A DNA stretch of 33,234 bases, taken from an archaeon (GTDB taxonomy: Archaea; Nanobdellota; Nanobdellia; Pacearchaeales; GW2011-AR1). Below are positions 1-33,234 of this stretch, in pieces (within the stretch, counting starts at the first letter, position 1; every line of letters begins with the position of its first letter). The position numbers and the translations under genes are program-made. Where the stretch lies: the NCBI GenBank assembly GCA_039796495.1, contig JBDKJQ010000066.1:1-33234 (forward strand), read 5' to 3'. The notes below the pieces were generated by a model that was not told the DNA's origin, searched no databases, and was given only the letters and a program-made list of their open reading frames with translations.

Positions 1-128
1 GGCTTCCTCCAAATTTCAGCAATCCGATATACAAAGATTTAGGAGTTGATTTCCCCGATAAACTGTCATTACAAACAAAAAACCCTGTCAGCTATGCGAT
101 AAAAAAATATTTCATGCTGAGGAAATGA

Positions 129-1562
129 TTAACTCAACAGTTTTTTGAGGATCTCACTTGCATCTTTCCCGTTAATTTTTCCTTTGAATTTTTCCATCAC
201 AAGTCCCATATATCCTCCGATTGAAAGTCCGGGTTTGTCTTTGACAAGTTTCGCAATCTCTCCTTCAACATCCCCAAGATCAGCTTTTTCAATGCGTATA
301 GCTTCCTCAAATTTCTTTCCATGAGCTATTTTTTCCATTGTCTGTTTTATGTCGACTCGTGCGATCCTGCCCTTCTGGACAGCATCAAGAATGCTTTCAA
401 GAATATCCAGCGTTAACAAATCCTTAACTTCTTCAGTGCTTTTCTTCTCTCGTGCTGCAATCTCCTTCGGCAGTTCGATCAGCATTTTATAAACTAATTT
501 TGGTTCAGAAATAATTTTCAAAAACGCCTCAAACTCTTCCAATAAATCTTCTCCTAGTAAAATTCGTGCTTCATCTTCAGTCAGTCCTTTTTTCACCAGT
601 TCTTTTTTCTTCTCGCTGCGCAGTTGCGGAAGTGTTTTTTTTGCTTCATTGAGTATGTCGCGTGAAATTTTTAATAGTGGCAGATCAGTCTCTGGATACA
701 TACGCGCAGCACCGGGCATCGGGCGCAAAAATTCTGTTTCACCACTCATCAAAGCATTACGTACTTCCGACTGTATTTTCTTTTCAGTAATATTTTTTTT
801 CTGCCTTTCAGTCTCTTTCGCAATAACTGCAGTAAACATTTTCACATCCTGAAATCCTTTGATCTCAACCCGGTCATGTCCCGGAATAGAAATATTAATG
901 TCCTGCCGAATCGTGCCAATCCCTCGTTTGACTTTGCAGCTTCGCAACACATCCCCAATAAAAAGCGCAACTTCTTTGCATTGCTCAGCAGAGGTTATAT
1001 CAGGATACGTACCGATTTCAATAAGAGGGATTCCTAATCGATCCAATCGAAATGTTTTAGTGTTATTCTTATCATCAACAATGCGCGCAGCATCTTCTTC
1101 CAGCGAGACATTTTCTATGCGGACTTTTCCGTGAGGAGTATCCACCCAGCCATTACGTGCAATCAAAACAGTCCGTTGAAATCCCGACGTATTTGATCCG
1201 TCAATCACCGTTTTCCGCATGATCTGCGTTATCGGCAGGATCTCACAGTGCAGCAGCAAAGAAACATGCAATGCAATCTGCAATGCTTCCTCATTAATGA
1301 CATGCGGTGGCTCTTCATCCAACTCAACTAAACAGGTCGTATCATACACCTGGTATGAAAATTCTTTGTCGCGAGAAGCTTCGTGCTGTGCAGCTTTGTC
1401 AACTTCGCCTGACTCTCCTGCAACAGCATGCAATTTTCGCCTCACTTCAAATGCAGGCTCATCATTGCGCAAGACAGAAGGACAGTGACAAAATAATTTA
1501 TGAGTATCAAGCTGCTGATGAATCTCCAGACCTGATTTTATCGTAACATTTTTTTCAGCCAT
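129..1562 (-). CDS. gatE: Glu-tRNA(Gln) amidotransferase subunit E (GatE), short form
   Basis: 477-aa ORF with GatE-type motifs SGLEIHQQLDTHKLFCHC, LVELDEEPP, DGSNTSGFQRT, GTIRQDINISI, RPMPGAARMYPETDLP and a YqeY-like tail. GatD is also in this window. TATA-like box 24 nt upstream of the ATG. Confidence 0.85.
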   Translation of the reverse strand: MAEKNVTIKSGLEIHQQLDTHKLFCHCPSVLRNDEPAFEVRRKLHAVAGESGEVDKAAQHEASRDKEFSYQVYDTTCLVELDEEPPHVINEEALQIALHVSLLLHCEILPITQIMRKTVIDGSNTSGFQRTVLIARNGWVDTPHGKVRIENVSLEEDAARIVDDKNNTKTFRLDRLGIPLIEIGTYPDITSAEQCKEVALFIGDVLRSCKVKRGIGTIRQDINISIPGHDRVEIKGFQDVKMFTAVIAKETERQKKNITEKKIQSEVRNALMSGETEFLRPMPGAARMYPETDLPLLKISRDILNEAKKTLPQLRSEKKKELVKKGLTEDEARILLGEDLLEEFEAFLKIISEPKLVYKMLIELPKEIAAREKKSTEEVKDLLTLDILESILDAVQKGRIARVDIKQTMEKIAHGKKFEEAIRIEKADLGDVEGEIAKLVKDKPGLSIGGYMGLVMEKFKGKINGKDASEILKKLLS

Positions 1563-1580
1563 GAAAAATAAAGAAAAAAG

Positions 1581-1590
1581 ATTATTTAAG
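1581..1590 (-). promoter_or_regulatory. TATA-like box for gatE (minus-strand CTTAAATAAT)
   Basis: A/T box centred about 24 nt upstream of the ATG at 1562. The same spacing recurs at most genes in the window. Confidence 0.45.
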
Positions 1591-1598
1591 GTTTGGGA

Positions 1599-2540
1599 TT
1601 ATTTATGGCCGTTATGAGTTCGCGCGGTTTCTTTTTGATATCCATCACTATTTCTGCTTCCATCATATTTTAACTTTTTGAGAGAGCTATCCCAGATGCA
1701 AGTAAATTCTTCTATTAATTGTCCTCTGCTTCCTGGATGCTGTTTGAACATAGGATGTTCTCTTGCAGAATAAGTAAGAATTTTTTCAAATCCCATTCTC
1801 TCAGCGACTTCCTCTGCTATTCTCATGCACGCCATGCCAAATTTAACTCCTTCTGGAAACTGGGCGTTTCTACAAGACTGCATTTGTGAAACAAGCATTT
1901 CGTTATTTTGAGCCCAAAAGCCAACAACTGCAACAAGATTATCTTCCCCTCGATGTTCCGGGTGTTCTTTGTATATCTCAATTAAAAAAGGAGAGTCAGA
2001 TCGTATTCCTCCTCCTAAAACTCCTCCACTTACAATGGTACCTATCCCAAAATGAGCTCCGATTTTATATCCCTTTAGGTTAGTTGTTCCGCTTCCGTTT
2101 TCTTTTTGGATGATAATCCTTCCGGGTTCTTTTCCCAATACTTGTAAAAATCGTTCAGGATGTTGGGCCATTTTTTCCAATTTACCTGCAATCTGAGCAT
2201 TATTATTCATACTTAGCGCGTAATCAGTTACTAATCCTTCAGTAAGATGATAAGGAGATTCCACTAATGGTACAAGAGATAATGCATTCATATGTGGATT
2301 TTCTCTTAACGGATCGGTTATTCTTCCTTCTCTTGGCCGGCAGAAAAAATAAGGATCTTTCCAATCGTAGGTTGTTGATACCATATCCTCTCCTGAAATA
2401 TACCACATCTCTTCGAGATCCTTTTTTGCAACAATTGTTCTATCTTCCAGTACTGCTGGGAATACTTGTGAATAGATATATTCTCTCAGCTCATGAAATC
2501 TTCCTTCACATTTCACTACTCTGCCTTTATCCTTTGTCAT
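1599..2540 (-). CDS. hypothetical protein
   Basis: 313-aa ORF with no overlapping competitor of similar length. TATA-like box (2562..2569) about 25 nt upstream of the ATG. I recognise no family motif. Confidence 0.6.
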   Translation of the reverse strand: MTKDKGRVVKCEGRFHELREYIYSQVFPAVLEDRTIVAKKDLEEMWYISGEDMVSTTYDWKDPYFFCRPREGRITDPLRENPHMNALSLVPLVESPYHLTEGLVTDYALSMNNNAQIAGKLEKMAQHPERFLQVLGKEPGRIIIQKENGSGTTNLKGYKIGAHFGIGTIVSGGVLGGGIRSDSPFLIEIYKEHPEHRGEDNLVAVVGFWAQNNEMLVSQMQSCRNAQFPEGVKFGMACMRIAEEVAERMGFEKILTYSAREHPMFKQHPGSRGQLIEEFTCIWDSSLKKLKYDGSRNSDGYQKETARTHNGHK

Positions 2541-2615
2541 AAAGTTCTTAGTAAAATATCTTTTTTAAACCTTTCTATTTTAACCACTTTATAGTTATAA
2601 CTAATGTTCCCCATT

Positions 2616-3545
2616 TCATTTTCTTTTTCCAAACCACTCCCACATTTTCCTTAATCCCTCCTCAAGAGATGTTGTAGGATTCCAGTCAAGTTCTTTGCGT
2701 GCAAGAGAAGTATCAAGCACAATATCTCGAACCTCTCCTTTGATGGCTTCATCATGCTTAAACAGTATCTCTCGCTCTGAAATTTTTTTGAGCAATTCAC
2801 ACACCTCATTCACTGAAACCTGTTTTCCATTCGCAAGATGAAAGAGTTGATGTTCAGTTTTTCCTAACTTCTGCAAACAAGCAACAATAAAATCAGCAAT
2901 ATCTTCAACATAAATAAAATCCCGTGTCTGATTGCCGTCACCAAAAATGATCGGCGTTTCTCCCTTCATAATTTGAGAAATAAAAAATGGAACAAGCCGG
3001 CCTGATTTAGCAAGATCGCGTGGACCATATACATTCCCAAAACAAAAAATAAAATAATCCATACCATGCAGGCGAGAATACATTTCAACATAATGCTCTG
3101 CCGTATGTTTTGAAATGCCATAGGGCGATAAAGGACGAAGAGGATGTTTTTCATCAACCGGGAGATAATCAGGTTCACCAACACGTGCGCCACCAGTCGA
3201 GGTATAAATTATATTTTTCACATTATTTTTTCTACATGCCTCTAAAACAGAAATAGTGCCAAGAATATTCACCCGTGCATCTTCCACAGGGTTTTCAATT
3301 GATTTCCGAAGCAATGAATTTGCCGCGCAATGAATCACAAGTTCTGGTTTTTCCTCCAAAAAAATTTCATTCAATTTTTCTTCATCGCAAATATCTGCAT
3401 GATAATAAATTGCCCTTGCATTTTCATTCTCCTTTTTTCCCAACGAATAATAGTCAACAACAGAAACGCTCTCTCCTCGCTCAATAAGTTTGTCAACAAT
3501 CCAGCTGCCGATAAATCCTGCGCCACCCGTCACTAAAATTTTCAT
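2616..3545 (-). CDS. NAD-dependent epimerase/dehydratase (UDP-glucose 4-epimerase-like SDR)
   Basis: N-terminal Rossmann motif VTGGAGFIGSWIV, catalytic YxxxK (YGISKHTAE), and an extended-SDR length of 309 aa. Confidence 0.9.
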   Translation of the reverse strand: MKILVTGGAGFIGSWIVDKLIERGESVSVVDYYSLGKKENENARAIYYHADICDEEKLNEIFLEEKPELVIHCAANSLLRKSIENPVEDARVNILGTISVLEACRKNNVKNIIYTSTGGARVGEPDYLPVDEKHPLRPLSPYGISKHTAEHYVEMYSRLHGMDYFIFCFGNVYGPRDLAKSGRLVPFFISQIMKGETPIIFGDGNQTRDFIYVEDIADFIVACLQKLGKTEHQLFHLANGKQVSVNEVCELLKKISEREILFKHDEAIKGEVRDIVLDTSLARKELDWNPTTSLEEGLRKMWEWFGKRK

Positions 3546-3759
3546 AGGTAAAAAACAGAAAAATAGTTTTAATAGTTTTGTGTGATAGAAATGTATCGCC
3601 GAGACCCCAGACTCAAATTAGGAAATAATTTTTGGACACGATAACCCTGAGGCTTTTTTATTTTCTGAATATAAAAATTTGCTAAATATTGAATAGCTGC
3701 GGGGAGAAGACAGTACAGCTAATAATAGTATAATTATCAAGTAGCAACAAATAGAAATA

Positions 3760-3767
3760 TTTATAAA
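3760..3767 (+). promoter_or_regulatory. TATA-like box (TTTATAAA) for the DGR target gene
   Basis: Centred about 25 nt upstream of the ATG at 3789, consistent with a leaderless or near-leaderless archaeal mRNA. Confidence 0.5.
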
Positions 3768-3788
3768 CCTCACCTTTCTTAGAAAAGT

Positions 3789-4640
3789 ATGACATTAGAC
3801 CTAAATGAAGTTCAAGCGTATAGAGATTTTCGTACTGACGAGACTCCAAGATATATAGATCAGATGCCGCTGTTGCTTTCTGGAAAAAATCTCGATGGAA
3901 ACGTTATTGATGTTCCGCGCATTCCGGTGCAGGTTGCTCATATTTTTGAGCGAAGAATTCATTCTCAAAAGCCTGATTGGATGAACAATTGGTTTGATAC
4001 GGTAGATGGTATTGTTCTTCCTGCGAAAGGCGCATATGCAGAAGGAAAGTTTAAGATACGAAAGAATTCTGATTCGTTACGGGCAGTTACTCCTGCAAGT
4101 GCTGACACGCTCATCAAGGGTGGAATTGTTCATGATTCTTACGAAACAGTTCACGGTGTTGAGTTTATTGTAGATAAGGATATAATTGTAAATAGAGATA
4201 TGACTAAGGACGAGGCATTGAATAATCCTGCCTTGCTTGAAGTTCTTGGCGGAGATGGAAGTTTTAGGGATGCTGTCGTAGATAAAATATTTTATGAAGG
4301 TAAAAAGCAATTTAATTATGATACAATGATGGGAATATATCTACCATCGCAGTTAAAACAAGCACATGAACGGGCGTTCGTCGTCGACGGGCTTGACAAT
4401 TGGTCAGGGCTGGGGGGCAGGGACGATCTCCATGGCGGCTTTGGTCGTTTGGTCGGGTATAGAGCGCCGGAGGCGCCTTGTTTGAAATCCAGTGAAGCTG
4501 GCGCAAAAAATTTTGCAAAAGAAATAACCGTGCGTACATTGTTAGAAGAAACAAACCAAACATCTGCATATGCTCCTGATCAAATAACAAAATTACAGAA
4601 TATTCTTGAACAAAAAGGATACACTCTTTCACGAAAATAG
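3789..4640 (+). CDS. DGR variable (target) protein; the C-terminal region contains the VR
   Basis: 283-aa ORF. Codons for ...RAFVVDGLDNWSGLGGRDDLHGGFGRLVGY... (4371..4460) correspond to the VR. The G-x-R-L-V ending resembles the conserved end of C-type-lectin/FGE-like DGR variable domains. No N-terminal signal peptide or TM segment is visible. Confidence 0.85.
   Translation: MTLDLNEVQAYRDFRTDETPRYIDQMPLLLSGKNLDGNVIDVPRIPVQVAHIFERRIHSQKPDWMNNWFDTVDGIVLPAKGAYAEGKFKIRKNSDSLRAVTPASADTLIKGGIVHDSYETVHGVEFIVDKDIIVNRDMTKDEALNNPALLEVLGGDGSFRDAVVDKIFYEGKKQFNYDTMMGIYLPSQLKQAHERAFVVDGLDNWSGLGGRDDLHGGFGRLVGYRAPEAPCLKSSEAGAKNFAKEITVRTLLEETNQTSAYAPDQITKLQNILEQKGYTLSRK
4372..4459 (+). repeat. DGR variable repeat (VR)
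   Basis: 88 nt, 73/88 identical to 4814..4901 at a constant offset of +442. All 15 mismatches lie opposite adenines in the downstream copy. Confidence 0.9.
4464..4476 (+). promoter_or_regulatory. GC-rich hairpin just 3' of the VR (GCGCC-GGA-GGCGC), candidate DGR target-recognition element
   Basis: Perfect 5-bp G/C stem with a 3-nt loop, starting 5 nt after the end of VR/TR homology. It is absent after the TR. The position matches the hairpin/cruciform elements described downstream of VRs in characterised DGRs. Confidence 0.5.
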
Positions 4641-4646
4641 ATAGCT

Positions 4647-4654
4647 TTTTAAAA
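4647..4654 (+). promoter_or_regulatory. Candidate TATA box (TTTTAAAA) for the TR-RT transcript
   Basis: A/T box immediately after the target-gene stop codon. No other TATA-like element sits at canonical spacing from the RT ATG. Confidence 0.35.
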
Positions 4655-4813
4655 TTCTATAGATAATTTTATTTGTCCTAGCTAACTGTGCAACAAGGAT
4701 GCATGGGGCAGACTAGGCTACATGCTGTTTTGCTACGGCTTTACGAGTCATAAAATACAGCTTCAACAGCTATGAAGAAGCAGTGCGTTGGAAAAAGGCA
4801 GAACAGCTACTCT

Positions 4814-4901
4814 GGGCGTTCATCGTCAACAGGCTTGACAATAGGTCAAGGCTGGAGGGCAGGAACAATCTCCATAACGACAATGGTCGTTTGGTCGAAT
4901 A
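4814..4901 (+). repeat. DGR template repeat (TR)
   Basis: Non-coding copy of the VR that ends 21 nt upstream of the RT ATG. It has 25 adenines; 15 of them differ in the VR (12 A->G, 3 A->T). Read in the VR frame it contains six AAC/AAT codons. Confidence 0.9.
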
Positions 4902-4922
4902 GAATAGTCTGCCGTTAGGATT

Positions 4923-5465
4923 ATGATGTATGAAAAATTATGCTCGCATGAAAATCTTTTAACAGCATTTGAAAAATCAAGCAAAGGAAAAACAAAAAAG
5001 CCCTATGTTATTGCATTTAAGAAAAAACTTAAGGAAAATTTGCTTAAACTTCAAGAAGAATTGAGAAACCAAACTTACAAGCCACGGCCCCTTAAAACGT
5101 TCATTGTAAGTGAGCCAAAAACGAGAAAAATATCAAAATCTAAATATCGAGACAGAGTCATTCATCATGCTTTAATAAATATCATCAGACCTGTTTTTGA
5201 GCCAACATTTATTTATGATTCATTTGCTAATCAAGTTGGTAAAGGCACGCTGAAAGCTATTAACAGATTTCATTACTTTAAACGAAAAGTTTCAAGAAAC
5301 AATACAATTCCTTGCTATATTCTAAAAGCAGATATTAAACATTATTTTCAAGAGATAAATCACGAAATTTTACTAAAAATTTTAAAAGAAAAGATATCTG
5401 ACGAAAGAGTCATCATGCTTATCAAACAAATTTTATCCAATTCGTCCTCTGATGGGGGGGGGTGA
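4923..5465 (+). CDS. DGR reverse transcriptase, N-terminal segment (frame 0, ends at TGA after the G9 tract)
   Basis: RT fingers motifs: PRPLKTFIVSEPKTRKIS, YRDRVIHHAL, ILKADIKHYFQEINHE (catalytic Asp, motif 3/A). Confidence 0.85.
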   Translation: MMYEKLCSHENLLTAFEKSSKGKTKKPYVIAFKKKLKENLLKLQEELRNQTYKPRPLKTFIVSEPKTRKISKSKYRDRVIHHALINIIRPVFEPTFIYDSFANQVGKGTLKAINRFHYFKRKVSRNNTIPCYILKADIKHYFQEINHEILLKILKEKISDERVIMLIKQILSNSSSDGGG

Positions 5466-6342
5466 ATGCCTTCGAGGAATGCCTCTGGGAAACTATACCT
5501 CACAATGGTTTGCTAATATTTATCTTGGCAAGTTGGACAAATTTGTAAAACATTATCTGAGAGCAAAATATTACATTCGTTATGTGGATGATTTTGTCAT
5601 TTTTTCTTATTCAAAAATAGAATTGGAGCAATGGAAAAATGAGATTAGTCAATTTTTAGAAAAAGAACTTTTGCTTTCGCTTCATCCTGATAAATCTCGG
5701 ATAATACCATTAAATAAAGGCATTCATTTTTTAGGATTAAGAATTTTTTATTATCACTCATTAATCAGAGAGAGTAACAAAAGAAATTTTGAACGCAGAT
5801 TCAAAGAGTTGAAAATTTTGTATAGAGAAGATAGGATACCTAGAGAAAAGGTGGTCGAAAGTCTCGAGGGCTGGCTTACTTTTGCAAAACATGCAAATTC
5901 TTACAAATATTGCAGAGAATTATTGAGAAATTTTAACAAAAGCTTTCCAATAAGGCATAAGAATGAAATAATAAGGACAAAGAAAATAAAAAACTTTTTT
6001 AGAAAAGTATATGCAAGTAAGGTAGACTTCAGTTTGCAAAAAACATTATTTTTATTTCATAAAAAATTAACTTATGAGCAAATTGCCGATAAGCGTTCTA
6101 TCAAACAGGGAACTGTTTGGAAACATTTTTCTGATTTAATTGAGTATGGGCAGCTTTCAGTGTGGAGTGTAGTAGCAAAGAGGAAGATAATCAGAGTACT
6201 GTCGAAAATAAAAAATGTTCAGGAGCCGCTTAAGCAGATAAAGGAAAGGATACATGATAAAACTATTTCTTATGATGAAATTAATTGTGTAAAATCTCAC
6301 TTAAAAATGAAAGATAAAATTAAAAATATAGTCAAGAGTTAA
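5452..6342 (+). CDS. DGR reverse transcriptase, C-terminal segment (+1 frame) with C-terminal HTH-like extension
   Basis: Motif 4 LGNYTSQWFANIYL (DGR-typical SQxFAN, 5500..5517), catalytic YVDD (5581..5592), LHPDKS, GIHFLGLRI. The C-terminal ~90 aa (6043..6303) look like a helix-turn-helix domain. The ATG at 5452 is probably not a real start. Confidence 0.85.
   Translation: MGGGECLRGMPLGNYTSQWFANIYLGKLDKFVKHYLRAKYYIRYVDDFVIFSYSKIELEQWKNEISQFLEKELLLSLHPDKSRIIPLNKGIHFLGLRIFYYHSLIRESNKRNFERRFKELKILYREDRIPREKVVESLEGWLTFAKHANSYKYCRELLRNFNKSFPIRHKNEIIRTKKIKNFFRKVYASKVDFSLQKTLFLFHKKLTYEQIADKRSIKQGTVWKHFSDLIEYGQLSVWSVVAKRKIIRVLSKIKNVQEPLKQIKERIHDKTISYDEINCVKSHLKMKDKIKNIVKS
5454..5462 (+). repeat. 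G9 homopolymer at the RT frameshift site
   Basis: gat ggg ggg ggg tga. Removing one G, or a +1 ribosomal slip, joins 4923..5465 to the 5452..6342 frame and gives one RT of about 472 aa. Confidence 0.95.
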
Positions 6343-7621
6343 ACTCTACCCCCAACCGCTCATTCATCTCGCCATTGACATTTTCAAGCATTTTCAGTTT
6401 TGTTGCAACAGTGCCGCGCCATTCCTTGTGCCCGAGTACCCATCCAAGCTTGACAAGCGCAGTTTCAGGCAGCATATCGTTGAGGAAAACAACGCCGATG
6501 TCTTGCAATTTTCTTCCCGTTGTATATACAAAAGGATCCACTCTTCCAAAAATAGTTTGCGTGGTCATATATACGAGTAATCCCGAAGTGATCGCAATCT
6601 TCAAGGAAGGAACTAAATTATATTTTCCCTCGCACGCAACATGGCCAAAACCAGTGCCCTCAATAACAAGACCTTTACAATTTTTTCTGTAATAATCAAT
6701 AGCTGCAGGGATGATTCCGGGATGTATTTTCAGCAGGCTCACTTTTTCGTCGAACACAGCATCAATAACAACTTTATTTTTATTTCTTTTATTAAAATCA
6801 TTTCTTAGTAATTCGATTTTTCCGTTCGGAAAAACTTTTGCAAACGGCGTGCTGTTAACCGCCTTGAACGCATCCCTTCGTGACGAATGCATTTTTCTGA
6901 CTTTATTTCCCTGTAATGCATAACAAAAATCATCGTGTATAGTTGCATGTCCAACTAACATAACCTCTGCAATATCACTCAGCGCTGCATGCGCCGAACA
7001 AATCAAATTTAATCTGCTGTCGCTGCTCCCTCGATCGCTTGATCGTTGGGAATACGTCAATACAACAGGCTTGTTTAATTTCCCTAACATGAATGATAAA
7101 GCAGATCCGGTAAAATGTAAAGTATCAGTCCCATGAGTAATAATCACTCCTTTTACTTCAGGATTTTTTAATGATTTTCCCACCAATTTCGCTAGCTTCA
7201 TCCAGTCAGCTGGCATCATGTTTTCACTTAATTTCAAAAAAGGACTATGCACACGAATATCGGCAATCTCAAAAATTTCCGGGAAAAGTAAGAATAATTC
7301 TTTGGGGTCAATTAATCCCTTTACTCCTCCGGTCGTCGGGTCAAGCTTGCCGGAAATTGTTCCACCAGTAATAAATAGATCGATAATCGGCTTCTGTCCT
7401 GAATTTTTAAAATCTACATCTTTTTGCTTCACAACTCTTTTTTCAATCAACTTTATTTCACTCACATCTGATTTTTTAAAACCAATGTTGTACCCATTCT
7501 CCAATTTTAATAAAATAACACTAGGATCATAACTATCAAGAAGAATTCCTCGTTGAGGTTTTCTGTTGACAATCAATTCTACTTTGTCTCCCGCTTCTAG
7601 TTTCTTGAATGGCTTCTTCAT
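6332..7621 (-). CDS. gatD: Glu-tRNA(Gln) amidotransferase subunit D (GatD, asparaginase-like)
   Basis: 429 aa. Asparaginase motifs ITGGTISGKLD and ITHGTDTLHFTGSALSF. N-terminal GatD-specific domain. The 3' end overlaps the convergent RT stop by 11 nt. Confidence 0.9.
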   Translation of the reverse strand: MKKPFKKLEAGDKVELIVNRKPQRGILLDSYDPSVILLKLENGYNIGFKKSDVSEIKLIEKRVVKQKDVDFKNSGQKPIIDLFITGGTISGKLDPTTGGVKGLIDPKELFLLFPEIFEIADIRVHSPFLKLSENMMPADWMKLAKLVGKSLKNPEVKGVIITHGTDTLHFTGSALSFMLGKLNKPVVLTYSQRSSDRGSSDSRLNLICSAHAALSDIAEVMLVGHATIHDDFCYALQGNKVRKMHSSRRDAFKAVNSTPFAKVFPNGKIELLRNDFNKRNKNKVVIDAVFDEKVSLLKIHPGIIPAAIDYYRKNCKGLVIEGTGFGHVACEGKYNLVPSLKIAITSGLLVYMTTQTIFGRVDPFVYTTGRKLQDIGVVFLNDMLPETALVKLGWVLGHKEWRGTVATKLKMLENVNGEMNERLGVEFNS

Positions 7622-7642
7622 GAGTAGAGAAGAGGAAATCAG

Positions 7643-7651
7643 TATAAAAAG
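7643..7651 (-). promoter_or_regulatory. TATA-like box for gatD
   Basis: Minus-strand CTTTTTATA centred 26 nt upstream of the ATG at 7621. It lies back-to-back with the box for the divergent ORF. Confidence 0.45.
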
Positions 7652-7652
7652 A

Positions 7653-7661
7653 TTTTTAAAA
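7653..7661 (+). promoter_or_regulatory. TATA-like box for ORF 7682..8029
   Basis: TTTTTAAAA centred 25 nt upstream of the ATG at 7682. Confidence 0.45.
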
Positions 7662-7681
7662 CCCTTATTTTTAGAACATGC

Positions 7682-8029
7682 ATGGATGAAATACGAAACG
7701 TCAGAATAGATGAGTTGCAGCCAACTGAATTTTCTTTAAGAAACGGAAGTAGAAAATTTTACTCTCAAACATTTCCTTTATTAAGAGAGATACCTCTTCC
7801 AGAGGTATGGGAGTTAGACGGGGTCTTGGTTATCTCAGATGGACATAATCAGCTCTACGATCGAATGATAAGAGGAAATTCCCATATGCACGTTCGTTAT
7901 CTGACTCCCAAAAATTGTGGCATTGGAAAAAATGCCTACGCATATGTTGTAGAAGAACTTACAAAATGTGCTGCAAAAGCAAGAGAAAGAGGAATACAAA
8001 GGATTAGCGATTTATCTTTTGAAATGTAA
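7682..8029 (+). CDS. hypothetical protein (weak ParB/sulfiredoxin-like N-terminal resemblance)
   Basis: 115-aa ORF with a canonical promoter box. IRIDELQPTE and VISDGHNQL faintly resemble ParB-like nuclease domain motifs. Weak call. Confidence 0.5.
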   Translation: MDEIRNVRIDELQPTEFSLRNGSRKFYSQTFPLLREIPLPEVWELDGVLVISDGHNQLYDRMIRGNSHMHVRYLTPKNCGIGKNAYAYVVEELTKCAAKARERGIQRISDLSFEM

Positions 8030-8044
8030 GTTTCTAAAATTTTC

Positions 8045-8980
8045 TTATCTTTTGTGAACTTTCTTCGCCATAGAAAAAAATTCTCCAGCACGTTGCAAAA
8101 TCTCTTCATGCGCACGAACTCGTTGAGAAAGCGGAATGTCCGGAGTAGTTGTTTCAACAGTGATCGCACTTAAAGCGCCAGGTCCTTTTTTAATTTTATT
8201 ACTAACGATAATTTTCTCAGCAGTAAGCAATTCGTCAATAGAAAAATCTCTTACTTTTCCAACAATCCCATTAACAATAGGTTCTCCAAACCGAGTCTCT
8301 CGTTGTTCATAAAATTGAAATCCTTTTTTCTTTAATAAGAAAACAATTTCCTTGGCAATAGGATCAATAGATCCTAATTTTCCCTGCGAATAAATATATA
8401 ATTTTTTCCTGCTTTCATCTTCATGCAAATCAATAACCAAAAGAGGGGGATATTCTTTCGCGAATTCTAAAATAAAATTACATAGATTTCTAGCTATCAC
8501 ATTGGTAGGCTTATTTTTTCTTGGTTTTTCCTGATTTTTTAAACTAGGAAGCAGGTGATCTGCATCACCGACGCTTTTTGCCTCAATAGTTCGTGAAGCT
8601 CGTCGCAAATTAACATATCTCCAGTCGCGAGCATAACCAGCAGGATTGCATAGAGGGATTAATACAATAGGAATCTTTTTTGCCAATGCATTTAAAAAAA
8701 CAATATTTTGAGCAATAGCATTCGGTCCAGCCGGCTCTTCTCCATGAACTCCTCCAATAATCCATAAAGCCTGCCCCCTTTTTTTCGTTGTAAAACCAAG
8801 GATATCTAAAGAAAATTTTTCCCACCTTTGCACAATTTCTTGCTTTCCTATAAGGTAAATGTCCCAAGCATTTTTATCAAGTTTTGAAAAAGAGCGATAC
8901 AATCTCTCAATAGGCATTCGTTTGTCTTTACTGAATGTAGCTACTTTTGGGATTTCAAAATGAAACAAAGAAGTTTTCAT
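8045..8980 (-). CDS. Zn-dependent deacylase/carboxypeptidase of the succinylglutamate desuccinylase-aspartoacylase (AstE/AspA, M14-like) family
   Basis: 311 aa. Zinc-ligand motifs GGVHGEEPAG (HxxE) and IDLHEDES. TATA-like box at 9001..9009, 25 nt upstream. Confidence 0.7.
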   Translation of the reverse strand: MKTSLFHFEIPKVATFSKDKRMPIERLYRSFSKLDKNAWDIYLIGKQEIVQRWEKFSLDILGFTTKKRGQALWIIGGVHGEEPAGPNAIAQNIVFLNALAKKIPIVLIPLCNPAGYARDWRYVNLRRASRTIEAKSVGDADHLLPSLKNQEKPRKNKPTNVIARNLCNFILEFAKEYPPLLVIDLHEDESRKKLYIYSQGKLGSIDPIAKEIVFLLKKKGFQFYEQRETRFGEPIVNGIVGKVRDFSIDELLTAEKIIVSNKIKKGPGALSAITVETTTPDIPLSQRVRAHEEILQRAGEFFSMAKKVHKR

Positions 8981-9152
8981 ATAGTAATAATTATAGTAAA
9001 TTTATAAAGTATAGCAAAAGACTCTTAAAATTTCCCATTTGTCTTTTGATATATTCGGAAGAATTAAATTAAATAGAGAAAAATTTAAGTCTTACGTTAT
9101 ATCCCAAAACATTTATTAAGTTCTTTCAGTTTTTACCAATAGAAAAGAAAAC

Positions 9153-10142
9153 ATGAAAAAAAGAGTTGCAATCAACGGTTTAGGAAGAATTGGCAGAAAT
9201 TTTCTCAAACTCGCGCTTGAAAAAAACCTAGATATTATTGCCGTCAATGATTTAACCGATCCAAAAAATCTCGCATACTTATTGAAATACGACAGCGTCT
9301 ACGGTGTTTGGAATAAAAAAATTGAAGCTGGATCTAATTTTTTAAAGATTGACAATAAAAAAATTCTCGTTCTCAAGGAAAAAGATCCTGCCAGTTTGCC
9401 CTGGAAAATGTTAAATATTGATGTGGTGATTGAATCAACCGGCTTTTTTACTGAGCAGGCAGATAAGCATCTCAAAGCGGGAGCAAAAAAAGTTATTATA
9501 ACAGCTCCCTGTAAAAATAATCAGATAACAATCGTCCCAGGTATTAACGACAATCTCTTAAAAAATCAAACAATAATCTCCGTTGCTTCATGCACGACAA
9601 ATTGTTTCGCCCCAGTAGCCCACATTCTCAATCAGGAATTTGGCATTGAAAAGGGATTCATGACAACAGTCCATGCGTACACAGCAGATCAAAAATTGCA
9701 GGATGCTCCGCATGAAAAATATAGGAGAGGCCGTGCAGCAACTGAAAATTTAGTGCCAACAACTTCAGGAGTATTATCAGCAATCAGTCAAGTCATTCCA
9801 GAATTAAAGGGAAAAATTGATGGTTTAGCAATTCGAGCGCCAGTCATCTGTGGAAGCATCATGGATTTTTCAGTCATGCTGAAAAAACCAGTCTCCGTAA
9901 AAGAAATAAATGCCGTTCTGCAAAAATACTCACAAAAATATAAGAATATTATGGAATACAGCGAAGATGAATTAGTCAGCAGAGATATAATCAATAACCC
10001 TCATTCCTGTATTATTGACAGCCTCTCAACACAAATCATTGAGGATAAAAATGGCAAAGGAAATCTCGCAAAAGTCCTCGCCTGGTATGATAATGAGTTT
10101 GGATATTCAAATAGATTGGTAGATGTTGTTGAAATGTTGTGA
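9153..10142 (+). CDS. gap: Glyceraldehyde-3-phosphate dehydrogenase, type I (bacterial/eukaryotic class)
   Basis: 329 aa. INGLGRIGRNFLK, active site ASCTTNCFAPVA, WYDNEFGYSNR. Confidence 0.92.
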   Translation: MKKRVAINGLGRIGRNFLKLALEKNLDIIAVNDLTDPKNLAYLLKYDSVYGVWNKKIEAGSNFLKIDNKKILVLKEKDPASLPWKMLNIDVVIESTGFFTEQADKHLKAGAKKVIITAPCKNNQITIVPGINDNLLKNQTIISVASCTTNCFAPVAHILNQEFGIEKGFMTTVHAYTADQKLQDAPHEKYRRGRAATENLVPTTSGVLSAISQVIPELKGKIDGLAIRAPVICGSIMDFSVMLKKPVSVKEINAVLQKYSQKYKNIMEYSEDELVSRDIINNPHSCIIDSLSTQIIEDKNGKGNLAKVLAWYDNEFGYSNRLVDVVEML

Positions 10143-10204
10143 AATCTCTGGAAATATATTATCAACCACAGGATTATTTTTAAACTCCCTATCTCTTGAG
10201 GGTC

Positions 10205-10546
10205 ATGGAATTTGATCTGCAAGGAAGAAAGCCATTGTATACAACTCCTGATAACTCATTTTTATTTGTACCAAACACTGTTGATGGACCGCATGCTTAT
10301 GATGTCATAATAAAAGGTCGAGATCATTTTTACATCCAGGATAGAACCTTGTCTGATCTTACTTCTCCTGATATTCCAACTGAAACGATAATGCGATCTC
10401 TTGAAATGATGTGTGGAGGAGTTGTCGACCACCTTTTGAAAAATAATGGCTTGTCTTCGAAAGATTTACATATCGCACTCTTGTGCTTGAGAATTGTAGA
10501 GCAACAAAGAGAAATTAATGATCTTTACTCTGATTCTAGAGTTTAA
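10205..10546 (+). CDS. hypothetical protein
   Basis: The ORF-track start at 10196 is a TTG. The ATG at 10205 lies 25 nt downstream of the TATA-like box at 10177..10184, so I prefer 10205. No recognisable family. Confidence 0.5.
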   Translation: MEFDLQGRKPLYTTPDNSFLFVPNTVDGPHAYDVIIKGRDHFYIQDRTLSDLTSPDIPTETIMRSLEMMCGGVVDHLLKNNGLSSKDLHIALLCLRIVEQQREINDLYSDSRV

Positions 10547-10557
10547 ACATTTTTATT

Positions 10558-11526
10558 TTATTTTTTCTTCCTCAGCCCACACACAAAAAATCCTTCCATG
10601 TCGTTATCATGATGATATATTCGAACAGCCTTCTTCATCGACGGATGAAATGTTTTCTTTTTCCACTCAGTAATCCCAGGCCGAACAGCAAGTTCAACTG
10701 GTAGCTTATCACGAACATCAACAACCTCCACATCAAAAGTATCAAGCAAAAACTGAATAATCTCCTCATTTTCCTCTGGTGCATGTGTGCACGTCGAATA
10801 AATCAGCAGGCCGTCTTGTTTCAACAAAGGAATAACTGATGAAACAATTTTTTTTTGTTTTCGTGAAAGCATTTTCAATAACCCCTCACTCCATTCCAAA
10901 TACGTTCTTGGCGAGCAGCGAATATTTCCTTCTCCAGAACACGGCGCATCAACAAGAATTTTATCAAATGCAAAACGCAACTTCGCAAGTTTTTCAGCAA
11001 GCTCATTCCCCGCATGCCGCGTCACAATAGTATTCGCAACACCACATCGCTCAAGATTTGCAACTAAAATCGCAATTCTTCCGATAGAAATATCATTTGC
11101 AATAATAGTTCCTTTATTATGCATCAGCGATGCAGCCTGCGTTGTCTTTGAGCCAGGTGACGCGCAACTATCAAGCAACAGTTCATCTTCACAAGGTGCA
11201 AGCGCAAGAATCGGCATCATGCTCGTTATCTCCTGGATATAATAGTATCCAAGCAAATGTTCAATTGTTTTTCCCAACTCTCCGGGCTTAAGTTCAGACT
11301 GAACAATCATAATTTCAGGATGAGCGACAAATGGCTGCCGAATATTCCATCCTTTCTTCTCAAGAATTTTTTTCATTTCATCAACGGAAATTTTCAGAGT
11401 GTTAACACGAATAGACTTGCGTGCAACAGTTTCCGCAACCCTAAAAAAATTTTTCACATCTTCCTCATCTCTCAAGAGAAGCTTCATGCGCTCAACAAAT
11501 TTTTCTTTCGGAGGATATTTTTGCAT
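10558..11526 (-). CDS. NOL1/NOP2/Sun-family RNA (cytosine-C5) methyltransferase
   Basis: 322 aa. SAM-binding DSCASPGSKTTQ and the catalytic Cys motifs DAPCSGEGNIR and YSTCTHAPEENE. Confidence 0.88.
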   Translation of the reverse strand: MQKYPPKEKFVERMKLLLRDEEDVKNFFRVAETVARKSIRVNTLKISVDEMKKILEKKGWNIRQPFVAHPEIMIVQSELKPGELGKTIEHLLGYYYIQEITSMMPILALAPCEDELLLDSCASPGSKTTQAASLMHNKGTIIANDISIGRIAILVANLERCGVANTIVTRHAGNELAEKLAKLRFAFDKILVDAPCSGEGNIRCSPRTYLEWSEGLLKMLSRKQKKIVSSVIPLLKQDGLLIYSTCTHAPEENEEIIQFLLDTFDVEVVDVRDKLPVELAVRPGITEWKKKTFHPSMKKAVRIYHHDNDMEGFFVCGLRKKK

Positions 11527-11595
11527 AACAAATAAATCAAATAAATCTTAATAAAGGTATCAATTAACCACAATAACATTTATAATGTATTTCGT

Positions 11596-11976
11596 ATGGA
11601 AAAAACTATGCCAGAAGTATATTTGATGCGGCGATTTGACATGAACGAATCTTTTCCACGCCCAGGTCCTGGAAAAATAGAACCTTACATTAATTGTTCA
11701 TTTGTTTTAATGCATGAAGACGGCGGGTTCATCCCTCTTGAAAAACAAGGAGGGGGGAATGCACAGGGTTTATCTCAAGAAGCAATCCAAAAGCTAAAAA
11801 CCCTGCAGGGAAGAGGATATCAAATCAGAGGAGATATCTGTCCGTTATATGAAGGCCACAACGTTATAAACATCGAAGGAGATGTAGAGATTTTCCAGCC
11901 CTTTGTGAGAGACTCTGCAGAAGACAGATTATTATTAGAACATCGTGTTGATGTAATGTTTGAAGAAGCAAATTAA
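11596..11976 (+). CDS. hypothetical protein
   Basis: 126-aa ORF directly upstream of the kinase-SAHH fusion. TATA-like box at 11579..11586 fits the internal ATG at 11608 (MPEVYL...) better than 11596. Confidence 0.5.
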   Translation: MEKTMPEVYLMRRFDMNESFPRPGPGKIEPYINCSFVLMHEDGGFIPLEKQGGGNAQGLSQEAIQKLKTLQGRGYQIRGDICPLYEGHNVINIEGDVEIFQPFVRDSAEDRLLLEHRVDVMFEEAN

Positions 11977-11994
11977 ACTAATTAAAGAGGTTCC

Positions 11995-14427
11995 ATGAAA
12001 AAATTTGACGTTGTCGGTATTGGCAGTGCATTGCTTGATATTGTATATACTGTTCCTGACCAAGTGTTGCAAAAATTTGAGTTGCCAAAAGGAGGAATGA
12101 AACTCATTAGCAATAAGGAAAGCATACAACTTTTTGATGCACTCAAAGAACATGAGCCATCAGTAAATCCCGGAGGAAGTTGTTCAAATACCTTGGCAGG
12201 CATTTCGTGCTTAGGAAGCAAAACTGCATTCTTCGGAAAAATCGGCAATGATGAGCATGGTAACCTCTACGAATCAAAGACAATCCAAGCAGGTATTAAT
12301 TCATTTCTCTCGCGCCATGCAACACAGCTCACCGGCCACGCCATAACCTTCATAACTCCCGACGGTGAACGAACATTTGCAGTACATTTAGGAGCATCAG
12401 CTGATTTGCACTTAAATGATTTATCAAAAGATATAATCACGCAATCAAAAATACTGCATCTTGAAGGATATCAACTTGAAATCCCGCAGATACAAGAGGC
12501 AATCATACATATCATTACCAGTGCAAAAGAAAACGACGTTAAAATTTCGCTTGATCTTTCAGACGCAGGACTGGTACAAAGAAATCATCCCTTATTCCAG
12601 CAATTTGTCAAAGAGCATGTTGATATTGTATTTGCAAATGAGGAAGAAGCAAAAAGTTTCACTGGTAAAAACCCAGAGCAGGCATTGCACGAGATAGCAC
12701 AGCATGTTGACACTGTGATAATCAAATTAGGAGAAAAAGGAAGTTTAATCAAATCAAAAAATACTATGCATACAATACCTTCTGAAAAAACAACCGTTGT
12801 GAACACTAACGGCGCAGGCGACATGTATGCAGCAGCAATATTGCATAGCCTGGTGCAAAATACGAGCCTGGAATCTGCAGGAAGACTGGCAAGTTTCAGC
12901 GCAGCATTGATTGTTAACAGCCAAGGCACGCGTTTAACACCTGAACACCTCACTAAAATAAAGCTTTTAAACCCTCAAAAACAACTACCAGCTATGAAAG
13001 AAGTGATTATTGTGCCACTCAAAAAAGCAGAGTATAAAGTCAAAGATATTTCTCTTGCAGAGTTTGGCAGAAAAGAGATTGAAATTGCTGAAAAAGAAAT
13101 GCCGGGATTAATAGCACTGCGAAAAAAATACGGTCCACTCAAACCATTGAATAAAATAAGAATTTCCGGAAGTCTGCACATGACTATTCAGACTGCAGTG
13201 CTGATTGAAACATTGCAGGAATTAGGGGCAGACGTGCGCTGGGCATCATGTAATATTTTTTCAACACAGGATCATGCAGCAGCAGCAATCGCGAAAGCAG
13301 GAATTCCCGTATTTGCATGGAAAGAAGAAAGTTTGAAAGAATATTGGGAATGTACAAAAAAAGCACTAGATTTCGGCGATGACGCAGGTCCACAATTGAT
13401 TGTCGACGATGGGGGAGACGCAACACTCATGATCCATAAGGGAATTGAAATTGAGAATAATCCAGCACTGTTAGAATTAGATTATTCCGATGAAGGTGAA
13501 GATTTCAGAGAATTAATGATATGCTTGAAACAAATGTATTATGAAGATAAGCAATTCTGGCATAAGAGAATTAGCGACATTCGCGGCGTATCAGAAGAAA
13601 CAACAACCGGTGTCCACCGATTATACCAGATGTTAGAAGAAAATAAATTATTATTTCCTGCAATTAATGTGAACGATTCAGTTACAAAATCAAAATTTGA
13701 TAATTTATATGGATGCAGAGAAAGTTTGGCTGACGGCATAAAACGCGCAACTGACGTGATGATTGCCGGAAAAACTGCAGTAGTCTGTGGGTATGGCGAC
13801 GTCGGAAAAGGATGCGCGCAAAGTATGCGAGGATTTGGAGCAAAAGTCATTGTCACAGAAATTGATCCCATTAATGCATTGCAAGCATCTATGGAAGGAT
13901 ATCCTGTTGAAATCATCGATGATGTGCTCGCAAAAGCAGACCTCTTCATCACCGCAACTGGAAATAAAGATATTCTTACACTCGAGCATATGATGAAGAT
14001 GAAAGATCAGGCCATTCTGTGCAACATCGGCCATTTTGATAATGAAATTCAAATCAGTAGACTCAACAAATATCCCGGCATAAAAAAAATAAATATTAAG
14101 CCACAAGTGGATAAATACGTATTTCCCGACGGGAGAGAAATCTATGTGCTGGCAGAAGGAAGATTAGTAAACCTTGGGTGTGCAACCGGCCATCCAAGTT
14201 TTGTCATGAGCAATTCATTCACCAACCAAGTCCTCGCACAAATTGACTTGTGGAGAAATAATTATGCAATCGGAGTCTATCGATTACCCAAGCGCCTCGA
14301 TGAAGAAGTTGCACGATTGCATCTGGAAAGAATCGGCGCAAAACTCACAAAACTCACGCCCGATCAGGCAAAATATATCGGCGTAAATCCCGATGGTCCG
14401 TATAAGCCTGAGCATTATAAGTACTGA
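11995..14427 (+). CDS. ahcY: Fusion protein: PfkB-family (adenosine/ribo)kinase + S-adenosyl-L-homocysteine hydrolase
   Basis: 810-aa uninterrupted ORF. The N-terminal ~330 aa carry PfkB motifs NPGGSCSNT and [12 protein letters not shown]. From about 13027 there is a full SAHH: [29 protein letters not shown] site [25 protein letters not shown]-like AAGAGGT precedes the ATG. Confidence 0.85.
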
Positions 14428-14458
14428 GTATATTCTTGAGAAAATGAATTAAAAAAAC

Positions 14459-14749
14459 ATGGCAGTTGAACCGATGTCTTTCAAAGATTTTGCAGAATCA
14501 AAAGGATTAGTTTTACAAGAACAACACACATTCAATAAATTAATCGCATATGGAACCTTAATTGTAGCGTGTACTTCTATTATAGAAATGTTTCAGAATA
14601 TTCTTGTGCAACAAATCAGTATGGGGGCTATTCTAGTCCTTATTGTATTAATTCTGTGGGCAGTTGTAAAGCAAGCTTACGAGTACAATCATCTAAAAAG
14701 ATGGTACAACAAGAATCTTCCTCATAGGATAGTTATGTCTGATTATTAA
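14459..14749 (+). CDS. small membrane protein, hypothetical
   Basis: 96 aa with two hydrophobic segments (LIAYGTLIVACTSII, MGAILVLIVLILWAVV). It lies between the two salvage fusion genes. Confidence 0.45.
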   Translation: MAVEPMSFKDFAESKGLVLQEQHTFNKLIAYGTLIVACTSIIEMFQNILVQQISMGAILVLIVLILWAVVKQAYEYNHLKRWYNKNLPHRIVMSDY

Positions 14750-14812
14750 AAAAATTTAGTAAGAAATTTAAACATATTTTAATTTCATCATATACACCCC
14801 ATCCCTCATAAC

Positions 14813-14821
14813 TTTAAAAAA
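14813..14821 (+). promoter_or_regulatory. TATA-like box for the MTAP-APRT gene
   Basis: TTTAAAAAA centred 24 nt upstream of the ATG at 14841. Confidence 0.45.
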
Positions 14822-14840
14822 TAAGAATTCTTTTTATCAG

Positions 14841-16112
14841 ATGCCAAAAATAGGTATCATCGGCGGAAGTGGATTAGACGATCCTCAACTTATCACAAAC
14901 TACCAGGAAAAATCCGTTGATACGCCCTATGGAAAACCAAGTTCTTCATTAACTGTCGGAAAAATCCAAGGCGTAGATGTGGTGATTCTCGCTCGGCACG
15001 GCAAACACCACGAAATATATCCGTCAAACATTAATTTCAGGGCAAATATTTCTGCGCTCAAGCAAGAGGGTTGCACACATATTATTGCTACCAGCGCCGT
15101 CGGATCATTAAAAGAAGAAATAAAGCCCGGAGACTTAGTCTTTCCGGATCAATTCATCGACTTCACAAAATTTAGGAAAAATACGTTTTTTGACAAATAT
15201 GGCGACGTGAAACACATAGGCATGGCAGAGCCTTTTTCCAAGGAACTCAGAAAATTATTAATTCAGGAAACAAAAAATCTGCAGTATAATTTTCACCAGA
15301 AAGCAACAATTGTTGTCATTGAAGGCCCTAGATTTTCAACCAAAGCAGAAAGTAATATGTTCAGAAATTTTGCTGACATCATCGGCATGACAACCTTTCC
15401 AGAAGTTGCATTGGCAAATGAATTGGAAATTCCGTATGCAAGCATCGCAATGTCAACCGATTATGATTGCTGGAAAGAGGGAGAAGAGCCCGTCACCTTT
15501 GAAATAGTGATGCAGCGCATGAAAGAGAATGCAGACAAGGTAAAAAAATTACTGGTAAGCGTTATTCCCAAACTTGCAGAAAATGATGAAGAATTTATAA
15601 AAAATAAAATCCGGACAATTCAGAATTTTCCAAAGCCGGGAATCATGTTTCGCGATATCACAACATTATTATTAGATCCTGAAGCGATGAAAAAAACAAT
15701 AAATATTTTTTACAATCGATACAAAGAAAACAAGATTGATGCAGTTGCAGGAATAGAATCGCGTGGATTTATCATCGCCGGCATTCTCGCAGATAAATTA
15801 AATAAAGGGATTATCCCAATTCGAAAAAAAGGAAAACTCCCGTATCAGACAGTAAGTCAGGAATATGATTTGGAATACGGCAAAGATCACATTGAGGTCC
15901 ACAGCGATGCAATTAAGCCGGGTGACCGTATTTTGCTCATCGACGATCTGATAGCAACGGGCGGAACCGCACAAGCTTCAGCACAATTAATAGAGAAACT
16001 AGGCGGAAAAATTGAGGAAATTGCGTTCATCATCGAACTTCCAGAGTTAAAGGGAAGGGAAAAATTAAAAGAGTGGCCGGTGTTTTCCGTTGTTCAATTT
16101 GAAGGCGAGTAG
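14841..16112 (+). CDS. Fusion protein: 5'-methylthioadenosine phosphorylase + adenine phosphoribosyltransferase
   Basis: 423-aa uninterrupted ORF. The N-terminal ~245 aa carry MTAP motifs [38 protein letters not shown]. The C-terminal ~175 aa carry APRT motifs [12 protein letters not shown] and the PRPP loop [13 protein letters not shown]. Confidence 0.85.
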
Positions 16113-16147
16113 GAAATTGTTATAAATCCATCCCAACTTTACCTTTC

Positions 16148-16747
16148 ATGAAATTGAATGTCCCCTTTTATCTGCAAACTACTTCTTTAAATTGCGGGCC
16201 TGCGGCATTGCGAATGGTCATTTCTTATTTTGACAAAGATCTGGGCATTGCACTATTAGAAAAAAGAACAGGCATACAGGAAGGCAAAGCAGTACTAACT
16301 TCACAAATAGCAATTGCAGCAGCTCGTTCTGGTTATGATGTAGAATTTTTTTCAAAACATATTTCTTTTAATGAAGAAAATCTAAAACTGGATTTCTACA
16401 AAAAATATTCTGATGCTGCCATGCGATCAGGAAAAACAATTGAAGAGGCGAGAAAATTAGGGGTACAAATAGGTGAAAAAGTTTTATCGCTTAGTGAGTT
16501 ATTGCAGAAAATAAATGAAAGGAGCATTCCTATTGTGCTGCTTGACTGGAACGTTATCAAAGGCGTAAACGGTTATCAAGGGCATTTCGTACCAGTCGTT
16601 GGATACAACGACGAATCTATCTACGTTCATAATCACGGATTAAACAATCCTCAAGCTTTTTTCCCGATTAAAAAAGAAGTGTTTGAAAAGTCCAGAAAAG
16701 CGCAAGGAACAGATGAAGATATTCTTGTTATCAAAAAGAAAATTTGA
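16148..16747 (+). CDS. Peptidase C39-like (papain-fold cysteine peptidase) domain protein
   Basis: 199 aa. N-terminal catalytic-Cys context QTTSLNCGPAALRMV and a downstream GHFVPVVGY His. TATA-like box at 16120..16126, 25 nt upstream. Confidence 0.6.
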   Translation: MKLNVPFYLQTTSLNCGPAALRMVISYFDKDLGIALLEKRTGIQEGKAVLTSQIAIAAARSGYDVEFFSKHISFNEENLKLDFYKKYSDAAMRSGKTIEEARKLGVQIGEKVLSLSELLQKINERSIPIVLLDWNVIKGVNGYQGHFVPVVGYNDESIYVHNHGLNNPQAFFPIKKEVFEKSRKAQGTDEDILVIKKKI

Positions 16748-16804
16748 AATAACCGGAAAACTACCGGAGTATAGCTATTAATAGTCTCTTTCATTAAGAT
16801 TAAT

Positions 16805-17128
16805 ATGAAAAGAGGAAAACCGCGTAATAAAAATAACAATCTCAAAAAAACAATTCTTATTACAATTTTCTCTTCAATCATTTTCAGCCTTCTGGCAGTC
16901 TACATTCAGATTAACGGTCAAAAAAGCAACAATGGTTGCAGTTATCTTGATCCTATCACAATTGACCTGCTTGCATTTATTGCTGGATTATTTTTAGTCG
17001 TAGAAGGATTTGCTCGCATTATCGAGAATAAAGATGCATTGCTCAAACAACAGTTTAGCAGAATGGTCCGCGTAGCAGGCGGATTCGCAATTATGACATT
17101 GCATGTCATGCAATTTCTGCATAAGTAA
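16805..17128 (+). CDS. small membrane protein, hypothetical
   Basis: 107 aa. Basic N-terminus followed by 2-3 hydrophobic helices. TATA-like box at 16776..16783, 25 nt upstream. Confidence 0.5.
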   Translation: MKRGKPRNKNNNLKKTILITIFSSIIFSLLAVYIQINGQKSNNGCSYLDPITIDLLAFIAGLFLVVEGFARIIENKDALLKQQFSRMVRVAGGFAIMTLHVMQFLHK

Positions 17129-19588
17129 TTAGAACTCTTCCAATCGCATCTGCTTCTTTCCTTCAATCAATTGATGCACATCAACTTTGAAAACTTCAAA
17201 AATATTCTCCACTGCCGGCAAGATCTGGTTTTTCAGGTAATAATCCATGTCATATTTTCCTTTTTCCGTCGGAAGTTTTGCCCGATCCCGGACCAAAGAC
17301 TTTTTCTCGCCACTCTCTGCAATATAATATTCTATCAGCATGCCAATGGTAACCGGCATTCCTAGTTCACGCATTTTTTTTGCAATCGTAACATGCGGAT
17401 TGATTGATTTATACTCTTCAATCGATTTTTTCAGTTGCGTTCTGATGACCAGCGAAGATAGATCCACTTTTCTCTCTTTTATTTTTTTGATGATGTCTTT
17501 GACATATTCTAGCGCTTTTTTTTCATTGCCGTTTTTTAAAATAAGCTCCAAAACCTCATTTTGCGTATCACGGGCAAGCGCGCACCAGTCCCTTCGCACC
17601 GTCTCAAATCCTCTAATTCGTAGATTTCCTGATTCATCAAGCAGGGCATATTTTTTCTTGGCACCAAGCTCGCCCGTTCGTTTTGTTACCCAAATGCCCC
17701 GTCGGTAAAATCCTTCCAAATCAAGTTCCATAATACCGGGAAGTTTTTTGTTTATTTCGTCAAGCAATGCTAACACTTCTTTTTTGCTGCGATCGCCCTG
17801 CAAAAAAGCGATGCTGTCAGTATCAGAATAAACAATTTTATAATTATTCTTTTCAATAAAAGAAATGGTTTCCTTAATCGCTGTGCGTGCAAGAGCAGCA
17901 GCCGCAGCAGCTGCCTCCCTGCAATAATATCGCGCGCCAAAAAATCCCAGATACCCGTACGAAGCATTCGTGAGTAATTTGAATGCATTGCTTCGCGCTT
18001 TCAAAATCGGCGAAGGATTTTTTGCAAGTTCTTTTTTATACTCTTTTCTTTTTTCAATAATCTCTTTCAGCATCTGGGGAAAAAATGCCTCATCTTGGGA
18101 AAAATACGCATGTTTCTCTGTAATATCAACATCCAAAGTCCCCCTTTCTTTTTTTTGACTATAGGAGGATTTTGAAAGATTATATGAAACAATGACGCTG
18201 CCGTACATGCTCGTGAAATCAAAAAAAACCACGTCCTCATACAATCCCGGCGTAGGCTGAAATACAAACGCGCCCTCGTATTTTTCCTCGTCTTTTCGTG
18301 CTCCTATTTCGTCATAATGGGGTCGTTTCTCAATGATTTCGTTAAAGGGGGCAATATGATGGATGACATAATTTTCAACCTGTGCAGACATCGAATCACG
18401 CGAAACGTCAAACAACGGCTCCTGAATAATCGTTGTAAACTCTAATAGGTCAGGCCATAATTTTTTAGTGAGCTTGTACGTAAGAATTGAATCCTGCAGG
18501 TTATATTCAAAATAATCGTCCCATTCATGGTCAGCTATTTTTGAAGAATGCTTGTGCGTCCATTCATGTTTCTTCTCTCCTAAAAATTCGCTTGCAACTT
18601 CATTTAATGAAAGTGTTTCTGACTGCATGTATTGCGCATAGGTAACCCTGATAAACCGCAATAAATCAATATGAACAATACCTTTTATTTTTCCAGTGGT
18701 TAATCTCCCGCGTGAAAACGCGGGCGAAGAGCCATCAATACCCAAAGGTAGTTTCATACTGTTTTTATCAGCACGCGCCCGCAAATAAGGCAAATCAAAA
18801 CCATCAGAAAAATACCCGACAAGAATATCTGGATCATATGCCTTAACAGCGCTTGCAAACTGCTCAAGCATCGCCCCTTCATCCTTAAAATGCTCGACAT
18901 ATTTTTTCCCCGATGCTTTTTTCCAGCTCAAAACCTTTTTAAAATTCTCTCCCACAAGACTTATCATCACAATAGATCCTTTACCGATTTCAAATTCATC
19001 TGTCTCAATGTCATACGCCAGTATTTTTGGCGTAAACACCTTTTGTTTTTCTTCCGGTATTATACTAATTTTTTCCGCCTTCAGGCATAATTCAACGTCA
19101 AGACTTTTATCGATGCCGCCAAACTCAGAGGAGTTATTCAGCATTTCTCCTTCAATCTCATGCCATAACAAAGGCTGCAATTTTCTCTCAAGAATATAAC
19201 GCGTCATAAAAGGAATATCATACTCGCGTATCTTTTCTATTTCCTTGCAATCAATCTGCTGAGAAATCTCATATGCATCTTTATGATTGCTGATAAATAC
19301 TTTTATAGCACGAACTTCTTTTTCCAGAAAATATTTTCTATGAGCCTCGGTTTTCAGAACAGAAGATTCTCTTCCTGCATTGTGCAGCCGAATTTTTTCT
19401 ATTTTTTTTTGTATTTCATTCATTCTTTTCTCGGAAACTCCTTCCTTGAGCACAACCCAGAAAAAAACATCACACGAGTCAATCATGCACATGCGCTTGC
19501 CCTTGTCAGTTCTTCCAATTATTTTTGCATAGTTCCTGCCTTCAAAATCAAAATAGTCATAGTCTATCGGAACAAAGGTTGCTTTCAT
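17129..19588 (-). CDS. polB: DNA polymerase, family B
   Basis: 819 aa. Exo I LAYDIETDE, Pol A DFTSMYGSVI, Pol B KLLTNASYGYLG, Pol C YSDTDSI. Confidence 0.93.
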   Translation of the reverse strand: MKATFVPIDYDYFDFEGRNYAKIIGRTDKGKRMCMIDSCDVFFWVVLKEGVSEKRMNEIQKKIEKIRLHNAGRESSVLKTEAHRKYFLEKEVRAIKVFISNHKDAYEISQQIDCKEIEKIREYDIPFMTRYILERKLQPLLWHEIEGEMLNNSSEFGGIDKSLDVELCLKAEKISIIPEEKQKVFTPKILAYDIETDEFEIGKGSIVMISLVGENFKKVLSWKKASGKKYVEHFKDEGAMLEQFASAVKAYDPDILVGYFSDGFDLPYLRARADKNSMKLPLGIDGSSPAFSRGRLTTGKIKGIVHIDLLRFIRVTYAQYMQSETLSLNEVASEFLGEKKHEWTHKHSSKIADHEWDDYFEYNLQDSILTYKLTKKLWPDLLEFTTIIQEPLFDVSRDSMSAQVENYVIHHIAPFNEIIEKRPHYDEIGARKDEEKYEGAFVFQPTPGLYEDVVFFDFTSMYGSVIVSYNLSKSSYSQKKERGTLDVDITEKHAYFSQDEAFFPQMLKEIIEKRKEYKKELAKNPSPILKARSNAFKLLTNASYGYLGFFGARYYCREAAAAAAALARTAIKETISFIEKNNYKIVYSDTDSIAFLQGDRSKKEVLALLDEINKKLPGIMELDLEGFYRRGIWVTKRTGELGAKKKYALLDESGNLRIRGFETVRRDWCALARDTQNEVLELILKNGNEKKALEYVKDIIKKIKERKVDLSSLVIRTQLKKSIEEYKSINPHVTIAKKMRELGMPVTIGMLIEYYIAESGEKKSLVRDRAKLPTEKGKYDMDYYLKNQILPAVENIFEVFKVDVHQLIEGKKQMRLEEF

Positions 19589-19608
19589 ATCCTATAAAAA
19601 AGAAGGAA

Positions 19609-19618
19609 TTATTTAAAG
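19609..19618 (-). promoter_or_regulatory. TATA-like box for polB
   Basis: Minus-strand CTTTAAATAA centred 26 nt upstream of the ATG at 19588. Confidence 0.45.
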
Positions 19619-19650
19619 ATGACTTTTAATCTATTTGTCTCAACAATCTC

Positions 19651-20766
19651 TCAACCGGTAATCTCCCGTACCATTCCCAGAATAAAAATCAGGCTGAGGA
19701 TACTGATGACAAGCCAATGAATGCTCATCACATATTCTGGTCTTCGATCGCCGAGCTTTTTTGATTGCCTGTTCATAAGTAAGATCATAATTGCCGTGAT
19801 GCCTCCGGAAACAACACCTCCAATACCTAAAATAGAAATAAAACTCAATCGATTAAAAAAATGCAATAGCAAATAAATAAGCAAAGGCACAATACTCATC
19901 AGAAGATAGCTCATCTTTTTTGAGCATTTCAAATCAAGCCGGTACACATCTTTTAGCGCAAAGCTCAACGTAAAATAGGCAGTGAACATCGTCAGAATAC
20001 CGAGCAGCGTAAATAATTTTCCCAGGCCAATCGTCGCAACTTCAGGAATCTTTTCAAAAGCACCAACAATCGTAAAACTAAAAATTGCATACAAGATGAT
20101 AGGAATCAACACGCCCAATATGATCGCCTTCTTGAATTTTTTCTCGCTTCCTTTGATGATCATTTCCAGTTCTGGAATAGAATTAAATCCCATCAGTGCA
20201 AATAATATCACGCCAAACGGCAGAAAAAAATACTGAGGGGAAACAGCATAGATATATTCTGATTGTACGCGCGGTAGATACAGAACAGCGATCAATAAAA
20301 TAATACCAATAACTCCCAACACTCCATAGGTGGAAATTTTTCTAAAACCCCGTAATCCTTCACGTAATAATAAGGTCATAAGGAGCCAAAATCCACACGC
20401 AAAATACACGGCATAATCAACAGAGCCAGTGAAAATATACGACAAACTCTGTCCCTCACCGATCAGATAGGCAAGCAGTGCCGAATACACACCAAACAGC
20501 ACTGAAAAAAACATGAGTATCTTCCACTTTTTCCCAAGATATTTTTCAGTATAGCCAATCAATTGCAGTTTCGCTTTTGTCCGGAGTGCAACTTCACCCA
20601 AGCATAAAAAAAGATATAGCATGATTGCACCGATAATAACCAGCCAGAATAAGCCAATAAAAAATCCTGCCTGCGAAAAGACAAAAGGTAATCCTAAAAT
20701 ACCCGCACCAATAATATTTCCTGACAAAGTAAATGCAGTTCCCAGGAATTTATTGTTAAATTTCAT
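19651..20766 (-). CDS. Amino acid permease/transporter (Aa_trans / Trp-Tyr permease-like), polytopic membrane protein
   Basis: 371 aa with about 10-11 hydrophobic helices. N-terminal GNIIGAGILGLPFVFSQAG is typical of this transporter superfamily. Confidence 0.7.
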   Translation of the reverse strand: MKFNNKFLGTAFTLSGNIIGAGILGLPFVFSQAGFFIGLFWLVIIGAIMLYLFLCLGEVALRTKAKLQLIGYTEKYLGKKWKILMFFSVLFGVYSALLAYLIGEGQSLSYIFTGSVDYAVYFACGFWLLMTLLLREGLRGFRKISTYGVLGVIGIILLIAVLYLPRVQSEYIYAVSPQYFFLPFGVILFALMGFNSIPELEMIIKGSEKKFKKAIILGVLIPIILYAIFSFTIVGAFEKIPEVATIGLGKLFTLLGILTMFTAYFTLSFALKDVYRLDLKCSKKMSYLLMSIVPLLIYLLLHFFNRLSFISILGIGGVVSGGITAIMILLMNRQSKKLGDRRPEYVMSIHWLVISILSLIFILGMVREITG

Positions 20767-20825
20767 TTACCCTCTTTTTATTCTAGAACAATTAATAATT
20801 TAAATACGTTTTCCCTCTGCTTAGC

Positions 20826-21176
20826 ATGGGTTTGGATATTCCTTGTGGATTAGTCTACGGAAATAAAATTGATGGAACCACAAAAATAATTTATCATCTT
20901 GTTCTCGCAACCGATCCGCAGTCAGATTCGTATGCCGAAGAAATGATGTACGTTCATCGTTCAGGAACCCTCGTTGTGAATCACACGCGCCATGCAAGAA
21001 GTATTGCCGGGTTTTTCGAACAATTAGCTGATCAAAAAATATTTTTATTATCAGATCACCAATTCTCTGATTTCCGGAATTTTTATGATAACCGAAGAGA
21101 TACAAATTTTTCAAGAAGTCAATTCTATGATAAGTATCCTCCTTCTTCACGGCTCGTTCAAACAGCTACATTATAA
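20826..21176 (+). CDS. hypothetical protein
   Basis: 116-aa ORF. Third codon positions are strongly A/T-biased, matching real genes here. TATA-like box at 20799..20806, about 24 nt upstream. It competes with the antisense GTG-initiated ORF 20821..21150. Confidence 0.45.
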   Translation: MGLDIPCGLVYGNKIDGTTKIIYHLVLATDPQSDSYAEEMMYVHRSGTLVVNHTRHARSIAGFFEQLADQKIFLLSDHQFSDFRNFYDNRRDTNFSRSQFYDKYPPSSRLVQTATL

Positions 21177-21199
21177 AGAGCTGTACACTAATCAATAAC

Positions 21200-21209
21200 T
21201 TATTAAATA
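21200..21209 (+). promoter_or_regulatory. TATA-like box for tRNA-Arg
   Basis: TTATTAAATA centred 26 nt upstream of tRNA position 1. Confidence 0.45.
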
Positions 21210-21230
21210 CTTATTTCGTGAAAAAACCAA

Positions 21231-21302
21231 GAGCCTGTAGTTTAATGGATAGAATAAGCGGCTTCGGACCGCTTGATCGGGGTTCGATTCCTCGCAGGCT
21301 CA
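21231..21302 (+). tRNA. tRNA-Arg (anticodon UCG)
   Basis: Hand-folded cloverleaf. Acceptor GAGCCTG/CAGGCTC. D arm with GG loop. Anticodon stem AGCGG/CCGCT with loop CTTCGGA (TCG at 34-36, G37). T arm CGGGG/CCTCG with loop TTCGATT. Discriminator A. No encoded CCA and no intron. Confidence 0.9.
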
Positions 21303-21348
21303 TTTTATATCTAAGAAACTCTTAAAAACTACTTTTTATTATCTAATC

Positions 21349-22842
21349 ATGGACAAGCAAAAAAAAATCGACATTATTAAACAATTTCAGAAAGAAATTA
21401 TTCTTCTTGGTCAGATAGGAGGATTATTGGGTTGGGATCAGCAAACATACATGCCAAAGCAAGCTGCTTCAGGAAGGGCTGAGCAGGATGCACTCATGAG
21501 CAGCCTCATTCATCAAAAGGTTACCGACGATACATTTTTCAATGCGATACAGCAGTTACAAAAAGAAAAACTTGATCCAAGGACACAAAAGCTCGTGGAA
21601 AAAACAGCCAAGGATTTGCAAAAATCACGAAAACTTCCGCCAGAGTTCGTTGAAGAATTATCGAGGACAACCTCGCTTGCATTTACTGCATGGCTTGAGG
21701 CGCGAGAAAAAAATGATTTTAAAATATTCCAGCCGCATTTGGAAAAAGTTGTCGCCTTAAAGCGAAAACAGGCAGATTATCTTGCGCTGTATCCTCATCG
21801 TTATAACTCATTACTCGACGACTATGAAGAAGGCATGACGATTGAAAAATTAAAACCGTTCTTTGAAGAATTAAAAGGCGGACTTCTCAAATTATTAGAA
21901 AAAATAAAAATCTCAAAGCAATACAAAAATCAGAAAATAAACCTATTGAACAAGAAATTCCCAAAAGAAATGCAAGTAGAACTTGCAACTGACGTATTTC
22001 GAAGAATTGGATTGCCAGAACAAAGTTCACGCATCGATTTCGCCGAGCATCCGTTTGAAACAAGATTAGGAGTAAATGACATTCGAATCACGACAAACGT
22101 CAGAAGCGATCCCCTTTTTTCATTCACGTCAACAATTCATGAAGCAGGGCATGCATTATATGAAATGCATCTGTCAGAAAAAGCACGCTACGACTTTTTG
22201 GAAAGTTCTCCCAGTCACGGCATGCACGAATCGCAATCCAGATTCTGGGAATTATTCATCGGTGGAAGCAAAGCGTTTTGGAATTTTTATTTTCCTCAGT
22301 TCAATAAAAAATTCGATCTCAAAACAAGTATGGAAAACTGGTACAATGAAATTAATCAGGTTGAACCTTCACTCATCAGGATAGAATCAGATGAAGTGCA
22401 TTACTGCCTGCACATTATCCTCAGATTTGAGCTTGAAGTCGGTTTATTAGAGGGAAGTATCCAGGTAAAAGACCTTCCAAAATTATGGAATGAAAAAATG
22501 CAAACCTATTTCGGTATAACGCCAAAGACAGACAAAGAAGGCGTGCTGCAGGATGTGCACTGGTCAGGCGGCTCATTAGGCTATTTCCCGACGTACGCGA
22601 TCGGAACTGTGTACGCATCACAATTATATGCTGCACTGAAAAAAAACCTACCTGCTATAGAAAAAGATATTCAGAAAGGAGATTTCTCAAAAATCAGGGA
22701 ATGGCTGAAGCAAAATCTGCACGTGCATGGAGCATTCTACCTCGCTGACGACTTAATTAAAAAAACAACAGGAGAAGGATTGAACCCAAAAATTTTTATT
22801 GATTATTTGAATGAGAAGTATAAGGAAATTTACAAATTCTAA
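21349..22842 (+). CDS. M32-family metallocarboxypeptidase (Taq/Pfu-type thermostable carboxypeptidase 1 family)
   Basis: 497 aa. HEAGHALYE (HExxH), HESQSRFWE, DVHWS, GYFPTY. Confidence 0.88.
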   Translation: MDKQKKIDIIKQFQKEIILLGQIGGLLGWDQQTYMPKQAASGRAEQDALMSSLIHQKVTDDTFFNAIQQLQKEKLDPRTQKLVEKTAKDLQKSRKLPPEFVEELSRTTSLAFTAWLEAREKNDFKIFQPHLEKVVALKRKQADYLALYPHRYNSLLDDYEEGMTIEKLKPFFEELKGGLLKLLEKIKISKQYKNQKINLLNKKFPKEMQVELATDVFRRIGLPEQSSRIDFAEHPFETRLGVNDIRITTNVRSDPLFSFTSTIHEAGHALYEMHLSEKARYDFLESSPSHGMHESQSRFWELFIGGSKAFWNFYFPQFNKKFDLKTSMENWYNEINQVEPSLIRIESDEVHYCLHIILRFELEVGLLEGSIQVKDLPKLWNEKMQTYFGITPKTDKEGVLQDVHWSGGSLGYFPTYAIGTVYASQLYAALKKNLPAIEKDIQKGDFSKIREWLKQNLHVHGAFYLADDLIKKTTGEGLNPKIFIDYLNEKYKEIYKF

Positions 22843-23178
22843 TTAAGCTAATTTCGAACCATTTCCCACTTTTCTTTCAGGTTGTGCTAAAACAACTTCT
22901 CCATTTTCACCTACAAATCCCGTAGTCAAAAACTCTGAAATAAAACTGCCAATCTGTTTCGGAGGAAAGTTAACAATACCAATAATTTGTTTTCCAAGAA
23001 GTTCTTTTTTATCATAAAGTTTAGTTATCTGTGCACTTGATTTCTTGATTCCTAATTCACCAAAATCTGCCCATAACTTATATGCAGGCTTCTTTACTTC
23101 AGGGTAATCTTCTATCTTTATGATGGTTCCTACTCTAATTTCAACTTTCTCAAAGTCATTCCAACTAATAGTCTCCAT
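22843..23178 (-). CDS. csaA: tRNA-binding domain protein (CsaA/Trbp111-like OB fold)
   Basis: VEIRVGTIIKIEDYPEVKKPAYKLWADFG...GIVNFPPKQIG is the CsaA/EMAP-type fold. The ORF track extends to 23214, but the TATA-like box at 23200..23207 lies inside that extension. The box is 26 nt upstream of the ATG at 23178 (METISW...), which matches the usual family N-terminus. Confidence 0.8.
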   Translation of the reverse strand: METISWNDFEKVEIRVGTIIKIEDYPEVKKPAYKLWADFGELGIKKSSAQITKLYDKKELLGKQIIGIVNFPPKQIGSFISEFLTTGFVGENGEVVLAQPERKVGNGSKLA

Positions 23179-23235
23179 TTTTTTATTAATGACAATTCCT
23201 TTAAAAAGTATCACATTCTACGTCATTTCCCAATA

Positions 23236-23244
23236 TTTATAAAA
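23236..23244 (+). promoter_or_regulatory. TATA-like box for proS
   Basis: TTTATAAAA centred 26 nt upstream of the ATG at 23266. Confidence 0.45.
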
Positions 23245-23265
23245 CCCCTCCTCCTCTTTTCTGTA

Positions 23266-24744
23266 ATGAAACCTGCTAAAGAAACAACAGAAAAAAAAGA
23301 ATCAAAAGAAATAAAAGACAATAAAGGAATTACCGTTGAAAAAGATAATTTTTCTGAATGGTTCACGCAATTAATGATAAAAGCAGAACTTGCTGATTAC
23401 TCAAAAGTTTCCGGCTGCATCGTGTTTAGGCCTGCATCCTACGCGATCTGGGAAAAATTAGTGAAAGAAATTGACACACAATTTAAAAAAATAGGAATAA
23501 AAAATGCATACTTCCCTCTGCTTATTCCTGAAAGCTTGCTGACAAAAGAACAGGATCATGTTCAGGGATTTACGCCGGAAGTTGCCTGGGTGACGCATGC
23601 GGGTGACAAAAAATTAGATGAAAAACTTGCAGTAAGGCCAACAAGTGAAGCAATCATTTACGATTCATACGCAAAATGGGTTCGCTCTTGGAAAGATCTG
23701 CCGCTTAGAATAAATATCTGGAACTCTGTCGTGCGGTGGGAATTCAAGCATCCCGTGCCGTTTTTAAGAACCCGAGAATTCTTATGGCAGGAAGGTCACA
23801 ATGTCTACGCAACACACGAAGAACTGCTTAATGACAGGGATAAAATTTTAAGCATATATGAAAATTTCTTAAAAGATTTCATGGCCTTGCCCGCCCTCGT
23901 CGGGAAAAAAACAGACAAAGAAAAATTTGCCGGCGCTGTTGATACATATTCTATAGAACTGCTTATGCCCAATGGAAAAGCAATTCAGGGTCCGGATTAT
24001 CATGATGATGGGCAGAACTTTGCGAAAGCATACAACATAGAATTTCTCAATAAAGAAAGCAAAAAAGAACATGCATATCAATCAACCTACGCCATAACAA
24101 CACGAATGCTTGGAGTTATGTTCGCCATTCATTCTGACGAAAAAGGATTGATCATCCCGCCAAAACTTGCAGAGCATCAGCTCGTTATTGTTCCTATTCT
24201 GACAAAAGATGACAAGCAGAAAGTGTTAAAAGAAGCAGAAAAAATAAAAAAAGATCTTGCAGCATTCAATCCAAAGATTGACGAGAGGGAAGAATATTCT
24301 CCCGGCTGGAAATTCAGCGAATGGGAATTAAAAGGAATTCCATTAAGGATTGAAATCGGGCCAAAAGACTTGGAAAAAAAACAGGCAGTGATTGTGAAAA
24401 GAACCGACGGAAAAAAGAAAGAGGTAAAATTAACACAACTCAAAAAAGAAGTTGAAAAGGCACTTGAAGAAATCCAGAAAGAATTATACGATAAGGCGGA
24501 AAAAAAACTCAAAGAAAGCATGACAAAAGCAGAGAGCGTAAAAGAATTGCAAAATGCTGTTGCCAATAAAAAAATCGCGCTGGTTCCGCTCTGTAGCTCA
24601 CCCGAATGTGAAGACGTCATCAAAGAAAAAACAACCGGAATAAAAACACTCAACATGCCGCTCGAGCAATCCGCAAAAGGAAAAAAGTGCATTCAATGCA
24701 ATCAGCCGGCAGCATATCTGGTGTACATGGGGAAAAGTTATTGA
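23266..24744 (+). CDS. proS: Prolyl-tRNA synthetase, archaeal/eukaryotic type
   Basis: 492 aa. Class II motifs (FRPASYAIWE, AVRPTSEAIIY, RTREFLWQEGH), an anticodon-binding domain, and a Cys-rich C-terminal domain ending in Tyr. Confidence 0.93.
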   Translation: MKPAKETTEKKESKEIKDNKGITVEKDNFSEWFTQLMIKAELADYSKVSGCIVFRPASYAIWEKLVKEIDTQFKKIGIKNAYFPLLIPESLLTKEQDHVQGFTPEVAWVTHAGDKKLDEKLAVRPTSEAIIYDSYAKWVRSWKDLPLRINIWNSVVRWEFKHPVPFLRTREFLWQEGHNVYATHEELLNDRDKILSIYENFLKDFMALPALVGKKTDKEKFAGAVDTYSIELLMPNGKAIQGPDYHDDGQNFAKAYNIEFLNKESKKEHAYQSTYAITTRMLGVMFAIHSDEKGLIIPPKLAEHQLVIVPILTKDDKQKVLKEAEKIKKDLAAFNPKIDEREEYSPGWKFSEWELKGIPLRIEIGPKDLEKKQAVIVKRTDGKKKEVKLTQLKKEVEKALEEIQKELYDKAEKKLKESMTKAESVKELQNAVANKKIALVPLCSSPECEDVIKEKTTGIKTLNMPLEQSAKGKKCIQCNQPAAYLVYMGKSY

Positions 24745-24756
24745 TCTGTAACAAAA

Positions 24757-24764
24757 TTTATAAA
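24757..24764 (+). promoter_or_regulatory. TATA-like box for small ORF 24786..24941
   Basis: TTTATAAA centred about 25 nt upstream of the ATG at 24786. Confidence 0.4.
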
Positions 24765-24785
24765 TCTGACTTTTATACCTAGTTA

Positions 24786-24941
24786 ATGAAATCATTAATC
24801 GATCGATTGAATCTATTCAATACAGATCCTGATGATTTTGGGATACCTGATGCAGAATCAGATGCATTGGGAGATGATGAAGACTCCTTTGATCAAGGAT
24901 ACTCGAGTTCTTACATCAGAGCTTCTCAATATACTCTTTGA
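24786..24941 (+). CDS. small acidic protein (51 aa), hypothetical
   Basis: Below the ORF-track cutoff; I translated it by hand: MKSLIDRLNLFNTDPDDFGIPDAESDALGDDEDSFDQGYSSSYIRASQYTL*. Supported only by the canonical promoter spacing. Confidence 0.4.
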   Translation: MKSLIDRLNLFNTDPDDFGIPDAESDALGDDEDSFDQGYSSSYIRASQYTL

Positions 24942-24999
24942 TTCTGGATAAAAATTTAAGCACCAAAAAATTTAAAAGTAATTATTTCTGAGAAACTTA

Positions 25000-25527
25000 A
25001 TGGTTAACGATTTAACAAGTGAAGAACTTGCAAAAAGATATGTTCATTTTACTGAGAAAGTATATGGGGAGCAATTGAGAATCTTAAATCCTGCAGCATC
25101 TTTTGAATTTTTTTCATATCAAGATTTAGAGGACTTGGTATTAGAGCAATTAAATTTATATCCCCTTATCATGCGTGAGAGTGTGAGAAACAATCTTCCG
25201 GTTCCAGATCCTCCTTCATTGCATTACACTGTTTTTTTCATTAAACACCCGGATTTGCCTCATTTGTATCCGCAGATCGATCCATTTTCTCTTTCCGAAG
25301 ATCAACTTGAAAGATTAGTACGAGCTGTATTTCCTGAAGAGGTTTTAGGTGAAGTAGAGGATCTTATTCTTCGGGCAAAACGCCAACAGATACGAGAGGA
25401 TTATAAACTTTCCCATAACAACAGTAGATCGCAAGGAGGAAAAAGTTCTCCTAAAAAAGCCAGAAGTCCGTCTTACACGCCGTATGCTCGTGCTCGAAAT
25501 TGTAACGGCGGCGGACATAATTATTAA
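25000..25527 (+). CDS. hypothetical protein
   Basis: 175 aa. TATA-like box at 24971..24978, 26 nt upstream. Basic, Ser/Pro-rich C-terminal tail. The 3' end overlaps the convergent dys gene by 4 nt. Confidence 0.55.
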   Translation: MVNDLTSEELAKRYVHFTEKVYGEQLRILNPAASFEFFSYQDLEDLVLEQLNLYPLIMRESVRNNLPVPDPPSLHYTVFFIKHPDLPHLYPQIDPFSLSEDQLERLVRAVFPEEVLGEVEDLILRAKRQQIREDYKLSHNNSRSQGGKSSPKKARSPSYTPYARARNCNGGGHNY

Positions 25528-26567
25528 TCAACAAAACACTTCGCCACAATCAACGGAAATAAAATAGTTGCATCACCAAACACCTTGATTGACGCAAGGC
25601 CTTTTTCTTTTCCCGCAGGTTTTAATTTCCCCCAGGAAACTGCCTCATCTGGCCGTGCATTACTATCCGCACCATCCCATTCTTCGCCGGTGTTAATATA
25701 CACTGAATACTCTGCACCATTGCGCATCATGTTTGCATTCAGGATATGATGTTTCATAATCCCTTTTCCTAAAATAATAAGTCCTGTTTTTTTCCGCGTG
25801 ATCGTAAACTCGTTCAATTCATGAATATCGTCGGTGATATCCATCTTAAAGTCAGGATGTTTGTATTTGAAAAAATGAATCATATCTCCGAGCGAGCCGT
25901 CGGTGATTGCGGGGCAGTACACCGCTATATCGTTCTTCCAGCACCAATAATAGATACTCTCTTTGTTATTAATTTTCTCGCCCAATCGTTTGATAAACTG
26001 GCTCACCGAGATAATCTTCCCTGTTTTCTTCTGCTCCGCATACAATTCCTCCAAAATCGGCATGATAAACGCTTCAGATGCGACGTAGCGCGCGTTAGGA
26101 ACTAAAATATTTCCCGTTCGATTAACTCCCTGTTCACGCAACAGTTCCCCTGATTCAGAAAATGTTCCGATTTTAAAATCACCAAAACATTTCACAAAAT
26201 CTTCCTCAATACCTCCCGCTGTTGTCACAATGACATCAATCTTTTTGTGTTCAGCAAGATAGCGAAAAACATCGCGTAAACCTGATGTCACCATATTCGA
26301 CGTATAACCCAAAAAGATTGTGACCTTCTCTTCCCGCATCTTTCGAATAATCTCAAGTGCCTGCGCAAAATGCGTTGCCTGAAAACCAGTAGTTAAATAA
26401 CTATCAAGCAACTTCTCATAATTAACTTTCCCTCGGACAAAATCATTAAAATCAAATCCTCTGACAGAAAGGCCTGTCGGCTCTTTCGACGAGAAAAGAA
26501 CATTTTCCCGCCCAATCTTTTCGATAGTTTTCTTAAGTGTTGTAGTTTTTGTAGCCATAATAATCAA
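25524..26567 (-). CDS. dys: Deoxyhypusine synthase
   Basis: 347 aa. GYTSNMVTSGLRD, TTAGGIEEDF, and the catalytic-Lys context NARPDEAVSWGK. Confidence 0.92.
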   Translation of the reverse strand: MIIMATKTTTLKKTIEKIGRENVLFSSKEPTGLSVRGFDFNDFVRGKVNYEKLLDSYLTTGFQATHFAQALEIIRKMREEKVTIFLGYTSNMVTSGLRDVFRYLAEHKKIDVIVTTAGGIEEDFVKCFGDFKIGTFSESGELLREQGVNRTGNILVPNARYVASEAFIMPILEELYAEQKKTGKIISVSQFIKRLGEKINNKESIYYWCWKNDIAVYCPAITDGSLGDMIHFFKYKHPDFKMDITDDIHELNEFTITRKKTGLIILGKGIMKHHILNANMMRNGAEYSVYINTGEEWDGADSNARPDEAVSWGKLKPAGKEKGLASIKVFGDATILFPLIVAKCFVD

Positions 26568-26592
26568 AATAAATTTAATAGAAGTACAACTA

Positions 26593-27102
26593 ATGAAGAG
26601 GAATTGCCAAACTTTCTGCCCGCAACTGAAGTGTTTTCATAAAGAAGAGGATATTTTTTGGTATATAAATGTTTTTAAGGAAGATGATTCTTTCTTACAC
26701 ATGGGCAAAATATATCTTCTTACAGAAATGATGCCAGAACAAGTGGAAAGAGTATTTGAAAGAAATCTGTTCGAAGAGAAGAATGGAAAAGGAACGGTGA
26801 TCAATCCTGCAGATGGTTTTCATAATCCTGGTCCAGTGGAATTCCTTGGAATGACTGCACTAGGAGAGGGAGATTTAAGAGGAGTAGTTTTTTTGGATAT
26901 GGTATATGCATGTAATAATGCAGGATTGCCGTTGCCGCAAACAAATATTGCACTGACACCAACCTTTTGGGCCGATTACGTTCTGACCAGAGATGCCGAA
27001 AATTGTATACGGGGATTTAAGCAGACAAAGCCTTTCGCATTGTATGATTCAACAAAAAAATCTCTCGATGCAGATTTATTAAAGCAGTTTTTACAGCTAT
27101 AA
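26593..27102 (+). CDS. hypothetical protein
   Basis: 169-aa ORF. Only 25 nt separate 26593 from the dys start. A/T boxes at 26662..26679 favour the internal ATG at 26701 (MGKIYLL...) as the true start. Confidence 0.5.
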   Translation: MKRNCQTFCPQLKCFHKEEDIFWYINVFKEDDSFLHMGKIYLLTEMMPEQVERVFERNLFEEKNGKGTVINPADGFHNPGPVEFLGMTALGEGDLRGVVFLDMVYACNNAGLPLPQTNIALTPTFWADYVLTRDAENCIRGFKQTKPFALYDSTKKSLDADLLKQFLQL

Positions 27103-27123
27103 GCTTTCTAGCTTTTTCTAAAA

Positions 27124-28602
27124 TCACCTAAACCCAAAAAATTTCTCTAATGATGTGGCAGGTGCTGGAGCTCCACGTATTGATCCTTTTTCTCCGCCAT
27201 AGGGGAAACTTGCCATGCCATAATTTTTCTTAAGAATATCATAGATCAAAAAAGTAAGATCCATTGCATCTCTCAATGCAACACTGCGTACAAATGCTTC
27301 CGCATACGAATCTTTTTTGACCCCGTTTTTTTTGAGTTTCTCCAGTTTTTCTTTCTTTAATTCGTTTTCATCTTTTTTCTTGAATTTGAAAAGTCCAAAA
27401 TTGAACAGAGAGGAAAACGGATCGCCGACCTCTTTCTTCTCGTCTTTTTTGTCTTCCAAGAGTTCATCAATATCAATCTTAAGCTGCGCAATGGAGTCAT
27501 CAGTCATGCCTTGCACGAGTTTCAGCGCACTTTCCAGGTCAGAGTCTCCTAGTTTTACTTCCAGCATCTTAAGTTCGTCTTCATTCAGTGCATACGCTTT
27601 GAATTTGATTTCTGCTCTGCCTCCGAATACAAAATTTTGTCCGACTTTGTTCGGAATGCCGGTAAAACTAAAGTCAACAAGAACAACTGCATAATATTTT
27701 CGTATTTTTTTGACGATGTGCTTGAAATCTTCCGGTAAACTTGCGCGCTCCAGTCGTGTATTGGTCGCAGCTTCATCAACCTTTATTTCCCGTTTTCCCA
27801 TCAAAGACAGTTCTAACAGCAGCGTATTAAATGCAGTGACCAGCGCAGGACTTCTTTCAAGTCGTTCGCTTTGCATAAGTTTTTCAGCAGCACGAAGATA
27901 TGGTTTTGCCCAGCGTGCCTGCAGTTTCAGCGCCGACACTTGCGACTTTAAATAACTCTTCTCAATTTCATAGCGCTTTTTAAGTTCCATTTCGCTTCTT
28001 TTTTTCCATTCAAAAAATTCCTGCACACGCGGCTTTAAAATCCTCTTCACTCGATCGTTCAGATCCATCTTATCAATACCCTGGGGAGAATCTGCAAAAA
28101 GAAACGCATCACGCAGTGTCACAAACTGCAGATTTCCGCTTGACAATGCATTGATGCTTCCTTGTCCGCGTTGAATGTCAACCTTATCCATCCATATCTG
28201 CTTCAGTGCAAGAATGCCAGCTTCTTTTACAGCCTTGTCAGGAGAGTTTGCCGCATCATAATGACTGAGGCGAATCTTGAATTCTTTCAGATCGTAAATT
28301 AAATTGAGCACGCTGCGCAAAATACTGTTCATGGTCCCCATAATACGCATTGCCTGCTCCTGCATTTGCGATTTTTTTAATCCCAATTCAGAAAAATGCC
28401 CGCTTCCCGGAGAAGACGCAAAATTATCGACGAGCTTATCCCGATCAAGCCCAATTTTTCCCATAAAGTCAAGAATCCAAAAATAGAGCGGCTCAAGTGC
28501 TTCAGTCGGAGAGTCATAAATAAGCGTATGAACAAAATCAGATGCACCTCTTTCTTTGTAATACGGGCTTACCTCTTTTAATTTATCTTCAACCTCTCCC
28601 AT
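27124..28602 (-). CDS. hypothetical protein, large, with predicted coiled-coil and Lys/Glu-rich segments
   Basis: 492-aa ORF. SD-like GGTGA sits 3-7 nt upstream of the ATG. TATA-like box at 28634..28642. I recognise no family motif. Confidence 0.65.
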   Translation of the reverse strand: MGEVEDKLKEVSPYYKERGASDFVHTLIYDSPTEALEPLYFWILDFMGKIGLDRDKLVDNFASSPGSGHFSELGLKKSQMQEQAMRIMGTMNSILRSVLNLIYDLKEFKIRLSHYDAANSPDKAVKEAGILALKQIWMDKVDIQRGQGSINALSSGNLQFVTLRDAFLFADSPQGIDKMDLNDRVKRILKPRVQEFFEWKKRSEMELKKRYEIEKSYLKSQVSALKLQARWAKPYLRAAEKLMQSERLERSPALVTAFNTLLLELSLMGKREIKVDEAATNTRLERASLPEDFKHIVKKIRKYYAVVLVDFSFTGIPNKVGQNFVFGGRAEIKFKAYALNEDELKMLEVKLGDSDLESALKLVQGMTDDSIAQLKIDIDELLEDKKDEKKEVGDPFSSLFNFGLFKFKKKDENELKKEKLEKLKKNGVKKDSYAEAFVRSVALRDAMDLTFLIYDILKKNYGMASFPYGGEKGSIRGAPAPATSLEKFFGFR

Positions 28603-28670
28603 GATTCACCACTACTATCTCACGCCTTTTTTGTTTATAAAATATTCTGTTTCAGCTCATCAAATAAAAA

Positions 28671-29192
28671 CTAATTCTTCTTCATAAAATCCATGACGCT
28701 TTTTTTCTCAAATTTTAATATAACTGCAGAATCACTATCCACAAGCATGTTGATGATACCAAGCCCTTCAAGCATGCAAGTAAGATTCCAGATTTGTATT
28801 TCGTTATCCTCTGATTCTTTCCCCACATGCCGCTGCACCACTGCAATTATCTTTTGCAGCTTCGGGATGATCTTGTTGTCCGCAAGCGCTTTTTTTGCAA
28901 TGATAATCATTTGGTCATGATCAATCGTGATTTTTTTCTCCAGTGGTTTTAACTGAGGCCTTCCTGCAACTTGGATCAATTCGTCTTCCTGCACAGTAAT
29001 ATTTCCCAAATCATCAACACTAAAAGAAAAAATACTTGTATCATTCTTATAATCAATAGCCTGCTTATTATCGTTCCCCACCATATCAATGATGAAAAAA
29101 CCCGCACATAATGTTGCATCAGGATGTTTCTGCTGAAAATCTTTGAACACATCACTCGATTCAATTGTCTGCACCAGTTCATTAAATGACAT
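28671..29192 (-). CDS. hypothetical protein
   Basis: 173 aa. TATA-like box at 29214..29223, 26 nt upstream. Two similar beta-rich halves; a PepSY-like impression only. Confidence 0.55.
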   Translation of the reverse strand: MSFNELVQTIESSDVFKDFQQKHPDATLCAGFFIIDMVGNDNKQAIDYKNDTSIFSFSVDDLGNITVQEDELIQVAGRPQLKPLEKKITIDHDQMIIIAKKALADNKIIPKLQKIIAVVQRHVGKESEDNEIQIWNLTCMLEGLGIINMLVDSDSAVILKFEKKSVMDFMKKN

Positions 29193-29243
29193 CAGAAATA
29201 AACAGCACGCGAGTTTAAAAAAATATGGATGATTATATCACGA

Positions 29244-29591
29244 TTAACTGCAGTAAACTTCAGGAAGATAATCTAAGCTATATAACATTTGCACTTCTTG
29301 AGACATTCTTCGTCCTTGTTTTACCGCTTCTGCTTGAGAGTCTGCACGTAGCGGAAATGTGAACTCTCGCTGTATGTTGCCAGCTTTATTACGATATCCA
29401 AAATAGATTCTCCAGTCTTCTGTACAAGAATATTGACTTTTATAATCTGAGTCAGGAGTTATTTCAATTACGGTTCTCTCAATTCCTTCTTGCTTAATAG
29501 AACTTTCAAAACTAATCCTAGCTGCATCACAAAGCAGAATAATCCGAAGAAGAGGATGCAAGTCTTCAAGTTTTGCTTTGACTTCAACCAT
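29244..29591 (-). CDS. hypothetical protein
   Basis: 115 aa. TATA-like box at 29612..29619, about 25 nt upstream. Confidence 0.5.
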   Translation of the reverse strand: MVEVKAKLEDLHPLLRIILLCDAARISFESSIKQEGIERTVIEITPDSDYKSQYSCTEDWRIYFGYRNKAGNIQREFTFPLRADSQAEAVKQGRRMSQEVQMLYSLDYLPEVYCS

Positions 29592-29688
29592 ATCAATAAT
29601 AATGATTAAATATTTAAATAATTAATGATATTAAAAGATTAAGAAGCTCTTCCCAAAAATTTCTGCAGTATTTTTACGAACCAAAACA

Positions 29689-29696
29689 TTTATATA
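29689..29696 (+). promoter_or_regulatory. Orphan TATA-like box (TTTATATA) with no ORF at canonical spacing
   Basis: It would start transcription near 29718-29722, exactly at the 5' arm of the 10-bp inverted repeat. The nearest + strand ORF starts at 29946. Confidence 0.35.
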
Positions 29697-29719
29697 GTAG
29701 CTATCTATTGTATATACAT

Positions 29720-29750
29720 AAAGTATATACGCTTTCGGGCTATATACTTT
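29720..29750 (+). repeat. Perfect 10-bp inverted repeat AAAGTATATA-(11 nt)-TATATACTTT
   Basis: Read directly: 29720..29729 is the reverse complement of 29741..29750. An adjacent 10-nt palindrome TGTATATACA lies at 29709..29718. Confidence 0.8.
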
Positions 29751-29945
29751 CGAAACACCTCTTTTCCCCTGGAAGAGCTAAGACATGCTTCGCATGAAAC
29801 TGGCCCTTACAGGGTTTGATAATAAACAAAAAAACAAACATGAGACAATCACATAGTACCGGCGAGAACAATTCAGAGCCTTATATCAATTCTATAAAAA
29901 ATATCGATTGTACATTTTTTTTAGCTAAACTTTCTAGAGACTAAT

Positions 29946-30353
29946 ATGACTGATCTTTTTGACAATAAAATAGTATGCAGAAAATGCAGTGTTGAGATGA
30001 AGCCGACTCAGTTAACACGAAACGGTTTTATATTGCGTGCAGTCCACTGCACAAAATGCGACGAAAAAATTATCCATCCAAAAGACGATCATGATTTTCA
30101 AAGTTTCATGACTCTGCGAAAAAAAGAATTCAATGTCAAGATGAGGTTTGTTGGAAATTCATATGCAGTATCAATTCCAAAGGAGATTGTCAATTTCATC
30201 AAAGAGCATGAACGAATCATGAACGATATGGTGAAGATGTGCTTTGAAGAATTCGGAACACTTCGCTTAAATTTTGGATCGACGAATGGAAATGGGAACA
30301 CTACTCAGAATGATATTAACGAGACTAAATTAAAAAAAGTTAAGATAAATTGA
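29946..30353 (+). CDS. Zn-ribbon + AbrB/SpoVT-like (swapped-hairpin) DNA-binding protein
   Basis: 135 aa. CRKC...(18)...CTKC four-Cys ribbon, followed by RFVGNSYAVSIPKEIVNFI, typical of AbrB/MazE-type domains. Confidence 0.6.
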   Translation: MTDLFDNKIVCRKCSVEMKPTQLTRNGFILRAVHCTKCDEKIIHPKDDHDFQSFMTLRKKEFNVKMRFVGNSYAVSIPKEIVNFIKEHERIMNDMVKMCFEEFGTLRLNFGSTNGNGNTTQNDINETKLKKVKIN

Positions 30354-30369
30354 GAAATAAAATAAAACA

Positions 30370-30735
30370 ATGAAATTGCAATTCAATCTAAAAAAATTAT
30401 TGACAAGTGCATTATTCCTTGGAGCCAGCGCAGGACTTATGGTCAAACACATGGAAGACACGCGCTATCCTAAAGTTATATTCGACGGAAATAGAAATAG
30501 AAAACACATAACAATAACTGATTATAGACAGCCGATAATATTATCGACGGAAGAATTACTGCCCGGATACACCTTAACGGAATGCTATCAAGACTCGGAT
30601 AAAGATGGATCAGTAGACCGCTACGGAATGTCCAAAATATCAAGCAATGCAGCTGATTCCATAAAATGGGGAGTAACACCGCAAGTCCAATCAGATTATC
30701 AAAACTATCTAAATCAAATAAGAAAACTACAATAA
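30370..30735 (+). CDS. small secreted or membrane-anchored protein, hypothetical
   Basis: 121 aa with an N-terminal hydrophobic segment LLTSALFLGASAGLMV. It ends 3 nt before the cdc48 ATG. Confidence 0.5.
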   Translation: MKLQFNLKKLLTSALFLGASAGLMVKHMEDTRYPKVIFDGNRNRKHITITDYRQPIILSTEELLPGYTLTECYQDSDKDGSVDRYGMSKISSNAADSIKWGVTPQVQSDYQNYLNQIRKLQ

Positions 30736-30738
30736 AAC

Positions 30739-33168
30739 ATGTCAAACAAAGGAATAAAATTGCGCGTGGCAGAAGCATTGCAGGATGATGCATACAGAGG
30801 AATAGCAAGAATTGATTTTGAAATCATGAAAGAGCTGGGCATCCGAAGAGGCGATGTCATTTCTATTAAAGGAAGCAGGGAAACGGTGGCAATTGCAGAC
30901 AAAGCATATCCTGCAGATGTCGGCGAGGGAATCATTCGTGTTGATGGTATTATCAGAAAAAATGCACGAACCGGAGTCGGAGAAACAGTTATCATCAACA
31001 AGGCAGAAGTCAGAGAAGCAAAAAAAGTCACCATAGCGCCTGCACAAAAAGGAATCAGAGTCCAAGGCGACATTAAACCAGGATTATTAGGAAGAGCAAT
31101 TGTCAAAGGAGATATTCTAGTGCTGGGTGGAGTCCAAAGACGAAGAGAACTCATGAACGAAGAATTTGGTTTTGATGATATTTTCAGTGATATTTTTGGA
31201 GGGTTCAACAATTTAGGCGGCATACAGCAGATTAGATTCATCGTCGCAAATTCAAATCCTGCAACACCATGCGTCATAACAGAAAACACTGAAGTTGTGT
31301 TAAGCAATAAGACAGTTGAAGTCTCTGAAGAAACTATTCCAGAAGTTACCTATGAGGATATCGGCGGATTGACTGATGAAGTAAAAAAAATCAGGGAAAT
31401 GGTTGAATTGCCTCTGAAACATCCTGAGGTATTTGAGCGATTAGGAGTTGAGCCACCAAAAGGCGTGTTGTTATATGGTCCGCCAGGAACCGGAAAAACA
31501 CTATTAGCAAAGGCAGTGGCAAATGAGTCTGACGCAAATTTTATTTTACTTAATGGGCCTGAAGTCATGAGCAAATTCTACGGCGAGAGTGAGAAAAAAA
31601 TTCGCGATATTTTTGAAGAGGCTGAAAAAAACGCACCTTCTATTATTTTTATTGATGAGATTGATTCTATTGCGCCACAACGAGAAGATGTCGGAGGCGA
31701 AGTTGAACGGCGAGTGGTATCCCAATTATTAACAATGATGGATGGACTGCAAAGCAGAGGAAAAGTTGTTGTCATTGCAGCAACGAATCGACAGAATGCA
31801 ATTGATCCTGCATTGCGAAGACCAGGACGATTTGATAGGGAATTAGAATTGCGGGCTCCAGATAAAAACGGACGATTGCAGATTTTAAAAATTCATACAC
31901 GGGGAATGCCACTGACAAAAGATGTCGATTTAGATTATCTGGCAGGCGTCACGCACGGTTTTGTCGGCGCTGATGTGAGCGCGTTAGCAAAAGAAGCTGC
32001 AATGGTTGTTCTCAGACGTTTGTTGCCAAAATTAGACTTAAAAGAAAATGAACCGATTCCTGAAGAAGTGTTAAAAGAGCTCAAAGTCATGAAAAAAGAT
32101 TTTGACGAGGCATTAAAAGTCGTGAGACCTTCAGCAATGAGGGAAGTGTTGGTTGAAACACCAAATATTTCATGGAATGACGTCGGTGGTTTGGACAAAA
32201 TAAAACAGGAATTAAAAGAGGCAGTTGAATGGCCACTGAAATACCCTGATGCATTTGTCCGCATGGGAATCAGGCCGCCGAAAGGAATCTTATTATATGG
32301 TCCGCCAGGAACCGGAAAAACATTATTAGCAAAAGCAGTGGCAAAAGAATCTGAGGCAAATTTTATTCAGGTGAAAGGTCCGAGCTTGTTAAGCATGTGG
32401 GTTGGAAAAAGCGAAGAGGGAATGAGAAAAGTATTCAGCAGAGCGCGACAAGTTTCTCCCTGCATCGTGTTCTTCGACGAGATTGACTCATTAGCAAGCA
32501 AACGAGGATATGATTCAGGAACAAAAGTTACTGAGCGGGTGTTAAACCAATTGTTGGCAGAAATGGATGGTATTGAAGATCTTTCAAACGTAATTGTTAT
32601 CGGAGCGACAAATCGACCTGACATGTTGGACAGTGCGTTACTACGACCAGGACGATTTGACCGGATTTTATTGGTAGGCGTTCCTGAGAGAGAAGGCAGA
32701 GAAAATATTTTAAAAATTCATACAAAAGATATGCCTATTGGATTAAGTGAAGAAGAAGAAGAATCATTGGAAAAAAAGTTTAAACACGTCAAGATAGAAA
32801 AAGTAACTGCAAAAATAGCCTCAGATGAACCAATTACCGACGAGGATCTTAAAAAGAAAAACGTCAAGCAAATTGATTTCATTGATTTAACTCCTAAAGA
32901 AAAACTATTATATTATTTGGCTGATCAGACTGAGGGCTATGCAGGCGCAGACATTGAATCATTAGTGAGAGAAGCAGCCATGTTGTCATTGCGTGAAAAT
33001 ATAAGCAATAAAGAAGTCAATATGAAACATTTCGAAGAAGCGCTCAAAAAAGTGGGACCAAGCATTACCAAAGCAGATATGGATAAATACAGAAAAATTG
33101 AGACAGAGTATCTCAGATCAGCAAAAGCAGCGCTGGAAACGCCGATGCAGGGTGCATATTTAGGATAA
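30739..33168 (+). CDS. cdc48: Cdc48/VCP-like AAA+ ATPase (two AAA domains)
   Basis: 809 aa. Cdc48 N-domain (LRVAEA...GDVISIKG). Two Walker A motifs [15 protein letters not shown]. Walker B motifs IIFIDEIDS and IVFFDEIDS. Second-region-of-homology Arg fingers. Confidence 0.93.
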
Positions 33169-33234
33169 TGAAAAAAGAGACTACCTCTAAAAAAGATAAG
33201 CAGGAGAAAACAATGTGGGAAGATCAATTATGGC
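33168..33234 (+). CDS. partial ORF running off the window ([22 protein letters not shown]...)
   Basis: The ATG overlaps the cdc48 stop codon (TAATG). Only 22 codons are visible. Confidence 0.3.
   Translation, partial: MKKETTSKKDKQEKTMWEDQLW

Follow-up and report, generated by a model that had tools for sequence, protein, structure and literature searches.

A very probable chromosomal, Avd-less diversity-generating retroelement in a Pacearchaeota-like archaeon, with a poly-G tract that interrupts its reverse transcriptase frame

The stretch of DNA analysed here, 33,234 nt in length and referred to below as the window, carries on its forward strand a compact cassette in which a target gene encoding a variable protein of 283 aa (3789..4640) is followed by a structured RNA domain, a non-coding template region (TR) and a reverse transcriptase (RT) that is divided between two overlapping ORFs (4923..5465 and 5452..6342). 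Neither Avd, which many though not all DGRs possess, nor any other accessory protein was found, there being no ORF between the target and the RT and no Avd-family match in the neighbours scanned. A scan of the rest of the window bore out the first-pass annotation, which had described ordinary housekeeping surroundings devoid of mobile-element genes; the best matches of one of these neighbours, GatD, are from Pacearchaeota at 68-70% identity. No identical protein was found for either the target or the epimerase by exact look-up. The same annotation had singled out the architecture as noteworthy, a view that we do not share: among 80 related RT loci, about 45 are laid out in this way, the TR stopping 20-100 nt short of the RT and the variable region (VR) lying 300-500 nt upstream, and the architecture is therefore standard. 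Members of this RT clade usually have target, structured RNA, TR and RT on a single strand and no Avd, an arrangement that corresponds to a published, recognised Avd-less TR-RT architecture.

The VR (4372..4459) occupies codons 195-224 of the 283-codon target ORF and aligns to the TR (4814..4901) without gaps, at an offset of 442, with 73 identities in 88 positions; the pair was also recovered by an independent repeat search. Every one of the 15 mismatches lies at a TR adenine (4822, 4828, 4831, 4843, 4849, 4856, 4864, 4867, 4876, 4877, 4880, 4882, 4883, 4898 and 4899), with 12 A>G and three A>T changes. Ten further TR adenines are unchanged, and none of the 63 non-adenine TR positions differs from the VR. 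The hypergeometric probability of finding 15 mismatches exclusively on the 25 adenines of 88 TR bases is 1.0e-10. As a control, VRs that are orthologous in other genomes show 6-10 non-adenine differences from this TR, as against 0 for its own VR. Eleven of the TR adenines are at codon position 1, 12 at position 2 and two at position 3; six codons of the TR are AAC or AAT, no stop can be reached by adenine substitution (codons 195-223), and the variable columns of target homologues coincide with the adenine-bearing TR codons. A second VR was not found within the 33 kb window. Realignment reproduced all the figures on this pair in the first-pass annotation (the coordinates, the identities, the listed adenine-only mismatches and the unchanged adenines), and recomputation agreed with its placing of adenines mainly at codon positions 1-2 (23/25), its six AAC/AAT codons and its absence of stop creation. 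Its estimate of the sequence space, 4^25, was too high. The mismatches at 4898 and 4899 are not diversification, as they reflect a difference between the IMH and IMH* motifs that is fixed across the clade; when these two are set aside there are 22 mutable adenines and hence a repertoire of about 4^22, or 1.8e13 DNA and 9.4e11 protein variants. Substitution outcomes in the clade are mostly A>G and A>T, with A>C accounting for only 20 of 515 substitutions.

The 3' end of the VR carries the IMH-like motif TCGGGT (4453..4458), and the corresponding position of the TR has the IMH*-like motif TCGAAT (4895-4900). Comparison across the clade shows that the GG at 4456-4457 is fixed: GG is present in the VR where the TR has AA in 8/8 VRs of the target family and in about 35/37 TR/VR pairs of the clade, and GAATAG is conserved at the TR 3' end. 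In sequence, this pair matches the published IMH/IMH* motifs, nanoarchaeal DGRs having TGGGGT and TGGAAT at the ends of the VR and TR, respectively (Paul et al. 2015, PMC4372165). A GC-rich element that is predicted to fold in DNA as a hairpin or cruciform, GCGCC-GGA-GGCGC with a GRA triloop, begins 4 nt after the VR (4464..4476), lies inside the target ORF and encodes APEAP. Compensatory stems follow nearly all VRs of the clade (GCACC/GGTGC, GCGAC/GTCGC, GCATC/GATGC, GCGTC/GACGC, CTGGC/GCCAG and others), and a GRA-triloop hairpin within the target gene has been described for nanoarchaeal DGRs (Paul et al. 2015, PMC4372165).

Upstream of the TR, positions 4667..4815 match the Rfam family RF03019 (RT-16), scoring 65.8 bits where the gathering score is 50. 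Of 19 related loci, 18 have RT-16 on the RT strand, and wherever a TR has been mapped the motif stops where the TR begins. The segment just 3' of the TR (4905..4921) contains two strands that are predicted to pair back to this domain: UAGUCUGCC pairs with 4707-4715 and GUUAGGAU with 4675-4682. The MFE fold computed for 4668-4926 (-90.1 kcal/mol, z -5.5) contains both helices (4675-4682:4914-4921 and 4707-4715:4905-4913), and comparison of matched with cross-locus duplex energies over 17-18 loci gave a p of about 5e-5 for each of them. The functional 5' end of the RT-16 domain is probably at 4675. When these RNA families were described, RT-10 alone was linked to DGRs and RT-16 was left unassigned (Weinberg et al. 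2017, PMC5737381). Our results indicate that in DPANN DGRs this orphan motif forms the 5' domain of the template RNA, and the two covarying helices, by tying RT-16 to the post-TR sequence, yield a specific model of the RNA in DGRs without Avd.

The target protein has no Pfam or NCBIfam match. Its AF2 model has a pLDDT of 61 and a pTM of 0.58, with values below 50 in the VR region, and a fold search with this model (Foldseek) returned a sole significant PDB match, AvpA (5ioo_A; E 1.9e-4, TM 0.36/0.46). Profile search of PDB sequences gave no link between the target and AvpA, which was reached by fold search alone. With a moderately confident model and modest TM-scores, the target appears to have an AvpA-like C-type-lectin fold with an internal VR. 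After the VR and hairpin comes a C-terminal tail (4477..4640 in the DNA; 60 aa) with two helices predicted at residues 248-254 and 263-276 and a conserved stretch, ...TSAYAPDQI.KLQNILEQKGY...; homologues with no more than 33-38% identity still show strong conservation of this tail, and four others lack it. The tail would be analogous to the 46-aa C-terminal extension of AvpA (Handa et al. 2016, PMC5006420). A word-indexed protein search yielded only 10 matches, but the tiny family that these implied was an artefact of sensitivity, as an exhaustive HMM search identified a superfamily of 917 representatives at E<=1e-3. A search of nine homologous target loci (L001-L009) revealed no TR, RT or RT-16; in one set of RT-less homologous target genes, an IS element abuts the target.

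The first RT ORF (4923..5465, 180 aa), whose ATG lies 21 nt beyond the TR end, matches RVT_1 positions 8-108 in Pfam, and the second (5452..6342, 296 aa) matches RVT_1 positions 117-205 and contains GMPLGNYTSQWFANIYL, YVDD and the thumb. An HTH_40 domain (PF14493, 1.7e-15) is located at the C-terminus, at about 6031-6291, and motif 4 has the SQ signature (GMPLGNYTSQWFANIY). The spacing between TR and RT and the YVDD and LGNYTSQWFANIYL motifs, as first annotated, are confirmed in the sequence. The best relative among solved RTs is 8ub7_A (3e-40, as compared to 1e-23 for group II RTs), which we identify as the Bordetella bRT because the numbering of its catalytic residues, D138/D215/D216, matches; the code 8UB7 is named nowhere in the searchable literature. 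More than 3,900 RT homologues were detected, mostly in Pace-, Woese- and Nanoarchaeota and including one in the published SCGC AAA011-G17 genome (locus L077), and the RVT_1+HTH_40 fusion is present in 120/120 among the matches listed. On the basis of best matches and shared architecture, we assign this RT to the DGR clade, with the Bordetella bRT as its nearest solved relative.

The second ORF begins in a different frame before the first has ended, and the two are joined at a G9 homopolymer (5454..5462); the first ORF is closed by a TGA that immediately follows these Gs. With G8, the RT would be a single ORF. The window as sequenced thus cannot produce a full-length RT by standard decoding, and the element is not 'complete' as had been claimed: the motifs of the annotated RT gene stand, but the single gene does not, because a +1 frameshift in the G9 tract interrupts it. 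This tract is the sole G/C run of 7 or more in 33 kb, the only other long runs being two of G6 (at 4412 and at 11752) and 9-nt stretches of A/T. It encodes a Gly loop, just upstream of motif 4, which is an insertion relative to bRT. A JGI contig of 99.9% identity (L012) has G8 and an intact 471-aa RT, while an independent Logan contig has G9 and a split RT. The closest related RT, from a different JGI sample (L097, 74% identity), is also +1 out of frame, with G11 versus an in-frame G10; another contig (L099) has G11 with the RT in frame, and G7-G12 tracts occupy this Gly loop in seven further RTs. Runs of G/C of >=8 are concentrated in DGR cassettes, with 15 inside and 2 outside in 577 kb (p 6e-8). 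G/C homopolymers are recurrent in DPANN DGR cassettes, and out-of-frame RT alleles appear to occur in nature.

Three haplotypes of >=99.87% identity (the window, L012 and L101), all of them consensus contigs, have an identical VR and so give no evidence of current activity; no population-level diversification of the VR is visible at the consensus level in these three. We considered whether the end of a JGI contig at the VR (4373) reflected VR microdiversity and rejected this, as the two JGI contigs concerned have the same VR over an overlap of 141 nt, with a synonymous SNP between them at 4499, so that ordinary strain variation accounts for the break. The break of the Logan contig at 4442, beside the variable site 4441, is only suggestive of VR microdiversity. 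Cross-assembly between VR and TR was rejected as a cause of these breaks because the longest exact run shared by the two is 14 nt.

Several explanations of the locus need to be weighed. One is that it is not a DGR at all, the RT being that of a group II intron or retron and the repeat a chance or duplicated segment. The best NCBIfam model is indeed a group II RT/maturase (TIGR04416), albeit far below its cut-off (168 vs 300 bits), and database names of some homologues read 'retron-type RT'. However, bRT is the best PDB relative by 55 bits, Rfam detects only RT-16 and one tRNA in the window and no RNA of group II introns or retrons, and the adenine-only pattern, IMH/IMH* pair and hairpin are all present; we regard this explanation as exceedingly improbable. 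A second explanation is that the element is a decaying relic, with an RT pseudogene and with VR/TR differences that record only past activity. The frameshifted RT and the single VR shared by three haplotypes would fit such a history, as would the several homologous target genes that are found elsewhere without a nearby RT, TR or RT-16, including the set abutted by an IS element. Yet the frameshift is the sole lesion: both halves of the RT keep all conserved motifs and contain no further stops, there are no non-adenine differences between TR and VR, the RT-16 domain, IMH, hairpin and closing helices are intact, and a sibling with an intact RT exists. Irreversible decay is, accordingly, unlikely in our estimation. 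We are confident that this locus is a cellular, chromosomal, Avd-less DGR of the nanoarchaeal (DPANN) clade in a Pacearchaeota-like archaeon, an identification in which the adenine-only pattern, the affinity of the RT to bRT, the cis motifs and RT-16 concur with the first-pass annotation of a chromosomal DGR in a DPANN-type archaeon.

The status of the G9 tract is a matter of more finely balanced judgement. An intact, ordinary DGR in which the true sequence is G8, with G9 a homopolymer error of sequencing or assembly and nothing switched, is a serious possibility that we place below even chances. The near-identical contig with G8 and an intact RT argues for such an error, long runs of G are prone to error (in L013 an N-gap coincides with the G11 run), coverage is low in related contigs (cov 4-5 according to the names of L093 and L099), and the window and the Logan contig may share source reads. 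Conversely, G9 is present in two assemblies and the RT of L097 is out of frame at the same tract; short-read assemblies seldom carry consensus indel errors at runs of 8-9 nt, which also counts against an error. Our own tentative proposal, likewise held at somewhat less than even confidence, is that G9 is a real and reversible slipped-strand switch. With its RT out of frame, the window haplotype as sequenced is OFF, barring sequencing error or bypass by slippage, and the G8 sibling is ON. The remainder of our estimate falls to decoding of G9 by transcriptional or ribosomal slippage. The broader form of the proposal, that DPANN DGRs carry hypermutable G/C tracts at conserved cassette sites, most clearly in the RT Gly loop, taken to be dispensable, where slippage toggles the mutagenic RT, is similarly a possibility rather than a probability. 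Hosts with such switches would gate a costly mutator stochastically; no case of a phase-variable mutagenic RT of this kind was found in the searchable literature.

By analogy with the Bordetella and published nanoarchaeal elements, we infer an RNA intermediate, its priming, homing and a function for the target. A single transcript would contain the RT-16 domain and the 88-nt TR together with a short 3' segment, which may pair back onto the RT-16 5' domain and so close the TR into a loop. The RT, with its RVT_1 and C-terminal HTH_40 domains, would copy the TR to cDNA while misincorporating opposite adenines, and this cDNA would replace the VR of the AvpA-like lectin-fold gene, guided by the TCGGGT motif and the GGA-triloop hairpin just 3' of it. 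Fifteen codons of the presumed ligand-binding face would be recoded in this manner, giving about 1e12 possible proteins.

As a DGR, the locus is a further well-resolved example, with a full set of cis elements, of a class of which DPANN and CPR genomes already have catalogued members. Its closest counterparts are the nanoarchaeal DGRs of the DUSEL4 single-cell genomes (PMC4372165), with which it shares the RT clade (L077 of SCGC AAA011-G17 being among the relatives), the order of target, TR and RT on one strand, the xGGGT IMH and xGAAT IMH*, the GRA-triloop hairpin in the target ORF and a repertoire in the range of 1e11-1e13 variants. It differs from these elements in its Pacearchaeota-like host, in a target without detectable sequence similarity to AvpA, in an IMH of TCGGGT rather than TGGGGT and in the frameshift at poly-G in this copy of the RT. 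The target resembles AvpA itself (Handa et al. 2016, PMC5006420, PDB 5IOO) in that its VR is internal and precedes an extension, predicted to be helical, of about 50-60 aa; as modelled, it may also resemble AvpA in its fold.

The DGR of Bordetella phage BPP-1 (bRT, Avd, Mtd) exhibits the same adenine-specific transfer from TR to VR, an IMH/IMH* pair and a hairpin after the VR; its RT is the closest solved homologue and shares motif 4 (SQ) and YxDD. An upstream:downstream RNA duplex surrounds the TR in both systems, and the closing helices described here would be analogous to the Bordetella 'cPRT Stop' duplex. In contrast to BPP-1, the present element is cellular rather than phage-borne, lacks Avd, has an RT with an extra C-terminal HTH_40 and a Gly-loop insertion, has a 140-nt structured RNA (RT-16) before the TR where BPP-1 has the avd 3' end, forms its hairpin with a triloop instead of a GRNA tetraloop, and belongs to a clade in which A>C outcomes are rare. 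The Rfam RT-16 model recognises the window and its related loci, but RT-16 here directly abuts the TR, and strands of its 5' stem have covarying alternative partners just 3' of the TR that are not in the model. Finally, the G9 tract resembles the poly-G contingency genes of Campylobacter type (PMC8355987; PMC2831843), with a long coding G run in an AT-rich genome, a length-tolerant loop, and in-frame and out-of-frame alleles among close relatives. The host here, unlike that of the bacterial contingency genes, is an archaeon, the gene under control would be a mutagenic RT, and the G8/G9 differences are seen between contigs.

The element at 3789-6342, all of whose parts lie on the forward strand, is a real DGR and a further example of the known nanoarchaeal/DPANN type. 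Direct alignment reproduced the pairing reported in the first-pass annotation, in which the VR (4372-4459) and the TR (4814-4901) lie 442 nt apart and align without gaps at 73 of 88 positions. A repeat search recovered the pair independently; a search of the 33 kb window for a second VR found none, leaving 4372-4459 as the sole VR. All 15 mismatches fall on TR adenines, as had been claimed (12 A>G and 3 A>T, with 10 adenines unchanged), and the probability that 15 mismatches would all hit the 25 TR adenines by chance is 1.0e-10. Orthologous VRs from four other genomes, which serve as an internal control, differ from the window TR at 6-10 non-adenine positions, against none for its own VR. The codon structure also agreed with the earlier description: the adenines occupy codon positions 1 (n=11), 2 (n=12) and 3 (n=2), six AAY codons are present and adenine changes yield no stop within codons 195-223. 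Among 37 TR/VR pairs (L013-L092 and the window), TR adenines gave 325 A>G, 170 A>T and 20 A>C changes, with 524 unchanged; the spectrum of this RT clade is strongly skewed, A>C being rare, and the 12 G, 3 T and 0 C of the window are typical.

The VR ends in TCGGGT and the TR in TCGAAT, and this GG/AA difference is present in all eight VRs of the target family and in ~35 of the 37 clade TR/VR pairs. The two ends match the published motifs of nanoarchaeal DGRs, IMH (TGGGGT) and IMH* (TGGAAT) (Paul et al. 2015, PMC4372165). Because the difference recurs across the clade and corresponds to IMH/IMH*, the mismatches at 4898 and 4899 are a fixed marker of direction, not a product of diversification. 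This leaves 22 mutable adenines, so the proposed sequence space of 4^25 is replaced by 1.8e13 DNA and 9.4e11 protein variants. A hairpin, GCGCC-GGA-GGCGC (4464-4476), is predicted by folding 4 nt 3' of the VR. Such a hairpin is a published feature of nanoarchaeal DGRs (Paul et al. 2015), and a comparable one, with a G-N-A or A-G-A triloop, follows nearly all clade VRs; its stems covary widely across the clade, sometimes with altered encoded amino acids. In a more distantly related target homologue, L093 (3163-3762, reverse strand), the hairpin reads GCATC-GGA-GATGC, with two compensatory changes, and encodes ASEML in place of APEAP.

The DGR was described as complete, with a single RT gene; the DGR itself stands, but a frameshift in the RT of this copy makes it less complete than claimed. 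Two overlapping ORFs in different frames, 4923-5465 and 5452-6342, contain RVT_1 positions 8-108 and RVT_1 positions 117-205 plus a C-terminal HTH_40 domain, respectively (Pfam). They meet at a run of nine G (5454-5462), the only G/C run of at least 7 in the window, and the upstream ORF terminates at a TGA immediately 3' of the run. Deletion of one G in silico produces one continuous RT ORF of 472 aa. A JGI contig (L012) with 99.9% identity over 5.7 kb has G8 and an annotated RT of 471 aa. A Logan contig (SRR35185531) with 100% identity to the window has G9. The best solved relative of the intact RT is 8ub7_A (3e-40), identified as the Bordetella enzyme bRT from its D138/D215/D216 numbering, followed by group II intron RTs (1e-23). 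The RVT_1+HTH_40 architecture is common to >3,900 proteins, of which the named ones are chiefly from Pace-, Woese- and Nanoarchaeota.

The loop that holds the G tract is an insertion relative to bRT, and in seven other RTs, at 50-60% identity, G tracts of G7-G12 occupy the same loop; one of the seven has a gap in its assembly at the tract. The closest relative, L097 (JGI Ga0180007_10036051), has its target in the same family, and its RT is 74% identical after repair; this RT is likewise split at the homologous tract (1688-1698), which is G11 and would have to be G10 to be in frame. The L099 RT has G11 and is in frame. In 577 kb of related loci, DGR cassettes contain 15 G/C runs of at least 8, and the sequence outside them contains 2 (p 6e-8). 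Long runs (8-13 nt) occur at three cassette sites, namely the RT loop before motif 4, 20-35 nt upstream of the RT start and ~388 nt into the RT; examples are L015:1279-1287, L027:1724-1733, L047:802-811, L056:4531-4542, L066:4556-4564, L025:3983-3991, L031:2934-2943, L040:119-131, L041:3972-3981, L045:3974-3983, L085:3986-3996 and L092:967-974. This pattern is compatible with a contingency switch, and it fits sequencing error at homopolymers equally well. Assemblers do struggle at these tracts, as shown by the L013 RT (4540-4565), in which an N-run scaffold gap lies directly 3' of a G11 tract. Among the best-ranked matches of a literature search, no paper mentions both DGRs and phase variation based on homopolymers. 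The element is of moderate-to-low interest, and would be of more only if the poly-G tracts are genuine switches.

Judged from the sequence, the adenine-only VR/TR pattern can be taken to show past retrohoming, the signature of which had been recognised. The evidence on current activity is neutral to negative. The window shares an identical VR with the consensus contigs L012 and L101, both from JGI 3300043413. These two overlap by 141 nt (4373-4513) across the VR, yet remain unjoined, and differ by one synonymous SNP at 4499. The Logan contig begins at 4442, directly adjoining the final diversified position (4441).

The rest of the window contains no integrase, transposase or phage genes, as had been noted. 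The best named GatD relatives are from Pacearchaeota (68-70% identity), and other products include GatE, an epimerase, GAPDH, an rRNA methyltransferase, a PfkB-SAHH fusion, PolB, ProRS, deoxyhypusine synthase and CDC48. A GatB/GatE-family gene with GatB_N and GatB_Yqey domains (129-1562), interpreted as GatE, lies ~4.8 kb from GatD (6332-7621) on the same strand, separated from it by the DGR, the epimerase gene and an unannotated 313-aa ORF (1599-2540). Two metabolic genes are fusions: the PfkB-SAHH gene joins a PfkB-family kinase to S-adenosylhomocysteine hydrolase (11995-14427, 810 aa), and the other joins a PNP/UDP phosphorylase to a phosphoribosyltransferase (14841-16112, 423 aa).

The architecture had been considered worth characterising. 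We compared 80 genomic loci with related RTs, among them Nanoarchaeota SCGC AAA011-G17; in ~45 of these a TR of 85-100 nt stops shortly upstream of the RT start and the VR sits 300-500 nt upstream on the same strand, and the layout is therefore the norm for the clade. Nucleotide identity between L097 (1-2590) and the element is ~50% across the N-terminal 190 target codons; it rises to 78-90% over the stretch that runs from the target tail to the end of the TR and includes RT-16, and is 67-88% in the RT. This suggests that the VR-tail-RNA-RT module is exchanged or conserved apart from the target scaffold domain. Target homologues at L001:6001-6834, L004:5404-6126, L006:6001-6882 and L009:6001-6882 have VRs that look diversified, with IMH motif and hairpin; RT, TR and RT-16 are absent from the flanks fetched for them. 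A DDE transposase gene adjoins the target stop codon in L006-L008, and L097, of the same target subtype, has the DGR cassette there instead.

The target protein (gene 3789-4640) matched nothing in Pfam or NCBIfam. A word-indexed search found only 10 homologues, but an exhaustive profile search reached 917 cluster representatives, and for 473 the E value lies below 1e-10. Variable alignment columns fall on adenine-bearing TR codons, and the C-terminal tail (…TSAYAPDQI.KLQNILEQKGY…) is kept even in homologues with 33% overall identity. The AlphaFold model is moderate (pLDDT 61, pTM 0.58), and its only significant PDB match is AvpA (5ioo_A, E 1.9e-4, TM 0.36/0.46), which is the variable protein of nanoarchaeal DGRs and has a C-type-lectin fold. 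Like the target, AvpA has an internal VR followed by a C-terminal extension, which in AvpA is 46 aa long and contains a hairpin.

The RNA motif RT-16 (RF03019) matches 4667-4815 above the Rfam gathering cut-off; of 19 related loci, 18 have it on the same strand as the RT, and in those with a mapped TR it ends where the TR begins. In the original description only RT-10 was tied to a DGR and RT-16 was given no assignment (Weinberg et al. 2017, PMC5737381). Two long-range helices pair the RT-16 domain with the segment after the TR: 4675-4682 (GUCCUAGC) with 4914-4921 (GUUAGGAU), and 4707-4715 (GGCAGACUA) with 4905-4913 (UAGUCUGCC). Folding 4668-4926 places both in the minimum-energy structure (-90.1 kcal/mol, z -5.5). 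Across 17-18 loci, matched-strand duplexes are far stronger than cross-locus ones (p ~5e-5 per helix), and many of the partner sequences vary from locus to locus. The P1 stem that the Rfam model forms locally is likewise supported (p 4e-4), and each of its strands (4675-4717) has a second, covarying partner immediately 3' of the TR (4905-4921). Because the long-range helices compete with this supported stem, a conformational alternative is possible, and the template RNA may switch between two forms, one with P1 paired locally and one closed around the TR. The long-range arrangement resembles the "cPRT Stop" duplex of the Bordetella RNP, in which upstream and downstream segments pair.
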